A DNA stretch of 64,000 nucleotides from Prochlorococcus sp. AG-347-E23. GTDB taxonomy: Bacteria; Cyanobacteriota; Cyanobacteriia; PCC-6307; Cyanobiaceae. The stretch lies in NCBI GenBank assembly GCA_003281685.1, contig QCBH01000003.1, forward strand, positions 48,234 to 112,233. Direction: 5' to 3'. Both the position numbers and the translations under genes were made by a program. The notes beneath the pieces are model-generated. The model saw nothing but the letters and a program-made list of their open reading frames with translations, ran no database searches and was not told the origin of the DNA. Shown here piece by piece: positions 1 to 64,000 of the stretch. Within the stretch, counting starts at the first letter, position 1, and each line of letters starts with the position of its first letter.

Positions 1-1
1 A

Positions 2-1549
2 CTTGCTATCGCTCATCAATTAGCAAGATTAGGAGTCGATATTATTGAGGCTGGATTCCCTTTCGCAAGTCAAGGAGACTTTAAAGCTGTTTATAAAATT
101 GCCAATGCCGTAGGGAAAGAGAATGGTCCTATAATATGTGGTTTAGCTAGAGCGTCTGAAGGAGATATAAAAGCATGTTACGAAGCTGTAAGTCCAGCTC
201 CTAAGAAAAGAATACATACTTTTATCGCGACTAGTGATATCCATCTTAAACATAAACTTAAAAAATCCAGGAAAGATGTTCTTCAAATAGTTCCAGAAAT
301 GGTTAATTATGCAAAATCTTTAGTAGATGATATCGAGTTTTCTTGTGAAGATGCCTCAAGAAGTGATCCTGATTTTTTATACGAAGTTATTCAATTAGCA
401 ATTTCTGCAGGAGCAACAACAATCAACATCCCCGATACTGTCGGATTTACAACTCCTAGTGAATTTGGCAAACTAATTACTGATATAAATAAAAATGTTC
501 CAAATATTAATGAGGCCATAATCTCGGTTCATGGTCATAATGATTTGGGTTTAGCAGTAGCCAATTTTTTAGAGGCAGTAAAAAATGGTGCAAGACAACT
601 AGAATGTACAATTAATGGGATTGGAGAAAGAGCAGGTAATGCCTCTCTAGAAGAATTAGTAATGGCATTGCATGTTAGGAAAAGTTTTTTTAATAATTTT
701 TTCAAAAGGAATCCAAATTCACCAACTCCTCTTACAGCAATAAGAACAGAAGAAATAACGAAAACCTCTAGACTTGTTTCCAACCTAACTGGAATGACTG
801 TACAACCTAATAAAGCAATTGTGGGAGCTAACGCTTTTGCACATGAGTCGGGAATTCATCAGGATGGAGTTTTAAAAAATAGACTTACATACGAAATTAT
901 CGATGCAAAAACTATTGGTTTGAGTGACAACAAAATATCTTTGGGCAAACTTAGTGGAAGAAGTGCTGTAAGAGCAAGATTAGAAGAGATGGGATATGAC
1001 TTGAGCCGAGAAGATTTAAATGATGCTTTTGCTCGTTTTAAGGATTTAGCTGACAGGAAAAGAGAAATTACTGATAGAGACTTAGAAGCAATTGTTAGTG
1101 AACAAGTTCAGCTCCCAGAAGCTAAATTTCAATTAAGTCTTGTACAGGTAAGTTGCGGTAACGCATCTAAACCTACAGCAACCATTTCGCTTCTCAACAC
1201 TGAAGATAATACTGAGGATACTGCTGTATCAATAGGGACTGGACCAGTTGATGCTGTATGCGAGGCTTTAAATAAATTAGCTAAAGTGCCTAATGAATTA
1301 ATTGAATTTTCAGTTAAGTCGGTAACAGAAGGAATTGATGCTTTGGGCGAAGTAACAATAAGAATTAGAAATAATAACAAAATATATTCTGGTCATTCTG
1401 CTGATACAGATGTTGTAGTTGCTGCTGCAAATGCTTATGTTAATGCTTTAAATAGGCTTGTTTTTTCTGAGAAAAAAAATTCAATTCACCCACAATTTGA
1501 TAATTTAGAAAATCAGAACAACACTTTTCTATCTAATCACGCAAATTAA
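2..1549 (+). CDS. leuA: 2-isopropylmalate synthase (5' end lies before the window)
   Basis: Frame is open from base 2 ([20 protein letters not shown]), upstream of the ORF-track Met at 299; [24 protein letters not shown] and GPVDA motifs. Confidence 0.97.
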
Positions 1550-1630
1550 ATTATCTCTCAGGAATATTAAGGTGAATCAAAAATAGTCTCTTTATAATGT
1601 AGATTAATCTAGTAGTTAAAGCAGTAAATA

Positions 1631-2023
1631 ATGAGAGAAAGGTTAACAGGATATTGGGCACTTTCATGGGTTGGGTTAATCAGCAATATAATTGCACTTC
1701 CAGTAATCGCATTAATAATAAGTTATGGTCCTCCTCTAAAAGTTGCGAATATAACTCTTGCTATAAGTCTTGGATGGCCTGCTGCAATTGTTGGGATAGT
1801 TTCTTCAGCAGCTCTTTTAGCAGAGAGAAAATGGGGAGTAACTTTGACTCTAGTATCACTGTCAATGGTGATTTCTGGAACAGGTCCCTATTCAGTGGTG
1901 AGACTCATAACTCTTAAAGACACATTTGGGATTGGTGGGTTTACTCTTTTAACAACATTATTAAGTACATTAGCTCTTTTATATTGGTGTAATCCAAAAC
2001 ATCGAAGAAGTATAAGGCTATAA
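1631..2023 (+). CDS. Hypothetical integral membrane protein (~4 TM)
   Basis: 130-aa ORF with four hydrophobic stretches; fills the intergenic gap. Confidence 0.75.
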   Translation: MRERLTGYWALSWVGLISNIIALPVIALIISYGPPLKVANITLAISLGWPAAIVGIVSSAALLAERKWGVTLTLVSLSMVISGTGPYSVVRLITLKDTFGIGGFTLLTTLLSTLALLYWCNPKHRRSIRL

Positions 2024-2032
2024 AATTGAAGA

Positions 2033-3502
2033 TCAAGAAAAAGTAGTATTATTGTTAGTTGGGTACTGAATTCTTCTGTGTCTAATTCTTTTCCACACAT
2101 TCAAGAATGCCCTTTTTATTAGAAAAATTTCTCCTTTCGACAAATTACTATCTTCAAGTTGCCCATCTTTTTGACGCGAGTAGATAATATTAGATATCGT
2201 TCCCAAAGCTTCTTTATCAGATGCATTAATATTCATAGCTCTTAATGCTGCTTCACATCCATCTGCAAGCATTAAAATAGCCGTTTCTTTTGACTGAGGA
2301 ATAGGACCTTTGTATCTAAAATCATATTCATTTATATCGAGATTTTTTTCTTTAGCTTTTTGAAAAAAATATCCCATTTTTAGAGTACCTTGATGTTCAG
2401 GTATGAAATTAGCTATCAGCTTGGGTAGTCTATTTTTTCTTGCAAATTTCAATCCTTCATCAACGTGTGCCTGTAATACTTCTGCACTTTTAATCGGATC
2501 ATCTAATTCATCATGCGGGTTTTTTGAACCATCCTGATTTTCAATAAACCAATTAGGTGCATGTAATTTACCAACATCATGATATAACGCTCCAGTTTTA
2601 ATTAAATCAATATCACCACCAATCAATCTTGTCGCTTCCTCTGCTAAGCCACATATAAGTAATGTATGTTCAAAAGTACCAGGAGCTTCAAGAGACAATC
2701 TTCTAATCAAAGGTTTCTCCTTATCAGCCAATTCGAGTAATCTTGCTTTAGTTAATAATTCGAATATCGATTCAAAAATAGGAATAAATAAAATAGTAAA
2801 AAGCATTACTATTGCCAATAGCAAGGAATCAGAAAATATATCCCCATTTGCCAAAACAAAACCTTGCTTATTAATAAGAATTTTATCTTTGCCTATCAAT
2901 ATCCATTGACTCAAGAACGATCCAATAGGGACAAAAATTGATAGTTGAAGTAACTGAGCTCTACTTCTTATTCTTCCCCCAAGAAGGGATACTACTGAAG
3001 CACAAATTAATAAAATAAAAAATAAATTATTATTGATGGCAATTTCTGGGTCAGGCCAAATAAGACTCGTTATTGATACCCAAGTCAAAGCGGTAATGCT
3101 TCCCATTCCTTGAGATATTATTAACGCAGGTGGTATTATAATAGATAATGGACTTATCGTTGAAACTAAGGCTAATTTGGCAGTTTGTACTGCTAAAAGA
3201 AGAGTAATGATCAAGAAGATCTGTCTTGAAGAAATTGTGGGATTTTCTTTTTTTGAAACTAATATCAAAATTCCAGTACTAATAAGTATTTCAGTAAAGT
3301 TCAAAAACCAAGGAAAAATATCTGAGATATTTAAAGACGAGATAAGAAGTTGCTTATAAGAAGAAATTATTGAAATTAAAATACAAACTAAAAAAATTAT
3401 GAGATTATCTATTCTTGAAATTTTGATTGTTTTTTTTACTGGAACTTGACTTCGCCTCCACAGATAAAAAAATTTCTTTAAGGTAGTTGTGATGTTTTGC
3501 AC
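2033..3502 (-). CDS. 7TM-HD (HDIG) family metal-dependent phosphohydrolase, PgpH-like
   Basis: Multi-TM N-half, then EAPGTFEHTL, LYHDVGK, HVDEG, EHQGT and MLADGCEAA motifs. Confidence 0.9.
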   Translation of the reverse strand: MQNITTTLKKFFYLWRRSQVPVKKTIKISRIDNLIIFLVCILISIISSYKQLLISSLNISDIFPWFLNFTEILISTGILILVSKKENPTISSRQIFLIITLLLAVQTAKLALVSTISPLSIIIPPALIISQGMGSITALTWVSITSLIWPDPEIAINNNLFFILLICASVVSLLGGRIRSRAQLLQLSIFVPIGSFLSQWILIGKDKILINKQGFVLANGDIFSDSLLLAIVMLFTILFIPIFESIFELLTKARLLELADKEKPLIRRLSLEAPGTFEHTLLICGLAEEATRLIGGDIDLIKTGALYHDVGKLHAPNWFIENQDGSKNPHDELDDPIKSAEVLQAHVDEGLKFARKNRLPKLIANFIPEHQGTLKMGYFFQKAKEKNLDINEYDFRYKGPIPQSKETAILMLADGCEAALRAMNINASDKEALGTISNIIYSRQKDGQLEDSNLSKGEIFLIKRAFLNVWKRIRHRRIQYPTNNNTTFS

Positions 3503-3576
3503 AGAATATAAATAAATCTATTTGAATAATTTAGAATTATAGGCATGTTAAGTGTAAAAAGGAGAAGTTTTTCTAA

Positions 3577-4473
3577 ATGTCATTAAAATTAGACGGTAAA
3601 AAATTATCTCTTGAAATTGAAGAAAGATTAAATGACTATATCTCTAGTAATAAAAAAATTGCAAAAAGAGCTCCCGGTTTAGCCGTAATAAGAATAGGTG
3701 AAGACCCTGCAAGTGGTGTTTACGTTAATAACAAGGCAAAAGCATGTTCAAGGATTGGAATAAAGAGCTTTATCTTTCATCTCAAAGATAGTGTAGAGCA
3801 AATAGAAGTTGAACAATTAATAATCAAACTTAACTCTGATAAGGATATTGATGGAATGTTGCTACAACTTCCCATCCCAAAGAAGTTTGATGAGCAAAAA
3901 CTTATCAGCCATATTAATCCAAGCAAAGATGTAGATGGATTAAATGAAATAAACATCGGTAAATTAGTGAAAAATGAGCCTGCGATGAGATCATGCACAC
4001 CAGCAGGAATTATTAATTTATTAAGATCCCAAAATATTACAATTGAAGGTAAGAAGATTGTTGTTATCGGAAGAAGTTTGCTTGTTGGGAAACCCCTATC
4101 GCTTATGTTGTTGAATCTAAATGGAACGGTAACAATGACACATTCAAAAACTTTAAATTTAAATAAGGTCTGTAGAGAAGCAGACATCCTAATTGCTGCG
4201 GCGGGAAAACCCAATCTTGTAGATTCGAGTTTTGTGAAAGATGGAGCAGTAATTATTGATGTTGGCATACATAGATTAAAAAGTTCCGATAAAAATCAAA
4301 CCAGATTATGTGGCGATGTATTATTAGAAGATGTAATTTCTAAAGTATTTGCTTACACACCTGTACCTGGAGGTGTTGGACCAATGACAGTAACAATGTT
4401 ACTTGTAAATACTATTTTTAGCTGGCAAAAACAATTTAGTTTATCATCAACTCTCAATGACCTTTTGCCTTAA
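3577..4473 (+). CDS. folD: Bifunctional methylenetetrahydrofolate dehydrogenase/cyclohydrolase
   Basis: [14 protein letters not shown] and [11 protein letters not shown] motifs. Confidence 0.97.
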
Positions 4474-4509
4474 ACTCCAAGATGATTTTTTTTCTACTAA
4501 AGGTATAAA

Positions 4510-5412
4510 ATGACTGAAGTTATAAATAGTATTTCTGATTTTGAAAAATATCTTAAAAGTGCAAAAAAAGTTATAGAAGAATCACTTGATATTGCCTTGG
4601 GCCCTGAGAATCCAGAAATTTTAAGAGAATCAATGAGATATTCCCTTCTAGCTGGAGGGAAAAGAATACGTCCAATTTTATGTTTAGCATCTTGCTCACT
4701 TGCTGGAGGAGATCCCTCTCTTGCCATACCTACTGCAGTAGCAATAGAAATGATCCATACAATGTCCTTGATCCATGATGATCTACCCGCAATGGATAAC
4801 GATGACTTGAGAAGAGGTAGACCGACAAATCATAAAGTATATGGAGATGCAATAGCTATTCTTGCAGGCGATGCTTTATTAACTAGGGCCTTTGAAATGG
4901 TCTCTTTAAGAAGCCCCGGAGTCGATCCAAATAGATTGTTAAATGTCATTGGAGAATTATCCCTAGTTGCTGGTGCACCTGGCCTAGTTGGAGGACAAGT
5001 TGTTGATTTGGAATGCGAAGGCAAAGAAGTCGATCTTGAGACTCTCGAATATATTCATCTTCATAAGACTGGGGCTTTATTAAAGGCTTGCGTAAGAACA
5101 GGAGCGATGATTGCAGGTGCTAACGAAAAACTATTACAAGCTCTAACAACATATGCAGAGGGAATTGGTTTGGCATTCCAAATAATAGATGATATTCTCG
5201 ATTTAACCTCCAGCAGTGAAAAACTTGGTAAAACTGCCGGTAAAGATCTTTTAGCAGACAAGACGACTTACCCTAAATTACTTGGAATGGAGGAGTCAAA
5301 GAAAAGAGCATTTGATTTAGTTGAAAAAGCAAAAAAAGCAATTGAGCCTTGGGGTGAAGATGCAAAGTATCTAATATCGTTAGCCGATTTTATTACAAAT
5401 AGAGACAGATAA
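4510..5412 (+). CDS. crtE: Geranylgeranyl diphosphate synthase
   Basis: [21 protein letters not shown] and FQIIDDILD motifs. Confidence 0.95.
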
Positions 5413-5425
5413 TTAGTTTTAGTTT

Positions 5426-5905
5426 ATGGCTGAGGTTTTTTCCTTTTTTAATAATTCAGTTCTTTTTTGGAGCTTATTATCCTGTTTACTAGCTCAATTT
5501 TTTAAAATTGTATTCAATTTCTTTTCAACTGGAGAGATAAGATTTGGAATCATGTTCGAGACTGGTGGTATGCCTTCAAGTCATTCCGCCTTAATAACTG
5601 GTGCTACATCTGGCATAGGTTATGAATTGGGATTTGATAGCTCAATATTCGCATTATCAGTTGCTGTAGCACTAATAGTTATGTATGACGCTAGTGGTGT
5701 TCGAAAATCAGCTGGGATTCAAGCTGCAGAAATAAATAAACTATCAAAAAAACTAGATCCGCAGTCTGAAATACTTTTAAAAGAAACCCTAGGTCATACA
5801 AAAATTGAGGTCATGGTGGGGAGTTTCTTAGGACCATTAATCACTTTGACTGGAATGTTTTTTTTAGGTTCTCCTCTCAAAATATTTAATTTGTTAATAA
5901 ATTAA
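5426..5905 (+). CDS. Divergent PAP2 family (DUF212-type) membrane protein
   Basis: GGMPSSHSA, VMYDASGVR and LGHT motifs. Confidence 0.88.
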   Translation: MAEVFSFFNNSVLFWSLLSCLLAQFFKIVFNFFSTGEIRFGIMFETGGMPSSHSALITGATSGIGYELGFDSSIFALSVAVALIVMYDASGVRKSAGIQAAEINKLSKKLDPQSEILLKETLGHTKIEVMVGSFLGPLITLTGMFFLGSPLKIFNLLIN

Positions 5906-7293
5906 GAATCCTTTGAGAAACAAATTTGGGTGGCATCTATAAAGTTTTTTGCAACTTCTGGAGAACTTGGAAAATGCAAGTGAATCCAACTTGCATGTAA
6001 TTTTTCATCAAAAAAGCCTTCATTTTTATATTCGGTATTCCAAGATTTAATTTTCCATGGTGAAGAAAGTTTCTTCTTATGCTCAGCTTTTCTTAAATCA
6101 AGTTTGGATAAATTATGTTCAATTTCCCAATAATGAAATTCATGTCCTCTAATTAATTGATTTTGTTTAATTATCGGAGTATCTTTCAAACCCTCAATGT
6201 ATCTATAGCCCACTGAAAGTTTACTTTTTTGTGATTCAAAAGGTAGGATGCCGCTCATTTTATGATTATTACCATTTTCATCTTTTATAAAGTCACCTAA
6301 AATCATCATCCCTCCGCACTCTGCATATATAAATCCATTTTTGCGGAAATTTCTTAACGAATTTAGGCTTTTTGTAGAATTACTTATATGATCAGCATAT
6401 TTTTCAGGGAACCCTCCAGGAATAATTAAAGAAGAAGCCTCATTAGGTATTTCTTCATCATCATAAATACTCCATGAAATCAATGGTATGCCTATTTCAG
6501 TCAAAAACTCCTTAGTTTCAGGGTATTGAAAATGAAAGATTTTATCTTCTGCAATTGCGATAGGCTTACTTTTGTCTATTTTAAAATCTTCAAAACTGAT
6601 AGAATTAGAAATTTTTTTTTGAGGAGATTTCAGAAATTTTATAAGAGAAAACACTTCAAGATTTCTTTCGGCGAAATTTGCAAAATATTCAACATCAATT
6701 TCTTTGCCATTATCCAATGGGGATATCAAACCTAGATTGGCTTTGTTTAAAGTTATTTTTGAATCAGATGGTAAAAAACCAAGAATTTCGATGTCTTCAT
6801 TTTTAAAAACTTCTTTGATTAATTCTTTATGTCTAGCTGAATTAACGTTGTTAAATATAATTCCTGCTATTGACAACTCACTATCGAAATCTCTAAAACC
6901 TCGAACAGTCGCCAGAAGAGAAGCTACTTGACCTCTAGCATTAAGAATAAAAATTACTGGAGCATTGAGAAGTTTAGAGATATTTGCTGTGCTGGAATAG
7001 GTTGTTGACCCTAATCCATCAAATAGACCCATTGCTCCCTCAATTAATGTGAATTCATATTTCAAAGAATGTTTAAAAAAACTTTCTTGAACCCATTCCT
7101 TACCACTTAAAAAAATATCTAAATTCCTACAAATAGGTTGGCCAATTGAACTAAGTTGTTGTTGATCAAGATAATCTGGGCCAACCTTGAAAGTCTGTAT
7201 CTTTATACCTTTTGAAAACGCCCAACAAGATATCAAAAGCGATAATGTAGTTTTTCCGCTATCAGTTGAAGGAGAAGATATTACACAAGGCAT
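5902..7293 (-). CDS. cobB: Cobyrinate a,c-diamide synthase
   Basis: SGKTT, FKVGPDYLD, EGAMGLFDG, YAECGG and GHEFHY motifs. Confidence 0.93.
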   Translation of the reverse strand: MPCVISSPSTDSGKTTLSLLISCWAFSKGIKIQTFKVGPDYLDQQQLSSIGQPICRNLDIFLSGKEWVQESFFKHSLKYEFTLIEGAMGLFDGLGSTTYSSTANISKLLNAPVIFILNARGQVASLLATVRGFRDFDSELSIAGIIFNNVNSARHKELIKEVFKNEDIEILGFLPSDSKITLNKANLGLISPLDNGKEIDVEYFANFAERNLEVFSLIKFLKSPQKKISNSISFEDFKIDKSKPIAIAEDKIFHFQYPETKEFLTEIGIPLISWSIYDDEEIPNEASSLIIPGGFPEKYADHISNSTKSLNSLRNFRKNGFIYAECGGMMILGDFIKDENGNNHKMSGILPFESQKSKLSVGYRYIEGLKDTPIIKQNQLIRGHEFHYWEIEHNLSKLDLRKAEHKKKLSSPWKIKSWNTEYKNEGFFDEKLHASWIHLHFPSSPEVAKNFIDATQICFSKDS

Positions 7294-7297
7294 TTAA

Positions 7298-8599
7298 TTA
7301 GTTATTAAAACCATTAAATATTTGAAGGGCTATATTAATAGAATTTTCAAAAAGAGGACTTGTATTACCTCTACTACTTCCCAATAATTTACTAACATCA
7401 TACTCTGATGTAGAAAAAGAATTTGGAACAACTTGTTCTATTAATTCCATATTAGCCATTCCCCCTGCTTCAAGTCTCATACATTCCACTGATTCACAGC
7501 CAAGTATTACACATGTGTTATTTTTTTGAACCTCACTAATTTTTGAAATCAACCTCAATCCAATGACCTGTCCTAAATGAATACTTGGATTTCCCAAAGA
7601 CAAGGGATTAATTGATGCAGAAATTATTTCGCCATTAATTCTTTCAAACTCTATTTTTGTTAATTCTGTATCCCTTTCAACTCTTAGAAAAGACCAATCG
7701 AGTTTATCACTAATCCATGAGATCAAAAACAAAGCTTGAATAATATGATCTCCTGCAATATCAATATCAATATCAGTAATATGATCTAAAATTGGTCTTC
7801 TCGAAGGCGGATCAAAAATCATTGCCAATGATTCCCTCCAATTTTTCAACCTGACCCAATTCAAATCATTAATAGCCTTGTTTGAATTATTTAATTGTTC
7901 TAAAACTTTTAAACATCTATGTGGCGATCCAAGAGCAGTATCAATTATTAACCTTAGACCATAATTAGTAAAATATTCGAAGATTTCAGGCGATTCATCC
8001 AAGCTTCCGTTCCACCACAACCATGAAGGTAATTCATCAATAGATAATTCTTCAATTATTTTTAATCCTTTATTGGATATTGAGGCTGAGTCCCCCCTAA
8101 TAACGACTAAATCTCCACATATAGGTTGAATAGCAGGAGTATCGCTTAATGGACAGTAAGCAGATACAAAAGTTTTGATGTCTGAATTTTTATTTAACGT
8201 TGGAGCTAAAGTTATTAATCTTCTTGGATTCAATGTACTTATTGATGATTCAAAAAATTGTCCCCTAAAGTCTTCAAAGTCTTTCTTAGATAAATTTTCC
8301 TTCAACAAATTCAATAATTCTTCACTATTAAGTGAAGTAGTAATTGGAAGTCCCTTTTCTAATATAAATTTTTTAGCAACTTCAATTATCTCAGGACTTA
8401 AATTTCCAGTAATAGGTCCGTTTACTAATCCTTTTTGAACTAAACATTGTTCTAGCCAAGCAGGCTGCCAGACCATTAGTGTAAAAGTATTAGCTCCTGT
8501 ATTGTCTTTATCTTCTGAAATCCATAATTTATTGAGGTAATTAGAAATTTCCTGATAAGGAAGCTCTAATGGGGTTTGGAGTGTTAGTTGAGGTTTCAT
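7298..8599 (-). CDS. opcA: Glucose-6-phosphate dehydrogenase assembly/activator protein OpcA
   Basis: Directly downstream of zwf; VSAYCP, WLWW and DLNWVRL motifs. Confidence 0.9.
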   Translation of the reverse strand: MKPQLTLQTPLELPYQEISNYLNKLWISEDKDNTGANTFTLMVWQPAWLEQCLVQKGLVNGPITGNLSPEIIEVAKKFILEKGLPITTSLNSEELLNLLKENLSKKDFEDFRGQFFESSISTLNPRRLITLAPTLNKNSDIKTFVSAYCPLSDTPAIQPICGDLVVIRGDSASISNKGLKIIEELSIDELPSWLWWNGSLDESPEIFEYFTNYGLRLIIDTALGSPHRCLKVLEQLNNSNKAINDLNWVRLKNWRESLAMIFDPPSRRPILDHITDIDIDIAGDHIIQALFLISWISDKLDWSFLRVERDTELTKIEFERINGEIISASINPLSLGNPSIHLGQVIGLRLISKISEVQKNNTCVILGCESVECMRLEAGGMANMELIEQVVPNSFSTSEYDVSKLLGSSRGNTSPLFENSINIALQIFNGFNN

Positions 8600-8601
8600 T
8601 T

Positions 8602-10125
8602 TTAAGGTCTACGCCAGAAAATATTATCTTTTGAAAGTAATTGATCAGACTCAGGAGGGCCCCATGTCATAGATTCATAAGTATAAATAGGTAACTTCCA
8701 AGGAGAATTATCCATCAATTCTATTAATGGCGTATAAAGTTTCCAAGCTGCCTCTACTTCATCACTTCTAGTAAATAAGGTTGGGTCAGAAAGCATTGCA
8801 TCAGCTAATAATCTTACATAGCCTTCATCTGAGGGTTCTCCAAATGATTCGTCATAAGAAAATTGCATCTCAACAGGTCTTGATTTCATTCCAGAGCCTG
8901 GAGATTTCACCTCAAATTTGAAAGTAGCCCCTTCATTTGGCTGAATCCTAAGGATAAGTTGATTTGGAGCAGGATTTATTATTGTTGATTCAAATAAATG
9001 AACAGGAACGTCTTTAAAAGTCAAGACTATTTCTCCAAGTCTTTTAGGGAGCCTTTTCCCTGTCCTCAAATAAAAAGGAACGCCTTGCCAACGCCAGTTA
9101 TCAACAAAAACTTTTGCCGCAATATAAGTTTCTGTTGTGCTGTTGCAATTAACACCATCTTCCTGCCTATATCCTTTGAGTTGATTTGAGATATTTCCTC
9201 CCTCTCCATATTGACCTCTTATACAACAATTCCACGGTTCATTTTCGTCAGCAAGTTTTGAAGCTTGAAGAACCTTAGCTTTTTCATTTCTTATTGCTTC
9301 TGGTTCAAACTTGCCAGGAGGTTCCATAGCAGTAACAGCGAGCATTTGAGTCATATGATTTTGAAGCATATCTCTTAAAGCACCAGAGCTTTCGTAATAA
9401 CCTGCTCTATCTTCAACACCCACAGTTTCTGATGAAGTAATTTGAACACTTGATATATAATTTCTGTTCCATATTGGTTCAAAAATAGTGTTAGCAAACC
9501 TCAAAACAAGAATATTTTGAACCGTCTCTTTACCTAAGTAATGATCAATCCTATAAATCTGACTCTCTTCAGCACAACTTTGAACGATCTTATTCAATTT
9601 TTTTGCACTTGAATAATCTCTTCCAAAAGGTTTTTCAATCACTAAACGACTTTTCTTAGGGTCATCTAAAAGGCCAGCTGCTTTAAGAGATTTACATCCA
9701 CTTGCGTAGAAATTCGGAGATACTGATAAATAAAATGTTCTATTCCCATGCGTAGCTTGTGTTTTATCAATTTCATTTAATCTTTTAGAAAGCCTTACGA
9801 CATGCTCACTTTGTTGAAGGTCAACTGGTTCATAGAAAAGATAATTCGAAAATTTTTCCCACTCCCTTTCTTTACCAGATATTTGATTGGATAGCTTTGC
9901 TTTCATCTTTTCTCTGAACTCATGATCAGTCCAAGGTCTTCTCGCACAACCAACTATTCCAAATTCACTGGGAATTCTTCTTTGTAAAAATAGCTCAAAT
10001 AAGGCTGGTATTAATTTTCTATGAGTAAGGTCTCCACTAGCACCAAATATTACTAAGCATTGTGGAGATATAACTCTTTCTTGCCGTAAACCTAATCTAA
10101 GAGGATTACTTATAGTTGAAGGCAT
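8602..10125 (-). CDS. zwf: Glucose-6-phosphate 1-dehydrogenase
   Basis: GASGDL, EKPFG, RIDHYLGKE and RWQGVPFYLRTGK motifs. Confidence 0.98.
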   Translation of the reverse strand: MPSTISNPLRLGLRQERVISPQCLVIFGASGDLTHRKLIPALFELFLQRRIPSEFGIVGCARRPWTDHEFREKMKAKLSNQISGKEREWEKFSNYLFYEPVDLQQSEHVVRLSKRLNEIDKTQATHGNRTFYLSVSPNFYASGCKSLKAAGLLDDPKKSRLVIEKPFGRDYSSAKKLNKIVQSCAEESQIYRIDHYLGKETVQNILVLRFANTIFEPIWNRNYISSVQITSSETVGVEDRAGYYESSGALRDMLQNHMTQMLAVTAMEPPGKFEPEAIRNEKAKVLQASKLADENEPWNCCIRGQYGEGGNISNQLKGYRQEDGVNCNSTTETYIAAKVFVDNWRWQGVPFYLRTGKRLPKRLGEIVLTFKDVPVHLFESTIINPAPNQLILRIQPNEGATFKFEVKSPGSGMKSRPVEMQFSYDESFGEPSDEGYVRLLADAMLSDPTLFTRSDEVEAAWKLYTPLIELMDNSPWKLPIYTYESMTWGPPESDQLLSKDNIFWRRP

Positions 10126-10235
10126 ATTTTTAGTATTCTTTTTATAAAATCCTCTTTTTTCCTAATATTAGCTACATATTGTGTCTAAACCAAAAAGTAT
10201 TTAGTGGGTTCAACTTAAAACTAAATATTAGAGAT

Positions 10236-11366
<1,131 letters not shown>

Positions 11367-11543
11367 TTAGATTTCTTTTATAAAAGATTATCAATTTGTA
11401 GTTTAATTTGTATTGATTTTACAAAAATGGTTACGTTTTGAGATCGGAATAAATAGATGAAATTATTTTTATTTTTCAGTATTTGTTGTTTTTATCAGTA
11501 TAGTTACACAGAAATAATTTTTGTTTAATTAAAAATCCATTGT

Positions 11544-12086
11544 ATGAACAATCCTCAAGAATCAATGAATCATTATAAAGACAATGATTTCAGGACAATT
11601 CAGCAGACGATGGAAAAGCTTTCTGGCGGAACAAGACGACTTGCAGCACAACTTACTACTTCTGCAAGTTTGGATTCTTTGTGGAGTGTTTTAACAGATT
11701 ATGATCGGCTAAATCTTTATATCCCAAATCTGTTATCCAGCAAAAAAATATTTCAAAAGGAAAATAATGTTCACCTTAAACAAGTTGGGGCTCAAGATTT
11801 CCTTGGCATGAAATTTTCAGCTGAAGTAACTATCGACTTATTTGAAGATAAGGAGCTTGGCCTCTTAAAATTTAAATTGATAAAAGGAGATTTCAGGAAA
11901 TTTGAAGGTAGTTGGAAAATACAAAGTATTAATAATACTTCAAAAAATTCATTAATTTATGATCTTACTGTTCAAGGTTGTCAGTGGATGCCAATAGGGA
12001 TGATAGAGAAAAGACTTAAAAAGGATCTTTCAGAAAATTTAATTGCCGTAGATAGGCAAGCAAAATCATCCAAAAGATCATTATAA
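11544..12086 (+). CDS. SRPBCC / polyketide cyclase-dehydrase-like protein
   Basis: WSVLTDYDRL...IPNL and GDFRKFEGSWKI pattern typical of SRPBCC proteins. Confidence 0.8.
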   Translation: MNNPQESMNHYKDNDFRTIQQTMEKLSGGTRRLAAQLTTSASLDSLWSVLTDYDRLNLYIPNLLSSKKIFQKENNVHLKQVGAQDFLGMKFSAEVTIDLFEDKELGLLKFKLIKGDFRKFEGSWKIQSINNTSKNSLIYDLTVQGCQWMPIGMIEKRLKKDLSENLIAVDRQAKSSKRSL

Positions 12087-12096
12087 ATTCAAATAA

Positions 12097-12169
12097 TAGC
12101 CCCAAGGGGATTCGAACCCCTGTCGCCTCCGTGAAAGGGAGGTGTCCTAGGCCTCTAGACGATGGGGCC
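12097..12169 (-). tRNA. tRNA-Glu (TTC)
   Basis: Reverse complement GGCCCCATCGTCTAGAGGCCTAGGACACCTCCC-TTTCACG...GGTTCGAATCCCCTTGGGGCTA folds as a cloverleaf; anticodon TTC. Confidence 0.97.
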
Positions 12170-12210
12170 AGGAGGTTAGCATAGCAGCTTATAAAAAACT
12201 AAGAGTAAAG

Positions 12211-13329
12211 CTAGCCTTTCGTCAAGTATTGTTGATCTTTGTTTTGTCCTTGCCACACAGGAACTGTGAAATGGAAGCAAGAACCTAAACCAATTTCAGA
12301 TACAACCCATATTCTTCCTCCATGGACTTGTACTATTCTCCTGCATACTGATAACCCTATGCCAAATCCTGAAGTTCCTTCAGAAGTCTGAGGAAGCCTA
12401 ACTCTATCAAGAAAAATTCTTTTTTGTTCACTCAAAGGAATACCTGCACCTTTGTCACAAATTGTTATTTCAACCCATTGATTTGTCTTATGAATCATGG
12501 TGATTTTAATTGATCCACAGTCTTTAGAAAATTTAATAGCATTTTCAATTAAATTTAAAAATACTTGCCTCATTCTCCTTTGATCTGCAAATACACTTGG
12601 CAAATCAGATGGAATATCAGTATCAATTTCAATATTCCTTAATCTCCAGAATTTTTCTAATTCGAGTATTACTTCAGCACTAATACTACCTAAATCAATT
12701 TTCTGAGGATTAAATAACGCTTCCCATTTAGTTGTTCCAACCTCTAAAAGATCCTGAGATAGAAGTTCAATCTCTTCAAGACGTCTTTTAATTACTTCTT
12801 GCAATTTTGAAATATCTATTTGTCCGAGTTTTTGACTTTGCACAGCCAAAGTGGCAGCCGTTAAAGGTGTCCTTAATTCATGAGCGACCATTCTTAATAA
12901 TCTTTCCTGAGATTCAATTCTTTTTGTTAATGTCTCATTCTCTTGTCTTAAAACAAGGAGTTCATCTTCCAATAGAAATTCTTTTTGGGTCCTTGTTGAA
13001 TCAATTTTAGATGGTTGTAAATTAATCCCAAGATTTTTTGTTAAGCCTTCCTGTGTCCACCTTGGCAACCATTTTTGCAACTGAGAGAAAATATTACTTC
13101 CAGCAAATATTTGTTTTGGAGCTGGGGAAACTTTAATAAGAGCAGGAATAGCTACTAATCTGTGTAATTCAAGTAATTCAGGTTGCTCTGTCGGCTCAGA
13201 AATCTGGAGAGATATCTCGAATTCACAATCATCTGATTCTAAATAAGATATTAAAGACTTAATATCATTACTAGAAAGTTGATTTCTAGCTGCCACAAGT
13301 ATTAACTTTAACTCTTTTTTATCATTCAA
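12211..13329 (-). CDS. sasA: Adaptive-response sensor histidine kinase SasA (KaiB-like N-terminus)
   Basis: KaiB-like [18 protein letters not shown]-box [18 protein letters not shown] and GFGIGL motifs. Confidence 0.9.
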
Positions 13330-13436
13330 ATGATTTCCTCAGAAGTGTTGAAAAGCTGTTAATCCTTATAAACACCTTAAGATATTTTTTTTTATTTTAC
13401 AGATAAGCTATGAAATAAGGTAGGACTAATTTATAT

Positions 13437-13976
13437 ATGGTTGCTATTAATCCAAAGAAGAATTTACATTTTGGTGAGAATCCACCCGAAATCAACTTAA
13501 ATAGTAATTTAAAAAGGTGGTTTTCGAGAAATATTGGATTATGGAAATCCAATAGAACATATTTTCTTGATGAAACACAAAAAACGTATAATTTGAATAT
13601 GAATATAAATATTCAAGCTCTAGAGAGTAAATCAGAATGGGAGTCGCATTATCAATTCACTTGGTACCCAGAAAAAAAATATGATTTCTTTGATGAGAAT
13701 CCCCATTATAAAGAAAGAGGTGAGATGCGTGCATTTTTAAAAGGCCATCAACTTAAGAGGGAAAATTTTTATTTAAGTAATGAAGAAGGTGTATCAAATA
13801 TTAAGCAAGTAGACGAACACGAAATGATTTTTGAATCATCTTACAAAGATTGGTATATTCTTGAACATACAAGACTTGTAGACTCTGACAATTATAGGTT
13901 TAGGGTTATATATTCATGGAACAAAAATAAGCTGAAAATAGTAGAGAATCATCACGAAATTAAAATTATTAAATAA
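13437..13976 (+). CDS. Hypothetical protein, possibly CpcS/CpeS-like beta-barrel
   Basis: 179-aa ORF; WFSRNIGLWKSNRT and terminal EIK resemble S-type bilin lyase motifs (by eye only). Confidence 0.6.
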   Translation: MVAINPKKNLHFGENPPEINLNSNLKRWFSRNIGLWKSNRTYFLDETQKTYNLNMNINIQALESKSEWESHYQFTWYPEKKYDFFDENPHYKERGEMRAFLKGHQLKRENFYLSNEEGVSNIKQVDEHEMIFESSYKDWYILEHTRLVDSDNYRFRVIYSWNKNKLKIVENHHEIKIIK

Positions 13977-14048
13977 ATTCTTTTGGCAGATTTAGTTATA
14001 AAAATAAAAAATGTTATCTTTAGTATATGAATTTAAAATAAATCAAAT

Positions 14049-14483
14049 ATGGGTTTAAAAATATCAAAAATTTTTGCAATCTCCCTAATTTTTTCATCTT
14101 TTTTGCTTGATATAAATAATGAATTTAATAATTTAAATGCAAATGTTAAAAGTTTGCCTGCAAATAAAAATGATTTAGATTTATATCATGGGATGGGTGT
14201 TTCATTTCTATGTAATGCAACAAGAAAAGGATTTGATTTAGATTTCCCAAAAACATTAAACGTTGCCTCAGCAACTTTCGCATCTGTAGTTTCTCAAAAA
14301 CATGGAGGGAAAATAATAGAAAGAAAAAAAGAACAAACAGTTGATTTGAAGAAATTACAATTTATTGCATCTCTACAATTAGTAGAGTCAGCTCTTCAAG
14401 TGTGTCCTGATAATGTGCCTGAAAAGATAGAAAAACAATTTAAGATTGAAACTGAGAGACTCAAGAAATTACAAGGATTGTAA
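14049..14483 (+). CDS. Hypothetical secreted protein
   Basis: N-terminal signal-like hydrophobic segment; two Cys. Confidence 0.7.
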   Translation: MGLKISKIFAISLIFSSFLLDINNEFNNLNANVKSLPANKNDLDLYHGMGVSFLCNATRKGFDLDFPKTLNVASATFASVVSQKHGGKIIERKKEQTVDLKKLQFIASLQLVESALQVCPDNVPEKIEKQFKIETERLKKLQGL

Positions 14484-14495
14484 AGAAAATTTCCT

Positions 14496-15491
14496 TTATC
14501 TAAACATAGAACTCACGGAACTTTCTTCGTGGATTCTCCATATAGCTTCCCCCAGCATATTTGCGACGGAAAGAACTTTTAACTGTGGAAAATTATCTTT
14601 ATGTAAAACGGGTATGCTATTGGTCACAATAACTTGTTCGAATAGATTCTTAGTACTTAATCTTTCATAAGAAGGAGGAGAAAATACAGCATGTGATGCA
14701 CATGCGAATATTTTATTAGCTCCTTCTTGTTTTAATAAATTTGCACCAGAACAAATTGTTCCTCCCGTATCTATCATATCGTCTATAAGAATAGCTGTCT
14801 TCCCTTTAACTTCACCAATAACTGTTAGACTTTCCGCGATATTATGTGTCGCTCTCCTTTTATCAATTATAGCCAATGGGGCATCTTTCATTAATTTTGC
14901 AAATGCTCTTGCTCTAGCAACTCCACCTACATCAGGAGAGACGACAACTATTTCTTCTAAATCTAACGTTTCTAGATAATCAATTAACACTGGTGAGCCG
15001 TAAATATGATCGCATGGTATGTCAAAATACCCCTGTATTTGAGCCGAGTGTAAGTCCATAGCAAGAACCCTATCAACTCCTGATTTTTCAAGCAAATTAG
15101 CAGTTAGCTTTGCAGTTATAGACTCTCTTCCTGAGGTCTTTCTATCTGCCCTTGCATATCCAAAATAGGGAATTACAGCCGTTATTTGTCTTGCAGAAGC
15201 TCTCTTGCATGCGTCAACCATAATCATAAGCTCCATCAAACTATCGTTTACAGGAGCACATGTAGGTTGGATAAGGAATACATCACAACCTCTAATAGAT
15301 TGCTGTATCTGGACATAAAGTTCTCCATCAGCAAATCTTTTGGATATTAAAGGTACATTTTCAATCCCTAAGTATGATGCAATTTCTTCAGCTAATTTAG
15401 GATTTGTTGTCCCACTTACTAACCTTAATCTACTATTAGTTAGATTAAAGTTCGACTCTTTACTCTGCATTGTCGTGATGAAACTTGTCAC
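14496..15491 (-). CDS. prs: Ribose-phosphate pyrophosphokinase
   Basis: FADGE, PYFGYARADRK, VSPDVGG and DDMIDTGGT motifs. Confidence 0.97.
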   Translation of the reverse strand: MTSFITTMQSKESNFNLTNSRLRLVSGTTNPKLAEEIASYLGIENVPLISKRFADGELYVQIQQSIRGCDVFLIQPTCAPVNDSLMELMIMVDACKRASARQITAVIPYFGYARADRKTSGRESITAKLTANLLEKSGVDRVLAMDLHSAQIQGYFDIPCDHIYGSPVLIDYLETLDLEEIVVVSPDVGGVARARAFAKLMKDAPLAIIDKRRATHNIAESLTVIGEVKGKTAILIDDMIDTGGTICSGANLLKQEGANKIFACASHAVFSPPSYERLSTKNLFEQVIVTNSIPVLHKDNFPQLKVLSVANMLGEAIWRIHEESSVSSMFR

Positions 15492-15736
15492 GAAATTTGC
15501 ACCATAAAACTATATTCTTATCGTAGTCGTTTATGGGAATTTCGCAAAAAATAATGTCTAGATCTTTTCAAAAGTTAAATCATAAAACTAAATATCTTTT
15601 TTTAAAACAGATTTAATTTTAATGTATATCTATCAAAACAAGTATTAATATTTGTCAATTAAAAAAAATTTGTATATTGTGGAATTTAGAGAATTAAAAA
15701 ACTTTAAGAGTAAAGAAACAAAATATACTTAAAAAC

Positions 15737-17257
15737 ATGCCTAAAGAATCGGTTCTTGCAAAAAAATCATTAGGCTTACTTATGCATCCCTCATGTATTC
15801 CAGGAGGGAGAGTCTGCGGAACTTTTGGTAAAGGAGCTAAAGATTGGATTAAAAAACTACATAAACATGGGATTGAATACTGGCAATTTTTACCCCTTAC
15901 ACCCACTGACTCTACAGGATCTCCATATAGTTCCCCCTCAAGTTTTGCTCTAAACCCATGGTTTTTAGATGTAGACGAATTAATCGAGAAGGAGTTTATC
16001 TTCATTTCAAATAAAGAAGAACTTGGACCTACAAATCAGAATAAAGATAATTTTGATTTTAGTCTTGCGGATGCTTTAACAAAAAAATTAGGTTGCCTCC
16101 TCTTGCAAGGTTGGAGCTCACAATCTGAAAAAACAAAACTCGATTTTTATAAATGGATTAGTAGAAATTCTTGGGTTGAAGATTATGCAACATTTGTTGT
16201 AATTAGAGAGGAGTTTAATATGTTGCCTTGGTGGGAATGGCCTCAAGAATTTAAAAGAAAAAATAACAAGTTCTTAAAATCCTGGATTAAGAAAAAAAGT
16301 GAAGAAATACTTATTAAACAATTAATACAGTGGCATCTTGATGAGCAATGGAGTGCTATTAAAAATTTTGCAAAATCAAAAGATATTAAGCTAATAGGGG
16401 ATTTACCTTTTTATGTCTCTAGGGACAGTGCAGATGTATGGAGTAATAAATCATTATTTTCAATTTTTAAAAATGGAGATTTAATATTTCAAAGTGGTGT
16501 TCCTCCTGATTATTTTTCATCAACAGGGCAATTATGGGGCACACCAACTTACTTTTGGTCAAAACATAAGAGGACTAATTTCAATTGGTGGAGAAGAAGA
16601 TTTCAAAGGCAATTTGAACTTGTGGACATATTGAGATTTGATCATTTCAGGGGTTTAGCGGGTTACTGGAGAGTTAATGGCAATTCTAAAACGGCAATTA
16701 TTGGAAAATGGATAAATTCTCCAGGTAGAACACTATTAAATAAAGTAAAAAAGGATCTAGGTTCTAACTATCTACCAATTATTGCTGAGGATCTTGGAGT
16801 AATAACACCAGATGTAGAGAAACTAAGGAAAATTTTTGAACTGCCCGGCATGAAAATATTACAATTCGCATTTGATGGTAATGAAGATAATCCTTATTTG
16901 CCTAAGAATATTGAAGGAGAAAATTGGGTTGTTTATACAGGTACTCATGACAACTCTACTTCTTTATCATGGTGGGAATATTTAGATTATGAATCCCAAA
17001 AAAGAATAAAAGATGAGTATAAATTTTCAGAAAATCCTTCTTGGGATTTAATAGAAATTGGGATGAAAACAAGCGCTAATCTCTTTATCGCTCCGATGCA
17101 AGATCTATTATCTCTAGATGATTCAAGTAGACTAAACAAACCTGGCACCACAAAGAATAACTGGAAATGGAAGTTAAATCGATCTTTAGAAGAAATAGAA
17201 GATAATATAAAAATCTTTAGTGAGCTAGGAATTAATTATGGAAGAACTCGAAAGTAG
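15737..17257 (+). CDS. malQ: 4-alpha-glucanotransferase (amylomaltase, GH77)
   Basis: SPYSSPSSFA, RFDHFRG, IAEDLG and YTGTHDN motifs. Confidence 0.95.
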   Translation: MPKESVLAKKSLGLLMHPSCIPGGRVCGTFGKGAKDWIKKLHKHGIEYWQFLPLTPTDSTGSPYSSPSSFALNPWFLDVDELIEKEFIFISNKEELGPTNQNKDNFDFSLADALTKKLGCLLLQGWSSQSEKTKLDFYKWISRNSWVEDYATFVVIREEFNMLPWWEWPQEFKRKNNKFLKSWIKKKSEEILIKQLIQWHLDEQWSAIKNFAKSKDIKLIGDLPFYVSRDSADVWSNKSLFSIFKNGDLIFQSGVPPDYFSSTGQLWGTPTYFWSKHKRTNFNWWRRRFQRQFELVDILRFDHFRGLAGYWRVNGNSKTAIIGKWINSPGRTLLNKVKKDLGSNYLPIIAEDLGVITPDVEKLRKIFELPGMKILQFAFDGNEDNPYLPKNIEGENWVVYTGTHDNSTSLSWWEYLDYESQKRIKDEYKFSENPSWDLIEIGMKTSANLFIAPMQDLLSLDDSSRLNKPGTTKNNWKWKLNRSLEEIEDNIKIFSELGINYGRTRK

Positions 17258-17270
17258 AATTTATTAAAAA

Positions 17271-17765
17271 TTATTTATCAATTATTTGATTTTCAATATT
17301 TTGAATCTTTATAATATTTACATTTTGAATAAAGTATCTCTTTAATACAAATATAGAAAAAACTAATATAAAAAAATATAAAACACTTCCTTGCCATGTA
17401 TTGATAAGATCAAATTTCTTGAACAGAAAATCCTTCCCCCCTTTCTTTAAAATTTTTCTCTCTCTGACAGCTAATTTTAATAAAGTATTTTTTTTTAATA
17501 CTAAACATTCCTCTAATTTAATTAATATAGATCTTATAAAAGGATACTCTGGCCTAATATTTTTATTATTATTTTCAATAGAATCAATTATTCGTTCAGG
17601 AATTTTTGAAATATATGACAATTCTTTTACTGTAAGTTTTTGTTGAATTCTTGCTTCTTTGACCAATTTTGCAATTTCTATATATTGATCAACAAATCCA
17701 GGAATAATATCTTTATTTTTTTCAAATTTTTTATTAATTAAAAAAAGATTTTTCAAAATATTCAT
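17271..17765 (-). CDS. Helix-turn-helix protein with C-terminal TM (RodZ-like)
   Basis: XRE-like HTH (VKEARIQQKLTVKELSYISKI) followed by a hydrophobic helix. Confidence 0.65.
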   Translation of the reverse strand: MNILKNLFLINKKFEKNKDIIPGFVDQYIEIAKLVKEARIQQKLTVKELSYISKIPERIIDSIENNNKNIRPEYPFIRSILIKLEECLVLKKNTLLKLAVRERKILKKGGKDFLFKKFDLINTWQGSVLYFFILVFSIFVLKRYFIQNVNIIKIQNIENQIIDK

Positions 17766-17878
17766 TCAACATACCCAATCTAATTAATCCTTTTTCTAAT
17801 CATTTTTTATAGTTTTATTATTATCAATTCTAATCGAATTAAAATAATAAGTAAATTTAATAGACATAAATATAGAAA

Positions 17879-19534
17879 CTAAACTGTAGAAATGATATTT
17901 TGCACTGCACTTTTTGCAATATTCAGAGGGCTAAAAGTATCTCTAATTAAAGCTAAGAGTTTTTTAGCATCAGTAAATTCTAATTTTTCATCTTTTATAA
18001 GGCTTAAAAGAAGATTCTTCCTAACTTCGGATCCTTTTTTACTTACAAATAATTTCAACCCAGCGTTCGCAACTGGCATGAGGTCTGAATTAATATTCTC
18101 AGAATCTTTAAATAAAATATTTAATAAACTTTCAACTTTTTCTACTTGAATTTGACCTTTTTTATCAAAAACGACTTCTAAAAGGATTTCTAAAATCTCT
18201 TCAGAATTATCGGTAAGTAGTTTTTTAGCAATATATGGATAAGCAATTTTTAAAATTTTAAATTCAGGATCTAGTCTTAGTGCTAAACCTTCTTGACTAA
18301 CAACTGCTCTAATTATTAAGGCAAACCTACTGGGCACTCTGAAAGGATAAGAATACATTAGTTTTGAGAATTTATCAGTAACATTTTTAAGATTAAAATT
18401 ACCAACTTCGGCACCTAGAGATCCTCCAAGAACTTCTTTTAATGGTTCAACAAGTTTTTGAAGATCTTGTTCTTTGGTTAAAAAACCTAATTTCTGGAAA
18501 TCTTCTGCCAGAAGATAATATTCTTCGTTGATTATGTGAACAATTGCCTTAATTAGAGTAAGTCTATCTGAATTTGTAATAGTATCCATCATTCCGAAAT
18601 CAACATAAGCTAAATACCCGCAATCTGCATTTCCTCCTTTGAGAGCAAACATATTTCCTGGATGCGGGTCTGCATGAAAATATCCAAATTCAAATAATTG
18701 CTGCAATCCACTGATGACACATGTTTTTATAAAAGAAGCAGGTATTAAGTTATTCTCCTCTAGTAAAGCTCGATCTCTTAACTTAACTCCATCAATCCAA
18801 GAGGTTGTGATAATCCTTTTAGACGAAAACTGTTTTTCTAATTTAGGAATAAAAATATTTGGGTTTTCTTTAAATAAATTTGCAAACTTCAAAGCATTTT
18901 CGGCCTCTTTTTGATAATCAATTTCATCAAAAAGTGCTTTGCCGAATTCATCTATTATTTCTCCAATTCCAACACCTATATTTAATGGTAAAAGTGGGGA
19001 TAAAAAAGTTGCTAAAAACCTTAAGATTACAACATCCCTTCTTATGAGAAAGTATAAATTTGGCCGCTGTACTTTCACAGCTAGATAAGAATTATTTATT
19101 TTTGCTTTATAAACTTGACCTAGGCTTGCTGAAGCAATAGGACTATCTGGAAACTCTTCAAATAATTCATTAGCAGGTGATCCAAGTTCCTCTTCAATGA
19201 TTTTTAAAGCAATTTTGTGATCAAATGCTGGGAGATTATCTTGTAAATTTGTAAGTTCTGTAAGCCAATCTTGTCTAACAAGATCTGGTCTAGTTGAGAG
19301 TGCTTGCCCTAACTTGATAAAACAAGGTCCTAAATCTGTTATTACATCAAAAAGATATTTCGAGAGATTTTTTTGTACATTTTTATTTTTACTGTTACCT
19401 TGAAAAAGTATTCTTAAAAAAAGAAAAATAAAAGTTAAAAGGATATATAAAATTCTTGGTATAAAAATCCATGGTCTCAAAATCAACCAAAAAAAGTCAT
19501 TTTTTGCTGAATATTTCGAATAAGATCCTTTCAT
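17879..19534 (-). CDS. ABC1/AarF/UbiB atypical kinase
   Basis: GPCFIKLGQALSTRPD, ASASLGQVYKA, VKVQRP, HADPHPGN and DFGMM motifs. Confidence 0.93.
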   Translation of the reverse strand: MKGSYSKYSAKNDFFWLILRPWIFIPRILYILLTFIFLFLRILFQGNSKNKNVQKNLSKYLFDVITDLGPCFIKLGQALSTRPDLVRQDWLTELTNLQDNLPAFDHKIALKIIEEELGSPANELFEEFPDSPIASASLGQVYKAKINNSYLAVKVQRPNLYFLIRRDVVILRFLATFLSPLLPLNIGVGIGEIIDEFGKALFDEIDYQKEAENALKFANLFKENPNIFIPKLEKQFSSKRIITTSWIDGVKLRDRALLEENNLIPASFIKTCVISGLQQLFEFGYFHADPHPGNMFALKGGNADCGYLAYVDFGMMDTITNSDRLTLIKAIVHIINEEYYLLAEDFQKLGFLTKEQDLQKLVEPLKEVLGGSLGAEVGNFNLKNVTDKFSKLMYSYPFRVPSRFALIIRAVVSQEGLALRLDPEFKILKIAYPYIAKKLLTDNSEEILEILLEVVFDKKGQIQVEKVESLLNILFKDSENINSDLMPVANAGLKLFVSKKGSEVRKNLLLSLIKDEKLEFTDAKKLLALIRDTFSPLNIAKSAVQNIISTV

Positions 19535-19598
19535 TAAAGTTAAAAAATATCAAAAAAGAATATCATCTATTCCATTCTATATATGTCAATAATACTTT

Positions 19599-20996
19599 AT
19601 GAGCATTTCATCTTTTCTAACTAAAAAGTTTTTAAAATCTTTATTCTTTCCCTCTCATAACAGAGGGGCTGCTTTGCCAAAGAAATTGGTGAAGTTATTA
19701 AAAAATCCGCCTGGGTATTGGGACCTGCCCGAACTACCAGAAATAGGATCACCACTATCACAAAGCGGATTAATTGCTAAATCTCAAAGAGAATTCTCTG
19801 ACAAATTTGGGGCGAAAGGATGTTTTTTTGGAGTTAATGGAGCTTCAGGATTAATACAATCAGCAGTGATTTCAATGGCAAATCCAGGCGAAAATATCTT
19901 GATGCCTAGAAATGTTCATATAAGTGTTATAAAAATCTGTGCGATGCAGAATATAAATCCAATATTTTTTGATCTAGAAATTTCAACCGAAACGGGGCAT
20001 TACAAACCAATTACAAAAATTTGGTTGGAAAATGTATTTAAAAAGTTAAATTTTGATGAGAATAAAATTGCAGGGGTGATTCTTGTAAATCCCTCTTATC
20101 ATGGCTATGCCGGAGATTTAGAGGCTTTAATAGATTGTTGTCATCAAAAAAAATTACCTGTTTTAGTTGATGAAGCTCATGGTTCATATTTACTTTTTTG
20201 TGAAAATCTTAATTTGCCAAAACCCGCCTTATCATCAAATGCTGATTTAGTGGTTAATTCATTGCATAAGTCGCTCAATGGATTAACTCAAACGGCTTTA
20301 CTTTGGTACAAAGGGAATCTAATAAATGAAGGTAATTTAATCAAAAATATTAATTTGTTGCAAACTACTAGTCCAAGTTCCTTATTACTTTCTTCTTGTG
20401 AAGAGTCTATTAGAGACTGGCTTAATAAAAAAAGTTTATCAAAATATCAAAAAAGAATTTTAGAGGCAAAAAGTATTTACAAAAAATTAATTCAAAAAAA
20501 TATTCCTCTCATTGAAACTCAAGACCCCTTAAAAATTGTAGTAAATACCTCTAAGGCTGGAATTGATGGTTTTACTGCTGATAAATTTTTTTATAGAAAT
20601 GGCCTTATCGCTGAATTGCCAGAAATGATGACTCTCACTTTTTGTTTAGGATTTGGAAATCAAAAAGATTTTATTAATTTATTTGAAAAGTTATGGAAAA
20701 AATTATTATTAAATTCCAAAAAATTAAAAAGTTTAGAAGTGCTCAAATCGCCCTTTAAATTAGTTCAAGCACCCGAAATCGAAATTGGAATTGCTTGGAG
20801 AAGTAAGACTCGGAGTATTCCTTTCTCAAAATCATTAAATAAAATATCTGGAGATATTATTTGTCCTTATCCCCCTGGGATACCTCTACTAGTTCCTGGC
20901 GAAAAAGTTGACATGGATAGGTTTGATTGGATAAATAATCAAAGTTTATGCAACAAAGATCTGGTAAATTTTAATATAAGAGTCTTAGAAACGTAG
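19599..20996 (+). CDS. Orn/Lys/Arg decarboxylase family PLP enzyme
   Basis: VDEAHG, SLHKSL (PLP lysine), TTSPS and PYPPGIP motifs. Confidence 0.9.
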   Translation: MSISSFLTKKFLKSLFFPSHNRGAALPKKLVKLLKNPPGYWDLPELPEIGSPLSQSGLIAKSQREFSDKFGAKGCFFGVNGASGLIQSAVISMANPGENILMPRNVHISVIKICAMQNINPIFFDLEISTETGHYKPITKIWLENVFKKLNFDENKIAGVILVNPSYHGYAGDLEALIDCCHQKKLPVLVDEAHGSYLLFCENLNLPKPALSSNADLVVNSLHKSLNGLTQTALLWYKGNLINEGNLIKNINLLQTTSPSSLLLSSCEESIRDWLNKKSLSKYQKRILEAKSIYKKLIQKNIPLIETQDPLKIVVNTSKAGIDGFTADKFFYRNGLIAELPEMMTLTFCLGFGNQKDFINLFEKLWKKLLLNSKKLKSLEVLKSPFKLVQAPEIEIGIAWRSKTRSIPFSKSLNKISGDIICPYPPGIPLLVPGEKVDMDRFDWINNQSLCNKDLVNFNIRVLET

Positions 20997-21005
20997 CAAT
21001 TTCAT

Positions 21006-21863
21006 ATGAGATTAAAAAGCGGATTACTTATAGGAACTTTTGGTTTAATTGTTGTTTTGTTGGGGGGATGGTTTTTTACATTGGCAACTGCGTTACTTAC
21101 ATATTTAGCATTATTAGAATTTTTTAGAATGGCAGAATTTAAAGGAATAAGACCAGCTACAAAAACCACATTATTTTCATCCTTTATTATTATAGTTTCT
21201 ACTTATCTTGAGACCATTGGAGTGCTTGAAGGAGAAATTTCAAATTCAATTTTGCCAATCTGTTCAGTTGGGATATGCACTTGGTTACTTTTGCAACCAA
21301 AACCTGGGACAATTTCAGATATTGCAGCCTCTATTTTTGGGTTATTCTATTTAGGTTTTTTACCTAGTTACTGGATTAAGTTGAGGGGACTAGATTCAGT
21401 GATAATAAGTTCAGATAAGGGTTTTATGTCGTTTGAGAACTTATCAAATACTTCAGGTCTTCATTTAACTTTAACTTCTTGTTTTTTAATCGTAGCAAGT
21501 GATATTGGTTCTTATTTCATTGGGAAGTCATTTGGTAAAACATCACTATCTCCAATATCTCCGAGCAAAACTATAGAAGGTTTAATTGGAGGAATATCCT
21601 GTTCAACTTTACTAGCAATATTTTTCGCATTTTTAATGAATTGGGAAAATCCATTAATTTTTGGAATAATTTATGGAATTTCAATTTCTCTTATGGCATT
21701 AGTAGGTGATTTAATTGAATCTATGATGAAGAGAGATGCAAAAATAAAAGATTCCGGAACTTTTTTACCGGGACATGGAGGAATTCTTGACAGAATTGAC
21801 AGTTACATCTTTACTCCATCTGTTTTGTATTATATTTTTGTAATTCTCAAGTATCTAAATTAA
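21006..21863 (+). CDS. cdsA: Phosphatidate cytidylyltransferase
   Basis: SPSKTIEG, KDSGTFLPGHGGILDRIDS motifs. Confidence 0.95.
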   Translation: MRLKSGLLIGTFGLIVVLLGGWFFTLATALLTYLALLEFFRMAEFKGIRPATKTTLFSSFIIIVSTYLETIGVLEGEISNSILPICSVGICTWLLLQPKPGTISDIAASIFGLFYLGFLPSYWIKLRGLDSVIISSDKGFMSFENLSNTSGLHLTLTSCFLIVASDIGSYFIGKSFGKTSLSPISPSKTIEGLIGGISCSTLLAIFFAFLMNWENPLIFGIIYGISISLMALVGDLIESMMKRDAKIKDSGTFLPGHGGILDRIDSYIFTPSVLYYIFVILKYLN

Positions 21864-21875
21864 TTAAAAAATCTT

Positions 21876-22775
21876 TTATTCCAAAAAATAATCTTGGATA
21901 ATTTTACTAGATAATGATGGAAGATCTATATGTGGAAGATGACCACAATTTTGTAACCCTACAAAATTTAATTTTTCAATATTTCTTATTTTTTTAAGCT
22001 CTTTTTTTCCAAGAATTCGATCATTTTCTCCACATAAAGTTTTAATTGGCATATTTTGGATATATTTTTGAGTCCCTGCAAACCCACCACTTTTTGCAAA
22101 TGATGCAAGTGAATTCCTCCATCCTTTACAACCTAAATGAATTGAGGCAATTTGCTCTTCCATCTTACCGACGCATTCATCTGGAAAAGCAAATGCTTGC
22201 CTACAAAGACTTTTTCTGACCTGAGGCAATCCAAGAAATGAGGCGCCAACTTGGTTAAGAGGGAAAGGGATACTCTTAGGTTCTCCAAACAATCCGGCGG
22301 GGGACAAAAGGATAATTTTATCAATAGAATCAGGAATTTCAAAAGCAAGTTTTAAAGCTGTTGAGCCTCCCATAGAGGCTCCAATAATTTTTAGATTCTT
22401 TGTTATCTTTAAGATTTTAAGGAGATCAATTAAATGTGAAATTATTTTTGAGGTATTGAATTCATTTGTTGCGCACCTAGGACTAAAACCAAAACCCAGC
22501 AGATCAGGAACTATAACTTGAAAATTTCTTTTTAGTGATTTATATATTCTCCTGAATTCTAAAAAACTACTATCAAAGCCATGTAGAAGAAGAATAGGTT
22601 GACCTTTCCCTCCAATAACTACTGGAAATTTTAAGGAGTTCCAGTTTTGGTTGAGTTTTATCCACTTAACATCATTTGCCAAATAAAGACCTAAAGGATC
22701 TAATAGTGACAATTTGGCACTATCGAAAAATTTTGCATTTAAATCACTTAATTGTTCAAAATTGATTTTAGTCAA
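21876..22775 (-). CDS. Alpha/beta hydrolase
   Basis: LLHGFDSS, PDLLGFG, GASMGG nucleophile elbow and GHLPH motifs. Confidence 0.88.
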   Translation of the reverse strand: MTKINFEQLSDLNAKFFDSAKLSLLDPLGLYLANDVKWIKLNQNWNSLKFPVVIGGKGQPILLLHGFDSSFLEFRRIYKSLKRNFQVIVPDLLGFGFSPRCATNEFNTSKIISHLIDLLKILKITKNLKIIGASMGGSTALKLAFEIPDSIDKIILLSPAGLFGEPKSIPFPLNQVGASFLGLPQVRKSLCRQAFAFPDECVGKMEEQIASIHLGCKGWRNSLASFAKSGGFAGTQKYIQNMPIKTLCGENDRILGKKELKKIRNIEKLNFVGLQNCGHLPHIDLPSLSSKIIQDYFLE

Positions 22776-22783
22776 AAAAATTT

Positions 22784-23875
22784 TTATGTTTTAATTTTTT
22801 GTTGTTCAAAATTTGAAATAACCTCTATTATGTCCCGTTTATTAATTTCAAAAGGCAAAAAGCGAATCTCAGATTTATCTTTACAAGTAAAATCTGCAAT
22901 TTTCTCTAAATTATTATTTTCAAAAACATTTATTCCAAGTTGTCCGATGGTAGTTGGCAAATTCAATTCTTTCATGAGTACAAATAATTGTTTAATTGAT
23001 TGATCAGCTAATTTGTTGTTATTTTTCATTTCTTCTAGTCTTAATTGCAATAATAATCCAACCCCAACAATCTCACCATGTAAAAATTTATTAGGGGTGA
23101 TTATCTGAGTTATTGCATTATGAATAGCATGTGCTGCTGCAGTCCTACATTTTTCTCCACCAATACCGCCAACTAATCCTGCTGTAAGTCCACATGCTTC
23201 TATAGTATTTTGCCAAGATGGATTATTTTGAAATTGATCCTTAAATGCTTTTCCTCCATCTATTAATAGTTGATCTCTTAAAACTCTTGATATCTGAATT
23301 GCTTGTTGAACAAGACCATCATCTATCTTTGAACTTGTTATTGAGGATTCGTACCATTTTGCCAAGGCATCTGCTATGCCACTTGCAAGTGTTCTTGATG
23401 GAGCTGTTTGAATAAATTTATGATCATAAACTAGTATTTTCGGACAAGATCCTAACGCAACATCTTTTATAAATTGACCATCCTTTGTATAAATATTAGA
23501 TAAGGCTGTCCAACCAGCACATGTAGAGGCGCTAAGGGGGACTGTAATGCAAGGAATATTAAGAGACTCGGCTATATATTTTCCAGAATCTAAAACTTTG
23601 CCACCTCCAGCTGCGATAACACAATCATTATGATTATTTGAAATAATATTCTTAACTCTTGAAATATCTTCGTAACAACAATCAAATTGTAGATTAGCAG
23701 AATTAACATCAAGTTTTTGATTTTTCAAATCATTAAAAATATTATTTCTCAAATTATTCGTTTGATTCCCTCTACCTAGAATTAATGGACTTTTAGTTAA
23801 TTTAGTAATTTGAGGTAAAGATTTTTCCCAAGCAAGATTTCCCCTATATATAGTTTCTGGAGAGATAGACTGCAT
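22784..23875 (-). CDS. gldA: Glycerol dehydrogenase family (iron/zinc alcohol dehydrogenase)
   Basis: GGGKVLDSGK, ASTCAG, AHAIHN and HGEIVG motifs. Confidence 0.82.
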   Translation of the reverse strand: MQSISPETIYRGNLAWEKSLPQITKLTKSPLILGRGNQTNNLRNNIFNDLKNQKLDVNSANLQFDCCYEDISRVKNIISNNHNDCVIAAGGGKVLDSGKYIAESLNIPCITVPLSASTCAGWTALSNIYTKDGQFIKDVALGSCPKILVYDHKFIQTAPSRTLASGIADALAKWYESSITSSKIDDGLVQQAIQISRVLRDQLLIDGGKAFKDQFQNNPSWQNTIEACGLTAGLVGGIGGEKCRTAAAHAIHNAITQIITPNKFLHGEIVGVGLLLQLRLEEMKNNNKLADQSIKQLFVLMKELNLPTTIGQLGINVFENNNLEKIADFTCKDKSEIRFLPFEINKRDIIEVISNFEQQKIKT

Positions 23876-23890
23876 ATTTACTTTGAATGA

Positions 23891-26416
23891 TTAGAAGTTT
23901 GCACCTGCCAACTCTTGAGAAGATTCTTCAGAAGAAATATTTATAGTAACTTTTTTATTATCATCTATATCAACTAAAGCATTATCTCCATCTTTTATTC
24001 TCCCAGACAGAACTTCTTCAGCCAAACTATCTTCTAGTAAACGCATAACTGCCCTTCTCAAAGGTCTCGCTCCGTATGAAGGATTGTAACCTTCTTCAAC
24101 AAGTCTTTCTTTGAAAGCATCGGTGACATTTAATTTAATACCTTTATCTTGTAGTCGGACAAAAACTTCTTGCAACATTATTTCTGCAATTTCTTTAACT
24201 TCATTTTTAGTTAGTTGTCTGAAAACAATAATTTCATCAAGTCTATTTAAAAATTCAGGCCTAAAGTATTGTTTAAGTTCTTCATTAACAAGTGATTTAA
24301 TTCTATTATATTGGCTATCTTCAACAGAATCACCTGAGAATTCGAATCCTAGTCCGCCACCTCCTTTCTCGATTACTTTTGAACCGATATTAGAGGTCAT
24401 TATTAACAATGTATTTTTAAAATCAACAGTCCTTCCTTTGGAGTCAGTTAATCTTCCGTCTTCAAGTAGTTGCAATAATAAGTTGAAAACATCTGGATGA
24501 GCCTTTTCAACCTCATCAAATAAAACGACAGTATAAGGACGTCTTCTAACAGCTTCAGTAAGCTGGCCGCCTTCATTAAAACCAACATAACCAGGAGGTG
24601 AGCCTATTAGTTTACTAACTGTATGTCTTTCCATAAATTCTGACATGTCTAATCTGATCATCGCTTCTTCACTACCAAAGAAATATGAAGCTAATGATTT
24701 AGTCAATTCAGTTTTACCAACACCAGTAGGACCAGAGAAGATAAAACTTGCGATAGGTCTATTAGGATTTTTTAATCCAACTCTTGCTCTTCTTATAGCT
24801 CTTGAAACAGCCTTTACAGCTTCATCTTGTCCAATTAGCCTTTGGTGAAGTGTTTCCTCCATATTAAGAAGCTTGACTGATTCAGTTTCTGTTAATTTTT
24901 GAACAGGAACGCCTGTCCACGAAGCCACAATATGTGCCACGTCCTCTTCACTAACAAGGGGGGCCTGTAAAAGTTTTGAATCACTTATTACAGAATTATC
25001 GGCATCAGATTGATCTCCAGCTGTAGATTCTTTTTTATTGTCCAATACCTCTTTAATTTTTGCAGACAATTCCATCTCTTTTTCCCGTAGTTGGCCAGCT
25101 TGATCGAAATTTTGGTCTCTAACAGATTCTTCCTTCTGTTTTTGGACTTGTCTTAGTTCTTTATCTATTTGTTTTGCTTCTGGCGGAAGTTTAGAGTTTA
25201 TTAAACGTACTCTACTTCCCGCCTCGTCAATGAGGTCAATCGCCTTATCTGGTAAAAATCTGTCAGATATATAACGATCCCCTAAATGAGCAGCGGCCTC
25301 TAGAGCATCATCAGTAATTTTTAAACGATGATGTTGTTCGTAACGCTCTCTAAGACCTTTTAAAATTTCGATTGTATCTTCTATAGATGGCTCACCTACC
25401 ATTACAGGCTGGAATCTTCTTTCTAGAGCAGCATCTCTTTCGATATGTTTTCTATATTCATCTAAAGTTGTTGCTCCAATACATTGAAGTTCCCCTCTAG
25501 CTAATGCTGGCTTGAGTATATTTGCTGCATCTATAGCTCCTTCAGCAGCTCCAGCACCAATTAAAGTATGCACTTCATCTATGACAAGAATGACGTTACC
25601 TGCTGATTTAATTTCTTCCATTATTTTTTTTAACCTTTCTTCAAATTCACCTCTATATTTTGTTCCTGCTACCAAGAGACCTATATCAAGAGTCAAAACT
25701 CTTTTATCTTCAAGTATGTCTGGAATATCCCCAGTTTGTATTCTTTGAGCTAAACCTTCTGCGATAGCTGTTTTACCTACTCCTGGCTCCCCAATAAGAA
25801 CAGGATTATTTTTTGTCCTCCTACCTAATATTTGTACTACACGATCTATTTCTGAATGGCGTCCAACGACTGGGTCTAATTTTGATTCACTTGCTAATTT
25901 TGTTAAATTTGTTCCGAATTCATCAAGAGTTGCAGTTTTTAAGTTTCCCTTAGCTGTACTGGCCCCTGTACCAACTTCGGCTGTTTCACCAAGCATCCTT
26001 ATAACTTGGGTTCTAACTTTGGTAAGGTCAATATTAAGATTTTCAAGAACTCTTGCAGCCACACCTTCACCTTCTCTTATTAAACCTAAAAGTAAATGTT
26101 CTGTACCAATGTAATTATGGCCAAGTTGACGAGCCTCTTCTAAAGAAAGCTCTAAAACTCTTTTAGCCCTGGGAGTAAAAGGTATTTCTACAGCTACAAA
26201 ACCTGAACCTCTACCTATTATCTTTTCCACCTCGATCCTTGAATCCTTCAAATTAACTCCCAGTGATTTAAGTACTTTCGCTGCGACCCCTGTTCCTTCT
26301 CCAATTAACCCCAAAAGAATTTGTTCAGTTCCAACAAAATTATGACCAAGTCTTCTAGCTTCCTCTTGAGCAAGCATAATGACCTTTATAGCTTTTTCTG
26401 TAAATCTTTCAAACAT
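23891..26416 (-). CDS. clpC: ATP-dependent Clp protease ATPase subunit ClpC
   Basis: [12 protein letters not shown] start, Clp-N repeats, two Walker A motifs ([16 protein letters not shown]), GARPLRR. Confidence 0.98.
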
Positions 26417-26590
26417 CAGAAGATTGAATTCTTATTAATAACCTACCAGCAATATGTCAAATTTGTGTTCAGAATGAGCTTTTGTGAATACCCAGAAGTA
26501 TAAATTATCAAATTAAATTGAACTTTTTTAGTGATATAACAAGATATTATAGTAATTTCAAGGATTCTGGTAATCCGAACAAATAAATTT

Positions 26591-27037
26591 TTACATTATT
26601 TTGTTGTTAATTTTTTTTTCTTTCAAAAGAGCATCTGAACCATCTTTATAATAATTTTTTCTTATTCCTACAGTAGAAAAATCAAAACGACTATAAAATC
26701 TTTCAGCAGTAACATTGACCTGAGAAACCTCCAATAATATTTTTTTTAGATTTAATTTTTCACATTTTTTTATTAAATAGCTCATGAGAAATGATCCAAA
26801 ACCCTTTTTCCTAAATTTTTTATTTACAACAAAATAATTTATTTGAGCTTCATCAAGAACAACCTGAAGAACACATATTCCAATGACTAAATTTGAAATT
26901 AATAATCCAAAGATTTTTGTACCTTCTTTTTTGAATTCGTTAGCCCATTGTTTCTTGCTCCATAGGGAAATCGTATTTGAATCTAATTCATAACATAAAT
27001 CAATATCTTTCTCATTTATTTGTTTGATGGATATCAT
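26591..27037 (-). CDS. rimI: Ribosomal protein S18 alanine N-acetyltransferase (GNAT)
   Basis: RKKGFGS, LEV and RKNYYKDGSDA motifs. Confidence 0.85.
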   Translation of the reverse strand: MISIKQINEKDIDLCYELDSNTISLWSKKQWANEFKKEGTKIFGLLISNLVIGICVLQVVLDEAQINYFVVNKKFRKKGFGSFLMSYLIKKCEKLNLKKILLEVSQVNVTAERFYSRFDFSTVGIRKNYYKDGSDALLKEKKINNKIM

Positions 27038-27120
27038 TTTAATATATATATTTAAAAGTTCAAATCTAGAGTCATTATAAAATATGACAGTTTTGGCAAA
27101 ACTTTATTTAGAGTTCCCCC

Positions 27121-28494
27121 ATGGAAGAAATACAATCTTTTTTAAAACAGAAAATTGACTTGGAAAGTCCTAATAAAAATATCGTACCAATTACTACTTC
27201 CATTGGAGGAGATGGGAAATTGTTAGTTGGTGGCTGTTCTATTGAAGAGTTAGTTAAAAAATATGATTCTCCTCTATATATATTAGATGAAATCACTCTA
27301 AGAAAGTCTTGTAGAGCCTATAAAAAAGCATTAGAAAAATATTACCCTGGGGAATCTCTCCCTATATACGCTTCCAAGGCAAATAGCTCCATATTCATGA
27401 GTAATCTTATTTCCTCAGAAGGTTTAGGACTTGATGCAGTGTCAGAGGGAGAATTATTAACTGCTCTAAAGGGTGGGGTGCCAAATGAAAAAATTGTTTT
27501 TCATGGGAATAACAAATCTGACAAAGAAATTGATTTCGCGATTAGAAATAACATCAAAATAATTGTAGATAATGACTATGACTTAAGAAGATTAGAGGAA
27601 GTATCAAATTCATTAAATCATGACTTAGAAATAATGATTCGCTTTACTCCTGGGATCGAATGCCATACACATGAATACATAAGAACAGGTTCATTTGATA
27701 GCAAATTTGGTTTTGGAATCGAATATTTGAATAATTTATTTGCAACCATAAGCGAAACTCAACATCTAAAATTAAAAGGAATACATGCTCATATTGGTTC
27801 CCAGATCTTTGAACTAGACCCTCATAAGGATCTAGGTGAAATAATGGTAAAGGTTATTTTAGACGCCAAAAAATTTGGCCATAATATTAAAGAACTTAAT
27901 GTTGGTGGAGGTTTAGGCATTAAATATACATTAAATGACGATCCACCTTCTATCGATGAATGGGTAAAAACAATTTCCAACTCAGTTGTTAAAGCTTGTA
28001 AAAAATACAATTTAGATTTGCCAAAATTGATGTGTGAACCTGGAAGATCTATCGTATCTACAGCAGGCATAACAATTTACAAAATTGGAGCTTTTAAAGA
28101 AATTCCTGGAATCAGAACTTATTTGTCTGTTGATGGCGGGATGAGTGATAATCCAAGGCCAATAACATATCAATCAAATTACTCTGCATGTTTGGTAAAA
28201 AATCCCTTTAATATTAACTCTAAAAATAAATATACAATTGCTGGCAAACACTGCGAATCGGGAGATGTATTGTTTAAGGAGATAGAACTAGCAAATTGCG
28301 AAACAGGAGATCTCATATGTGTCTTTGGTACTGGTGCTTACAATAATTCAATGAGTTCTAACTACAATAGAATTCCAAGACCCGCAGCCCTTTTAGTTTG
28401 TGATGGAGAAGCAGAGATTATTCAAAAAAGAGAAAGTCCAATTGATCTTTTAAAATATGATGTCTTGCCTGATCGCTTTATTAAACAAAATTAG
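27121..28494 (+). CDS. lysA: Diaminopimelate decarboxylase
   Basis: YASKAN, HAHIGSQ, NVGGGLG, CEPGRS and HCESGD motifs. Confidence 0.96.
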   Translation: MEEIQSFLKQKIDLESPNKNIVPITTSIGGDGKLLVGGCSIEELVKKYDSPLYILDEITLRKSCRAYKKALEKYYPGESLPIYASKANSSIFMSNLISSEGLGLDAVSEGELLTALKGGVPNEKIVFHGNNKSDKEIDFAIRNNIKIIVDNDYDLRRLEEVSNSLNHDLEIMIRFTPGIECHTHEYIRTGSFDSKFGFGIEYLNNLFATISETQHLKLKGIHAHIGSQIFELDPHKDLGEIMVKVILDAKKFGHNIKELNVGGGLGIKYTLNDDPPSIDEWVKTISNSVVKACKKYNLDLPKLMCEPGRSIVSTAGITIYKIGAFKEIPGIRTYLSVDGGMSDNPRPITYQSNYSACLVKNPFNINSKNKYTIAGKHCESGDVLFKEIELANCETGDLICVFGTGAYNNSMSSNYNRIPRPAALLVCDGEAEIIQKRESPIDLLKYDVLPDRFIKQN

Positions 28495-28522
28495 GTAAAT
28501 TTAAATTAATTCTGTTTTTAGT

Positions 28523-29431
28523 GTGAATTTCTGGGGAATTATAAATTTAAAGCTTTTATTAGATGTATTATTTGCTGTTGGTTTCGGACTTTTATTATTC
28601 TCTAGAGTAAAAGAACAACGGACATTATGGCTTCTAAGAGGATATTTGTTTTTAGTATCATCTGCATGGTTTATCCAAAGATATGCATACTTACCACTAA
28701 CATCAAAATTAATTGATGCTGTCGTGCTCGCTTGCTCTCTCTCATTAGCGATCCTTTGGCAAGGAGAGTTAAGAAGATTAATGGAACTACTAGGCACTGG
28801 GAGGCTAGCTGTATTACTTGGCAATCCACCAAAGGAATTTAGAGCAACTTCAACTACCATTACTCAGTTAGTTGATACTGCAGGTAAACTCTCTCAAAAT
28901 AGAAGAGGCGCTTTAATCGTTGTAGATTTGGGGAGTGATTTAAGACCTGAAGATTTTTTATATTCAGGTACAAATATTGAGGCACAATTATCAACTGACC
29001 TTTTAATAAATCTTTTTGCAACAGATACGCCCTTACATGATGGAGCAGTGCTTGTAAAAGGTAATAAAATAGTCTCTGCTGGCGTAATACTTCCACTCTC
29101 AAGACAAGGGATAAGTAGATACGGCACAAGACATTTAGCAGCCTTAGGAATTACAGAAAGATTTGACAGATGTATTTGTATTGTTGTTTCTGAAGAAACA
29201 GGTACGTTATCATTAGCAAGCCAAGGCAAACTCGAAAGGCCAATAACCAGCAGCAGGTTACAAGAACTTCTTTCAAAATTTATTGGTAATCAAAACTCTA
29301 TGGGAGCAAATAAAGCATCATTAAGTAAAAATGTCTTATCCCAAAACACAGAATCAAGTGATAATATCATCAGTGATATTAATAAAAAAGAGTCAGAAAC
29401 ATCAGAAATTTTTATTAACAAAAAGGATTAA
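28523..29431 (+). CDS. cdaA: Diadenylate cyclase (DisA_N domain, 3 TM)
   Basis: LHDGAV and GTRHLAA catalytic motifs, VSEETG; lysA-cdaA-uppS synteny. Confidence 0.93.
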   Translation: MNFWGIINLKLLLDVLFAVGFGLLLFSRVKEQRTLWLLRGYLFLVSSAWFIQRYAYLPLTSKLIDAVVLACSLSLAILWQGELRRLMELLGTGRLAVLLGNPPKEFRATSTTITQLVDTAGKLSQNRRGALIVVDLGSDLRPEDFLYSGTNIEAQLSTDLLINLFATDTPLHDGAVLVKGNKIVSAGVILPLSRQGISRYGTRHLAALGITERFDRCICIVVSEETGTLSLASQGKLERPITSSRLQELLSKFIGNQNSMGANKASLSKNVLSQNTESSDNIISDINKKESETSEIFINKKD

Positions 29432-29434
29432 CTA

Positions 29435-30241
29435 ATGAGTTTAGAAAAAGTAATAGACGATAAAACTAGTGCCTTATTAATGAAAATAGATAAGCAAAAA
29501 TTGCCCAAGCACATAGCAATAATTATGGATGGCAATGGGAGATGGGCAACTAGAAAAGGTTTGCCCCGATCATTTGGACATAAACAAGGCGTCAGTGTAT
29601 TAAAAAAAATTCTCAAAGCTGCAAAAAATTTAGGTTGTAAAGTAATTACTGTTTATGCTTTTTCTACTGAGAATTGGACAAGACCAACAAAGGAAGTTGA
29701 TTTTCTTATAAATCTTTTTAGCGAAGTTTTAAAAAACGAAATTAAAGAGATACATGAAGAATCAACAAAAATAAAATTCATTGGAGATTTAACTCCTTTC
29801 CCAAAAAATTTAAAAGAAATAATCTCTAGTTCAGAATCACTTACTAAAAACAACAATAAATTTTTATTCAATGTTTGTGTTAATTACGGAGGTAGACAAG
29901 AAATAGTAAAAGTTGCAAAAGAACTAGCATTAAAATCTTCTTCTGGGGAAATAAAACCAAGTGAAATTAATGAAGAATTATTCAATTCAGAGTTATTAAC
30001 TAGAGGGATTAAGGATCCAGAATTATTAATAAGAACTAGTGGTGAAAAAAGGATAAGTAATTTTTTATTATGGCAATTAGCATATTCAGAAATTTATATA
30101 TCTGACGTACTTTGGCCAGAGTTCAATGAGCATGAATTTCTTAAAGCAATAATTGATTACCAATCAAGAAATAGACGTTTCGGCGGTATAGAATCATTAC
30201 CAAATGAATCTTTTGAAGATTCTGAATATATTTCCAAATAA
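29435..30241 (+). CDS. uppS: Undecaprenyl diphosphate synthase (isoprenyl transferase)
   Basis: [15 protein letters not shown] and [16 protein letters not shown] motifs. Confidence 0.96.
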
Positions 30242-30243
30242 AA

Positions 30244-31251
30244 ATGGCTAATTCAAATAATCAGTTATTTAAAGAAATTAGGTTCGATTGGAATAAAGAG
30301 GAGATATTAGAAATACTTAATATGCCTCTTATTGATTTAATGTGGGAATCACAAACCGTTCACAGGAAATTTAACAAATACGATATTCAATTAGCATCAT
30401 TGTTCAGCGTAAAAACTGGTGGATGTGAGGAAAATTGTTCGTACTGTAGCCAATCAATATATAGTGCTAGCGAAATCAAAAGTCATCCACAGTTTCAAGT
30501 TGAAGAGGTTTTATCAAGAGCTCAAGTAGCAAAAAATGAAGGTGCAGATAGGTTTTGTATGGGTTGGGCGTGGAGAGAAATTAGAGATGGGAAATCTTTT
30601 AATGCAATGTTGGAGATGGTCAGCGGTGTTAGAGATTTAGGTATGGAAGCATGCGTTACTGCTGGGATGCTTACAGAAGAACAAGCTTCCAGATTGGCTG
30701 ATGCAGGTTTGACCGCGTATAACCACAATCTTGATACTAGTCCTGAGCATTATAAAAATATTATTACGACTAGAACTTATCAAGACAGACTAGATACTAT
30801 TAAAAGAGTAAGGAATGCAGGAATAAATGTTTGTTGTGGAGGAATAATAGGCTTGGGTGAAACTAATGGCGATAGAGCATCTCTTTTGGAAGTGCTTTCA
30901 AACATGAATCCACACCCTGAAAGTGTTCCTATAAATTCATTAGTAGCTATTGAAGGCACTGGTTTAGAAGATAATAAAGAAATTGATTCTATTGAAATGA
31001 TAAGGATGATAGCTACAGCAAGAATTCTTATGCCTAAAAGTAAAATAAGACTAAGTGCAGGGAGAGAAAAGCTTTCAAAAGAAGCCCAAATATTATGTTT
31101 TCAATGTGGGGCAAATTCAATTTTTTATGGAGATGAGTTACTCACAACTTCAAATCCATCTTTTCAATCAGACAGAAAACTTCTTAAAGAGGTTGGAGTA
31201 TCATTTAACAAAGATTTTGAAACTTGCGAAAAAACATTATCTTCTTTATGA
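30244..31251 (+). CDS. bioB: Biotin synthase
   Basis: Radical [18 protein letters not shown] and ESVPIN motifs. Confidence 0.97.
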
Positions 31252-32180
31252 AAGGCAAAAATTATAAAATAGTTTCTCTTTACTCTTTTTTCCCATTTCA
31301 AGAAAACTTAATTCTTGATTTAAAAAATAAATTATTAGAAATCGAAAATAAAAAAGATCTTTCAGGTTTATTAATTTTTGCGAGTGAGGGCATTAATGGA
31401 ACTATTTGTGCAGAGAAAAATGTAATTGACATTGTTATCAATTTACTTAGAAAATATACAGATAATAGAAATTTGAATATAAAGGTAAACTTTTCAAAAA
31501 AGAAAGTATTCAAAAAATTAAAAATAAAAATCAAGAAAGAAATAGTTACCATGGGTTCCCCTGAAATAAACCCTTCAGAAAATAATGGGACCTATATTGA
31601 CTCAGCTGATTGGAATAAGTTAATTAAAAATCAAAATACAATAGTCATTGATACTAGGAATCATTATGAGGTTTCTATAGGAACATTTCATAATTCTATA
31701 AACCCAAATACAAGAAATTTTAGCGAATTCCCCAAGTGGGTAGATGATCATTTAGATACCTATTTAGAAGATAATGAGTCTACAAATATAGCAATGTTTT
31801 GTACCGGAGGAATAAGATGTGAAAAAGCCACTAGTTTGCTAAGAAAGAAAGGTTATAAAAATATTTATCACTTACGAGGCGGCATAATTCAATACTTTGA
31901 TGACATACCAAAAGAAGAAAACTTATTTGATGGTGAATGTTATGTTTTCGATAAAAGAGTTGCTTTAAATCATGAATTAGAAAAAGGCTCATACTCGATT
32001 TGTCATGCATGTGGAATGCCAGTTTCAATTCAAGATCAAAAAAGAAAAGAATATAGAAAGGGTATTCAATGTCATTTCTGCATAGATCAATTTAGTGATA
32101 ATGATAGGAAAAGATTTGAAGAAAGACAAAAACAGATCGACAGATTAAAAGTGGAAAATCATAAAATCTATCAGGACTAA
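31248..32180 (+). CDS. trhO: Rhodanese-related tRNA uridine(34) hydroxylase
   Basis: EGINGT, DTRNHYE and [12 protein letters not shown] motifs, C-terminal Cys cluster; start placed at the ATGA overlap with bioB. Confidence 0.85.
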
Positions 32181-32191
32181 TTTTCAAAATC

Positions 32192-32692
32192 ATGAAGGTT
32201 GAAGAATTAGAAAAATTAGCAAGTACCATTGGATTATTAATTAAAATTCAAGTTAGAGAAACTCTCGGATTATGTTTCTTTAGAATCGTTATAGCCGAAC
32301 AGAAAGATAACATCATTAAGATTTGGGCCGAAATGAAAGGTTGGACTTATTTTAATAAGCAGGGTATTCAACTTGATACATTAAGGATCCTTAGTAAAGC
32401 GCCTGCCTTTGTTTCAGAATTAATATGGGCAACAACTATGGCTTGGGCAATTGAAAAAAAATTAAGCAACACAGCAAGACTTTTAGCTATTTTTGATAGT
32501 GAAGGATATAGTAAAAAACTTGTAAGATATTTCAAGTTAATAGGCTTCAAAATCGTTAAAGAAGTTGGTTCAAGCCCAGTAGATCTTTTATTAAGATTGG
32601 TCTGGGGAGGTGCAGGTACACTTATGAACGGGGAATGTATTTACATATTGAAAAAACTTGAAAAGAAACTCTCTTTAATTGAAGAAAGTTAA
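32192..32692 (+). CDS. Conserved hypothetical protein, possibly GNAT-like
   Basis: 166-aa ORF; LVRYFKLIGF resembles GNAT motif B (by eye). Confidence 0.65.
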   Translation: MKVEELEKLASTIGLLIKIQVRETLGLCFFRIVIAEQKDNIIKIWAEMKGWTYFNKQGIQLDTLRILSKAPAFVSELIWATTMAWAIEKKLSNTARLLAIFDSEGYSKKLVRYFKLIGFKIVKEVGSSPVDLLLRLVWGGAGTLMNGECIYILKKLEKKLSLIEES

Positions 32693-33588
32693 CCGGCATG
32701 ATAACTACTTCTAACTAAGGGGCCAGAAGATACTTTCTTGAATCCTAATTCCTTAGAGAAGCGATTTAAATATTCAAACTCTGATGGATCCCAATATTTC
32801 TTAACTGCCAAATGGTTGAATGAGGGCCTTAAATATTGGCCGATTGTAATTTGATCACAATCTATTTTTTTAAGATCATAAATTGTATTTTTTATTTCGT
32901 CCAATGTTTCCCCAAGACCTAGCATAATGCCTGATTTAGTTTGAATATGAGGAGCAATATCTTTTGACTTTTTTAGTAAACTAAGGGATTTTTTATAATT
33001 TGCACCTCTCCTAACTTCTTTTTGGAGTCTTTCAACAGTTTCAAGATTATGATTAAAGCATATTGGATCTTTTTCTAAAATCATCTTCAATCTCTCAGTT
33101 TGAAGGTTATTAGTTTCATCAAAATTCTTGCCCCCACCCCATAAATCAGGAGTTAAAACCTCTATTTTAATTGTTGAATCAATTTTTCTAATCTCATCAA
33201 TTGTAGATATAAATAAATTTGCACCATGATCATGGAGATCATCTCTAGCTACAGATGTCAAAACAACATATTTCAAATTTAGTACTTTCACTGCTTCAGC
33301 GACTTGAGTACATTCATCAATATTGATAGAACTAGGTCTACCTTTATTTACCTGACAAAAAGCACATGAACGAGAACATATCGATCCACCCAGTAAGAAA
33401 GTGGCAGTTCCTGAGGCATAACATTCTGCTCTATTTGGACATCTTGCTTCTTCACAAATAGTATGAATATTTGATTTTTTGATGAGTGTTTGTATTTTTT
33501 CGAATTCTGAAGCTTTACTAATAGGAAATTTAATCCAAGCGGGAAGTCTTAGAATTTTTTCTTTCTTGATTAAATTATTGTCTCTCAT
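32689..33588 (-). CDS. lipA: Lipoyl synthase
   Basis: CEEARCPNRAEC, CSRSCAFC, HNLETV and RSSY motifs. Confidence 0.97.
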   Translation of the reverse strand: MRDNNLIKKEKILRLPAWIKFPISKASEFEKIQTLIKKSNIHTICEEARCPNRAECYASGTATFLLGGSICSRSCAFCQVNKGRPSSINIDECTQVAEAVKVLNLKYVVLTSVARDDLHDHGANLFISTIDEIRKIDSTIKIEVLTPDLWGGGKNFDETNNLQTERLKMILEKDPICFNHNLETVERLQKEVRRGANYKKSLSLLKKSKDIAPHIQTKSGIMLGLGETLDEIKNTIYDLKKIDCDQITIGQYLRPSFNHLAVKKYWDPSEFEYLNRFSKELGFKKVSSGPLVRSSYHAG

Positions 33589-33591
33589 TAT

Positions 33592-34197
33592 CTAATTTAG
33601 TTTTGTTCTTCCTTCTAAAGCCCTTGCAAGTGTAACTTCATCAACATATTCAAGTTCACTACCCATTGGGAGGCCATATGCAATCCTCGTAACTTTAGTA
33701 AAAGGGGCTAACAATTTTCCAATATAAAGACTTGTTGTATCTCCCTCAACACTGGGGGTCAATGCCAATATAATCTCATCTATTTCAGACTTACTAACTC
33801 TTTCTACCAAGCTTCTTATTTCTAAGAGTTCGGGGCCAACAGAATCCATTGGGGATATTAAACCACCAATAACGTGGTAAACACCTTTAAATTCTCTGGC
33901 GCGCTCCAAAGCAAGCAAATCTTTAGTTTCAGCTACTACACAGATTAGTTTTTGATTTCTTTCAGTATTTTTACAAATTTCACATTCATCTTCTGAAGTC
34001 AAATTGAAACATTTTTTGCAACGACCAACATTACTATGTGCTTCTAATAGAGCCTTTGAAAAATCTCTTATAGTACTTTCAGGTTGTTTTAAAATAAACA
34101 GAGCTAATCGTTGAGCTGTTCTTGGACCAATCCCTGGAAATTTCTCAAAATGACCAATTAACTTTGAAAGCGGTTTGGTATAAGTAATCAAAATCAA
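33592..34197 (-). CDS. recR: Recombination mediator RecR
   Basis: [12 protein letters not shown]4 zinc finger and Toprim (SVEGDTT) motifs. Confidence 0.97.
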
Positions 34198-34294
34198 ACT
34201 ATTTCTAGGGATAATTTAGACGCAAAATTCTGGATTGCCATAATTGTTTGCTTTTGATGTCTTATTATGTTTTAAGTTAGTAATTTCAAACAAA

Positions 34295-34852
34295 ATGAAA
34301 AATATTAAATTTAACCCTTTCAAATATTTATTTTTGATTTTTTTGTGTTTAACACTTAGTGCTTGTAGTGGCGGACTAAATGCGGGTTTAGAAGCTTATC
34401 AAAGTCCAGATGGAAGATATGCCTTTTTGTATCCAACAGGATGGACTAGAGTAAAAGTCGATGGAGGACCTGAAATTATTTATCATGATCTAATAAATAG
34501 TAATGAGACCTTAAGTTTAGTCATTTCTGATGTAAATAAAGAGGTTCAATTAGAGCAACTAGGAAGCCCAAGTGAAGTAGGTCAAACATTAATTGATAAA
34601 GTCATTGCTCCTGAAGGTTCAGGTAGAGAGGTAAAACTTATAAATTCAAATAAGAGGGAGGCATCCAATCATATTTTCTATGATTTAGAGTATGAATTAA
34701 ATTTAAATAAACAGGCCAGACACGAATTAGCTACTGTTGTAATTGATAGAGGAACACTTTACACTTTCGCTGTGGGAACAAATGAAGAGAGATGGAATAA
34801 AGTTGACGGCATGTTTAGTAATGTAATTGAATCATTTAACTTTTTAATATAG
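34295..34852 (+). CDS. psbP: Photosystem II extrinsic lipoprotein PsbP (CyanoP)
   Basis: Lipobox LSAC, DGRYAFLYPTGW; start moved to the ATG at 34295. Confidence 0.88.
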   Translation: MKNIKFNPFKYLFLIFLCLTLSACSGGLNAGLEAYQSPDGRYAFLYPTGWTRVKVDGGPEIIYHDLINSNETLSLVISDVNKEVQLEQLGSPSEVGQTLIDKVIAPEGSGREVKLINSNKREASNHIFYDLEYELNLNKQARHELATVVIDRGTLYTFAVGTNEERWNKVDGMFSNVIESFNFLI

Positions 34853-34867
34853 TTTAGAAATTATAAA

Positions 34868-36640
34868 CTAGATTCCTACTTGAACATTCCATAAATCAGC
34901 ATATATTTTGTTCTGATCTAAAAGTCTTTCATGTTTTCCGCTTTCAACTATTTTGCCTTTATCAATAACAACAATATTATCTGCATTTTTTATAGTGCTT
35001 AATCTATGAGCTATTACTATAGTTGTTCTTTCTTTGGTGATTTTAGATAATGATTTTTGAATTAAAGCCTCTGTTTCATTGTCAACTGAGGCTGTAGCTT
35101 CATCTAATATTAATATTGGTGCATCCTTTAAAACAGCTCTCGCCAAGGCAATTCTTTGACGTTGTCCGCCTGAGAGCCTTTGGCCCCTTTCCCCCACTAT
35201 GGTTTTATAGCCATCTGGTAATTGTTCAATAAATTTATGAGCTTCCGCAATCTTTGAAGCTTGAATGATATCTTTAAGACTAGGGTTGATTGAACCATAA
35301 GCAATATTTTCTCGTACACTGCCATGAAATAAATAAGTTTCTTGACTTACTAAAGAAATGCACTTTCTCAAAGCCCTCAAATTTATTTCTTTAATAGAAA
35401 TGCCATCCAAGGTTATTGACCCATTATTACTATCATAAATCCTAAGGAGTAATTTTATTATTGTACTTTTCCCAGAACCTGTTAAACCAACAATTCCTAA
35501 TGTTGAGTTATTTTCAATTTTGAAATTTATGTTTTTTAAAGTTAAATCTCGTCCAGGATAATTAAAATTTACATTATTAAAAATAATTTCTCCTTTTATA
35601 TCTTTATGTTCAATTTTTATTTTTCCATCTTTTATTTTTATGGGCGTATCTATGAGATCAATTACTCTATTTATTGAAGCCATAGATCTCTGAAAATCAT
35701 CTAAAACATGACCCAAAGTAGTTAAAGGCCATAATAGTCTTTGTGTAATAAAAACTAAAAAACTATAAGTTCCGACATCAAGTGTCTTATTCCAAGTTTG
35801 GAAACCTCCAATTAATAGAATCGCTATAAAAGCAAATAAGATTGCAAATCTTATAAGAGGGATAAAAGCAGAAGATAATTTTATTGCAGCCTTGTTACTT
35901 CTTTGATATTCGAGACTTTCTTTATTTAATCTATTTAGTTCCCATTTTTCTTTAGTAAAACTTTTTATGGTTAGAATTCCACTTAAATTATTATTAAGTC
36001 TTGATGCTAATAGTCCAGCTTTATTTCTAACATCTCTATATTTTGGAGCAAGTTTCCTTTGAAATTTAATTGATCCTAAAAATATAATTGGAATAGGAAA
36101 GAAAGCAAATAAAGCGACTTTTGGAGCGACAAAAATCATAGTGAGCCCAATTATTAAAACAGTTATAAATAACTGAATAATCTGATTAGCTCCTTGGTCT
36201 AGAAATCTCTCAAGTTGATTTATATCATCATTCAAAATAGATAATAGCCTTCCAGTATTATCATTTTCAAAAAAATCCATATCTAATTCCTGGATATGCT
36301 CATAAGCTTTTATTCTTAATTTATGTTGCGATAGCTGAGCCAAATTTCTCCATAAAATCGAATATAAATATTCAAAGGAGGATTCACCAGACCAAACTAT
36401 TCCTGAAGCAAATGCAAGAAAAATCAATTGTGCTGGAACTTCTTTTATTCCAAAACTAGCAATCCATGAATTCTGTTCCTTGACAACGATATCCACCGCA
36501 AGAGCAATTATTACAGGGGGAGCTAAATCTAATATTTTATTAATTATGGAACTAAGAAAAGCAAAAAATACTAACCTTCTTTCTTCAATCAGATTTAAAT
36601 AAAGTCTAATTATTGGATTTTGATTGTTCTTATACCTCAT
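34868..36640 (-). CDS. ABC transporter, fused permease/ATPase (exporter type)
   Basis: TM domain plus GLTGSGKS, LSGGQRQR and LDEATA motifs. Confidence 0.93.
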   Translation of the reverse strand: MRYKNNQNPIIRLYLNLIEERRLVFFAFLSSIINKILDLAPPVIIALAVDIVVKEQNSWIASFGIKEVPAQLIFLAFASGIVWSGESSFEYLYSILWRNLAQLSQHKLRIKAYEHIQELDMDFFENDNTGRLLSILNDDINQLERFLDQGANQIIQLFITVLIIGLTMIFVAPKVALFAFFPIPIIFLGSIKFQRKLAPKYRDVRNKAGLLASRLNNNLSGILTIKSFTKEKWELNRLNKESLEYQRSNKAAIKLSSAFIPLIRFAILFAFIAILLIGGFQTWNKTLDVGTYSFLVFITQRLLWPLTTLGHVLDDFQRSMASINRVIDLIDTPIKIKDGKIKIEHKDIKGEIIFNNVNFNYPGRDLTLKNINFKIENNSTLGIVGLTGSGKSTIIKLLLRIYDSNNGSITLDGISIKEINLRALRKCISLVSQETYLFHGSVRENIAYGSINPSLKDIIQASKIAEAHKFIEQLPDGYKTIVGERGQRLSGGQRQRIALARAVLKDAPILILDEATASVDNETEALIQKSLSKITKERTTIVIAHRLSTIKNADNIVVIDKGKIVESGKHERLLDQNKIYADLWNVQVGI

Positions 36641-36650
36641 AAAATATCAA

Positions 36651-36944
36651 TTAAATTTTTCTATAATGATTTAAATTTTCTTTAGTTTCTAATTTACATT
36701 TTGTTTTTGCATCTTGATGACTTGAAGTGTTTGTAAATTCTTCGTAGTAACAATCGCAAGTTTCATTTGCAATTTCTTCACTATATATCATTTCTGCTTT
36801 CATCATCTCCTCTTTGACACTCTGAAGACAAAATAATTTTATGATTGAATTTTGTTTGGTTTGAGCTAAATAATAACTATTAAGAGAATTGAATAGGAGC
36901 ATAAGGTTCACAAAAATAAGGAATTTATATTTGCCAGCTTTCAT
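36651..36944 (-). CDS. Hypothetical small secreted Cys-containing protein
   Basis: 97-aa ORF, hydrophobic N-terminus, four Cys. Confidence 0.65.
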   Translation of the reverse strand: MKAGKYKFLIFVNLMLLFNSLNSYYLAQTKQNSIIKLFCLQSVKEEMMKAEMIYSEEIANETCDCYYEEFTNTSSHQDAKTKCKLETKENLNHYRKI

Positions 36945-36953
36945 TCTCTATAC

Positions 36954-38735
36954 CTAGGTTCTGACTTTAATTTTTTTTAATTTATTTTTAGTTTCTCTAT
37001 GCAGATCTCTTGGTAAATCTACCAGACTGTAATCATTAAAAATCTGAATCTTACCTATGGATCTGCCATTTATATTAGTTGAATTACAGATTGAGGATAT
37101 AATATTTGCAACTCTAACCCCATCAAATTTACCAAAGTTAAATTTGTAAGTTTCAAAAGAATCATTTTGATAATTATTTCTTCTATTTGAATTTCTCATA
37201 CGATTATTAATATTTCTATTTGATCTACTTCTATCAGTATTATTTTGTTTATTAATCCAAGAATCATCTTCATTAACAAAAAATGATTTATTACCTATTA
37301 CTAAATTAATCGCCGCCATTGCAATATTCGATTCATCCATAGAGTATTTTTCTTTTAAATTATCTAGTACATCAATAATCAAAGCTTTATTTTCTTCATT
37401 TTCATCTTTAGCTAAAGAACTCTCATTAACATTATCTATAAGTTTCTCCATCCTTTTTTCATTTATTATTTTATTACTTGGTATATTAATTTCTTCAATT
37501 TTAGTTCTTGTTGAGTTTTCTAAGTTTCTTAGAAAATGTTTTTCTCTTTGATTAACAAATAAAATTGCTTCTCCTGTTCTACCTGCCCTTCCAGTTCTTC
37601 CAATTCTATGAGTATATGTTTCCTTGTCAAAAGGAAAATCGTAATTAACAACAAGTTTTATCCTCTCAACATCTAATCCTCTAGCTGCTACATCAGTTGC
37701 AACAAGGATATTAATAAATCCTCTTTTTAATCTATCTACAGTATTTTCTCTTTGATTTTGAGGTATATCTCCATTAAGTACTGCCACAGTATGACCTGAA
37801 TTCTCTAAAGCTTCAGCTATTGAAGTAGTAAGTAGTTTTGTCCTCACAAAAATAATTACTCCCTCGTTATTAAGTTCTAATATTCTTTTTAAAGCATCTA
37901 ACTTATGATGCCTTTGTACATATAGAAATTTTTGAGAAATTAATTGAGTTTCTTTTTGAACACTTTTGATTAATATTTCAGCAGGATCATTTAGATATTT
38001 TTTTGCTATATTTCTTATCTCACTAGGCATTGTTGCTGAAAACAATACCATCTGCTTATTTTCCGGAAGTTGATCTATTATCCATTCAATATCTTCAAGA
38101 AAACCCATATTTAACATCTCATCTGCCTCATCTAAAACAAGGCAATTTATATCTTTAATTTTAAAAGTCCCCTGCCTTATATGATCCATTATTCGTCCTG
38201 GGGTCCCAACAACTACGTCAACTTTTCTTTTTAATGCAGAAATTTGATTTCGATAGTCAGTACCTCCATATATTGCAACCGTCTTAAAATTACTAGATTC
38301 AGAACTATAACTTTTAAAAGATTCTGCAACTTGAGTTGCTAATTCTCTTGTAGGAGTCATAACTAAAACCTTGGCATTTAATTCTTTATTATCTGCAAGT
38401 TTTTCTATTAATGGTAATGCGAAAGCTGCAGTCTTTCCTGTTCCTGTTTGTGCTTGGCCTAGTAAATCTCTGCCTAACATTAGTTCGGGAATTGCAGCTT
38501 TTTGGATGGGAGTTGGATTTTTATATCCTTTATTTTTTAACGAATTTAATATCGATTGATTAAACCCAAAATAGTGAAATCCATTCTCATTATGATTTCT
38601 TTTCGATACTTCCAATGGTTGAGATTCAATTTCTTTTTTGTTCTCTAAGTTCTTTAACTCAATTAGGGAAGCATCTTCATTCTGAGATTTTTTCTTCTCA
38701 CTATCTAGAGAGTTACTATCTTTTTTTAAAACCAT
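36954..38735 (-). CDS. deaD: DEAD-box RNA helicase with DbpA-type RNA-binding C-terminus
   Basis: Q motif PTPIQ, AQTGTGKT, DEAD, SAT and HRIGRTGRAG motifs. Confidence 0.95.
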   Translation of the reverse strand: MVLKKDSNSLDSEKKKSQNEDASLIELKNLENKKEIESQPLEVSKRNHNENGFHYFGFNQSILNSLKNKGYKNPTPIQKAAIPELMLGRDLLGQAQTGTGKTAAFALPLIEKLADNKELNAKVLVMTPTRELATQVAESFKSYSSESSNFKTVAIYGGTDYRNQISALKRKVDVVVGTPGRIMDHIRQGTFKIKDINCLVLDEADEMLNMGFLEDIEWIIDQLPENKQMVLFSATMPSEIRNIAKKYLNDPAEILIKSVQKETQLISQKFLYVQRHHKLDALKRILELNNEGVIIFVRTKLLTTSIAEALENSGHTVAVLNGDIPQNQRENTVDRLKRGFINILVATDVAARGLDVERIKLVVNYDFPFDKETYTHRIGRTGRAGRTGEAILFVNQREKHFLRNLENSTRTKIEEINIPSNKIINEKRMEKLIDNVNESSLAKDENEENKALIIDVLDNLKEKYSMDESNIAMAAINLVIGNKSFFVNEDDSWINKQNNTDRSRSNRNINNRMRNSNRRNNYQNDSFETYKFNFGKFDGVRVANIISSICNSTNINGRSIGKIQIFNDYSLVDLPRDLHRETKNKLKKIKVRT

Positions 38736-38739
38736 TTTA

Positions 38740-38768
38740 AATGCCTAATAATCTTCTGATTAGGCATT
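38740..38768 (-). promoter_or_regulatory. Perfect 10-bp hairpin in the deaD 5' leader
   Basis: AATGCCTAAT (38740-38749) and ATTAGGCATT (38759-38768), 4 nt from the ATG. Confidence 0.5.
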
Positions 38769-38872
38769 CAACAAATATCTAAATTGACTTAAATTGTTGA
38801 TTAGCCTTACAGAGCCGAGTTATTAATCTAACATCTTGAGGTTAAGATCTTACTAATTTCTAAAAATAAAAT

Positions 38873-40576
38873 TTAATTTAAATAATATATATCTAAAAAT
38901 TTTTTCGCTCTTGTAACAGCAGTATAAAATAACCTTCTTTCAAAATTATCTCTACAAAAGATATTTTCAATATCATTTTTTTCTCTTATAGCATATTGAT
39001 TTCTTCTATACTTTTGTGACCATAAAATGCTTACTTTTTCAGATTCACTACCTTGAGATTTATGAATAGTAATGGCTATTGCTGGCACAACATTTTCTAA
39101 ATTAGATGGATCAATTAATGTGACAATTTCTTCGTTATTATCATTAAATTTTCTAAAAAGATATTTTCTATTATTTTTCAAACCTATAAGCACTCCTATA
39201 TCCCCATTTGATAATCCAAGTTCATTATTATTTTTTGTACACATGATCGGGACCCCCTCTTTAAGACTTTTAAGGTCATGAGGTTTTTTTTGACCAAAAA
39301 CAATTTCATTCAAATATTCAACACTCCATATTCCGGAATTTTTCTCGCATAAAATCAAGTGACTTTGTAAATCCAGAAATATCTTATCTACTAAATCTTT
39401 TTCATTAAGTAATAAATTATCAATACCCTCATCAAATATATATTTTTTTTTACTTAAATTTGAAGTTGAAAGATTTAACTGTTTTAGATGACTTGTAATC
39501 GAAAAAAATAGATCTTTTGGAATATCTTTTTCTCTACTTTTTGAAATAGTAATTTCTTTTGAATTATTATCTTTTTCTAATTCTTTTATCTTTTGATTGA
39601 GTAAAGAAAAATCATTATTAAATATTAAACTACTAATTAATGCTATATCTCCAATATTTCTATAAGTTTTTTCTAAATTTACTACACAAGATTTGATTGA
39701 ACTATTATCACCATATTCAAACAAATAATTCCAGATAGAACAGTTATTTACGGGAGACAATTGATTTTTATCTCCAACTAAAATAATTTTACAGTCCTTT
39801 GCTAATAAATTTAAAACTGATTCAATCAAATCGATATTAACCATTGACATCTCATCAATTATGAAAATATCAAGCTCTTTTAGTTTAAATTTCAACTTGA
39901 GAGATTTATTTTGAGAATTTAAAATCCATCTATGTAAAGTTTGAAATTCTATTTGGTCTAGAAATTTGCTAGAGGAAATATTTTTTTTATCATTAAGAGC
40001 TTCTTTTAAACGAGCTGTAGCTTTACCCGTTGGAGCAGACAAACCAATATTTAAAAATTTATCAATTTGAAGGAGTTCTATTATTAACTTTATTATTAAA
40101 GTGGTTTTACCCGTACCTGGTCCTCCTTGAAGGAAAACTAAGTTTGAATATTTAAATATATTTTTAATTTGATCAATTTTATTATCATCTTTATAAATTA
40201 TCGAGTTCATTAAATTATCGGTATCTATTTTTTTTTGAAATGAATTAATAACTCTTTCTATCTTTGTTGACCATTTTGATAGAGATAATTTTCTATTTAA
40301 TAATACGAATGGAGAATTAAGGGAACCTATCAAACCTATATTTTTCAGAACATCTATATGTTTATTGGGCCAGCCATCTTCTAATAATTCAAAGATTATT
40401 AAACTATTATCTAAATCAATAATAGTTTCACCATTTTTTTCAAAATCTAATAAAATTCTTATTGCATCTTTTACAAAATTTCCATATTTTTTTTCATTGA
40501 ATTTGAAAATACCTAAGATTAAATTAAAAATATGATCATATTGGATTTTTTCAATATCAGTAGTAGTTTTAGTCAT
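38873..40576 (-). CDS. recD: Exodeoxyribonuclease V alpha subunit
   Basis: GGPGTGKT, IIDEMSM, GDKNQL, TIHKSQGSE and YTAVTRA motifs. Confidence 0.92.
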   Translation of the reverse strand: MTKTTTDIEKIQYDHIFNLILGIFKFNEKKYGNFVKDAIRILLDFEKNGETIIDLDNSLIIFELLEDGWPNKHIDVLKNIGLIGSLNSPFVLLNRKLSLSKWSTKIERVINSFQKKIDTDNLMNSIIYKDDNKIDQIKNIFKYSNLVFLQGGPGTGKTTLIIKLIIELLQIDKFLNIGLSAPTGKATARLKEALNDKKNISSSKFLDQIEFQTLHRWILNSQNKSLKLKFKLKELDIFIIDEMSMVNIDLIESVLNLLAKDCKIILVGDKNQLSPVNNCSIWNYLFEYGDNSSIKSCVVNLEKTYRNIGDIALISSLIFNNDFSLLNQKIKELEKDNNSKEITISKSREKDIPKDLFFSITSHLKQLNLSTSNLSKKKYIFDEGIDNLLLNEKDLVDKIFLDLQSHLILCEKNSGIWSVEYLNEIVFGQKKPHDLKSLKEGVPIMCTKNNNELGLSNGDIGVLIGLKNNRKYLFRKFNDNNEEIVTLIDPSNLENVVPAIAITIHKSQGSESEKVSILWSQKYRRNQYAIREKNDIENIFCRDNFERRLFYTAVTRAKKFLDIYYLN

Positions 40577-40577
40577 T

Positions 40578-43500
40578 CTAAAAAAGGTTATCTAAATATT
40601 TAATTCTTTTTAAAGGTGCTTTGCCAATAAAAATACCTGGAGATATATCTTTCGAATTAGATTTTTCAAATAATTCAAAATCTGGCAATCCCTTTAAAAA
40701 CAAATAAATATATCCTCCTAGATGTTTTTGTGGTTGATAATTTTTAAGTCTCCACTTTAATAATCGATGCAATGCTAATAAATAAAGATGAGATTGCAAT
40801 GGATAATGATGTTTAATCATTTCGTTTCTCATATTTTCATAGTTATAGTTTCTTGGTAAACAATCACTATTATCACTACCAGAAATAAAATTACTTTTCC
40901 AATCAATTACCCACCATTTACTATCTTCTAAATTATTACCTACGGGAAAAACACAATCAATACATCCTGAATGAAAGCCTTTATTCATAATTTGAAGATC
41001 ATTTATTTTGTTTGCATATTCTTCACCAAATTCATATTCCTGATCTAAAAAAAAGCATTTTGATATATCATTAGAATTAATATTTCTGCCTTCATAAGAT
41101 AGAGTTAAATCATATTTAAGTTCCTTAATTAAGTATTCATTTGGAATATCAACTAATTTCTTATTTTTTAATTCGCTTCCTAAAGATATATTTATAATCC
41201 TTATAACCGCATCTTTTACTTTATAAGCCAAAGAAGTATCGATTTGATGAAAGTTCAATTCCTCAATAATTAAATTCATTAATTCTGTATTATTATCGTT
41301 TCTAAATTCAAATCTTTCTATTATTTTGTGCAGGCAAGTCCCCGCAATAGTTCCTTTTGGAAATTCACTTAAGGGATTTGGATAAGAAAAATAATTAGGA
41401 TAAATCTTTGATTTCCTAAGAATAGACTCTTTGATAATTGATATATTATCTTGATAATCCTTATATTGATTAATGACTGAATCAATATTTTTATCTTTAC
41501 GTATCCATGAAGAATAACTTGAATAAGAAAATTGATCAGAATTAAATTCATTAGATATTTTTTTATTAATGTTATCGATTTTCCAAAGATTATTATTATT
41601 CAATCGATTAGTTTGGAACTTAGCAAAAATTTCTTTTATTTTCTCTTTTTCTATTTTTAATTCAAAACTAGACTTATAAATATTGATATTTTCCAAATTA
41701 TTAAGTAAATCATTATTTAAAATATTATTTGTATCTTCTAAATCATTAAAAACAACAAGTTTATATTTACTCCTTGTAAGTGCTACATAAATTAACCTCT
41801 CACTTTCTTTAAATAAATCTTCTTCTTCTATTAATTTAAATTTTTCAACCTTCGCATAATTATTAGAAATATTAATATATATGTTTCTATCAATATTTGA
41901 TTTCCAAAGAGGTCCTTTAATTTTATTTGACTTATTTGAAATAATTGGAAGATATGGACATATGACTATTTCAAATTCGAGACCCTTACTACTATGAATG
42001 GTATAAAGATTTATTCCATTTTGAAGATTATAATCTTTCGTCAAAAAATCTTCTCCGGTAGAAATTCTTAAAATATGATCTAACTGATTTTTATACCAGT
42101 TGAAGACTTTATTGAGATTAAAATCATTATTCATTAATTCTATTTCAACAATTTCTGAAAGTTGAAATAAATTTGAATTTAAATCTGAATCTTGAATAAT
42201 CGAAGATGAATTGTGATTTATAAGGAGTTCATTAACAATGTTTAAAAAACCTTTTTCTCTCAGTTCTTGGGACCAAGAAATGCATTTATTAATTAAAATT
42301 TCTAAATTATTACTAATTCCATCATCAAGTAAATCTTTCAATTCTATTTTTATAAACTTTGAAGTAGCAAGCAACTTTATATTTTTTAAAGACCTCGGAT
42401 TTAATAAACATTCAATAAATAAAAATATTAGAGAACTTGCTTCTGTATCAAAAATATTTTGTTTATTTTGAATTTTGCATGGAAGGTTAAACTGATTTAA
42501 TTTTTTTTTAAAATCTAAGCATTGCGAATTGTTTAATGTAAGAATCGCAATTTTATTAATATCAATTTCTTTATTATCTAAAATAAAGTTAACTATGTAA
42601 TGAGTAACAAGATCCTCTATATCAATCTCTTTTTTTGAAAATTCTACAATTTCAAATACATCCTTAAATTTAAATTCAGAATTAATATTTTCATTAATTC
42701 TAGAGGTTAATTTCCTATAGTTTAGTTTTGATTGTTTAAGTCCATTCTTATAAAGTTTATTAAGAACATCGATTAACTGTTTTGAGGATCTATAGTTATC
42801 TGTAAGATTAAAAACTTCGGTTGCATTAGATCTTGCATCTAAGTAAGTTTCAATATCTCCCCCTCTAAATTTATAGATAGCTTGTTTTGGATCACCTACA
42901 CAAAGTAAAAATTGATTTTTTGTATTAAAGAACTTTTTTATTAAATTCCACTGAATAATATCTGTATCTTGAAACTCATCTACTAATACACATTTAAATC
43001 TTTTTTGAATTTTAGATAGAGTATTACTATTACTAATTTCTGAATCTAAAAATGTATTTTCTACAGTTTTTATAAGATCATTGAAGTTAAAAATAGAAAA
43101 ACTTTTCTTTAATTCAATTAATTTTATATAAGCTAGTTGGGTAAATATCCTTACAAATTCGGTATAGAAACCTTCTTTTATTTTATAAATTTTATCTTGT
43201 AATAAATTAAATTTAGTAAAATCTAATTTTAGATTATGTTTATTAATTTCTTTAGATATATTGTCATTATAAAAATATTTAGATAAAAGATCATCTTTAG
43301 AAATATCATATATAAAATCAATCACATTTTTAGAATTAAGCCTTTTGTTAATCTCTTCAATCCAACAAATTATTTGATTAAACTTATCATCTCTTGGTTT
43401 TGCTGCATATATTTGACTTTTTCCACCACTCTCCTTAATTAATTTTCCCAACTCTATGAGTTGTAAAAATAATTCCTTACCTTTCTTATTCCATTCCACA

Positions 43501-44204
43501 CAAAACTCGTTCCAATTTGAATAAATAAATTCATTAAAATAATTATTTAAATCAATAATCTTATACTTATTATTTATTTGAAATTTACAGATATTTTCTT
43601 GATCTATATTTTTTAAAATTTCTACAAAAAATGACTTATTGATCCTACTTCCAAATCTAGAACTTATTTTTTTTTTGATGACTGCTGAAATAAGCTGTTG
43701 ATTAAGATTCAGAAAATCATCCATCCACAAATTATCTATTACATCTTTATACAAATTATCTATATTATTCTCAATATTTGGATCTTGAGTTACACCTATT
43801 TCAATACTATATTCATCAATAATATTATTGCAAAAAGAATGAAATGTAGTTACTTGTAACTTGTAAATTTCATTAACAAAATTATCAATTTCGGATATAA
43901 TTTTTTTCTTAGATTTCTCCTTCTCCTTAAATCTTTGATACCAATCCTTAAGGGTATTATCTATGTTACTTTCATTATGATTTTGCAAATATAATTTTAA
44001 ATCCTGAAATCTCAGAAGTATTTTATCTCGTAATTCAGAACAAGTATTTTTTGTAAAACTTAATAAGAGTATCTCATCTGGTTTAATTTTTTTCTCCAAA
44101 ACATTTCTTAAAACTAGGTGAGCTAAAGTGAAACTTTTGCCAGTTCCAGCACTTGCTTCTACTAATTTAAATTTGTTATCTAAATTAATTTGATTAATAT
44201 CCAT
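40578..44204 (-). CDS. recB: Exodeoxyribonuclease V beta subunit
   Basis: ASAGTGKS, DEFQD, GDPKQAIYKFRG, TIHSSKGLE, YVALTR and nuclease IDC...IDWKS motifs. Confidence 0.94.
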   Translation of the reverse strand: MDINQINLDNKFKLVEASAGTGKSFTLAHLVLRNVLEKKIKPDEILLLSFTKNTCSELRDKILLRFQDLKLYLQNHNESNIDNTLKDWYQRFKEKEKSKKKIISEIDNFVNEIYKLQVTTFHSFCNNIIDEYSIEIGVTQDPNIENNIDNLYKDVIDNLWMDDFLNLNQQLISAVIKKKISSRFGSRINKSFFVEILKNIDQENICKFQINNKYKIIDLNNYFNEFIYSNWNEFCVEWNKKGKELFLQLIELGKLIKESGGKSQIYAAKPRDDKFNQIICWIEEINKRLNSKNVIDFIYDISKDDLLSKYFYNDNISKEINKHNLKLDFTKFNLLQDKIYKIKEGFYTEFVRIFTQLAYIKLIELKKSFSIFNFNDLIKTVENTFLDSEISNSNTLSKIQKRFKCVLVDEFQDTDIIQWNLIKKFFNTKNQFLLCVGDPKQAIYKFRGGDIETYLDARSNATEVFNLTDNYRSSKQLIDVLNKLYKNGLKQSKLNYRKLTSRINENINSEFKFKDVFEIVEFSKKEIDIEDLVTHYIVNFILDNKEIDINKIAILTLNNSQCLDFKKKLNQFNLPCKIQNKQNIFDTEASSLIFLFIECLLNPRSLKNIKLLATSKFIKIELKDLLDDGISNNLEILINKCISWSQELREKGFLNIVNELLINHNSSSIIQDSDLNSNLFQLSEIVEIELMNNDFNLNKVFNWYKNQLDHILRISTGEDFLTKDYNLQNGINLYTIHSSKGLEFEIVICPYLPIISNKSNKIKGPLWKSNIDRNIYINISNNYAKVEKFKLIEEEDLFKESERLIYVALTRSKYKLVVFNDLEDTNNILNNDLLNNLENINIYKSSFELKIEKEKIKEIFAKFQTNRLNNNNLWKIDNINKKISNEFNSDQFSYSSYSSWIRKDKNIDSVINQYKDYQDNISIIKESILRKSKIYPNYFSYPNPLSEFPKGTIAGTCLHKIIERFEFRNDNNTELMNLIIEELNFHQIDTSLAYKVKDAVIRIINISLGSELKNKKLVDIPNEYLIKELKYDLTLSYEGRNINSNDISKCFFLDQEYEFGEEYANKINDLQIMNKGFHSGCIDCVFPVGNNLEDSKWWVIDWKSNFISGSDNSDCLPRNYNYENMRNEMIKHHYPLQSHLYLLALHRLLKWRLKNYQPQKHLGGYIYLFLKGLPDFELFEKSNSKDISPGIFIGKAPLKRIKYLDNLF

Positions 44205-44216
44205 ATCTTTATTGAA

Positions 44217-44690
44217 TTAAAATTTGACCTCATTTTTATAAACTAAGTAATTCTTAAATTTATTATTTAAATATTGCTCTTCTAAGGCAATCTTAAATTT
44301 AATTGTTAAACCCAGACTTATTGATAAAAATAAATAATAAATAGATAGCTTGATTATAAAAAAGCCAAAGGAAATAAATATTAAAGAATAGTACATAGGA
44401 TGACGCGTAAATCGATAAATACCAGTAGTAACAAGATTGCTATTATTTATTGGTCTTGGGAAAGGAGATAAATTTCTACCTAGGTCTTTAATTGCGATTA
44501 ACAATATTATGAAAGCGATTATGATAATTAAAAACCCCATTAAATAAGATAAAGTACTAACTTGAATTATTTGTTTTTGTGGAAAAAATTCCCATTGAAA
44601 AAAATGGAGACTAATAATAAAGAACTGTAAAAAAACAAGGATTATTTCATAAGCAGCCTTTAAAAAAACCTTTAACTGAAATTGAGTCAT
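44217..44690 (-). CDS. Isoprenylcysteine/phospholipid methyltransferase family membrane protein
   Basis: LVTTGIYRFTRHPMY and EEQYL motifs. Confidence 0.85.
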   Translation of the reverse strand: MTQFQLKVFLKAAYEIILVFLQFFIISLHFFQWEFFPQKQIIQVSTLSYLMGFLIIIIAFIILLIAIKDLGRNLSPFPRPINNSNLVTTGIYRFTRHPMYYSLIFISFGFFIIKLSIYYLFLSISLGLTIKFKIALEEQYLNNKFKNYLVYKNEVKF

Positions 44691-44693
44691 TAT

Positions 44694-47600
44694 CTATTTC
44701 TTTAATGCATTAATAAGAGGAGCATATAATCTGAACGATAATTCATCAAAATTATTATTTCTCAAAAAGAAATCTGGTTCTTTATCATTTCCAAAACATA
44801 ATTTCATTTCGATATTATCTCTTTCTCCTTTAGAAAAAGATTTATTACCAATCCATCTATCTGTAAAAGCTTTTTTCTCATTTTTTGATTTTATTTTTGC
44901 TTCTACGTATTTATAAAAACTTTCTGGAGGAAGAGGAAAACATTTTTCAGAATAATTTTTAAAAATATTTATGTATTCCTCCAAAATTAAATTTGACTCA
45001 ATTTCTCCAGGTGATTGAATAATTTGCGATTTATAATAATTTTCTGTTCTAAAAATTACTTTAGTCTTTTTTATATTATTCTTTAAAGAAGAAATGAAGA
45101 GTGATTTTATCCAAGCCTCTGTCAAACGACTTAAACTTAGTTTCGAATGAATTAATTCAATAACGGTGTCATCAGCGATAAAATATTCTTGTTTATTTGC
45201 ATTTGATTTAACATAAATTCTATTAATCTGATTATGTTGACTCAAGCTTATAGATAGACTTTCTAATAAATCTTTGATTTCTTTTTCTTTTATAATATTA
45301 CTATTTTTGGGCATAATAATACCATTTTCAACCAATTGATCATTCATATTCAAATTTTTTAAATCATCAATAACATTATGGTTATCAATCTCTAATTCCT
45401 GGATTATTTTTGTAATTAATTGCGACTTCTGCAGATTACTTACATACTCTTCATCCGGATGATGAATAAATATTTCCTTGGGAGAAATATTTTTTTTATT
45501 TAGCCAATATTTTTGTGGAGTCTTGAACCAATAAATCAGTTCTGATAATTTATAGTTTTCACTATCAAATTTTTTTTCATTAAAATCTATATCTTCTACT
45601 AAACAATAATTGCTTTTAACTATCTCAGAACTTTCAAGATCAATTATTTCTTTTTTATTTAAATCAGAATATTTAATTATTAGTTCTCTTTGACTTTGGT
45701 TTAAAAAACTATCAAAAAAAGAAATTAACTCTTTTATAGGAAAAGAAACATCTAATTTTTTATTGTTTTTGTCATTCTTTACCCAAGTAACTATAAATTT
45801 ATCTCTACAGGAAATTAACAACTCAAGAAAGGAATATTTCTCTCTTTCAAAAACTGATGGATCGCCAAGATGATATTTATTATGTAATAAATTAATATTT
45901 TCATTCTTTGATAATTTTGGATAATAAACACTATTCATGTCTATTAAGAAGATAACCTTGTGTGGAATATTCCTTGAATTTTCAATATCACTTATAAGGA
46001 TCTTATTGATACGTGATTTGCTTTGATATTTAGCTTCATTTATGCAAGAAATTAACATCTCTCTAAAAACATTTAACAAAATAAGATCATCAGTGATTAA
46101 AGGTATTGAGTGATTATCAAGAATTCTATTTATTTCACTTATTTCTAAATTGAAATTTGCATTAGAATCAGAAATACTTTTTAATATAAACTTTATCTTC
46201 TCAACCCAACTTGAGTAAGAAAAAGATCCTCTTAGTAAATTAATATATTTTTTAAAATCAAATAACAATTTTACCCATTTATTCAAATCCAAACTAATGT
46301 TTTTTAAGCTAAATGGTTTTAAATTAAAATTACCTAAATCGACTTCTTTTTCATAAATTAGGCCTAAAGTAATTCTATTTATACACCACTCTAGAGTATT
46401 TTTTTCTTCACCTAATCTTTCATTAGCATCTAATCCCCAATGAAAACCGACTTGGGTAAGTAAGAAAATAATTTCATCCTTCTCAGTAATATCAAAATCA
46501 AAAATGTTCTGAGTTACTTTTTTTGAAAGAATATAATCAATTTTTTCAAGGGTAATTTTCTCATTTACTATTTCAGTGATGTCAATTAAAAATTTATAAA
46601 TGTCTGGGGAATCATAATTATCATTATCAATAAAAAAATAAGGTATTTTCTGACCATTAATTAATTCATTATTAAAGATATACCTTAGATAAGGTTTAAT
46701 TTGATTAGTTTGTGGAGATAAAACAGCAATATCACTATATTTAATATTCTCGCACGAATTTATAATTTCTATAATTTTATTTCTTATATATTCTAATTGA
46801 CTATTCTGATTCAAATGCTCACACAGTAATATTGAATCATCCCTTTCTTTTACTATAAAATCACTGCTATTATTATCAATTAGTCTTTTTTGTATTTGAT
46901 TAAGAAGAGGAATATCTTTCTTCTCATAAAAATTAGTTGTTGGATCAATATATATTAAATTATTTTTTAAATTTATACCTTCCTTATTAATATTTTCCTC
47001 AATTAATTTCTGAAAGTTTGCCCCAAATTTACCAAATATTTTCTCTATATTTGTATTGTTTAAATTTAATTTACTTTCAAAATTATCAAATTCCAACTCG
47101 CCTTGAAGACAATTAATTCTATTCCAAAAATCATCTCCTGCAGATAATAAATATAAATTAACCTTAGTAAATTTTGAAAGTTCTGAATAAAAATTAATAT
47201 GTATTTTAGATAAGTTATTATCGCAAATAATATAAATTTGATTTGGTACTTTAATTTGTAAGTTTTTAATTTTTCTTAAATTCTTTATTACTTCAATCAT
47301 GTATAAACATGAAGGCTTTTCATTTATTTTTCTCTCTAATAATTTATATAAAATAGGTTGCCAAAACTGATCTGAATTTAAATTCTTAAATAGTTTAAGT
47401 GAATTAATTTCATATCTATTCCATTCAGCAATCATTTCAGGTCTAAAAATTAGATAATCAATAAAATTATTCGTGATCTTTTTTGTCAAATTATATATGT
47501 CTCCATCAATTGTCTTTTTATTATCCAAATATTTATTAATCCAATTTCTAATCGGAAACGATTCTTTAAAGCTATTTAATTCTTCTAATGAATCAATAAT

Positions 47601-47876
47601 GCCCCATTTAATAGAATCAAAATTCCATAAACCCATATCTATTCCTGGGAAAAAATTTGTCAATATTGATTCCGTATAACTTGATATTGTCTTTAATTCA
47701 TAAAGAGCACTTATTTTGTTTTTTATAGTTATTTGTTCACTTAACCATTTACCCAAAAAATAATTGGGAACAGCTATTTCTAAATTCTCATTAATGAGAG
47801 GAGGACATATTTTTAATTCTTCTGTCAACAGCTCACTAATAACTTCAATTTTGTTTGACTTATATAGATTGAGCAA
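44694..47876 (-). CDS. recC: Exodeoxyribonuclease V gamma subunit
   Basis: LYKSNKIE N-terminus, AVPNYFLGKWL; 1060 aa; clustered with recB and recD. Confidence 0.85.
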   Translation of the reverse strand: MLNLYKSNKIEVISELLTEELKICPPLINENLEIAVPNYFLGKWLSEQITIKNKISALYELKTISSYTESILTNFFPGIDMGLWNFDSIKWGIIDSLEELNSFKESFPIRNWINKYLDNKKTIDGDIYNLTKKITNNFIDYLIFRPEMIAEWNRYEINSLKLFKNLNSDQFWQPILYKLLERKINEKPSCLYMIEVIKNLRKIKNLQIKVPNQIYIICDNNLSKIHINFYSELSKFTKVNLYLLSAGDDFWNRINCLQGELEFDNFESKLNLNNTNIEKIFGKFGANFQKLIEENINKEGINLKNNLIYIDPTTNFYEKKDIPLLNQIQKRLIDNNSSDFIVKERDDSILLCEHLNQNSQLEYIRNKIIEIINSCENIKYSDIAVLSPQTNQIKPYLRYIFNNELINGQKIPYFFIDNDNYDSPDIYKFLIDITEIVNEKITLEKIDYILSKKVTQNIFDFDITEKDEIIFLLTQVGFHWGLDANERLGEEKNTLEWCINRITLGLIYEKEVDLGNFNLKPFSLKNISLDLNKWVKLLFDFKKYINLLRGSFSYSSWVEKIKFILKSISDSNANFNLEISEINRILDNHSIPLITDDLILLNVFREMLISCINEAKYQSKSRINKILISDIENSRNIPHKVIFLIDMNSVYYPKLSKNENINLLHNKYHLGDPSVFEREKYSFLELLISCRDKFIVTWVKNDKNNKKLDVSFPIKELISFFDSFLNQSQRELIIKYSDLNKKEIIDLESSEIVKSNYCLVEDIDFNEKKFDSENYKLSELIYWFKTPQKYWLNKKNISPKEIFIHHPDEEYVSNLQKSQLITKIIQELEIDNHNVIDDLKNLNMNDQLVENGIIMPKNSNIIKEKEIKDLLESLSISLSQHNQINRIYVKSNANKQEYFIADDTVIELIHSKLSLSRLTEAWIKSLFISSLKNNIKKTKVIFRTENYYKSQIIQSPGEIESNLILEEYINIFKNYSEKCFPLPPESFYKYVEAKIKSKNEKKAFTDRWIGNKSFSKGERDNIEMKLCFGNDKEPDFFLRNNNFDELSFRLYAPLINALKK

Positions 47877-47893
47877 TTTATTGGTTGGTAATA

Positions 47894-48211
47894 TTACTCA
47901 AGTTTAAATGGATCAGTTATTTCTGCATTCGGACATTCGAATTCCCCAACAGCAACAAACTCTAAACGCAGCTTTAAGAAAGTTATGAATTTTTTATCCG
48001 TCGATAAAATGGCTGCTGGGGGAGATGGAATCTTTGCTTTTAAATCAACAAATTGGGTAGTTTGCAAAAATGATGGATTTTTTAAAAGCCAGAAATCTAT
48101 TACTTTATTGTTCTCTTTATAGTTCCTTATCCTCTCTCTCAAAATCTCCTCAATTGGTTCTTCAACTGTTAAAAACTTTTCACTTGCCGCCACAAAATAA
48201 TATTTTGTCAT
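47894..48211 (-). CDS. ycf54: Ycf54, Mg-protoporphyrin monomethyl ester cyclase auxiliary protein
   Basis: YYFVAASEKFL, EEILRER, DFWL and FITFLKLRL motifs. Confidence 0.92.
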   Translation of the reverse strand: MTKYYFVAASEKFLTVEEPIEEILRERIRNYKENNKVIDFWLLKNPSFLQTTQFVDLKAKIPSPPAAILSTDKKFITFLKLRLEFVAVGEFECPNAEITDPFKLE

Positions 48212-48219
48212 TTTGAAAT

Positions 48220-48936
48220 TTAATTTGATGTAATAAGGGACTTCATTTCACGTACAGACTTTTCTAATCCTACCGCTAAAGCCCTTGCAACAATACTATG
48301 ACCTATGTTTAACTCGTTCATATTGTTAATTGATGCAATTTTTTTAACATTATTGTAGTTAAGGCCATGACCAGCATTAACAACTAATCCGAGGTCATTT
48401 GCTAAATGTGTAGACTCTATAATCCTTTGAAGCTCTATGTACTGTTTAGATCCCGATAGCTCTGCATATTTTCCAGTATGTAATTCTATAAAGTTAACCC
48501 CTATTTCTTTGGAATAATTTATCTGGTCACCAATAGGATCAATAAATGCACTTACTTCAATATCTGAATCTTTTAAATCTCTAACAAAATTCTTAAGGTA
48601 TTTCATATTACTTTTTACATCCAACCCGCCTTCAGTAGTAACTTCCTCTCTTTTCTCGGGTACAAGCGTTACATAATCGGGAAGAATTTTTTTGGCAATT
48701 TCTAACATTTCTTCTGTAGCAGCCATCTCTAAATTGAGTTTTGTTTTTATAGTCTCTTTTAGAAGGAATAAGTCTCTATCTTGTATGTGTCTTCTATCTT
48801 CTCTCAGATGAACTGTTATGGAGTCTGCGCCTCCTAATTCAGCTAAAAAAGCAAATTGTACAGGGTCAGGCTCCACAGTTTTCCTTGCTTGCCTTACATT
48901 TGCAATATGATCAATGTTTACTCCTAAAGTAGCCAT
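48220..48936 (-). CDS. pdxJ: Pyridoxine 5'-phosphate synthase
   Basis: [23 protein letters not shown] and NAGHGL motifs. Confidence 0.97.
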
Positions 48937-49036
48937 AATTTTAAAAATCTTAGTTTCTAGACAATCTTGTAACCGCCCAATAATAGCTAATAAAAAAAGG
49001 CAAACACTTAGATTATTAATATATATTTAATAGAAC

Positions 49037-49711
49037 TTGAACAAGAAATCATTAGATATTTGGCATGAAATTAACCCTGTATTGGGATTTATTGCAATGT
49101 TCGTTACCCAAGACATCGTTTTGAGGTTCTTTTTTAGAAAGAAGAAAATATTAAATAATGGTTTTTCAATTCCCATAAATTCCTCTATTATTTTGGCTCC
49201 AACCCACAGATCAAGATGGGACGGTTTAATACTCACAATGGCAATGGGTAGAAGGGTAACAAAAAAGGATTGTAGATTTATGGTTACTAAATCCGAAATG
49301 AGAGGGATTCAAGGTTGGTTTTTAAAAAGACTTGGATGTTTTTCGATAAATCAATTATCTCCATCTCTCTCCGCGTTGAGATATGCGATTGATCTTATAG
49401 AAAAAAGAGAACAACTAGTTGTTTTCCCAGAAGGAAAGATTAATAAATATGGAAAACAATTAGTTCTCAAAGAAGGACTTTATAGATTAGCTAGATTAGC
49501 TACAAAAAACACATCATCCATTATTATTGTTCCAATTGGAATTGCCTATAGCAAAGTACCTCCAAACTTTAGGGGCGAATTTTGTTTATCCTTTGGCAAA
49601 CCAATAGCAATTAAGGATTACTTAAACTTTACTATCAAAGACTTTAATATATTTTTAAATAAAAAAATGACACAAGAGGAAGAAAAAGCATTAAAAAATG
49701 TAGGAAGATGA
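49037..49711 (+). CDS. plsC: 1-acyl-sn-glycerol-3-phosphate acyltransferase family
   Basis: HRSRWD (HX4D) and FPEG motifs. Confidence 0.85.
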   Translation: MNKKSLDIWHEINPVLGFIAMFVTQDIVLRFFFRKKKILNNGFSIPINSSIILAPTHRSRWDGLILTMAMGRRVTKKDCRFMVTKSEMRGIQGWFLKRLGCFSINQLSPSLSALRYAIDLIEKREQLVVFPEGKINKYGKQLVLKEGLYRLARLATKNTSSIIIVPIGIAYSKVPPNFRGEFCLSFGKPIAIKDYLNFTIKDFNIFLNKKMTQEEEKALKNVGR

Positions 49712-49742
49712 ATCTGTAATAAGTTACTATGAATTCTAATAA

Positions 49743-50270
49743 TTGAATAAGAAAATGAAATTCTTAAAATTAATCTCAATTTTATTTATATTTTTTGGAA
49801 ATTTCTATTATAAAGATACAGTTCATGCAGAAATCAAGAGCCAAGAAGACTATAAGGTGCTTTCAAGTGATGGTAAAAAGCTTTCCATTTCAAACGTAGA
49901 ATATTTCATAAAAGAAGGTGATCAATATATTAAAAGCGGTGATTTCGATAAGGCTAAGGATTCCTATTTAGACGCAAGAAAATTAGCAAAGCAACTTGCG
50001 TCTTTTTATTCTGATCTAAATTCTTCCTTCATAGGTATTGATGCGAGAATTCCTAATGAAATGCGAATTAAAGGTAAGCAAACATTACAAATTTTGGCAG
50101 AGTCAAATGATCGATTAGCATCTCTTTATATAAAAACAGAACAACCTGAGGTTGCGGTTCCTTTACTTGTTGAAACAATTAGAATAATGTCTCCTAATAG
50201 TAGAGAAGGTAAAGAAGCTTATGAAAGATTGATACAACTTGGATTTGTTGAGACAAAATACAAAGGTTAA
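49743..50270 (+). CDS. Conserved hypothetical secreted helical (TPR-like) protein
   Basis: Signal peptide, helical repeats; ATG at 49755 is an alternative start. Confidence 0.7.
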   Translation: MNKKMKFLKLISILFIFFGNFYYKDTVHAEIKSQEDYKVLSSDGKKLSISNVEYFIKEGDQYIKSGDFDKAKDSYLDARKLAKQLASFYSDLNSSFIGIDARIPNEMRIKGKQTLQILAESNDRLASLYIKTEQPEVAVPLLVETIRIMSPNSREGKEAYERLIQLGFVETKYKG

Positions 50271-50279
50271 TTTAAAATT

Positions 50280-50510
50280 ATGATTACAAAAGCAGAAGTT
50301 ATTAGTTTAGTTACTAAAAAATTACCAAATTCCAAAGTTTTTGTTGAAAACATTAAGGGAAATGATCATTTGCAAGTAACTGTAATTGCATCTGAATTCG
50401 ATGGATTATCATTAGTTAAACAACACCAGCTAGTCTATTCTGCTTTAAGGAAAGAATTAGCTACAGAGGCTATTCATGCTCTGGCATTAAAAACAGAAAC
50501 TCCAAATTGA
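50280..50510 (+). CDS. bolA: BolA family protein
   Basis: HLQVTV, LVKQHQLVY and IHALAL motifs; adjacent to grxD. Confidence 0.93.
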   Translation: MITKAEVISLVTKKLPNSKVFVENIKGNDHLQVTVIASEFDGLSLVKQHQLVYSALRKELATEAIHALALKTETPN

Positions 50511-50513
50511 ATT

Positions 50514-50837
50514 ATGGAAAACCTTACAAAAGATAAAATACAAAAACTAATTGACTCTAATCCAGTAATGGTTTTCATGAAAGGGACAAAATTAATGCCT
50601 CAATGCGGTTTTTCCAACAATGTAGTTCAAATTCTAAATTCCCTTGGGGTGGAATTTAGTACTTTTGATGTTTTAAGTGATTTTGCTATACGTGAAGGTA
50701 TTAAAGAATATTCAGATTGGCCAACAATCCCTCAAGTTTACTTAAAAGGAGAATTTCTTGGTGGATCAGATATTCTTATTGAGATGTACAACTCAGGATC
50801 TCTCAAAGAGAAAATAGAAATTGAATTAGCGTCTTAA
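50514..50837 (+). CDS. grxD: Monothiol glutaredoxin (CGFS)
   Basis: PQCGFS and WPTIPQ motifs. Confidence 0.96.
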
Positions 50838-50886
50838 GACAATTAGTAAGTATAAATACTGAATTGTTTAATAAAAATTAATATTT

Positions 50887-51156
50887 TTAAATTCTTTTTT
50901 TATCAAAAAAACCTTTGTTTCCGTCCCCCTCTGGATCAATAAAACTTGACGGATCTAAAATCCATCTTTCAATTAATCCTTCTAATTTTTCCTGATCCTT
51001 TTGCTCTAAACTACTGCAATTCCTTAAGGCTTGGAGATAACCATCACTATATAGTTTAAGATCAGATGGCGTATGAAAGCGAGTAACTAAGTCTTGGCAA
51101 CTATCGCAAATTGATTGAAAATGACGAATTGCTTTTGGATTTTCAAATGATGTCAT
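50887..51156 (-). CDS. Conserved cyanobacterial hypothetical protein
   Basis: 89-aa ORF (IRHFQSICD...YSDGYLQAL). Confidence 0.75.
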   Translation of the reverse strand: MTSFENPKAIRHFQSICDSCQDLVTRFHTPSDLKLYSDGYLQALRNCSSLEQKDQEKLEGLIERWILDPSSFIDPEGDGNKGFFDKKRI

Positions 51157-51242
51157 AATTTGATAGATTCTGATTTTTATTTAGCATTTGTTATACCTTA
51201 TTAAGGATGATCAAAAATTGCCTGGCCAAACAGTAATTAAGA

Positions 51243-51980
51243 ATGCAATCAACTGAGCAAATCTTAGCTTCAACTCCTGGCAGTTCACAATTGCCTCAGA
51301 GCTCTCAAACTCCTTCAAGAGTTCTAGTTGTTGAACCTCACCCCACACTTAGAACAGTCCTTGTGCAAAGGCTACGCCAAGATGGCCATTTAGCTGCGGC
51401 AGTAGGTACTGCTGCAGAAGCTATTGACTTATGCAGAGAACAATCACCTGACTTATTAGTTAGCGCAGAAATCCTAGATCAGAATACTGCAATGAAATTA
51501 GCCCAACAATTGGGTTCTTCTGTCATAGTTCTAACTGCAAGATCTGGTGTTGAAGCATTAGTAAATCTATTAGATGAAGGGGCAGATGATGTTCTCAGAA
51601 AACCTTTTGGACTCGAAGAGCTTGCAGCAAGATGCAGAACACTTTTAAAAAGGGGAAGGATAGGATTACAAGAAAAAGTTGAAGTTGGACCTCTAGAGGT
51701 TCATCTTCTTTTAAGGCAAGTTACTCTTAGTGAGAAGCCCGTGGAATTAAGCCCTAGGGAGTTTGCACTGCTTTGCGCTCTATTGATGCCTCCAGGTATG
51801 GTTAGAAGCCGTCAAGAGCTCTTAAGGATGGCCTGGCCGCCCTTCAGTGGAGGTCCTAGGTCTGTAGATACCCAGGTTTTAACTCTCCGTAGAAAATTAG
51901 AACAAGCTGGATTGGGAGAAGGTGGGGGAATAACTACTGTTAGACAACAAGGTTACCGATTCAGTATTGATAATATTTAA
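51243..51980 (+). CDS. OmpR-family response regulator with degenerate receiver
   Basis: Receiver fold with KPF; winged helix (LSPREF, VDTQV, GYRF); phospho-Asp position reads Ala. Confidence 0.92.
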   Translation: MQSTEQILASTPGSSQLPQSSQTPSRVLVVEPHPTLRTVLVQRLRQDGHLAAAVGTAAEAIDLCREQSPDLLVSAEILDQNTAMKLAQQLGSSVIVLTARSGVEALVNLLDEGADDVLRKPFGLEELAARCRTLLKRGRIGLQEKVEVGPLEVHLLLRQVTLSEKPVELSPREFALLCALLMPPGMVRSRQELLRMAWPPFSGGPRSVDTQVLTLRRKLEQAGLGEGGGITTVRQQGYRFSIDNI

Positions 51981-52483
51981 TTTAGAAAAGCAAAAAGTTC
52001 ACCAGTAATCATTAAAACTGATAAGAATGTCAGTAATTTATATGTCCATAGTGGTGATATGTAAGATATTTCATTAATTGAAATCCCAGTATTAATAGAA
52101 ACAATTAATAAAAATTTTTCAAAGTTTTCAACTCTTTGTGGGACAAGAAAATTATCACCTTGAAAAGTATTAAAGTAATAAACTTTACTACCCTGACTGG
52201 TTGGCAAAGATTTGATTTGTTTAATATCTTTCCATGAAATCTCCCAATTTTTTTTTCCAAAGAATTTAGAAATAAAGCTACTTTTGTATGAAATTTTATT
52301 ACTACAAGTTTCTACATAATCACTAGTGATATTGTTTATCAAATAAAGTCCTAAGGCAAAAAGTATAAAAGAGGGGATTTTTAATTTTTCGGTTGAAATA
52401 AATGGTAAAGGAATTGTAAGCGCTAAATAAAGAGAAATTAACGAACTTTTCACAAAAAAAAGAGTTTTAAATTTTTCTATCAT
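51977..52483 (-). CDS. Hypothetical membrane protein
   Basis: 168-aa ORF, TM segments at both ends. Confidence 0.7.
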   Translation of the reverse strand: MIEKFKTLFFVKSSLISLYLALTIPLPFISTEKLKIPSFILFALGLYLINNITSDYVETCSNKISYKSSFISKFFGKKNWEISWKDIKQIKSLPTSQGSKVYYFNTFQGDNFLVPQRVENFEKFLLIVSINTGISINEISYISPLWTYKLLTFLSVLMITGELFAFLN

Positions 52484-52498
52484 TTCAGAAGGATTGTT

Positions 52499-54043
52499 TT
52501 AATCGGGCAGTTTAAAACTGTTTATGTTTAACTTTGCACCTATTTTGTGAGCGCATGCGTATCCACTAAAAGCAACTGCATTTAGTCCTTGACCGGGGAA
52601 GCAAGAATCCCCTACACAATAAAGGTTTTGTATTTTTGTAGTGTTGAAAGGCATTGGCAAAAGTCCAAGCAACTTTTTACTGGGAATTGGCCCATAACTG
52701 CCTTCATATCTTCCAAGAAACTTTCTATGAGTTTTGGGAGTACCAATTTCTTTATGATCAATATTTTGTTCAAGATTAGGAAGAATAGTTGATATTTTTT
52801 CAACAAGAAAAGAAAAATATTTTTCTTTCTTTTGCAAATATTCTTTCCTTGATAGGCCTTCCCATTCACTCATCGATGAAGGAGTAAATGCATGCACGAT
52901 ATGTTTACCTTCTGGAGCCAAAGACGAGTCAAGCAAAGTAGGTATAGAAACAAAAACAACTCCTTTTTCGCTTTCTAATTCATCCCAATTTTCAACGATA
53001 ATATGGTGACAATTAAAATTATCGGATATAAGATTTTTTTCTACTCCAAGGTGAATCGAAACAAAAGAAGGTGAGGGTTTATAAGTTTCTGACCACTTAT
53101 ATTCACTTTTTGGCACGTTTTTACTAGAAATTAATCCTTTGGTATTATCTTTTAATCCAAATGTATCCCATCTAGTGGAGTTGGATACAATAATATTTGA
53201 ATATATCTTTTCCCCATTTGACAGCTTTACTCCTACCGCTTTCTCACCCTTTAAGAGTATTTCAGTCACATTGGCTTTATATCTAACTTTTCCTCCTAAT
53301 TTTTCAATACCAGAAACAAACTTCTCTGCTATCGTTCCAACTCCCCCTTTTGGATAATTTATCCCTCCAGCATGTCTATCTGTAAATACCATTCCCGCAT
53401 TAATCATAGGGGTTTTTAGAGCTGGCATTACAGACCAACAAAAACATTCAATATCGATAAATTTTAAAAGTTCAGGATCTTTTATAAACTTCCTCGCAAC
53501 ATCTCCTGCATTTGCAGGTAACCATCTGGCTAACCCTAAACAGGATAACGGAGATTTAAAGAAAACTTTAAAAAGATAACTTGGATCCTCTATTGATAAG
53601 AGAGGCATTGAATCTAAACATTTAAATACACTTGCACAAGTATCATAGAATTTCTTGATACCTTTTTTTTCCTTGGGGAAACTAGCTGATAATTTGTTTA
53701 TAAATTGCTCATAATTTTTATTTACAGAAATATTAAAGTTATGTGGTAAGTGATATTCCAGTTGAATAGGATCGGGAATAGTTTCGCATTTTTCATTCAC
53801 ATCTTTCAAAGCACGAGTTAATAGATTGGTATAACCTTTCTCTCCAAATCCAAAAATCATTGAAGCCCCTACATCAAAGGTATAGCCTTTTCTCTTAAAA
53901 GAGCCTCCACTCCCGCCTGGAATAATATATTTCTCAAGAACTAATACTTGAGCTCCTTTCGCCGCTAATTGTGAAGCAGTTACTAACCCTCCTATTCCTG
54001 AGCCAATAATAATTGCATCGATGTTTTCCTTATTAAATTTCAT
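52499..54043 (-). CDS. crtH: Carotenoid isomerase
   Basis: GSGIGG FAD motif, FDVGASMIFG and GDSCFPGQG motifs. Confidence 0.9.
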   Translation of the reverse strand: MKFNKENIDAIIIGSGIGGLVTASQLAAKGAQVLVLEKYIIPGGSGGSFKRKGYTFDVGASMIFGFGEKGYTNLLTRALKDVNEKCETIPDPIQLEYHLPHNFNISVNKNYEQFINKLSASFPKEKKGIKKFYDTCASVFKCLDSMPLLSIEDPSYLFKVFFKSPLSCLGLARWLPANAGDVARKFIKDPELLKFIDIECFCWSVMPALKTPMINAGMVFTDRHAGGINYPKGGVGTIAEKFVSGIEKLGGKVRYKANVTEILLKGEKAVGVKLSNGEKIYSNIIVSNSTRWDTFGLKDNTKGLISSKNVPKSEYKWSETYKPSPSFVSIHLGVEKNLISDNFNCHHIIVENWDELESEKGVVFVSIPTLLDSSLAPEGKHIVHAFTPSSMSEWEGLSRKEYLQKKEKYFSFLVEKISTILPNLEQNIDHKEIGTPKTHRKFLGRYEGSYGPIPSKKLLGLLPMPFNTTKIQNLYCVGDSCFPGQGLNAVAFSGYACAHKIGAKLNINSFKLPD

Positions 54044-54067
54044 TTTTAGGATCTTTGATAGTTAATC

Positions 54068-55480
54068 TTAGTAAATTTTGCTGAGTAAGTGGTCTTTATC
54101 AAAACAAGAATCTAGTTTATTTTTAAAGTCATTCAAGGCTTCTGTAGATCTTTCTTGATAAGCTTTGTACCTTAATCTTTTATCTTTTATTCTTTTAGTT
54201 AATTCTGGAACTAAACCAAATGAAGCAGGCATTGGTTGGAATTTATTCTTTTTCTGATTAGACAATATTTGATTTTTGTTACTGATAAAATTCATTAGAG
54301 AACCAATCATTGATTGATCAGGAAAACATAATGGTTTTTTACCCTTAGCTAATAAGGATGCATTTATTCCTGCAAGCAAGCCCCCTGCTGCTGCGGCTGC
54401 ATAACCTTCTGTCCCTGTTATTTGACCCGCAGCAAAAAGGTTTTCTCTTTTCATAAATTGCAATGTTGGTAAAAGTAATTTTGGAGATTCTAAAAAAGTA
54501 TTTCTATGCATTACTCCAAAACGTACAAACTCAGCCTTCGCTAAACCAGGAATCAACCTAAATATTCTTTTTTGCTCAGACCATTTGAGGTTAGTTTGAA
54601 AACCTACCATATTTAGCAATTTTCCTTCTAAATCTTCTTTCCTTAATTGAACAACTGCATGGGGTCGCATTTTTAATCTATTTTCCCTATCAAATAAATC
54701 TCCCCATTTTGGATTCCACAAACCAATAGATTTCAATGGTCCGTATCTCATTGTATCAACTCCTCTTCTAGCAATTTCTTCAATTGGTAAGCAAGCTTCA
54801 AAGAAATTAGCTGATTCTTTCTCAAAGTCTTTTAAATTAGCTTGTTCTCCTTGTATTAGTTCATTTCTGAAATGGATATAATGATTTTTATTCATAGGGC
54901 AATTTAGATATGCTGGATCTCCTTTGTCGTACCTACTAGCTTTAAATACAATCTCTTGATCAATAGTATCTCCATATATAATTGGACTAGCAGCATCAAA
55001 AAAATGACACGCATCGATTCCTGTAAAAGCTTGAATTTTATAAAACAATTCATCAGCAGTTAATGGACCAGTTGCGAGGATCGTTATATTTTCTTTGTTT
55101 GGGAGATCCAATTGTTCAAATCTCTTAATTTCAATTAAAGGATGATTAGATAAAGCATCAGTTAAAGCGATACTAAATTTAGATCTATCAACCGCCAAAG
55201 CGCCTCCTGCTGGAACAGCAAATTTGTCTGCTGTTTGAACTATTAATGATTTAAAAATTCTAAGTTCTTTTTGCAATAAACCGGCAGCTCTATCAGGACT
55301 TAAAGCACCAAAGCTATTACTACAAACCAATTCTCCAAACTCACCCGTATGATGAGCTGGAGTTGATTTGGTGGGTCTCATTTCGACTAATTTGACTGGT
55401 ATGCCAGAATTTGCTACTTGCCAAGCCGCTTCTGATCCTGCAAGACCAGCTCCAATAACTATTACTTTTTTCTCTGTCAA
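54068..55480 (-). CDS. trmFO: tRNA (uracil-54) methyltransferase TrmFO (Gid)
   Basis: [25 protein letters not shown] and GQITGTEGY motifs. Confidence 0.96.
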
Positions 55481-55486
55481 ATTGAA

Positions 55487-55603
55487 TTAATCCTTACCCA
55501 AGAAATCTCTATTGAATTGCTCTCTTGCTGGTTTTTGTATATTAAATATTACCCAAGCTAAAGCAGCGATAATTGGAGCAAAAACTACGATTGTTCTGAG
55601 CAT
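55487..55603 (-). CDS. psbY: Photosystem II protein PsbY (not in ORF track)
   Basis: Manual translation [38 protein letters not shown]. Confidence 0.93.
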
Positions 55604-55780
55604 TTTAAAAATTCTGTTATTTATTAGATCATTTTAACTTTTAACTGTAAATTTAGAGAGAAATTTTAATTTTTTATTTCATAAGTTAAGAATTGTTTTT
55701 CTATTGTTCAACTTGAGATAAAAAGTTGTTTTTTTTACCTTAAAAAGGGATAATTTCATATGTACTCAATTTTACAAAAT

Positions 55781-55852
55781 GGGTCGCTAGCTCAGCGGTA
55801 GAGCATCCGGCTTTTAACCGGCTGGTCCTGAGTTCGAATCTCAGGCGACCCA
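55781..55852 (+). tRNA. tRNA-Lys (TTT)
   Basis: GGGTCGCTAGCTCAGCGGTAGAGCA...CCGG-CTTTTAA-CCGG...GTTCGAATC...GGCGACCCA. Confidence 0.97.
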
Positions 55853-56323
55853 CATTTCCTTTAATTGAGCTTAATATTTATAATTTCATTAATTGAAAAA
55901 AGTGTAAAATTAATTTTTCTATTTTTTTTATAAATCAGTTATCGGATATTTATTAATAATCTAGAAATTATGATTACTGTATTGTTTACGATATTAATGA
56001 CCATTTACCTTTTAAAAAGAAAATCATTCTTTTGTTAAAGATGAATCAAAAAAACCAAGTTTGAATTAGAACGAAGATTTATAAACTTTAAGATCAATAC
56101 TAATTGTAAATCTACCTAAATTTAAATCAAAGCTAACCAAGCATTCAATTTATGAAACTTGAAATAATTTCTTAAAAACTAAATAAAACCGTTAATTAAT
56201 TTAAAAAATTTATTACTACACACAAAAATGATTCATATCTGTACCATTATAGATACCAAAATTAATCTAAGATAGCCTTATTCTCATTGTTAAAAAAAAA
56301 CTTTACAAAGCTTCATAATACCT

Positions 56324-56341
56324 GTTACAATCATTTACATA
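56324..56341 (+). promoter_or_regulatory. HLR1 (RpaB-binding) direct repeat upstream of hli
   Basis: GTTACAAT-CA-TTTACATA matches (G/T)TTACA(T/A)(T/A)-N2-(G/T)TTACA(T/A)(T/A); extra half-site TTTACAAA at 56302-56309. Confidence 0.75.
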
Positions 56342-56358
56342 AATCACTTTTTATTATT

Positions 56359-56466
56359 ATGACTCCTGAAGCAGAACGTTTTAATGGATGGGCAGCAATG
56401 TTAGGTTTTGTTGCGGCTGTTGGTGCTTATGTAACAACTGGACAAATCATACCAGGCTGGTTCTAA
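56359..56466 (+). CDS. hli: High-light inducible protein (not in ORF track)
   Basis: Manual translation MTPEAERFNGWAAMLGFVAAVGAYVTTGQIIPGWF; AERFNG motif and TGQIIPG C-terminus. Confidence 0.95.
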   Translation: MTPEAERFNGWAAMLGFVAAVGAYVTTGQIIPGWF

Positions 56467-56493
56467 ACCAATAAAGCTCTATCTAATTTGTGT

Positions 56494-56530
56494 GGAAGAC
56501 CTACAAAAATTGAGGTCTTCCATTTTTTTT
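56494..56530 (+). terminator. Intrinsic terminator of hli
   Basis: GGAAGACCT...AGGTCTTCC stem followed by a T-run. Confidence 0.8.
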
Positions 56531-56751
56531 TTATATTATCGATTAAAAAATTTTAAAACTAAATTATTTCGAAATCTACATTCAATATAAATAAAAAATT
56601 TATTGGATCACAGCCAAAAAATCAACAACAAATTAACCATAATAAGTTATTGTTTTTCGGCCAGATAATAATTTGTTTCCTCAGACTAAGATTACTTAAC
56701 CAAGATAAAATGAATTTTTTGTTTGAAAATTAAATATCTAATTTAAAAGTT

Positions 56752-56952
56752 TTAATTAATTTTATTAGATGATTTTTTATCGATAGAATCCAAACATGAA
56801 GAACATAATAAATGTCCTTTCTTGATCCAGAATGTTTTAGTTGACCTTTCTATATCCTTGCGACAAATTAAACATTTAAATATTGGGGTCACTATACCTC
56901 TAAAATTAGTTGTTAATTTAATAATAAATACTTTTATAGTTTCAAGCTTCAA
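56752..56952 (-). CDS. Small putative zinc-finger protein (CxxC...CxxC)
   Basis: CLIC and CSSC pairs; start uncertain (TTG 56952 or GTG 56892). Confidence 0.55.
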   Translation of the reverse strand: MKLETIKVFIIKLTTNFRGIVTPIFKCLICRKDIERSTKTFWIKKGHLLCSSCLDSIDKKSSNKIN

Positions 56953-56996
56953 CTATTTTTAATTTTAAAAAACTATCAAGAAATCTTTTAAAAAAC

Positions 56997-58001
56997 AAAA
57001 AAAGACCTGCTAAGTGCAGGTCTTTTAATGTGTGTAAGATTTCTAAATTAAATTTAGATTTAGAAGCTGAATGATGTTTTAACCATGATTCCAGTTTCAT
57101 CTTCATCAGCTGCATCTTCTCCTTCTACAGTGTAAATAAGAGGAGTGATTGTCATTCCGTCATTTAATGCGTATGAATAATATACTTCATACATCAATCT
57201 TTCAGGCATAACACCAGCGGCTTCAGTCATTGATGAAAAAGTACCTACAGCAGCGCCTAGTTCTCCTGGTCCAACTTCACCGTTTAATCCAATGAAGTAA
57301 GCTTCTGTTTCGTCAGATGCTGCTACCTCATTATCAAGATCACCGATTTCATAACCAGCACTGATGTTTAAACCGCTATCAAATGAATAATAACCATTTA
57401 ATGCTGTGTATGTATCGTTATCAATACCATCTTCACTATTTGCGTAAGTAATAGAAACACCGTAGCTATCAGCTGTGTATGCAAGGTTTACCGCAAAAGC
57501 ATCGTCAGTTTCATCGGTAGCAATACCAGTTTCAGTGAATTGAGCACCAACTGCTGTTGTAAATCCATTATCGAAATCATATGCAGCACCAATAGATATT
57601 CCACCACCTGTGATTCCAGCATTTACGTTAGCGCAATCATCAAGTGTGTTAGATGGTCCGCCATAAGCACAAGCTGTGGTAAATAGCATACTTCCATCTG
57701 TGTTGTCTCCAATGAAAGCAGTCGCTCCACCTAGTGGGAATGTGTATGAAATACCATCGACAGTTAGTGCTTCAGAAGCGCTATTAGTGTCGAATTGACC
57801 GAGTGAACCACCTGCGTTACCAGCATCAAGAGAGATATCAAGTGAATCTTCTCCAGTGAAACTAGTGTTCAAGTCAATCTGGAAACCGTAAGTAGCCTGA
57901 AGTTCTTCTTCTCCATCAGTTACTGTAGTTGTGATACCAGCACCATCAACAGCACCGATCGCGAAATCAACTGAGAATGAAGCAGTTGTTGTTTCTGAGA
58001 A
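56997..58001. repeat. 1005-bp direct repeat, copy 1 (porin barrel, 3' UTR, terminator)
   Basis: Matches 58313-59317 at offset 1316; no mismatch found by line-by-line reading. Confidence 0.92.
56998..57026. terminator. Intrinsic terminator of porin 1 (potentially bidirectional)
   Basis: A-run, AAAGACCTGC-TAAGT-GCAGGTCTTT stem, T-run; duplicated at about 58314-58342. Confidence 0.8.
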
Positions 58002-58220
58002 ACCTCCATCATAGCTATCTGTATCAGCTAATCCTTCTCCACCTGCTAGAAGGAGACTTTTATTAGGTTGATCACTATCAAATGAGTTAGCGAATTCGAT
58101 ACTTTCTACATCAGAGTAGTTTGAAATTTCATTGAGGTTAACCTCAGTAGCGTTTGCAGCAATAGGTGAAATCAATCCTAAAGCAGCTGGAGCTACCAAC
58201 AAACGTTGGAAAAGCTTCAT
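57060..58220 (-). CDS. som: Outer-membrane porin (Som type, no SLH), copy 1
   Basis: MKLFQRLLVAPAALG signal peptide, FSETTT barrel start, terminal KTSFSF. Confidence 0.9.
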   Translation of the reverse strand: MKLFQRLLVAPAALGLISPIAANATEVNLNEISNYSDVESIEFANSFDSDQPNKSLLLAGGEGLADTDSYDGGFSETTTASFSVDFAIGAVDGAGITTTVTDGEEELQATYGFQIDLNTSFTGEDSLDISLDAGNAGGSLGQFDTNSASEALTVDGISYTFPLGGATAFIGDNTDGSMLFTTACAYGGPSNTLDDCANVNAGITGGGISIGAAYDFDNGFTTAVGAQFTETGIATDETDDAFAVNLAYTADSYGVSITYANSEDGIDNDTYTALNGYYSFDSGLNISAGYEIGDLDNEVAASDETEAYFIGLNGEVGPGELGAAVGTFSSMTEAAGVMPERLMYEVYYSYALNDGMTITPLIYTVEGEDAADEDETGIMVKTSFSF

Positions 58221-58226
58221 AAAGTG

Positions 58227-58235
58227 TCCTCACAC
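58227..58235 (-). promoter_or_regulatory. Yfr1 sRNA seed target site in the porin 1 5' UTR
   Basis: mRNA GTGTGAGGA next to the start codon, complementary to the conserved Yfr1 motif ACUCCUCACAC. Confidence 0.7.
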
Positions 58236-58312
58236 AATATAGGTAATTATAAAATAGTTTAAATAATCTCTAATAACAAGTCACGGTAGACAAAAAAAAA
58301 GTTGTCCAAACA

Positions 58313-59317
58313 AAAAAAAGACCTGCTAAGTGCAGGTCTTTTAATGTGTGTAAGATTTCTAAATTAAATTTAGATTTAGAAGCTGAATGATGTTTTAACC
58401 ATGATTCCAGTTTCATCTTCATCAGCTGCATCTTCTCCTTCTACAGTGTAAATAAGAGGAGTGATTGTCATTCCGTCATTTAATGCGTATGAATAATATA
58501 CTTCATACATCAATCTTTCAGGCATAACACCAGCGGCTTCAGTCATTGATGAAAAAGTACCTACAGCAGCGCCTAGTTCTCCTGGTCCAACTTCACCGTT
58601 TAATCCAATGAAGTAAGCTTCTGTTTCGTCAGATGCTGCTACCTCATTATCAAGATCACCGATTTCATAACCAGCACTGATGTTTAAACCGCTATCAAAT
58701 GAATAATAACCATTTAATGCTGTGTATGTATCGTTATCAATACCATCTTCACTATTTGCGTAAGTAATAGAAACACCGTAGCTATCAGCTGTGTATGCAA
58801 GGTTTACCGCAAAAGCATCGTCAGTTTCATCGGTAGCAATACCAGTTTCAGTGAATTGAGCACCAACTGCTGTTGTAAATCCATTATCGAAATCATATGC
58901 AGCACCAATAGATATTCCACCACCTGTGATTCCAGCATTTACGTTAGCGCAATCATCAAGTGTGTTAGATGGTCCGCCATAAGCACAAGCTGTGGTAAAT
59001 AGCATACTTCCATCTGTGTTGTCTCCAATGAAAGCAGTCGCTCCACCTAGTGGGAATGTGTATGAAATACCATCGACAGTTAGTGCTTCAGAAGCGCTAT
59101 TAGTGTCGAATTGACCGAGTGAACCACCTGCGTTACCAGCATCAAGAGAGATATCAAGTGAATCTTCTCCAGTGAAACTAGTGTTCAAGTCAATCTGGAA
59201 ACCGTAAGTAGCCTGAAGTTCTTCTTCTCCATCAGTTACTGTAGTTGTGATACCAGCACCATCAACAGCACCGATCGCGAAATCAACTGAGAATGAAGCA
59301 GTTGTTGTTTCTGAGAA
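58313..59317. repeat. 1005-bp direct repeat, copy 2
   Basis: Matches 56997-58001. Confidence 0.92.
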
Positions 59318-59494
59318 GCTACCAGCTTCAACGTTATTTAATCTTGCTTCTAAGCCATCTACACGGCTGTTAGTAATAGCAAGTTGTTCTGCAGGGGTGA
59401 AGTCACTAATAGTTACTTCGTTTGCTGTAGCAGACATAGGTGCTAAAAGACCTAATGTTGCAGGAGCTACAAGCAAGCTTTTGAAAAGCTTCAT
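58376..59494 (-). CDS. som: Outer-membrane porin (Som type), copy 2
   Basis: Start placed at MKLFKSLLVAP (59494); coiled-coil-like N-terminus (RVDGLEARLNNVE), barrel identical to copy 1. Confidence 0.9.
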   Translation of the reverse strand: MKLFKSLLVAPATLGLLAPMSATANEVTISDFTPAEQLAITNSRVDGLEARLNNVEAGSFSETTTASFSVDFAIGAVDGAGITTTVTDGEEELQATYGFQIDLNTSFTGEDSLDISLDAGNAGGSLGQFDTNSASEALTVDGISYTFPLGGATAFIGDNTDGSMLFTTACAYGGPSNTLDDCANVNAGITGGGISIGAAYDFDNGFTTAVGAQFTETGIATDETDDAFAVNLAYTADSYGVSITYANSEDGIDNDTYTALNGYYSFDSGLNISAGYEIGDLDNEVAASDETEAYFIGLNGEVGPGELGAAVGTFSSMTEAAGVMPERLMYEVYYSYALNDGMTITPLIYTVEGEDAADEDETGIMVKTSFSF

Positions 59495-59499
59495 AAATT

Positions 59500-59508
59500 T
59501 CCTCACAC
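59500..59508 (-). promoter_or_regulatory. Yfr1 sRNA seed target site in the porin 2 5' UTR
   Basis: mRNA GTGTGAGGA overlapping the ribosome-binding site. Confidence 0.7.
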
Positions 59509-59534
59509 GAAATTTAAAGTACACCTCAAGATAA

Positions 59535-59572
59535 TGTATTTACCCATACAAAATCAAGTAGCAAGCGCTACA
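59535..59572 (-). promoter_or_regulatory. Two tandem NtcA-type boxes upstream of porin 2
   Basis: TGTA-TTTACCCA-TACA (59535-59550) and AGTA-GCAAGCGC-TACA (59557-59572), both GTA-N8-TAC. Confidence 0.55.
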
Positions 59573-59733
59573 TTTTTAAAATATATGTGACACTTTGTTG
59601 ACCTATACAATAATATTTTTCATTTAGTAAAAAAAATTTTAGTCAATATTGGTTTTTGTTCCTAATGTTTAATATTCAAAATATTTTCAAATAGTGTCTA
59701 AAATATTTTTTAGTTTTGGAAATAAAAATTAAG

Positions 59734-59901
59734 CTAATGTGTCTTTTTTGAAATTTTGAAAACCACTTTTTCTGTTTTGTATTTCTTTTTATTATTACCA
59801 CTTGTGACATCAACGTACCAACCAGAAGCTAATCTTGAGTCTATCTCTTCATAGCTTTCACTTTTTTTTAATTTACTTAGAGATTTCTTTTTATAATCCA
59901 T
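59734..59901 (-). CDS. Small basic hypothetical protein (55 aa, not in ORF track)
   Basis: Manual translation MDYKKKSLSKLKKSESYEEIDSRLASGWYVDVTSGNNKKKYKTEKVVFKISKKTH. Confidence 0.55.
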   Translation of the reverse strand: MDYKKKSLSKLKKSESYEEIDSRLASGWYVDVTSGNNKKKYKTEKVVFKISKKTH

Positions 59902-60115
59902 AATTTTTGTTTCTATAAAAAAAATATAGCATTTAAATAAAATTTAGAGCACTAGATAAAATATGTTTTGGAAATCATAAAAAATTTTTTTTATGTGATT
60001 CTTAAAAGATATATTTTGAAATCTTTAGAAAAAAGAAAAAAACTCTTTGATTTACCTCAACAAAAAGAATAGTTAGTTATATTTTTTGAAATAAACCTGA
60101 GGAGCACAAGGTAAA

Positions 60116-60220
60116 ATGACTCGATTAAGTTTTTTTGTGAATTCTATGCCCAGAGATTTGACAGAATTTGCATTTTTTTTAGCTGTAGGATTTACAGCTG
60201 GTTCAATGGGCTTAATTTGA
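60116..60220 (+). CDS. Small single-TM protein (34 aa, or 24 aa from ATG 60146; not in ORF track)
   Basis: MTRLSFFVNSMPRDLTEFAFFLAVGFTAGSMGLI; GAGGAG at 60099-60104. Confidence 0.5.
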   Translation: MTRLSFFVNSMPRDLTEFAFFLAVGFTAGSMGLI

Positions 60221-60311
60221 TTGATTAAAATTAACGAATAGATAAATTACAATTTGATTAGTAAAAGTTAGTTAAAATTAATTAGTAGCTAGGGAAAATA
60301 ATTTTCAATAT

Positions 60312-60848
60312 TTATAAATTACATCTGGGTTTATTTTTCCAAACAGGAGAATCACAATTTATATTCCCTAAATTCTTTTTCCTTTCGATTTTATTTGCTT
60401 CAACATTATTGGTAATTTGAGTCACCCAAGCAGGTTCATAAGACTCTCGTGTATAACCCTCAGAACCACTTAAATAACAAAAATAGTTTGCTAATTGATA
60501 TCCGATGTGATCGGGTGTTATTGATTGCCAATTAGCAGCAGCATAATAGCCACCAAGAGCACTATTCATTTTTACTTGAATCTTAGAAGTGAATTTATCG
60601 CAATTTAATCTGACTTTGCCTACATATGACATGATGTACTGTGTTTGCCCCTCAAATTCATCCTTAGTCGCATTTCTTTCCATATAGAATCTTAATTTTC
60701 CACTTTTAATCTCTACATCATTTGTATCTATTGTCCAATTCTTGTTAATTCTTACCCATTTGTTGGGAGATTGACTCTCAGGAATCCCTGCATTAACAAC
60801 ATTAGGTAAAGCAAGAGTAGCTAATAATGGGAGTAGTAAGCGTTTCAT
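60312..60848 (-). CDS. Hypothetical secreted protein with C-terminal CDSPV module
   Basis: Signal peptide MKRLLLPLLATLALPNVVNA; ends INCDSPVWKNKPRCNL. Confidence 0.8.
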   Translation of the reverse strand: MKRLLLPLLATLALPNVVNAGIPESQSPNKWVRINKNWTIDTNDVEIKSGKLRFYMERNATKDEFEGQTQYIMSYVGKVRLNCDKFTSKIQVKMNSALGGYYAAANWQSITPDHIGYQLANYFCYLSGSEGYTRESYEPAWVTQITNNVEANKIERKKNLGNINCDSPVWKNKPRCNL

Positions 60849-61018
60849 TTAAATGTTTTAAGTAAAGCGGGTGTTATCAAACTTCCCGCCTAATTCAAGA
60901 AAACTGTAATGACAATTTAGCGATGATTAGTAATTTTTCCTTAAAAAATCGATTTTTTATCAATATATTTAAAATTTGGTCTTTTATAGATGTCTTTTAT
61001 GAACTAAGATCTTATGAG

Positions 61019-61092
61019 CGGGGCGTGGCGCAGCTTGGTAGCGCGGGTGCTTTGGGAGCACTAGGTCGCAGGTTCGAATCCTGTCGCCCCGA
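61019..61092 (+). tRNA. tRNA-Pro (TGG), encoded CCA to 61095
   Basis: CGGGGCGTGGCGCAGCTTGGTAGCGC-GGGTGC-TTTGGGA-GCACT...GGTTCGAATCC...GCCCCGA-CCA. Confidence 0.97.
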
Positions 61093-61101
61093 CCATTTAA
61101 T

Positions 61102-61129
61102 AGCAAGGGATCCAAGCCCTTGCTTTTTT
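61102..61129 (+). terminator. Intrinsic terminator after tRNA-Pro
   Basis: AGCAAGGG-ATCCAAG-CCCTTGCT followed by a T-run. Confidence 0.8.
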
Positions 61130-61156
61130 ATTTCTAGAGTGTCTCAAATATACAAA

Positions 61157-61203
61157 TAGAGCTAAGAATAGAGCTAGATTCTAATTAAAACTGATTAGCT
61201 CTA
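61157..61203. repeat. Arm-type repeat array at the tRNA-proximal inner end
   Basis: TAGAGCTA at 61157 and 61169 (12-bp period), inverted copy TAGCTCTA at 61196-61203. Confidence 0.75.
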
Positions 61204-61362
61204 AATTTGGTGCTCTATGTTTTATATATTTTATGAAAAACAAATCAAAGCCTAAATAATCAGAATGGGTCGTGTTTAATGCCATGATGGATCAAAACAA
61301 AAGTATCCTCAATCGAGGAACTTACGTTAAAAATGGCAAGTTAAATTTTTTATTATATTTTT

Positions 61363-62742
61363 TTACCAAAATTTAAATATGTTTTCTTTTTCTACGATAT
61401 TCCCACAACTATTTGTATTTTCAGCTTTTCCTGGATTTTCGCTATTAAGAGATCTTAAAATATCCACGATTGAGATCGCAAAATTTAGGTTCTGAGCTCT
61501 ACCTTCGTCTCCAGGCAAACTCCAAGTATTAACTCCAACTACCTCACCATTACTATTAACTAAAGGTCCACCACTATTACCAGGGCTTATAGCTGCATCT
61601 GTTTGTATGAGTGTAACGTAATATGGGACAACATCTTCTAAATCACTCGATGGTTGTCTTACAGCACTTACAATCCCTCTTGTAACTGTTCCTGCCAGGC
61701 CAAGAGGAGATCCAAGAGCAATTACATTTTGACCAGGTCTTGGATATTTACTAAAACAAAGTGGGAGAGCTTTTGAGTTTTTAATATTATTTGCTTGTAT
61801 TAATGCGAAATCAAGCTTTGAGTCCACATAAATAACTTCACCTTGATCTTTCAGACCATCATCTCCAGAGATAGTGAATTCTTTATCGCCCCCGGCTACT
61901 ACGTGCATATTAGTAACAATCAGTCCTTCATTATTAATAAAAAAACCACTCCCTAATCCTGAATCTCCCTCTAATTTGACTACTGAAGGGAGAGTTATAG
62001 ATGCTATTTCCTCTACATCAAGTTTTTTTGAACTAATCGAGGCTCGAGCTATTTCATATTTAGGTTTGTTCCATTCTTTTGTATCTTTCTGGAATAATAG
62101 TTTTAAATTTTTTATTGTCTCTTCTCCAATAGGAATAAATTTATCTGCTAAACCACTATTTGGAATAGCCTTAATTTGCAAATTAATTGATTCATTCTCA
62201 CCCATATTCTTAATTCTTTTTGCAAATCCAGAGGGAAACTGAAATTCACCTCTACTTCCTCTTAATCTAAACCTCTTTTCTCCAACAAATATCTCTATAA
62301 AACCTGGAAAATCATAATATTTAGCACTCTCATAAGTACATGTCCAAAAACCACAACCACCCCATGTCAATATTCTTCCTTCTAATTTATTGGTATTCCA
62401 TTTCGTGACATAACTTTTAACTGCTCCAGTACTAAAATCAGAAACATAATCTCTATCAAAAATTGTTAATTCATAAGAATTTCTAAGAGATGATTTGTAT
62501 TTTATAATTTTGGACCAAGCAATCTTAGGATTTTTCTTTTTCCAATCAACATCTTTTTCATATTCAATCACTTCTAAACCTGTATCCTCATCAATAACTA
62601 CATTTCGCAGATATTTCTCAGTACATCTTTTTTTATTTTTGTGAACAGGAGAATCACAATTAATCTTTACTGCTAATACTTCTGGAATATAAAAAGAACC
62701 TAACCCCAAAAGAATTACTATAGATATAAATTTTCTCATCAA
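61363..62742 (-). CDS. Secreted trypsin-like (S1C/HtrA-like, no PDZ) serine protease with N-terminal extension
   Basis: Signal peptide; triad motifs VTNMHVV, DFALI, GNSGGPL; TVTRGIVSA and IQTDAAI. Confidence 0.92.
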   Translation of the reverse strand: MMRKFISIVILLGLGSFYIPEVLAVKINCDSPVHKNKKRCTEKYLRNVVIDEDTGLEVIEYEKDVDWKKKNPKIAWSKIIKYKSSLRNSYELTIFDRDYVSDFSTGAVKSYVTKWNTNKLEGRILTWGGCGFWTCTYESAKYYDFPGFIEIFVGEKRFRLRGSRGEFQFPSGFAKRIKNMGENESINLQIKAIPNSGLADKFIPIGEETIKNLKLLFQKDTKEWNKPKYEIARASISSKKLDVEEIASITLPSVVKLEGDSGLGSGFFINNEGLIVTNMHVVAGGDKEFTISGDDGLKDQGEVIYVDSKLDFALIQANNIKNSKALPLCFSKYPRPGQNVIALGSPLGLAGTVTRGIVSAVRQPSSDLEDVVPYYVTLIQTDAAISPGNSGGPLVNSNGEVVGVNTWSLPGDEGRAQNLNFAISIVDILRSLNSENPGKAENTNSCGNIVEKENIFKFW

Positions 62743-62838
62743 TTGGATTTTTCTTCCTATTGATATTATCTGTATTTAATTTAATTGTCTCTCTTATGTT
62801 AAGAGGAGATTAATCAGACAAAAAGTCAATTTAGAAAA

Positions 62839-62884
62839 TAGAGCTAGGAGTAGAGCTAGGAGATAATTAACTCTAATTAAAACT
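62839..62884. repeat. Arm-type repeat array at the distal inner end
   Basis: TAGAGCTAGGAG twice (62839-62862), near-inverted TAACTCTA (62868-62875), TCTAATTAAAACT shared with 61180-61192. Confidence 0.75.
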
Positions 62885-62983
62885 AATCAAAACCATCAAA
62901 ATCTTGTCTCAAATCACCTACAAAACCTAGTATCCCTTGAGAAAATAACTAGAGTCTTACATATTTCTCAAAAGTTAGCACTA

Positions 62984-63030
62984 GTGCTTTGGGAGCACTA
63001 GGTCGCAGGTTCGAATCCTGTCGCCCCGAC
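62984..63030 (+). repeat. Displaced 3' half of tRNA-Pro (att site)
   Basis: 47-bp identity to 61047-61093, starting at the anticodon stem. Confidence 0.95.
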
Positions 63031-63052
63031 TCTACTAAATCCAAGTTATACT

Positions 63053-63077
63053 AGCGAGTTTCCCGACTCGCTTTTTT
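63053..63077 (+). terminator. Intrinsic terminator after the partial tRNA-Pro
   Basis: AGCGAGT-TTCCCG-ACTCGCT followed by a T-run. Confidence 0.75.
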
Positions 63078-63104
63078 ATTTCTCATTTGTCTTAAAATCT
63101 CTGC

Positions 63105-63164
63105 GGGCGAGGAATGGGCGAGGATTTGTATAGCTTTGGAATACTTTGGAGGTTAGCTCGCCCG
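63105..63164. repeat. Second arm-type repeat array (different word) beyond the distal att
   Basis: GGGCGAGGA at 63105 and 63116 (11-bp period), inverted GCTCGCCCG at 63156-63164. Confidence 0.7.
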
Positions 63165-63170
63165 TTATAA

Positions 63171-63419
63171 CTAGAAATAAGACCTAAAGATACTAGTCTT
63201 TTTCCAACCCTCATCTAGTAATTGTTTATATTCTTTTCTTGCAGCCTCAACAGTTTCTACCCTGCTACCTTTCATAACTGGTTTACTACTTCTCTTGTAA
63301 ACACAACCATAGGAAATCATCATTGCATCAATACTAGGACTAGGTTTTGATACATCCTCAAATGGTTCAAATACTTTTATCCTATTTCTTTCATTATTTA
63401 TGAGAATAAATCTCTCCAT
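63171..63419 (-). CDS. DUF1651-like small protein
   Basis: Start placed at MERFIL (TAATG overlap with the upstream stop); C-terminal ARKEYKQLLDEGWKK pattern recalled for DUF1651. Confidence 0.6.
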   Translation of the reverse strand: MERFILINNERNRIKVFEPFEDVSKPSPSIDAMMISYGCVYKRSSKPVMKGSRVETVEAARKEYKQLLDEGWKKTSIFRSYF

Positions 63420-63688
63420 TACTTGCCTTTTGATAAAAGATAATTTAAAAAAATACCTCCCGAAACTAATAAACATCCCATAGCAACAAATCCAAGTAAA
63501 TCTATTAATGATTTATCAGTATTTATTTTTAGAAAAGTTAAAGCAAAAGCTATTGGAGGGAATAATAATATTGCTTTTGGAATGAGCGCCTGATTCCATT
63601 TCTTTATATTTGTATCTTCTTCGTTTAGCTCTTGATACATCTTTTCCAGTTTTTTTCTTTCTTCTTCCATTAAATAAGCAATAAGCAA
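63419..63688 (-). CDS. Hypothetical 2-TM membrane protein
   Basis: Charged N-terminus (probable start MEEER at 63673) then two hydrophobic helices; stop overlaps the next ATG. Confidence 0.65.
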   Translation of the reverse strand: MLIAYLMEEERKKLEKMYQELNEEDTNIKKWNQALIPKAILLFPPIAFALTFLKINTDKSLIDLLGFVAMGCLLVSGGIFLNYLLSKGK

Positions 63689-63739
63689 ATAATTGCTCCT
63701 ATACTAAAAATTAAGCTCCACCCTTGCGAGTTAATTTTC

Positions 63740-63850
63740 ATTGATAAATATCAAGTAATTTTATATAAATTCCTAACAATACTAATGTTGCTAAACCTCC
63801 TCCAATAAATATATTTGGTTGATTATTCCAAAGATTAGTTAAATATTCCA
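63740..63850 (-). CDS. Possible small single-TM protein (36 aa, TTG start)
   Basis: Manual translation (M)EYLTNLWNNQPNIFIGGGLATLVLLGIYIKLLDIYQ. Confidence 0.35.
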
Positions 63851-63893
63851 AAAAAAAAATTACTCATTATATAGAGTAATTTATTTGAAATAT

Positions 63894-63998
63894 TCAATCA
63901 GTGCTGATTTTAATATCTTCTTTTTCTTCGGTTAACTCCTTTAATTCCTCTTTAGGTTCTTCAGGCCAGGCAATATCAAATCTCGCAATCTCTTCTGT
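63894..63998 (-). CDS. C-terminal end of an acidic protein continuing beyond the window
   Basis: Open frame TEEIARFDIAWPEEPKEELKELTEEKEDIKISTD then stop. Confidence 0.5.
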   Translation of the reverse strand, partial: TEEIARFDIAWPEEPKEELKELTEEKEDIKISTD

Positions 63999-64000
63999 CG

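Follow-up and report, generated by a model that had tools for sequence, protein, structure and literature searches.

A short two-cysteine tag at either chain end of unrelated exported proteins in Prochlorococcus

The two genes and their tRNA-Pro island

We begin with two genes in the window (the whole stretch of 64,000 nucleotides that was analysed), one encoding an exported protein of 178 residues, here called p178, and the other an exported serine protease. The features of this locus are collected in Table 1. The two proteins share a peptide with two cysteines, which is found at the C-terminal end of p178 and behind the signal peptide of the protease. This likeness, pointed out in the preliminary description, is borne out by the sequences: p178 ends in ...GNINCDSPVWKNKPRCNL (also given as ...KKNLGNINCDSPVWKNKPRCNL), and the protease, whose N-terminus reads MMRKFISIVILLGLGSFYIPEVLA followed by VKINCDSPVHKNKKRCTEKY, begins with VKINCDSPVHKNKKRC once the signal peptide is removed. 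Judging from its homologues, the protease probably starts at the ATG at 62739.

The att copies bound a single-gene element of 1.9 kb that carries the protease. Because these tRNA-Pro repeats flank the protease, its gene lies inside the att-bounded element and the p178 gene outside it, as had been proposed. The same protease element, 96% identical, recurs within a stack of att-bounded cassettes in genome G001. The p178 and protease genes are neighbours because both of them sit at the tRNA-Pro island, and genes that encode the peptide are often part of islands, either within att cassettes at tRNA-Pro or near the genes for tRNA-Ser and tRNA-Asn.

Table 1. Features of the locus, in window coordinates
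Feature	Position	Strand	Basis or remark
p178, exported, 178 aa	60312..60848	-	ORF; signal peptide, Protein-E-like body, helix, basic linker, C-terminal tag
p178 C-terminal tag INCDSPVWKNKPRCN, I163-N177	60318..60362	-	sequence
p178 tag loop, C165-C176	60321-60356	-	sequence
p178 body domain, residues 21-139	60432..60788	-	invariant C83 and C124; weak Protein E likeness
p178 signal peptide MKRLLLPLLATLALPNVVNA, residues 1-20	60789..60848	-	cleavage site predicted by the -3/-1 rule
tRNA-Pro(tgg)	61019..61095	+	integration site of the island, between the p178 and protease genes
Left att copy (3' part of tRNA-Pro, 55 nt)	61039..61093	+	repeat analysis
Protease, exported, S1C/HtrA-like serine, 459 aa, no PDZ	61363..62742	-	ORF; Pfam Trypsin_2
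Protease Trypsin_2 domain, residues 264-404	61531..61953	-	H280, D311 and S390 (GNSGGP) invariant
Protease beta-rich N-domain, residues about 45-230	62053..62610	-	invariant C130/C135
Protease N-terminal tag INCDSPVHKNKKRC, I27-C40	62623..62664	-	two residues past the predicted signal-peptidase site
Protease signal peptide, residues 1-24, ending ...EVLA	62671..62742	-	predicted cleavage site
Right att copy (partial tRNA-Pro, 95% identical)	62976..63030	+	repeat analysis

The signal peptide of p178 ends in VVNA, is followed by GIPE and has no lipobox cysteine; at the other end, L178 is the single extra residue between the tag and the stop. The p178 family comprises at least 58 clusters. For its body domain, Protein E of Haemophilus influenzae (PDB accession codes: 3zh5, 6gus) is the best and the only consistent match in fold and sequence. 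The score against Adhesin_E (Pfam PF16747) is 18.6 bits, under the cut-off of 23.7. A Foldseek search with the AlphaFold model (pLDDT 79.5, with the tag at about 70, a moderate confidence) returns Protein E for all of the top nine PDB matches, with a probability of 1.0 but E-values of only 1e-3 to 1e-2 and modest TM scores of 0.28-0.51. Protein E is a lipoprotein lipidated at its N-terminus, whereas p178 has no lipobox and bears a C-terminal tag instead. The p178 body has a weak likeness to this surface adhesin of the outer membrane, which Haemophilus holds by a lipid anchor.

The protease shares with HtrA, DegS and DegP the S1C catalytic domain and its intact triad (PF13365, E = 3.8e-29), and NCBI names its MIT 9301 orthologue 'S1C family serine protease'. 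NCBIfam HtrA/DegP models cover only the protease part, with scores far under their cut-offs, and Foldseek matches of the whole model are confined to the same domain, the closest folds being the protease domains of HtrA, DegS and DegP. Unlike these enzymes, the window protease gives no Pfam match to a PDZ domain and has a unique beta-rich N-domain of 190 residues preceded by the N-terminal loop. This N-domain is present in 25 of the 285 genomes of the genus. Both tag cysteines (C29, C40) are unchanged among 16 members of the family, which are 42-95% identical to the window protease over the N-terminal region.

The tag and its carriers

The peptide is a 15-residue tag with two cysteines for which no earlier description was found. 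Its core follows the pattern [IV]-N-C-[DN]-S-P-V-W-K-[NK]-K-P-x-C, extended to x-[KEN]-[IV]-N-C-[DN]-S-P-V-W-K-[NK]-K-P-[RIQ]-C; the loop is C-x10-C with the consensus CDSPVWKNKPRC, and one version of the whole peptide reads GNINCDSPVWKNKPRCN. The tag has no match in Pfam, in NCBIfam (five carriers) or among PDB sequences, and the literature searched holds no mention of the letters of the tag or signal peptide or of the MED4 protease accessions.

At least 15 unrelated families of exported bodies carry the tag, and most have a Sec-type signal peptide. The position of the tag in the chain is strict. Among the 184 carriers with a C-terminal tag (C-type), the chain runs 1-3 residues beyond the second cysteine, and exactly one residue in 169 of them. 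In those with an N-terminal tag (N-type), the first cysteine lies 3-5 residues past the predicted cleavage site, so that the tag directly follows the signal peptide; this arrangement is seen in three trypsin-fold families, out of about six N-type families, and in at least three others that are not proteases. No true internal copy was seen among the carriers examined. Most C-type carriers, although their families are unrelated, share one nearly identical signal peptide, MKRLLLPLLAALALPTAVNA, as p178 does.

A C-type tag is usually joined to the body by a flexible, lysine-rich linker. The net charge is +2 for the tag loop and +3.5 for this linker, with a K+R content of 28% compared with 14% for the bodies. 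A polybasic linker is not universal: what follows the loop in the N-tagged protease family has a net charge of -1.6. Asparagine flanks the loop on both sides. There is no hydrophobic stretch within or after the tag, most C-type chains ending one residue past the loop. The two invariant cysteines are probably closed as a disulfide loop after export, and a VKOR-family gene in the window's genome makes oxidative folding possible.

Such a strictly terminal position, at either end, could also be expected of an end cap that needs no partner, i.e., a disulfide-stapled, proline-containing loop that shields the ends of the chain from exo- and tail-specific proteases of the periplasm or that nucleates folding. 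A polar C-terminal Cys-Asn would be a poor signal for tail-specific proteases, and in further N-type carriers, too, a cysteine lies no more than four residues from the C-terminus. A cap would have no need, however, for the 11-12 residues (W, K, N, K and P among them) that stay nearly invariant from high-light Prochlorococcus to SS120 in at least 15 families, and tagless homologues persist in two carrier families. We consider such a cap improbable.

These two families, DFGDADFP and p178, also speak for the portability of the tag. Tagless DFGDADFP proteins end in ...DWKEKTTE in LLIV MIT 1318 and in homologues on contigs of large genomes, and members with linker and tag occur in high-light Prochlorococcus (MIT 9301), in SS120 and in marine metagenomes. 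The p178 family has tagless members of 149 residues, and its core aligns with a family that is tagged at the N-terminus instead (hhalign probability of 82.6%). This match needed a profile of six tag-trimmed bodies; when the N-tagged protein of 270 residues was compared as a single sequence with the p178 family, the tags alone were aligned. While the p178 bodies diverge to about 41% identity, the tag remains nearly invariant.

At the DNA level, the match between 60321-60359 and 62623-62661 (33 of 39 bases, with an 18-bp exact run) is found as first reported. Could the two stretches be recent duplicates made on the spot, a coincidence, or parts of a DNA or RNA element that overlaps both genes? 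The number of identical bases and the exact run would speak for this. Among unrelated carriers in different genomes, however, the tag DNA has a mean identity of 0.80 and a maximum of 0.96, while the flanks are at 0.29-0.30, which is background; an identity of 33/39 is typical of such carriers and does not point to copying that was recent and local. With the reversed control pattern there is no match in 285 genomes, compared with 18 for the true pattern, and the latter occurs at just two places in the 1.5-Mb genome, so the match is not due to chance. Nearly every position of the tag shows synonymous variation in its codon, and the flanking DNA of unrelated carriers is not conserved. We therefore reject a recent local duplication on the typical tag identity and the unrelated flanks, and a conserved DNA or RNA element on the synonymous variation; the chance that any of these accounts for the match is negligible. 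Selection acts on the tag peptide and not on its DNA.

A carrier of a different kind is P0102, whose 43 residues consist of a signal peptide, linker and tag and nothing else. Together with the asparagines on both sides of the loop, it could suggest that carriers are precursors from which a disulfide-cyclised product of about 15 residues, a signal or another bioactive peptide, is released. The carriers are, however, sizeable folded domains, each conserved in its own right and some of them enzymes. Their neighbourhood has no genes for maturation, and the flanks of the N-terminal copies are different; P0102 and the tag remnants look like products of gene decay. Release of a peptide is, in our judgement, very improbable.

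Distribution of the carriers

The preliminary description had proposed a portable tag shuffled among island proteins, and this part of it is upheld. The tag is carried by 69 of the 285 genomes of the genus and by 32 of the 92 high-quality ones; with at least 15 families, among them families with tagless homologues and carriers in cassettes or near tRNA genes, it is confined neither to the two window proteins nor to one family. Within the taxonomic family it occurs in 4 of 42 genera (the genus and three sister genera), all of them small-genome Prochlorococcus of 1.6-1.9 Mb, SS120 included. MED4, MIT 9301 and SS120 represent clades with the tag, MIT 9313 and marine Synechococcus those without it; tagged proteins include ABO17309 (198 aa) and the protease ABO17885 of MIT 9301, and CAE19884 of MED4. 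The strict DNA pattern gives 11 loci among 185,579 species genomes, every one in Prochlorococcus and none outside it, and 67 clusters match the tag among 1.84 billion protein representatives. The tag is a self-contained portable module that is specific to Prochlorococcus. A phage origin is rejected, since IMG/VR has no match to the strict pattern and the INPHARED phages have no tblastn match.

The question is whether the two neighbours form an enzyme-partner system, as had been suggested. Among the 92 high-quality genomes, with carriers classed manually, 17 have C-tagged proteins, 16 have a tagged protease and three have both, which is what chance predicts (Fisher odds ratio 1.0, p = 1). In MIT 9301 the two genes are 464 kb apart. 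This independent distribution does not support a pair of enzyme and partner, and an obligate protease-substrate pair is rejected for lack of co-occurrence and for the distance between the genes in MIT 9301.

A more general link with proteases can be considered, in which trypsin-fold enzymes recognise the loop or are activated or inhibited by it: the loop would be at the N-terminus a pro-segment or pseudo-substrate, and at the C-terminus a degron, an activator or a canonical inhibitor loop. Three trypsin-fold families do bear the tag N-terminally. The HtrA/DegS/DegP family is classically regulated by C-terminal peptides, which act through PDZ domains, and the activation of DegS by the C-termini of outer-membrane proteins provides a model for a C-terminal tag as activator. 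PDZ domains, the usual readers of such peptides, are missing from the tagged proteases and occur on some of the C-tagged proteins (P0038, P0039, P0061). The constrained loop with its Pro, Lys and Arg also recalls the Bowman-Birk and SFTI inhibitors. Their nine-residue disulfide loop follows C-T-[KR]-S-x-P-P-x-C, however, and the C-x10-C loop of the tag differs from it in length and sequence. C-tagged proteins do not co-occur with tagged proteases: 14 of the 17 genomes with C-tagged proteins have no tagged protease, and 13 of the 16 with a tagged protease have no C-tagged protein. Three or more of the N-type families are something other than proteases. In the AlphaFold model of the protease, the tag loop is of low confidence (pLDDT 47-54) and makes no confident contact with the active site, so that the model lends no support to docking of the loop on the enzyme. 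Both the general link and its particular variants appear rather unlikely.

A possible docking function

No photosynthetic cell on Earth is more abundant than Prochlorococcus. Most of its flexible island genes are unannotated, and they are thought to influence how the cell interacts with phages, grazers, vesicles and nutrients. As a portable module for either chain end, the tag is unusually small, and it bears on how exported proteins are placed and retained in the envelope or in vesicles and on how single-gene cassettes become functional on arrival.

We tentatively favour, with a chance a little short of even, a docking function, in which the tag would be a knob, closed by a disulfide, that fits some conserved part of the core envelope. 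After export, the cysteines would be oxidised to give a loop of 12 residues, which would present a rigid, basic, tryptophan-bearing knob at the free end of the chain. This knob may bind a single envelope component that is core and conserved in Prochlorococcus, which could be a receptor protein or else an anionic polymer (for example LPS or a wall polysaccharide), and the binding would keep diverse periplasmic and surface proteins, several trypsin-fold proteases among them, at one place. If the partner is encoded in the core genome, any single-gene cassette with a tag that arrived by horizontal transfer would work without further genes. We count the occurrence of carriers as single-gene att cassettes, and of tagged proteases that are not associated with C-tagged proteins, as independence from an accessory partner. 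Also in favour of docking we place the distribution of the tag, its strictly terminal position, its portability, the selection on the peptide, the positive charge of loop and linker, the VKOR-family gene and the adhesin-like body of p178. The two genes of the window would then be two clients of one address system, placed at the same tRNA-Pro integration hot spot. Against docking, the N-tagged protease family does not have the basic linker, the modelled tag has only moderate (p178) or low (protease) confidence, and the excess of trypsin-fold proteins in the N-type families could mean a role specific to proteases.

A loop could instead be read by a transport or sorting machine rather than serve as a static anchor, for outer-membrane export, for loading into extracellular vesicles, or for the choice between periplasm and thylakoid lumen. 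Short clade-limited C-terminal sorting signals include LPXTG/sortase, PEP-CTERM/exosortase, GlyGly-CTERM/rhombosortase, MYXO-CTERM and other cysteine-bearing types (bioRxiv 10.1101/2023.06.07.544157). The tag is like them in being a short, lineage-restricted signature at the extreme terminus of many unrelated Sec-exported proteins, and Haft-type signals may include an invariant cysteine, as the tag does. The near-identical signal peptide of most C-type carriers hints at a common route, and purified vesicles of Prochlorococcus, whose proteomes were studied in MIT9312 and MIT9313, contain many putative enzymes and protease activity (PMC9298688). Unlike the known signals, however, the motif is followed by one residue only and lacks both the transmembrane helix and the basic tail. 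Its two cysteines are probably joined in a loop, and it occurs at the mature N-terminus as well, where the C-terminal signals are not known to function. The window's genome has no exosortase (PF09721), and no candidate machine was found. A sorting signal, in any of these variants, is of low probability in our estimate.

Returning to docking, the dockerins of cellulosomes (PF00404) come close as portable end modules of many secreted proteins, enzymes included, with 'many clients, one socket'. Dockerins are, however, duplicated calcium-binding loops of 60-70 residues with a known partner, cohesin, whereas the tag has about 15 residues and neither a calcium motif nor a Pfam match. The D-region of type IVa pilins (PilA of Pseudomonas aeruginosa) is a disulfide loop of 12-17 residues located 1-2 residues from the C-terminus, and it is an exposed binding epitope. 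It resembles the tag as a near-terminal disulfide loop, but it is part of the pilin fold and not transferable; the carriers are not pilins, having unrelated bodies, in most cases ordinary Sec-type signal peptides in place of a class III (prepilin) leader, and no sequence likeness to pilins. Cationic disulfide-loop peptides that bind LPS, namely thanatin, the 'Rana box' of frog peptides and the loop of the anti-LPS factor, are likewise small, basic, single-disulfide loops with an aromatic residue at a chain end. They are free animal defence peptides with no sequence relation to the tag; by analogy, such a loop would be a plausible means for the tag to adhere to an anionic outer membrane.

It is conceivable, but unlikely, that the tag serves as the address for a display system found only in Prochlorococcus, with a putative core receptor on the outer membrane or vesicle that takes the 12-residue knob. 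If so, cassettes with the shared signal peptide and the knob would be placed on the surface of the cell or vesicle at once with no dedicated machinery, and the flexible genome of the most abundant phototroph in the ocean would have, in the tag, a minimal interface of a dockerin-like, 'plug-and-play' kind.

For annotation, one conserved peptide unites at least 15 exported families in about a quarter of the sampled genomes, and it provides a handle on hundreds of 'hypothetical' proteins. Many tag remnants of 20-45 residues are also present, and these look like gene decay.

The tag and its two carriers in the window

We consider here a portable, strictly terminal and clade-specific peptide under strong purifying selection, found on exported proteins that mostly bear a Sec-type signal peptide. 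This tag, of about 15 residues with two cysteines (C-x10-C), occurs in the window at the C-terminus of the 178-aa exported protein (p178) and at the mature N-terminus of the HtrA-like protease, which begins past its signal peptide with VKINCDSPVHKNKKRCTEKY and has a PF13365 match (E 3.8e-29). All the sequence facts of the preliminary description hold: the module is shared, and the tag-coding DNA of the two genes is identical at 33 of 39 bases, including an 18-base exact run. The repeated tRNA-Pro end confirms that p178 lies outside an att-bounded element of 1.9 kb, of which the protease is the sole cargo.

Coordinates in the window and in compared loci
Feature	Position	Strand	Description
Porin_4 protein	58376-59524	-	382 aa; just upstream of p178
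p178 ORF	60312-60848	-	178 aa; typical signal peptide MKRLLLPLLATLALPNVVNA; C-terminal end ...ERKKNLGNINCDSPVWKNKPRCNL
p178 signal peptide	60789-60848		copy of the near-identical type
tRNA-Pro(tgg)	61019-61095		between p178 and protease genes
Protease ORF	61363-62742	-	459 aa; C-terminal half is a Trypsin_2/HtrA-type domain
tRNA-Pro(tgg) repeat	62976-63030		final 55 nt of the tRNA gene
Locus L072	G045:C1:1409500-1413700		228-aa C-tagged ORF; no N-terminal signal peptide; internal hydrophobic helix SLFILLAIFVGVIGIA
Locus L079	G001:C1:1083000-1098000		stacked cassettes
Locus L082	G010:C1:30000-46000		stacked cassettes
MED4 tagged protease	L087:7187-8527		signal peptide MRRFLLPLLAALALPTTVNA, then directly AKINCNSPVWKNKPQC

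Over 163 carriers the consensus is [SAL]-[VG]-[NK]-[IV]-N-C-[DN]-S-P-V-W-K-[NK]-K-P-[RIQ]-C-N, in which C, S and C are fixed by the construction of the search pattern; near-invariant besides these are P (162 of 163), V (158), W (154) and the preceding N (161). Its position is terminal in every case, with no genuine internal copy seen among the carriers. When it is at the C-terminus (C-type carriers), the second cysteine is followed by one residue in 169 cases, two in 8 and three in 7. When it is at the mature N-terminus (N-type), the first cysteine stands 3-5 residues past the predicted signal-peptidase site (e.g., ...LA/VKINC, ...KA/VEINC, ...SA/EVNC, ...YA/INC, the slash marking the presumed cleavage). 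The 20-residue linker before the C-type tag has 28% K+R, as against 14% in the bodies, and a net charge of +3.5; the loop itself has about +2, and the segment past the loop in the window protease family is not basic (net -1.6).

Carrier families and distribution

Once the signal peptide, the tag and the first 48 residues are masked, the carrier bodies cluster into 15 groups (12 with lighter masking). The C-type carriers comprise the p178 family, a roughly 200-aa 'DFGDADFP...GPKSYHDAWCR' family (DFGDADFP), a 285-370-aa 'GRYI...TSGYS...TNC' family, several bodies sharing a second N-terminal loop (C[LM]KAxD[FY]xGC[VM]), PDZ-containing proteins (P0038, P0039, P0061), and a protein that lacks an N-terminal signal peptide but has an internal membrane helix, which would leave its tagged C-terminal tail on the outer side of the cytoplasmic membrane. 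The N-type carriers are the window protease family (16 members, both loop cysteines invariant), a second, paralogous protease of 446 aa (27% identical), a 541-aa Trypsin_2+TPR protein with the tag alone in common with the window protease, and three kinds that have no Pfam match: a 255-283-aa family and two proteins of 305 and 294 aa. The tagged end is constant inside any one family. An hhalign comparison, however, matches the disulfide-bearing p178 core (GKxxxNC...LAxYFC..TG..GYT) to the 255-283-aa N-tagged family with probability 82.6% and E 1e-5, both cysteines lining up, so related bodies may carry the tag at opposite ends.

The second loop (C-x8-C) lies directly past the signal peptide of many C-tagged carriers with otherwise differing bodies (P0059-P0097; L011, L073, L076), and such proteins are thus capped by a cysteine loop at both ends. 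The 541-aa proteins (L061, L062, L064; genomes G017, G032, G244) have GMDGGG in place of the trypsin-fold GDSGGP; they may lack the catalytic serine and would then be pseudo-proteases. A near-identical signal peptide, MKRLLLPLLAALALPTAVNA, stands at the start of most C-tagged carriers, although these belong to unrelated families, and is of the same type in the tagged protease of MED4; within the window's genome it is confined to p178 and one further ORF (C1, 175 aa). The identity of its DNA between unrelated carriers averages just 0.39 (maximum 0.90).

The window's own genome (1.5 Mb, about 31% G+C), whose nearest relatives are high-light Prochlorococcus strains, holds only two copies of the tag. 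In the genus (285 genomes), 18 copies spread over 16 genomes match a strict degenerate DNA pattern, the reversed control pattern has no match, and a 28-position tag profile is positive in 69 genomes (32 of the 92 high-quality ones). Across 185,579 prokaryotic species, one genome each, the strict pattern occurs in Prochlorococcus only; it has no match in IMG/VR viral contigs, nor does tblastn match the tag in 50,697 phage records. At family level the profile is positive in 4 of 42 genera, whose genomes all measure 1.6-1.9 Mb and one of which contains strain SS120 (carrier protein AAP99670); in a HMMER search of 1.84 billion cluster representatives, 67 clusters score E <= 1e-3. Where a carrier has a database name, it is 'hypothetical protein', 'S1C family serine protease' or similar. 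No model or match for the tag exists in Pfam, NCBIfam or the PDB sequence set, and the tag and signal-peptide strings are not found in the searchable literature. As far as these sources show, this portable terminal tag on exported proteins is undescribed; it is notable to the specialist for its breadth, its terminality at either end and its restriction to Prochlorococcus.

Tagless homologues, mobile cassettes and the two neighbours

Tagless DFGDADFP homologues (LLIV strain MIT 1318; contigs of larger genomes) terminate at ...PPITDWKEKTTE, and the family members of high-light Prochlorococcus (MIT 9301), SS120 and marine metagenomes are extended by linker and tag. An acidic tail of another kind, ...SPMDMD, or a variant loop, CTNGTWNKNHPRC, occurs in other members, which suggests several interchangeable C-terminal tails in picocyanobacteria; in one form the variant loop is followed by the acidic tail (tail forms: P0243, P0247, P0282, P0295, P0349). 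The p178 family includes tagless members of 149 aa, and its bodies go down to about 41% identity with the tag almost constant. Synonymous codons vary at nearly every tag position, and the tag DNA of unrelated carriers has a mean identity of 0.80 with immediate flanks on both sides at background (0.29-0.30); the peptide is therefore the conserved entity, and the match between the window's two genes needs no recent copying. Recent local duplication, chance or a DNA element is refuted as the origin of the likeness. The preliminary description had named a motif confined to two proteins or one family as the contrary case, and the 69 genomes and 15 body groups show that it is no private duplication.

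Decayed copies are numerous (L008/L023, L009/L042, L045; profile matches in G124, G126, G114, G073, G278): 20-45-aa ORFs with linker and tag only, tags with in-frame stops upstream, and a 43-aa gene (P0102) of signal peptide, linker and tag, nothing else. They point to rapid turnover of carrier genes.

The two neighbours had also been proposed to form an enzyme-partner system. In the 92 high-quality genomes, with matches classed by hand and any of three families counted as tagged protease, C-tagged proteins occur in 17, a tagged protease in 16 and both in 3, the chance expectation (Fisher odds ratio 1.0, p = 1). Among complete genomes, G010 (MIT 9314), G028 and G044, for example, have C-tagged proteins without any tagged protease; the opposite holds for MED4 and others, and in MIT 9301 a distance of 464 kb separates the two genes. 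The pairing is thus not upheld, and an integration hot spot is the best explanation of the adjacency in the window. A 96% identical copy of the protease element occurs in G001 in a stack of several cassettes that have partial tRNA-Pro copies as their boundaries, and in G010 a p178 homologue lies within such a cassette. The stacks at L079 and L082 have four or five partial copies, 0.7-2.6 kb apart, and their cassettes are small and integrase-less. Elsewhere, carriers stand near tRNA-Ser(tga), at a distance of about 0.75 kb, or near tRNA-Asn, at about 2.8 kb; known Prochlorococcus islands are flanked by tRNA-Pro(tgg) and tRNA-Ser(tga), among other tRNA genes (bioRxiv 10.1101/2020.12.28.424599). 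Of the proposed tag shuffled among island proteins, the portability stands, given the body groups, the tagless homologues and the tRNA-Pro, -Ser and -Asn sites.

The co-occurrence counts also bear on a protease-linked recognition, pro-segment or inhibitor loop, an unlikely reading: three trypsin-fold N-type families and the PDZ-bearing C-type carriers would fit it, but tagged proteases and C-tagged proteins co-occur no more than by chance, and non-protease N-type carriers exist. The loop is not an inhibitor loop of the Bowman-Birk type.

Possible role of the tag

The two invariant cysteines would form a disulfide after export, and a VKOR-family gene is present in the window's genome. The loop would then be a rigid, basic, Trp-bearing knob that binds one conserved partner. 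This partner should be core-encoded, because the carriers come as mobile cassettes of one gene each, the tag hardly changes between the high-light clades and SS120, and no accessory gene tracks it. We tentatively read the tag as a docking or retention device for such a partner, a reading that is plausible, if short of probable, and a direct test of the tag's function would take one synthetic peptide.

In outline, sorting signals and dockerins would share a terminal address or docking function with the tag. Unlike sortase-type signals, however, the tag has no transmembrane segment, and a search of the window's genome for a sortase-type enzyme of the exosortase family finds none; a true sorting or export signal seems as doubtful as the protease-linked loop. 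The tag also differs from dockerins in having no calcium-loop fold, and its carriers are not pilins. A protective cap with no partner is hard to reconcile with 11-12 near-invariant residues and is slightly less probable again, and a released cyclic peptide is very improbable.

The protease model (mean pLDDT 74) has a beta-rich N-domain and a HtrA/DegS-like catalytic domain; its loop (residues 21-40) has pLDDT 47-54, too low for any statement on docking. The p178 model (mean pLDDT 79.5) has a beta-sheet and helices, after which come a long helix (140-159) and, with pLDDT about 70, the tag. Its sole consistent PDB matches are to Protein E, a surface adhesin of Haemophilus influenzae, and Pfam Adhesin_E scores just below threshold. 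Protein E is lipid-anchored, whereas p178 has no lipobox but bears the tag.

Follow-up and report, generated by a model that had tools for sequence, protein, structure and literature searches.

The window analyzed here, 64,000 nucleotides of a Prochlorococcus contig, carries at its tRNA-Pro gene a 1,937-bp unit that holds a single gene and no integrase. Judged from its sequence, this unit is probably a CIME-like derivative of a tycheposon, non-autonomous and mobile only if a cognate integrase were supplied.

Results

An intact tRNA-Pro(tgg) gene lies at 61019..61095 on the forward strand (ARAGORN; Rfam RF00005, 64.7 bits) and apparently serves as the attL core of the cassette. A repeat search pairs 61039-61093 with 62976-63030 (55 nt, 95% identity), of which the last 47 nt are identical (61047-61093 and 62984-63030), reproducing the exact tRNA-Pro repeat and the period of 1,937 bp described in an earlier note on this DNA. 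The proximal core repeat (61047..61093, forward strand) covers the tRNA from anticodon stem through discriminator and has the anticodon loop, TTTGGGA, at 61051-61057; homology between genomes begins exactly at its left edge, 61047. The distal repeat (62984..63030, forward strand) serves two units, as the attR core of unit 1, the protease unit, and as the attL core of unit 2. Any crossover has to fall within this 47-nt core, and we infer that its place is the anticodon loop.

At the distal copy, the perfect dyad that the earlier note had pointed out, CTAGTGC/TTTGGGA/GCACTAG (7+7+7), is read directly from the forward strand at 62981..63001. Five of its seven pairs are the anticodon stem itself and the other two are supplied by the element side; the left arm derives from the element, and the dyad in this form is confined to the unit type designated here as type A. 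The 7-bp extended dyad is kept in 14/14 aligned type-A distal ends, including that of the integrase-bearing contig L228, though partly by construction, because the retrieval pattern contained the dyad. Unit types other than type A have just 5 or 6 of the 7 pairs. Rfam identifies no RNA family other than the tRNA in the 1,937-bp unit.

Between the repeats, the sole substantial open reading frame is that of a 459-aa HtrA-type serine protease with predicted export (61363..62742, reverse strand), and the remaining frames are antisense within it. The protein matches the Trypsin_2 (3.8e-29) and HtrA protease domain (7.7e-32) profiles, with a C-terminal HtrA/DegP-type domain, no PDZ domain, and His, Asp, and Ser motifs that can be read as TNMHVV, LDFALI, and GNSGGP. 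Its N terminus is signal-peptide-like, as judged by eye, and no family was matched by the N-terminal ~230 aa. Open reading frames, a profile, and a tblastn panel reveal no integrase homologue within 61094-62983, and the unit has only one plausible gene. Excisionase and replication genes (primase, helicase, and polymerase) are also absent from the unit, as are the capsid or terminase genes that accompany integrase and replication genes in a phage satellite- or PICI-like tycheposon. The element L087, by contrast, has genes of all three kinds (integrase, replication, and capsid or terminase). The open reading frames, protease profiles, and integrase searches bear out the earlier description of the unit as one substantial gene, a secreted serine protease, without a recombinase.

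The sequences next to the two cores form matched arms, P' and P. The P' arm starts with an element-supplied terminator hairpin for the rebuilt tRNA (61102..61124, forward strand; terminator scan), which is kept in the alignment of all type-A proximal ends. It continues with a GTCTCAAAT box (61141..61149, forward strand; shared 8-mers and alignments) and with repeats at 61157..61203 on the same strand, namely a tandem TAGAGCTA-AGAA-TAGAGCTA (61157-61176), followed by TCTAATTAAAACT and by TAGAGCTA in inverted orientation (61196-61203). The P arm has repeats at 62839..62884, a tandem TAGAGCTA-GGAG-TAGAGCTA (62839-62858) followed by TCTAATTAAAACT, and a GTCTCAAAT box at 62906..62914 (both on the forward strand; box from shared 8-mers and the distal-end alignment), and TATTTCTCAAAAGTTAGCACTA directly abuts the core. 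The GTCTCAAAT box is present in both arms of unit 1, and most other unit types have it in the form GTCTCA(A/T). The tandem TAGAGCTA-N4-TAGAGCTA stands 93 nt past one core and 162 nt ahead of the next, and across six loci this spacing is held at +93 to 95 nt from the core start and 162 to 163 nt before the next core start. All five copies of TAGAGCTA in unit 1 lie within the two end clusters; the plus strand of the 1.5-Mb genome has 37. In P-arm alignments, conserved blocks are separated by variable spacers, and type-A homology ends 5 to 25 nt upstream of the tandem motif in every aligned arm. The TAGAGCTA tandem repeats are candidate arm-type integrase sites.

Whereas the earlier note took the repeat for an enclosing pair, the exact copy it saw is part of an array: the protease unit heads a series of at least five units, each bounded by copies of tRNA-Pro, and this array continues past the window. 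In window numbering, the array cores start at 61064, 63001, 65942, 68705, and 71488, with a degenerate core near 76554. Farther from the tRNA, the copies become less exact, from 47/47 to perfect, then 3 mismatches, then 1 to 2 mismatches, and then degenerate. Unit 2 occupies 63031..64000 of the forward strand and extends to ~65924, outside the window. [quoted passage not shown] Units other than unit 1 likewise have their own matched repeat words; in units 4 and 5, the two arms of each no longer match. Within a unit, the arms have 14 (unit 1) or 17 (unit 2, with a different word) 8-mers in common, and off-diagonal pairs, that is, arms of different units, mostly have 0 to 6, one pair having 9. 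Chance or an assembly artifact as the source of such arrays is ruled out, as they are present in two closed genomes too.

The PF00589 profile proved too insensitive as an integrase detector and was replaced by tblastn with a panel of tycheposon and phage integrases. The profile found only one recombinase, of the core genome, whose gene has hemH on one side and a cobalamin gene on the other, gave no match to the L228 integrase, and missed an intact 449-aa tycheposon-type integrase that adjoins tRNA-Thr(ggt) on another contig of the same genome. With the panel, an integrase C-terminal remnant was located in unit 5 of the tRNA-Pro array. No type-A cognate integrase was found in this genome, which is 93% complete.

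To place the unit among its relatives, we located the cassette through its protein and end motifs, because a DNA search against 36 same-genus relatives gave matches confined to the conserved active-site region of protease paralogues. In a closed genome, the protease unit is the fourth unit, with 96.4% identity and homology from the first core base. Its boundaries between genomes are sharp at the 47-nt core, its upstream and downstream neighbors vary among seven genomes and contigs, and the order of units varies as well. The earlier note had suggested that the same ends might be found with other cargo or with an integrase, and both occur. Elsewhere in Prochlorococcus, type-A ends with matching spacing (+93/95 and -162/163) surround unrelated cargo: three open reading frames in MIT 9107, where the unit directly adjoins the full tRNA, a 630-aa frame in L081, an RTX-repeat protein in L082, an amine-oxidase-like protein plus others in L227, and further unrelated cargo in L221 and L223. 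At least six unrelated cargos are enclosed by type-A ends, none of them with an integrase. A core-to-core survey yielded 31 distinct units, 2 with an integrase, 1 with a remnant, and at least 16 with the same tandem word at both ends. In AG-402-N23, the junction sequence seen here from 63031 onward comes immediately after the tRNA; this locus was rejected as an isogenic empty site because its unit B holds different cargo.

The same ends with an integrase are found on the metagenome contig L228, where a 423-aa tycheposon-type integrase begins 54 nt from the tandem motif. Over ~330 nt, the L228 motif, core, and second motif align with the P arm, core, and P' arm of the window, such that the two ends of the protease unit jointly reproduce an attP-type junction, the P arm aligning with the integrase-proximal arm of L228. 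The L228 integrase is an end-to-end homologue of the integrase from a capsid-gene-bearing tycheposon (E 3e-25). A second, diverged copy on the contig is ~80% identical in DNA over the integrase-attP region and has TAGCGCTA in both arms; the contig contains Ns and may represent an assembly walking twice round a circle. Across 285 genomes of the genus, the closest match to this integrase has 49% identity, and no close homologue is present. In IMG/VR viral contigs, the type-A P arm plus core has no match, and the tandem motif alone is found in at least 120 stretches, with the tRNA-Pro core near none of those listed.

Integrase-bearing elements and phage-like viral contigs have the same layout with other repeat words. 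In the former, the P-side repeats lie ~15 to 55 nt upstream of the integrase start codon, and the stretch from the tandem motif to the start of the integrase contains a GCACTAGGT box, which type-A cassettes lack. If the GCACTAGGT box is required for recombination, the P arm of the type-A cassettes would be truncated. The P-side copies are placed where a promoter or operator could be expected, as if the terminal repeats were regulatory or replication sequences (integrase-promoter operators or iterons) that travel with element ends. We consider this very unlikely, since the copies flank the core on both sides in direct orientation at fixed distances, are kept in units without an integrase gene that they could regulate, and occur in cassettes that lack replication genes; moreover, both sides change together when the integrase changes (TAGAGCTA versus TAGCGCTA).

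The unit might also be host flank that a tycheposon picked up when it excised imprecisely in a donor cell and that stayed behind when this tycheposon later excised precisely. Such a history would accord with the transduction-like model that Hackl et al. (10.1101/2020.12.28.424599) propose for most island material, and tandems of an integrase-bearing element and an adjoining cassette exist in AG-422-G21 and AG-355-O17. Yet random flanks would not bear type-specific arm repeats at fixed distances at both ends, nor would joining two random ends recreate a complete attP. With arms matched at both ends, we give this explanation hardly any credence.

A more serious alternative, which we nevertheless regard as unlikely, is that the unit is an inert deletion remnant, a protease-bearing type-A tycheposon that has lost its integrase and replication genes and can no longer recombine site specifically. 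The orders and neighbors would then result from serial tRNA insertions and from RecA-mediated deletion or exchange between 47-nt repeats, and RecA and integrase recombination confined to the 47-nt identity look alike. Degenerate elements, integrase fragments, and partial tRNAs dispersed across the islands have been reported (Hackl et al., 10.1101/2020.12.28.424599), and the integrase remnant in unit 5, the mismatched arms of units 4 and 5, the missing GCACTAGGT box, and the lack of a close cognate integrase among the 285 genomes all agree with decay. The deeper position of the unit in the closed genome fits a "pushing in" by newer insertions. Against decay, both arms are intact in eight independent protease cassettes, which differ by 4 to 14% in DNA, and the same ends surround the unrelated integrase-less cargos described above. 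Conservation in these ends is block-wise, with variable spacers, and the downstream neighbors differ in nearly every genome, which would call for many independent deletions.

Discussion

The explanation we favor is that the unit is an integrase-less cargo cassette, a descendant or parasite of one tRNA-Pro-targeting tycheposon lineage, type A. Its entry would have been a site-specific event catalyzed by a tyrosine recombinase within the 47 nt that reach from the anticodon stem to the tRNA-Pro 3' end, the incoming element rebuilding the 3' part of the tRNA and bringing a new terminator. The cassette would retain a split type-A attP, with the core, then the terminator, GTCTCAAAT box, and tandem TAGAGCTA repeats on the P' side, and the tandem TAGAGCTA repeats, GTCTCAAAT box, and TATTTCTCAAAAGTTAGCACTA against the core on the P side. 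It would not move by itself. Given a type-A integrase, and probably a directionality factor as well, attL and attR could recombine to yield either a 1,937-bp circle with a complete attP or a cassette that moves along with a neighboring element. The integrase would have to be brought by an incoming tycheposon such as that on L228. From the attachment ends of unit 1, which have a 47/47 core and both arm repeat sets at conserved spacing, without the GCACTAGGT box, we infer that the cassette may still be excisable. What the earlier note had proposed as a minimal non-autonomous cassette is upheld as to its tycheposon-related, non-autonomous nature and its attachment sites that look intact in sequence, although not as something singular, the unit belonging to an array and to a large family.

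Tycheposons, elements of 10 to 20 kb, use seven island tRNAs as integration sites, tRNA-Pro(tgg) among them (Hackl et al., 10.1101/2020.12.28.424599). Like them, the unit is found at tRNA-Pro(tgg), has a partial tRNA copy at its far end, and carries niche-type cargo; units are stacked in tandem with newer ones nearest the tRNA, and the ends of the protease unit share homology with the attP of a member that has an integrase. The differences are in size and content, as the unit has one gene in 1.9 kb and lacks an integrase, excisionase, and replication module. The text of the Hackl preprint (10.1101/2020.12.28.424599) describes no integrase-less units with complete matched ends and does not contain the terms "arm-type," "direct repeat," or "binding site."

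In sequence, the anatomy of the unit looks like that of CIMEs (cis-mobilizable elements), which in ICE systems have lost integration and transfer genes, retain attL and attR, and are mobilized by a related autonomous element (PMC6323972). The tandem accretion with an autonomous element in AG-422-G21 and AG-355-O17 is a further likeness. Indirect evidence for mobilization of the unit comes from its differing positions and neighbors. Unlike in CIMEs, the parent tycheposons are non-conjugative, with vesicles or capsids as proposed vehicles, and the units, whose mobilization is putative, form arrays with many arm types.

Integron gene cassettes offer a second comparison, as they too form arrays of short, recombinase-free units of one to a few genes with their own recombination sites and a strain-variable order. 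The tRNA-Pro units, however, have no attC hairpin, attI, or adjacent intI, and a search for an integrase beside the array, as on an intI platform, found none. Their boundaries are tRNA-derived double-stranded cores with lambda-like arms, and each unit type would need its own integrase.

The cores themselves recall the anticodon-loop class of tRNA attachment sites, which Williams (NAR, 2002) is said to have described for lambdoid-type tyrosine integrases such as those of HP1 and L5. The likeness includes an identity block from the anticodon stem to the tRNA 3' end, a symmetric stem flanking a 7-nt loop, and arm repeats on both sides. The arm words differ in being new and in varying by unit, and the loop is here a putative crossover site.

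Recognizable elements make up a few percent of Prochlorococcus island DNA, and imprecise excision has been invoked for the rest (10.1101/2020.12.28.424599). We tentatively raise a broader possibility, less than probable at present, that the islands at tRNA-Pro in high-light Prochlorococcus amount to integron-like arrays whose units, integrase-less "mini-tycheposons," each have a complete split attP and integrase-lineage-specific arms, and that rare and transient integrase-bearing tycheposons or tRNA-Pro-targeting temperate phages excise, shuffle, and export them in trans. Most gene flow in the islands would, if this is true, go through non-autonomous cassettes, and not through autonomous elements or imprecisely excised flanks. 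The integrase-arm pairs, such as TAGAGCTA and TAGCGCTA, would form a natural series of specificity variants for the study of site-specific recombinases. Should the majority of island units be non-autonomous cassettes with complete type-specific att sites, they would provide a testable mechanism for the origin and turnover of the flexible genome in Prochlorococcus, the ocean's most abundant phototroph.

Anatomy and cargo of unit 1

The source genome (1.50 Mb, 93% complete; window at C3:48234-112233) has its near-identical relatives among single-cell and cultured Prochlorococcus genomes. ARAGORN places an intact tRNA-Pro(tgg) at 61019-61095, and the final 47 nt of the tRNA body (61047-61093) recur exactly at 62984-63030, confirming the 1,937-bp period reported in an earlier note. 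The 7+7+7 dyad described there at the distal copy, CTAGTGC/TTTGGGA/GCACTAG, is likewise present at 62981-63001. The anticodon stem itself accounts for five of the seven base pairs; the element side supplies the outer two, as well as an A where the native G-U pair has its G. The same note's single substantial gene, a secreted serine protease with no recombinase beside it, also holds, as the sole credible gene between the repeats (61363-62742, minus strand) encodes a 459-aa protein of HtrA/DegP type. By eye its N terminus is signal peptide-like; ~230 residues lack any family match, and the protease domain, which has no PDZ, matches Trypsin_2 (3.8e-29) and Thermotoga maritima HtrA (7.7e-32), with His, Asp, and Ser motifs readable. 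A terminator hairpin follows each tRNA copy (61102-61124 and 63053-63072).

Upstream, two porin-like genes (57060-58220 and 58376-59524, minus strand) are identical over their C-terminal ~330 aa (from FSETTTASFSVDF onward) but unrelated at the N terminus; small open reading frames (ORFs) downstream of them are likewise near-identical, a pattern suggestive of recent duplication or gene conversion. A Cys-x10-Cys peptide at the N terminus of the cassette protease (KINCDSPVHKNKKRCTE) recurs at the C terminus of a secreted protein of 178 aa encoded upstream (NINCDSPVWKNKPRCNL), the coding DNA (repeat D4, 62622-62667 versus 60312-60365) being 83% identical over 46 nt.

An array of tRNA-Pro units with matched ends

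Unit 1 opens an array: the contig has five copies of the 30-nt T-arm/acceptor core in one orientation, starting at 61064, 63001, 65942, 68705, and 71488 in window numbering (spacings of 1,937, 2,941, 2,763, and 2,783 bp), with a degenerate sixth copy near 76554, and the copies are more decayed further from tRNA-Pro. No integrase gene was found in the 22 kb downstream except a C-terminal remnant of ~60 aa in the fifth unit (G000 C3:120712-120921, equivalent to 72479-72688 outside the window). Pro(tgg) is among the seven island tRNAs of Prochlorococcus tycheposons, in which newer elements drive older ones inward (Hackl et al., bioRxiv 10.1101/2020.12.28.424599), and the stacked, decaying array matches this picture. 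A small DUF1651-like gene (MEKFTLINKDRS.IKVFEPFEDVSKPS...; 63171-63476, minus strand) recurs in several of this island's units and in islands of other genomes, with further copies on retrieved locus L006 (8645-8893 and 12425-12667).

Near either end of unit 1 lies a ~45-nt direct repeat (D3), comprising the tandem TAGAGCTA-N4-TAGAGCTA and then TCTAATTAAAACT; its two copies are at 61157-61192 and 62839-62884, and there is one GTCTCAAAT box per side. All five copies of the 8-mer TAGAGCTA in unit 1 fall within these two end clusters; the genome as a whole has 37 on its plus strand. The layout of unit 2 is the same but uses another word, GGGCGAGGA (63105-63124 and near 65774-65796); unit 3 shows a weaker end match (GGGTAGCT), and no matched end word was found in units 4 and 5. 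A unit's own proximal and distal arms share 14 (unit 1) or 17 (unit 2) 8-mers, versus mostly 0 to 6, with a single value of 9, for off-diagonal arm pairs. Among 31 distinct core-to-core units from retrieved loci, at least 16 carry an identical tandem word at both ends, two contain an integrase, and one a remnant; matched words at equivalent positions in other units are GAGCGAG, TTGCGGACAAA, TTGCCGTCAAA, GGGGAGCTA, CACGCAAA, and GTGGTCAAA.

Unit 1 and its ends in other genomes

The protease unit is present in seven other assemblies or contigs, in none of which does it contain an integrase. Relative to AG-422-G21 and AG-388-A01, the left edge of the 47-nt core is the precise start of homology, with unrelated sequence to its left; AG-402-N17 and AG-347-K17 share the distal end up to and including the core and diverge beyond it. 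A closed 1,738,790-bp genome carries the entire unit as the fourth of its array, 96.4% identical from core base 1. Its downstream neighbors differ in almost every case, and unit orders vary (A-B-D here, B-A-A' in AG-402-N23, C-A-C in AG-895-M21, and A-C-E in MIT 9107). The protease unit behaves as a discrete module. An integrase interrupted by one in-frame stop directly adjoins the tRNA side of the unit in AG-422-G21, and in AG-355-O17 a type A unit (the tRNA-Pro tycheposon lineage whose end repeats match unit 1) is followed by a complete capsid-bearing tycheposon. In AG-402-N17, a tRNA-Ala(ggc), itself an island tRNA, lies 1.4 kb past the distal core in the same orientation (contig 24, 4655-4730); either two islands adjoin there or the short contig is chimeric.

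A scan of 285 genomes spanning the genus found the tandem motif paired in other Prochlorococcus genomes, at every retrieved locus 93 to 95 nt after one core start and 162 to 163 nt before the next. The search for the same ends around other cargo, proposed in the earlier note, was thereby answered: type A ends enclose, in MIT 9107 and directly adjoining the full tRNA, three ORFs that include one for an unrelated trypsin-like protein; a 630-aa ORF (locus L081); an RTX-repeat protein (L082); an amine oxidase-like gene and others (L227); and further gene sets (L221 and L223). Alignment of 14 distal and 15 proximal ends, in which the final 30 distal columns are conserved by construction because they are the retrieval pattern, reveals conserved blocks (the tandem motif, CTAATTAAAAC, GTCTCAA, and GTCTTAT.TATTTCTCAAAAGTTAGCACTAGTGC) separated by variable spacers, and homology stops 5 to 25 nt cargo-ward of the tandem motif. 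On L081 (AG-895-M21 contig 10), a full-length tRNA-Pro lies mid-array at 6961-7035 with two decayed partial copies upstream; the distal (P) arm of some elements (type C) seems to include a degenerate, full-length copy of the tRNA.

Integrases associated with the end repeats

The same ends also occur beside an integrase, as the earlier note had suggested searching for. Metagenome contig L228 has a TAGAGCTA tandem 162 nt ahead of a tRNA-Pro core, another tandem 95 nt after that core, and a 423-aa ORF whose start is 54 nt from the first tandem. An in silico fusion, made for alignment only, of the distal arm, the core, and the proximal (P') arm of unit 1 aligned with the L228 junction over ~330 nt; the P' side was nearly identical, and the P side matched in blocks. 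The ORF falls below every Pfam threshold, has the tyrosine recombinase C-terminal pattern FRHR...MGH...Y, and is homologous over its full length (E = 3e-25) to the integrase of a capsid- and helicase-bearing tycheposon flanked by two tRNA-Pro cores. L228 also has, 8.7 kb beyond the first copy, a diverged second copy of its tycheposon, the DNA being ~80% identical over the integrase-attP region; between the copies (4635-5090 and 13396-13860), every arm repeat differs by one base, TAGAGCTA versus TAGCGCTA, on both core sides. The pair is a natural covariation of integrase and putative arm; L228 includes Ns, and its assembly may walk twice round one circle.

The same plan, with other words, accompanies integrase genes in further genus genomes and phage-like IMG/VR contigs, and the end repeats are therefore best read as putative arm-type sites varying in step with the integrase; that they are purely regulatory carries small weight. 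The phage-like contigs (L094 to L099) have the order integrase, tRNA-Pro 3' half, sigma factor-like gene, each with an individual tandem word on both core sides (e.g., TTGTACACA and AGCGCACAT), and may be outside sources of integrases specific for tRNA-Pro.

The only intact tycheposon-type integrase in the source genome, 449 aa and missed by a PF00589 profile scan, lies beside tRNA-Thr(ggt) and tRNA-Tyr (C1:235924-237273, minus strand; L242 7925-9274) and is only a distant relative. An AAA-type helicase-like gene is nearby, and the locus is probably an autonomous element. No cognate type A integrase was found in the 93%-complete assembly. Roughly 15 of the 285 genus genomes have type A ends, as read off the motif-scan matches, whereas none encodes a homologue of the L228 integrase closer than 49%.

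Discussion

Most economically, unit 1 would be a non-autonomous derivative of type A tycheposons, and its movement would require either a cognate integrase provided in trans or co-excision with a neighbor. We consider it somewhat probable that its attachment sites are functional and the unit mobilizable. Four points count against current activity: no type A arm was found in IMG/VR; type A cassettes lack the GCACTAGGT box, which adjoins the integrase start in autonomous relatives; RecA-mediated exchange inside the 47 nt would produce identical boundaries; and L228 has Ns and a possible twice-round assembly. That the unit is an inert remnant seems rather unlikely to us, and we give small weight to an origin by capture of flanking DNA.

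Tycheposons, stacked insertions, and degenerate fragments have been published already, and imprecise excision is the preprint's account of most island DNA (bioRxiv 10.1101/2020.12.28.424599). The terms "arm-type," "direct repeat," and "binding site" are absent from the text of the preprint, and none of the papers searched combines tycheposons with "non-autonomous." A family of integrase-less units with a complete, type-specific split attP would give a testable alternative explanation of what the islands contain.

Follow-up and report, generated by a model that had tools for sequence, protein, structure and literature searches.

Candidate arm-type integrase sites inside both ends of an integrase-less tRNA-Pro cassette in Prochlorococcus

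Introduction

What are matching arrays of short repeats doing just inside both ends of a small genomic cassette whose only gene encodes a protease? The question is raised by a tRNA-Pro gene of a Prochlorococcus genome which is adjoined by a 1.9-kb single-gene cassette, and in this paper we describe the repeats, their distribution in related segments and the protein they might bind. Arm-type sites are familiar from the lambda class of integrases, with P1, P2 and P'1-3 in lambda itself, and also from the integrases of Tn916, L5, HP1 and ICEs. The tycheposons of Prochlorococcus have been described as having seven tRNA targets, stacking and degenerated remnants (Hackl et al., 10.1101/2020.12.28.424599), and most island DNA has been ascribed to flanking material left by imprecise excision (10.1101/2020.12.28.424599). 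Neither arm sites nor direct repeats are mentioned in that preprint (10.1101/2020.12.28.424599), and a full-text literature search returned no paper linking Prochlorococcus with arm-type sites in this sense. CIMEs, which are cis-mobilizable elements derived from streptococcal ICEs, are thought to be mobilised in trans (PMC5704250).

Results

The cassette and its genomic setting

The window, meaning the whole 64-kb stretch of DNA that was analysed, is C3:48234-112233 of a 31-contig assembly (1.5 Mb, ~31% G+C), and the genome is 93% complete. The cassette spans window positions 61047-63030; between its two core copies the protease gene is the only gene and no recombinase gene is found. The features of the locus are collected in Table 1.

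Table 1. Features of the tRNA-Pro locus, in window coordinates
Feature	Position	Strand	Remark
tRNA-Pro(TGG)	61019..61095	+	integration target
attL core	61047-61093	+	3' 47 nt of tRNA-Pro
Anticodon loop TTTGGGA	61051-61057 and 62988-62994		likely crossover region
Terminator-like hairpin GCAAGGGATCCAAGCCCTTGC and T-run	61103..61135	+	belongs to conserved left end
GTCTCAAAT, left copy	61141..61149	+	
Left (P'-arm) pair TAGAGCTA-N4-TAGAGCTA	61157..61176	+	63 bp past core end 61093
TCTAATTAAAACT, left copy	61180..61192	+	word common to both ends
Inverted octamer TAGCTCTA	61196-61203	-	
Partial second inverted copy GCTCTA	61212-61217	-	within feature 61196..61217
Sole cargo gene	61363..62742	-	459-aa secreted trypsin-like serine protease (Trypsin_2, E 4e-29)
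Right (P-arm) pair TAGAGCTAGGAG x2	62839..62862	+	ends ~122-143 bp ahead of core
TCTAATTAAAACT, second copy	62872..62884	+	
GTCTCAAAT, right copy	62906..62914	+	
Core-proximal conserved block ATAACTAGAGTCTTA...TTTCTCAAAAGTTAGCACTA	62945..62983	+	also in class-I right arms
attR core	62984..63030	+	exact 47-bp copy of tRNA-Pro 3' part
Left end of next segment	63031..63170	+	like layout, other word: GGGCGAGGA x2 at 63105, 63116

Around the anticodon loop we find the inverted repeat ACTAGTGC-TTTGGGA-GCACTAGG, which is 8 bp long and complementary at 7/8 positions, and whose ACTAGTGC part comes from the right end; the tRNA side of the core has just 4-5 bp of anticodon stem. Longer half-sites in the attP core than in the attB core are the usual difference.

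Some further features of the neighbourhood were observed. The protease (61363-62742, minus strand) carries INCDSPVHKNKKRC near its N-terminus, and the adjoining 178-aa secreted protein at window 60312-60848 (minus strand), outside the cassette, has a C-terminal INCDSPVWKNKPRC. Two porin-like genes at 57060-58220 and 58376-59524, both on the minus strand, differ at their N-termini and are identical over ~330 C-terminal residues.

Repeat words inside the two ends

The octamer TAGAGCTA occurs on the plus strand at 61157, 61169, 62839 and 62851, and on the minus strand at 61196-61203. The 64-kb window holds just these 5 copies, where 2.4 would be expected and would be scattered, and all 5 fall in two ~50-bp clusters just inside the cassette ends. 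Across the 1.5-Mb genome there are 63 scattered copies, with 0 tandem pairs elsewhere than in the cassette. All repeat coordinates of the original prediction agree with the letters, and the arrays lie, as it had said, ~100-150 bp from the anticodon loop. With a 29-mer measure, the distance of the left pair from the core is 65-67 bp.

Two further words are found at both ends. TCTAATTAAAACT is exact at 61180 and 62872, its observed count was never reached by shuffles, and it is possibly a site for an accessory factor. GTCTCAAAT, also predicted to be shared by the ends, is indeed at 61141 and 62906, but it is non-significant on its own in the window, with at least 2 copies in 25/100 shuffles. In the relatives, however, the TCTCAAA of the right copy is invariant in 8/8 aligned class-I right arms (class I is defined below) and the GTCTCAAA of the left copy in 10/10 left ends of the TAGAGCTA family, and a TCTCA-related motif is found at fixed positions in ~40% of all distinct ends. 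By this sequence comparison GTCTCAAAT is rescued as a conserved word despite its weak window statistics. A near-inverted copy of the octamer in the distal array, TAACTCTA, is present at 62868-62875 as predicted; we rejected it as a conserved site, and it is probably due to chance because it lacks conservation in the other right ends of the family.

The TAGAGCTA family in other genomes

A pattern search of 285 genomes of the genus detected exact TAGAGCTA-N4-TAGAGCTA pairs in ~15 other genomes. All of the pairs examined (~20/~20) stand at a fixed distance from a tRNA-Pro core or core remnant, and in line with the original prediction the arrays adjoin att cores wherever they occur. The left pair begins +65-67 bp after the core and the right pair ends ~-143 bp before it. 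In 10/10 left and 9/9 right ends the octamers do not vary, unlike the 4-nt spacers and the bases around them. Homology within the family starts exactly at the first octamer of the right end and ceases just past the inverted copy of the left end, and the conserved ends measure ~125 bp on the left and ~170 bp on the right.

The cargo framed by these ends is unrelated between genomes. It includes trypsin-like proteases, a 902-aa Big_5/cadherin protein, an RTX protein, a 638-aa unknown protein and a three-gene set; no integrase was found in the TAGAGCTA segments examined. The protease cassette occurs with 96% identity in another, closed genome, where it is third in the array and where the homology begins exactly at the core. 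Since the homology to this copy, which has a different rank, starts exactly at the core, the protease cassette is a discrete module.

Two side observations concern this family. The differing Big_5/cadherin, RTX and unknown cargo proteins at L035 (~8150-8254), L036 and L038 (~5640-5746), on the plus strand, share ~40 C-terminal residues, and this shared C-terminus, ...LMHADGNIQYANYQ...DI[IV]*, stops a few bases short of the right end's first octamer. At L039 (G048:C163, ~3640-3660) what stands in front of a TAGAGCTA left end is not a direct core but a short inverted piece of it, GGAGCGACAGGATTCGA, which suggests a local inversion.

Stacked segments with matching ends

The TAGAGCTA cassette is the first of at least 5 stacked tRNA-Pro segments, and the 47-bp core recurs downstream at C3 114158, 116921, 119704 and 124770, the last copy being degenerate. 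Just inside its left end each segment carries a word pair of its own (7-9 nt, 11-12 bp apart), which recurs just inside its right end. The word is TAGAGCTA in segment 1, GGGCGAG in segment 2, GGTAGCT in segment 3 and, at the left of segment 5, GATGTCA; the two ends of segment 4 do not match. This fourth segment (C3:116921-119750 of the same genome, past the end of the window) carries CACGCGAAACTCACGC on the left versus GATGTCA x2 on the right, and its right word agrees with that at the left of segment 5. It is probably a composite left after the loss of a core. Other mismatched composite segments are found at L061 and L046.

For a quantitative analysis we used 28 non-redundant core-to-core segments from Prochlorococcus genomes and summed the longest common substring of left versus right ends. 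The sum is 332 for the true pairs against 229 +/- 8 for permuted ones, and was reached in 0/20000 permutations. The true partner is best or tied-best for 16/28 left ends.

Integrase-bearing tRNA-Pro elements and their attP

Related elements at tRNA-Pro encode tyrosine recombinases of the tycheposon type, with the integrase gene reading away from the right-end core. The stretch from the integrase ATG to the core contains a tandem pair of words and also AGCACTAGGT, which copies a core half-site over 12 nt. Their left ends carry the right-end word as 2 direct and 1 inverted copy, like the TAGAGCTA left end. One word is found at both ends of each element: GTGGGAAA, TCCGTAGA, GTACGAA, GTGCGAAA, TGTGTGTGA, TTCCCTCAAA or TTATGTCAT, and in another element TCCGTGGA, a variant of TCCGTAGA.

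A sub-class of these elements, class I, has xxGAGCTAG-type words that repeat with a 12-bp period; its left pair lies at +50 to +75 and its right pair at ~-145. By word and geometry TAGAGCTA falls in class I. The class-I integrases have 410-476 aa and the words beside them are GGGGAGCTAG, GGTAGCTAG, GGGGCGCTA, GGGGGATCT or TGAGCGAG; integrase types named after their array word include GGGGAGCTA, GGTAGCTA and GGGGCGCTA. Class-I elements with two readable ends always have one word at both. The likeness of the class-I word GGAGCTAGG to the core half-site GGAGCACTAGG invites speculation about a possible link.

The right end of the cassette (window 62809-63003) aligns gap-free to the integrase-proximal P arms of 7 class-I elements, with the arrays in equal columns and the core-proximal block in common. 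The original prediction had held that both attP arms are retained, and this collinearity with the P arm of integrase-bearing relatives agrees with it. Its further claim that all cis signals are kept is uncertain: both arms are there, but the TAGAGCTA cassette lacks the motif 'CAT-(A/G)AGCACTAGGT', which intact elements have ahead of their arrays. In the right ends of such elements (for example L053 7230-7260, L197 and L218) the integrase start codon is followed directly, on the opposite strand, by (A/G)AGCACTAGGT, a 10-12-nt copy of the core half-site at a distance of ~150 bp from the true core. Some integrase-less segments, such as segment 2 of the genome studied here (G000) and the second segment of L198, still have remnants of this copy, while the TAGAGCTA family has none.

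An excised circle and a tandem junction are both products of site-specific recombination. The 11.4-kb metagenome contig L233 (ERR599355 k127_183745) wraps round an 8.33-kb class-I element; its primase-helicase gene is found at either end, with a repeat unit of 8330 bp, and a single core joins the left-end gene to the integrase. The copy of this element in a SAG (L232 8565-16928) has 8335 bp between its cores. At the L233 junction, P arrays, core and P' arrays follow each other without interruption, and two shorter contigs share this type of left-end/core/integrase junction. From its sequence, L233 appears to be an excised circle or a tandem junction of a class-I tycheposon with an intact attP.

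A different arrangement was observed in 17 genomes, where a 468-aa integrase lies directly upstream of a full-length tRNA-Pro (L057 4729-6291; L065 17965-19526). These loci have TGTACGCAA x2 ~170 bp before the tRNA, and L072 has two full tRNA-Pro genes. The elements seem to carry a whole copy of tRNA-Pro.

Array word and integrase hairpin

Two integrases, i466 and i471, are 92% identical and differ at residues 30-31, 34, 36-37, 43 and 46; their arrays differ too, being GGGGAGCTAG for i466 and GGGTAGCTAG for i471. The integrase i453 is only 52% identical to i466, yet its residues 28-58 are identical and its array is equal. We then sorted metagenomic homologues by their hairpin and noted the array type expected from a like or near-identical hairpin before the DNA was inspected. 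The array type noted beforehand was carried by 7/7 sorted homologues. An eighth homologue, for which there was no firm forecast and whose hairpin is 1 residue off the GGTAGCTA group, carried GGTAGCTA arrays. As judged from these sequences, the array word tracks a short N-terminal beta-hairpin, predicted from models, of the class-I integrase. An exception is GGGGCGCTA, which occurs with two different hairpins. Once an element is excised, its arrays, core and hairpin codons all lie within ~450 bp, so the co-variation of word and hairpin may partly reflect the exchange of one linked block instead of selection for binding.

The AlphaFold model of the N-domain has a helix at residues 9-21, strands at 27-32, 35-41 and 47-55, and helices at 58-77 and 82-92, with a pLDDT of 84-89, and the variable residues belong to the first two of these strands and to their turns. 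Beyond the N-domain there are a flexible linker and a body which Foldseek matched to XerH, Cre and XerA. A Foldseek comparison of the N-domain with PDB structures, lambda Int and Tn916 Int included, gave no significant match (best E 0.09), and therefore a lambda-Int fold of this domain cannot be claimed. Sequence searches with the N-domain against Pfam and PDB found nothing, and the class-I integrases match no Pfam family, neither Phage_integrase nor another.

Search for a cognate integrase

The original prediction had proposed that the octamer identifies its integrase family. This holds insofar as the kind of word points to the class-I tRNA-Pro integrases of 410-476 aa, but no TAGAGCTA integrase was found. 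The pattern search of the 285 genus genomes showed no integrase flanked by TAGAGCTA. Class-I integrase matches are present in 10/285 of these genomes, none of which overlap with the genomes that have TAGAGCTA cassettes, and the proposed co-occurrence with an integrase clade was not seen, the exact pair being found in 0/10 of them. Two metagenome scans with the TAGAGCTA integrase pattern gave 0 matches. Scans of viral contigs gave chance matches to TAGAGCTA only, away from any tRNA-Pro core, and 0 matches to the integrase-proximal pattern. Protein searches and 12 look-ups of the context of homologues revealed many hairpin variants, none with TAGAGCTA. The cassette genome itself has just two tyrosine recombinases, both distant and both encoded elsewhere, one beside tRNA-Thr on C1 and the other on C8. 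Because the genomes with class-I integrases and those with cassettes do not overlap, the TAGAGCTA cassette is stranded unless a cross-reacting integrase acts on it. The GAGCTAG part of the TAGAGCTA word is common to the GGGGAGCTAG group.

Discussion

We consider it likely, with a rough probability of 0.68, that the repeats are integrase sites of the arm type and that the cassette which carries them, at tRNA-Pro(TGG) of a high-light Prochlorococcus, is a non-autonomous one of the tycheposon type with a single cargo. This reading builds on what we observed directly, namely the structure of the ends, their recurrence, the left-right matching, the collinearity with integrase-bearing arms and the tracking of hairpin by word. 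The arm-type layout and behaviour that had been predicted appear to hold up in the sequence comparisons.

The conserved ends of the cassette would then be the P' (left) and P (right) arms of an attP. The TAGAGCTA repeats, 2 direct copies 12 bp apart per arm and the inverted copy on the left, would most probably be where a class-I tRNA-Pro tyrosine integrase docks with its N-terminal domain, and strand exchange would take place within the anticodon loop, which the inverted anticodon-stem half-sites flank. As the cassette encodes no integrase and its genome has no cognate one, it would move only if another element brought in an integrase that matches or cross-reacts. Integrase binding, present-day competence for recombination and mobilisation of the cassette in trans are what we infer from this arrangement.

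There might be another protein of the element that binds the repeats, such as an excisionase/directionality factor or a repressor, or the repeats might serve the integrase promoter, mainly as its operators. The right pair of intact elements is just ~20-40 bp upstream of the integrase ATG, which is an operator position, and the second common word after the arrays (TCTAATTAAAACT here, ATCTTCGAAGAT in relatives) implies that probably more than one protein binds the arms. However, the word is also found in the other arm, which is kilobases from the integrase gene when the element is integrated, and integrase-less cassettes retain their arrays with no gene to regulate. The tracking of the integrase's N-terminal hairpin by the word also speaks against this explanation, which we regard as unlikely.

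Somewhat less probable still is that the arrays are inert relics of a decayed remnant, with ends that are alike by descent alone and serve no present function. The invariance of the octamers in 19/19 ends, while spacers and neighbouring bases vary, argues against this, as do the like ends framing unrelated cargo in many genomes and the discrete nature of the cassette, with the cores as its exact bounds. What decay would explain is the absence of a cognate integrase from the genome and from everywhere searched, the loss of the upstream core-like motif AGCACTAGGT and the lack of conservation of the distal near-inverted copy.

Short direct repeats at about one helical turn are also reminiscent of iterons, and tycheposons do encode replication proteins, for instance the primase-helicase in L232. 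It is nevertheless very improbable that the repeats are replication-origin iterons or partition sites of the excised element, as they flank the recombination core on both sides at fixed distances, are kept in cassettes without replication genes and track the integrase, not the replicase. That the match between the two ends is due to chance, as the non-significance of GTCTCAAAT alone in the window might hint, is refuted by the fixed distances at which the arrays turn up again in other genomes, and has practically no probability left in view of the octamer clustering, the family invariance and the 0/20000 permutations.

The comparison with known systems shows what the arm-site reading shares with each of them; lambda-type arm sites come nearest in mechanism, and streptococcal CIMEs in being bounded by att sites without an integrase. 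As in the lambda class, each arm has short repeated non-core sites, whose distance from the core runs from tens of bp to ~150 bp. They resemble the lambda-class sites in lying 50-150 bp from the crossover, in their spacing of about one helical turn and in being element-specific; in the relatives these element-specific sites co-vary with the integrase, and TAGAGCTA itself is without a found partner. Likewise, a predicted extra N-terminal domain precedes the core-binding and catalytic domains, and other conserved words lie between arrays and core. In contrast to the lambda class, the cassette family has 2 direct (and 1 inverted) copies per arm, and its arms survive without an integrase. No significant fold match to lambda or Tn916 Int was obtained with the class-I N-domain, and none to Pfam with the integrases.

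With tycheposons the cassette shares the tRNA-Pro(TGG) target, which is one of the seven tRNA/tmRNA targets, the flanking partial tRNA repeat, the stacked insertions that push older ones inward and the tyrosine recombinases of related segments. Tycheposons have a tyrosine/serine recombinase of their own and a replication module, whereas the TAGAGCTA segment has neither and its sole gene is the protease. The cassette is CIME-like in that both att sites bound it and recombination, transfer and mobility genes are missing; CIMEs accrete in tandem with autonomous elements at the 3' end of a tRNA or other gene. The host and the element family are different, and the TAGAGCTA-type family is widespread with varied single cargos, its mobilisation being putative. 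Integron cassettes, too, are small and mostly one-gene units stacked at one site, with a tyrosine recombinase encoded elsewhere. However, the boundaries of our cassette are 47-bp tRNA-Pro cores with long arms in place of an attC site, there is no attC hairpin, and no resident integron integrase was identified.

Genomic islands hold most of the flexible genes of Prochlorococcus, and their construction is only partly understood. Core-bounded units with matched, element-specific arm repeats give tycheposons a cis-anatomy that is absent from the 2020 preprint, and the tRNA-Pro segments examined differ from its model in being discrete core-bounded units with matched arms. The results provide a small natural table of integrase hairpin versus DNA word, which might serve to retarget such integrases. 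For specialists in island formation we expect them to be of moderate interest.

Our findings suggest that many island segments are discrete cassettes that could be moved by an integrase from elsewhere, and integrase-less cassettes moved in trans would be a route of cargo exchange. A more far-reaching and tentative possibility, which we find doubtful at present, is that discrete cassettes without an integrase make up much of the tRNA-Pro island, with complete, word-coded att arms that are read by the hairpin of the tycheposon integrase, and that they are addressed in trans. If true, this would be an alternative to the model in which imprecise excision leaves flanking DNA behind as islands grow. 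Cassettes would then be traded much as in integrons, under a code of protein-DNA specificity that can be read, and each integrase variant would have its own set of cassettes.

Follow-up and report, generated by a model that had tools for sequence, protein, structure and literature searches.

Words at both ends of an integrase-less cassette in a Prochlorococcus tRNA-Pro array as probable arm-type sites of a tyrosine integrase lineage

Introduction

Behind a partial copy of tRNA-Pro(UGG) in Prochlorococcus sp. AG-347-E23, at positions 63031-63170 of the window (the whole 64-kb stretch of DNA analyzed here), stand a terminator hairpin, a short GC-rich word in tandem, and an inverted copy of the same word. 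Why should a terminator follow half a tRNA, and what reads the word? The locus recalls tycheposons, which target seven tRNAs including tRNA-Pro(UGG), are flanked by partial tRNAs, and push earlier integrations into the island as later ones stack up (Hackl et al., bioRxiv 10.1101/2020.12.28.424599). According to the same paper, active elements account for 3.6% of island DNA and the remainder lacks clear boundaries; the word “arm” does not occur in it, nor are arm sites described. No link between tycheposons and arm-type sites was found in the literature examined. The question bears on how genes are gained and shuffled in Prochlorococcus islands without plasmids, conjugation, or competence.

Our analysis leads us to regard 63031-63170 as probably the left (P'-type) att arm of E2, a cassette of 2.9 kb that has no integrase and derives from a tycheposon-type element targeting the 3' half of tRNA-Pro(UGG); the words of E2 are putative arm sites for the N-terminal domain (N-domain) of a P0002-type integrase.

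Results

Six tRNA-Pro cores form an array on one strand

Contig C3, which contains the window, is part of a genome of 1.5 Mb and 31% G+C, and the closest matches all come from Prochlorococcus; the window's features are collected in Table 1. This genome has six copies of the tRNA-Pro 3' core, all of them on C3 and in one orientation. Exact copies lie at window-equivalent positions 61055 (the intact gene), 62992, 65933, and 68696, and two outer copies are imperfect, at 71479 with one mismatch and at 76545 with six; the partial tRNAs beyond the third core accordingly lie near 68.7, 71.5, and 76.5 kb. Across the array, Rfam returned nothing but tRNA matches. Insertion at tRNA-Pro(UGG), with six 3' copies and a full or partial tRNA beside the inserted DNA, agrees with the tycheposon pattern. 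Within the 47-bp core, the inverted half-sites GTGCT-TTGGG-AGCAC coincide with the dyad of the anticodon stem-loop and are likely to be the core-type sites and the region of crossover.

Table 1. Positions of the features of cassette E2 and its surroundings
Feature	Position	Strand	Basis or remark
Intact tRNA-Pro(UGG)	61019..61095	+	ARAGORN; Rfam tRNA, 64.7 bits
Shared att core of the whole array (3' 47 bases of tRNA-Pro)	61047-61093	+	Six same-strand 3' copies on the contig
Cassette E1	61096-62983		Between the intact tRNA-Pro and the second core
Second att core, partial tRNA-Pro	62984..63030	+	Exact repeat of the tRNA 3' part; junction of cassettes E1 and E2
Cassette E2	63031 to window-equivalent 65924	+	2.9 kb; whole cassette 98.8% identical in AG-347-L02
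Terminator hairpin and T-run	63053..63082	+	Terminator scan; also in the L165 attP-like junction and most E2-type left arms
GTCTTAAA box	63089..63096	+	One of the GTCTCA/GAGACT boxes in both arms of every cassette type
Two direct copies of GGGCGAGGA, 11-bp period	63105..63124	+	Proposed arm-type integrase sites
Scaffold TTTGTATAGCTTTGGAATACTTTGGAGG, TTTG motif phased at 10 bp	63125..63152	+	Arm comparison
Inverted third word copy GCTCGCCCG (CGGGCGAGC on the minus strand)	63156..63164	-	
First cargo gene, DUF1651-like small protein (~80-100 aa)	63171..63476	-	ORF list; weak Pfam DUF1651 match
E2 right arm	L001 5757-5924		Pseudo-core remnant GAGGCACTAGGTCGG; GGGCGACAA 5776-5784; GGGCGAGGA 5787-5795; GAGACTCA; GTCTCAAAT
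Third att core	L001 5925-5971 (window-equivalent 65925-65971)		3' of the E2 right arm; third tRNA-Pro fragment

Neighboring segments carry words of their own: ATAGAGCTA in E1, GGGTAGCT in E3, and TCACGCRAAA on the left side of E4. Segment E4 (L001 8734-11487) is a hybrid, with TCACGCRAAA as its left word and CTGATGTCAAT as its right word, and mismatched ends of this kind may mark fusions of two cassettes.

The left arm of E2 combines a terminator with three copies of one word

All the elements that a sequence-only reading of this DNA had described between 63031 and 63170 are present. The terminator scan finds the hairpin AGCGAGTTTCCCGACTCGCT at 63053-63072, followed by TTTTTATTTC, and its twin lies at 61102-61124 behind the intact tRNA-Pro. 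Both ends, behind the intact and behind the half tRNA, share GCTTTTTTATTTCT-N5-GTCT(C/T)AAA. Only at 63105 and 63116 does GGGCGAGG occur in the 64-kb window, against a mean of 0.11 occurrences after shuffling, with 1 of 100 shuffles reaching two. The inverted copy stands 40 bp further in than the direct pair and forms the inner edge of the conserved left arm, since homology to other loci stops at about 63163-63174; it recurs in 21 of 31 left-type loci. Between them, the scaffold is kept across related arms that have different words, and from its sequence we consider it a possible site for Xis or an accessory factor.

The GTCTCA/GAGACT boxes sit at about -95 and -20 in right arms (in E2, at L001 5841-5848 and 5907-5915) and at about +55 in left arms. 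Their placement is independent of word type and integrase family, and they may bind an accessory or host factor.

A matching right arm lies beyond the window

The sequence-only reading had proposed that a second element end, with its own word, would have a partner array before another tRNA-Pro fragment beyond 64 kb. This is where we found it: GGGCGACAA at window-equivalent 65776 and GGGCGAGGA at 65787, 155 bp before the third core and just past the window. Apart from the one in the left arm, the genome has no tandem GGGCGA array but GGGCGACAA-AC-GGGCGAGGA (65776-65795). The partner array and the further att copy are thereby in place, and the association of the word with att sites elsewhere is described below.

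The cargo between the arms consists of small ORFs only, namely, the DUF1651-like gene, a PsbN-like gene with a His-rich tail (L001 4816-5037, minus strand), and several unknowns. Among the E2 ORFs there is no recombinase or integrase and no xis, and a replication module (primase, polymerase, helicase) is absent as well. The same DUF1651-like gene adjoins the left arm in an integrase-bearing metagenome contig (L165, ORF 2462-2749). Such a gene often stands directly beside a left arm, as it does in L165, MIT 9302, and G032, and the island holds three very similar copies of about 80 aa, at 63171-63476 (minus strand), L001 8911-9159 (plus strand), and L001 12691-12933 (plus strand). We considered this protein as a reader of the word and rejected it, as the three copies are nearly alike by eye while the neighboring words differ. 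A cargo protein of E3 (L001 7291-7587, minus strand) has a cytochrome b559-like segment.

When E2 was compared by blastn with 31 Prochlorococcus loci, the whole cassette was found only in AG-347-L02, and its right half in one more genome. At all the other loci, only the arms (about 62976-63172 and 65760-65970) show similarity, around interiors unrelated to that of E2; the left arm stops just past the inverted word, and the right arm starts just before the first right-hand word. Arms that are 85 to 97% identical thus surround unrelated cargo in dozens of genomes. The neighbors of E2 in AG-347-L02 differ from those in the window's genome, and locus L044 has an extra 1.6-kb cassette exactly between E2 and E3. 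Cassettes therefore enter and leave at internal cores, and the order of the stack is no reliable clock. The claim that E2 is an older element pushed outward by the later 1.9-kb insertion cannot be established for this reason, given that relatives gain and lose cassettes at internal att copies too.

Neither a PF00589 profile search nor tblastn found a P0002-type integrase in the window's genome. The profile search returned nothing but a recombinase of 389 aa that nearly all relatives share and that is not of this type. A tycheposon-type integrase missed by that search was found by tblastn at C1:235927-237273 (minus strand); it is likewise not of the P0002 type, is intact, and is 61% identical to one beside tRNA-Thr(GGU) in strain SB. 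Segment E5 looks like it holds an integrase remnant, with a 56-aa ORF starting MGH (L001 12404-12574, minus strand; window-equivalent 72404-72574) that resembles the C-terminal end of a tyrosine recombinase, and weak tblastn matches to integrases over L001 12464-12688 (C3:120697-120921).

The word recurs at fixed distances from tRNA-Pro cores

We scanned species-representative genomes and metagenomes with the 17-mer GGGCGAGGATTTGTATA, which is common to both E2 arms, and required of true hits a second GGGCGA copy 11 nt upstream. Matches in unrelated high-GC organisms had neither a second word copy nor a tRNA core and are due to chance; viral contigs scanned with the 17-mer gave a single chance match. 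Tandem words occur 72 times elsewhere, and 45 of these occurrences have a tRNA-Pro core within range, all on the same strand, and none has an opposite-strand core. At these 45 independent Prochlorococcus genome and metagenome loci, the word lies at -114 to -116 or at -70 from the core (left type) or at +154/+155 (right type). The offset in the window, -115, is shared by 20 other loci, with variants at -116, -114, and -70, and the cargo between the arms usually differs. No integrase stands beside the E2-type right arms of the 31 genome loci.

The E1 word ATAGAGCTA is also found at fixed offsets elsewhere. No cognate integrase could be linked to it; the sole integrase nearby (L353) carries GTGGGAAAA.

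Both ends of a segment tend to share a word

Whether such pairing is general was assessed in 58 inter-core segments from nine tRNA-Pro arrays, drawn from the window's genome, MIT 9302, MIT 9107, MIT 9322, SB, and three single-cell genomes. Tandem words with a period of 11 to 12 bp stand at +25 to +75 after a core and at -104 to -112 or -144 to -151 before the next. With a shared exact tandem 7-mer at both ends as the strict criterion, the ends match in 28 of the 58 segments, compared with 1.8% of random pairs and, over 10,000 permutations, a mean of 1.5 matches and a maximum of 8. A looser criterion gives 29 of 58 (random pairs, 3.4%); over both criteria, shuffling predicts 1.5 to 2.4 matches, with a permutation maximum of 8 to 9. 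Words match across a core, between neighboring segments, in only 2 of 49 cases. More than 20 different words occur in the 58 segments. Segments with strictly matched ends hold 38% of the bases, and half of the segments have no strictly matched words. In MIT 9302 (1662239-1713241; L103/L135/L136), 18 same-strand tRNA-Pro cores lie within 51 kb.

Integrase-bearing relatives carry the same arms

Contig L165 has an Xis-like helix-turn-helix (HTH) gene followed by the gene of a 433-aa tyrosine recombinase, P0002. An array GGGCGACAAAC-GGGCGAGGA-TTTGTATA begins 19 bp from the P0002 start codon, and it is followed by GTCTCAAAT, the tRNA-Pro core, a terminator, GTCTTAAAA, two word copies, an inverted copy, and the DUF1651-like gene. 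L165 is thus an attP-like junction of an integrase-bearing E2-type element, and L231 is alike. Both word-bearing arms surround one core in L165, L277, L288, and L291, so that repeated arm words unlike the core sequence flank the core on both sides, as in lambda-type att sites. The terminator is part of this junction, in keeping with the earlier reasoning that it belongs to the element's own arm.

An integrase is encoded in the relatives L165, L231, and L275. In L275, an 85% identical relative, P0003, stands beside a Prim-Pol/PriCT_2/AAA_25 gene, and a Prim-Pol/AAA_25 replication gene is a tycheposon hallmark (Hackl et al., bioRxiv 10.1101/2020.12.28.424599). Relatives of P0002 come from the protein database and metagenome contigs, and none was found in genome contigs; the links between integrases and words derive from short metagenome contigs.

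A second family, P0001 (425 aa, from MIT 9302), is only about 25% identical to P0002. Its integrase genes always lie on the opposite strand, 154 to 196 bp before a partial tRNA-Pro, and its words, TCCGTAGA or TCCGTGGA, occur in the left arm and as a palindrome beside the int start, which indicates that the layout is shared by autonomous elements. No integrase of this family has GGGCGAGGA as its own word. The integrases of MIT 9302 and AG-436-C05 do lie near E2-type words and were considered as candidates, but each is part of the segment before and has a different word; GGGCGAGGA stands in the arm of the segment that comes next. A foreign left arm is frequent in P0001-family segments that bear an integrase and may reflect fusions. 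Upstream of int, the right arms of this family (L106-L116) carry tandem TGCAGTCTYR repeats with a 10-bp period; these are absent from the left arms and are candidate excisionase sites.

The start codon of int lies inside a mimic of the core in the tRNA anticodon stem, reading GGTGCT-CATATA-ACACTAGGTCGC in P0006 compared with GGTGCT-TTGGG-AGCACTAGGTCGC in the real core. Mimic sites are found beside the int start in L285, L282, and L165 and also, as the pseudo-core remnant of E2, at L001 5757-5775 (window-equivalent 65757-65775). All 14 integrase-less E2-type right arms examined retain the right half of the mimic, and their homology ends within about 15 bp to the left of it, at no fewer than four different junctions. 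The mimic may be an operator or a site of deletions made by the integrase.

The word follows the N-terminal domain of the integrase

We recovered 12 integrases of the P0002 family together with their upstream DNA and took the first 95 residues as the N-domain. P0002, P0004, and P0006 adjoin GGGCGACAAAC-GGGCGAGGA; P0008 and P0014 adjoin GGGCGATC; and P0003, P0005, P0007, and P0013 adjoin TAGCGATTA; while P0012, P0009, and P0019 have TGAGCGAG, TGAGCGATC, and GGGCCCTC, respectively. Close relatives with different words and the unrelated P0001 family with TCCGTAGA or TCCGTGGA all use the tRNA-Pro core, as anticipated by the idea that distinct integrases share one core.

Among the 12 integrases, the word tracks the N-domain and not overall identity. 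For P0002 and P0003, which have different words, identity is 90% outside the N-domain and 66% inside; for P0002 and P0006, which have the same word, it is 53% outside and 84% inside. Only two substantive columns of the whole alignment, positions 31 and 32, are constant among the five GGGCGA readers and differ from them in each of the four TAGCGATTA readers: the former have H-R and the latter Q-S/A. In AlphaFold models (pLDDT 84 to 85), the two residues fall in the turn that joins strands one and two, and the P0002-type N-domain is predicted to present E-H-R-G-K at the tip of this beta-hairpin. The modeled domain comprises a helix (9-22), three strands (26-31, 34-40, and 46-54), and a helix (57-75), ahead of an Xer/Cre-like body. 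Foldseek matched the whole model to Xer and Cre recombinases only; with the isolated N-domain, it returned no PDB match at E<0.001 and none significant to solved arm-binding domains, and Pfam found no arm-binding family in the integrase. On its topology, the domain may be an arm-binding fold.

Identity stays near 90% for the Xis-like protein and a 53-aa neighbor even where elements differ in their words, and both proteins more likely read the conserved TTTGTATA scaffold than the words. The correlation between word and domain suggests that the specificity for arm words resides in the integrase N-domain, and the covariation across the 12 integrases lends support to the notion that each integrase reads its own arm “barcode.”

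Other readings of the arm

The words of E2 are most likely arm-type sites for the N-domain of one heterobivalent tyrosine integrase lineage, that of P0002, a judgment made from sequence comparison. Their reader could instead be a different protein, for instance, an excisionase, a repressor, or an initiator of replication acting on iterons. Tandem 11-bp repeats are typical of Xis sites and iterons too, and an HTH protein is encoded beside int. This reading is nonetheless very improbable, as the Xis-like and 53-aa proteins barely change between elements whose words differ while the integrase N-domain changes with the word, and the words stand at both ends beside att and not near a replication gene. 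That the DNA from 63031 onward is the original chromosomal flank, with the native terminator of the tRNA and repeats arisen by chance, is refuted. A terminator directly 3' of the tRNA end would be expected there, but four more tRNA-Pro fragments follow downstream, the same arm stands behind the core in the integrase-bearing junction of L165, and the word, whose count is far above chance, keeps fixed offsets in 45 loci.

A more serious competitor, which we still hold to be unlikely, is that the arm is a dead scar, its words having once been integrase sites and E2 being an immobile remnant that survives by its youth alone and whose matched ends now serve no purpose. A cognate integrase is missing from the window's genome, the outer att copies have decayed to one and six mismatches, and degenerated elements are known from islands (Hackl et al., bioRxiv 10.1101/2020.12.28.424599). 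Against this stand the arms that stay 85 to 97% identical around unrelated cargo in dozens of genomes, the four or more junctions, each of which ends no more than about 15 bp from the outer edge of the arm, the nearly identical cassette between other neighbors in AG-347-L02, and the cassette-sized insertion or deletion exactly at the cores in L044. Both arms are regularly spared, which is unlike random decay. We therefore think it most likely that the region is a set of arm-type sites from an integrase-less tycheposon derivative, and we infer that an integrase binds to them.

Discussion

How integration would proceed

The attP of an E2-type element would consist of the right arm (two words and the GAGACT/GTCTCA boxes), the tRNA core, the left arm, and the cargo, in this order, the left arm comprising terminator, box, two words spaced by one helical turn, and inverted word. 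Integration would rebuild the tRNA gene with the 3' half and the terminator of the element and displace the old 3' half, so that the left arm would bring a replacement terminator for the tRNA. A terminator behind half a tRNA would be explained by such rebuilding. In lambda, the N-domain of Int links the arm sites with the catalytic domains bound at the core, and by analogy the N-domain would here bridge the arm words to catalytic domains on the core. The catalytic part would act on the shared tRNA core, which other lineages would use with other words; with one core and lineage-specific words, each stacked cassette would be addressed by its own enzyme. E2 itself has lost its int and xis genes. 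Given this loss and the lack of a matching integrase in the genome, it would move only if a matching element entered the cell, and it is at most mobilizable in trans.

Comparison with known systems

Like the P1, P2, and P'1-3 sites of lambda, and as in Tn916, HP1, L5, and P2, the E2 family has short repeated words that flank the core and differ from it. The resemblance to heterobivalent integrase systems extends to the distance of the words from the crossover (50 to 150 bp), the extra N-domain of the integrase, and the adjacent Xis-like gene. Lambda-type systems differ in that here more than 20 word variants serve one core site, and the word and the N-domain are exchanged as a module between otherwise nearly identical enzymes. 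The modeled N-domain also has a leading helix that solved arm-binding domains do not have, and Foldseek does not match it to them; its binding to the words is proposed from the covariation described above.

With tycheposons E2 shares the tRNA-Pro(UGG) target and the partial tRNA flanks, and the cognate elements have a tyrosine integrase, an excisionase, and a Prim-Pol helicase. Unlike tycheposons, E2 is without any hallmark gene, having neither an integrase nor a replication gene. It fits the definition of CIMEs (cis-mobilizable elements), which derive from the integrative and conjugative elements of Streptococcus thermophilus, lack an integrase, end in att sites like those of a related autonomous element, accrete in tandem at one site, and are potentially mobilizable in trans. 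E2 has both arms and cores and no int or xis, and its autonomous relative in L165 has identical arm words. Unlike CIMEs, however, the cassettes here are very small (0.7 to 5 kb), many orthogonal specificities meet at one site, and mobilization is putative, suggested indirectly by the different neighbors of E2 in AG-347-L02 and by the cassette-sized difference at the cores in L044. Integron arrays likewise present a row of small, mostly promoter-poor cassettes with recombination sites between them and an order that varies among relatives, but the junctions here are double-stranded tRNA 3' fragments with lambda-type arms rather than folded attC sites, and there is neither IntI nor attI. E2 was accordingly rejected as an integron cassette, its junctions being tRNA fragments without attC and with no intI-like gene near the array.

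Implications for tRNA-Pro islands

Much of the tRNA-Pro island resolves into discrete cassettes, each with a complete pair of recombination arms. An arm word can be assigned to a particular integrase N-domain, so that island segments carry what appear to be enzyme-specific address labels. By this rule cassettes can be delimited, and one can predict the integrase that would be able to move a given cassette. The integrases also form a natural set of recombinases with a shared core site and differing arm specificities, which should be useful for studying how the specificity of heterobivalent integrases evolves.

As a speculation that we consider possible but hardly probable, tRNA-Pro islands might serve as an integron-like store of cassettes built from lambda-type att sites, with dozens of orthogonal pairs of N-domain and arm word, from which visiting tycheposons excise and reinsert matching integrase-less cassettes in trans. 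The core mimic at the int start might then be where rearrangements made by the integrase remove int and fuse a complete arm to new cargo.

A further arrangement was seen in MIT 9302, where TAGCGATTA is the left word of a 14.9-kb integrase-bearing segment and the right word of the segment after it, as though a larger element had an integrase-core-arm junction inside it.
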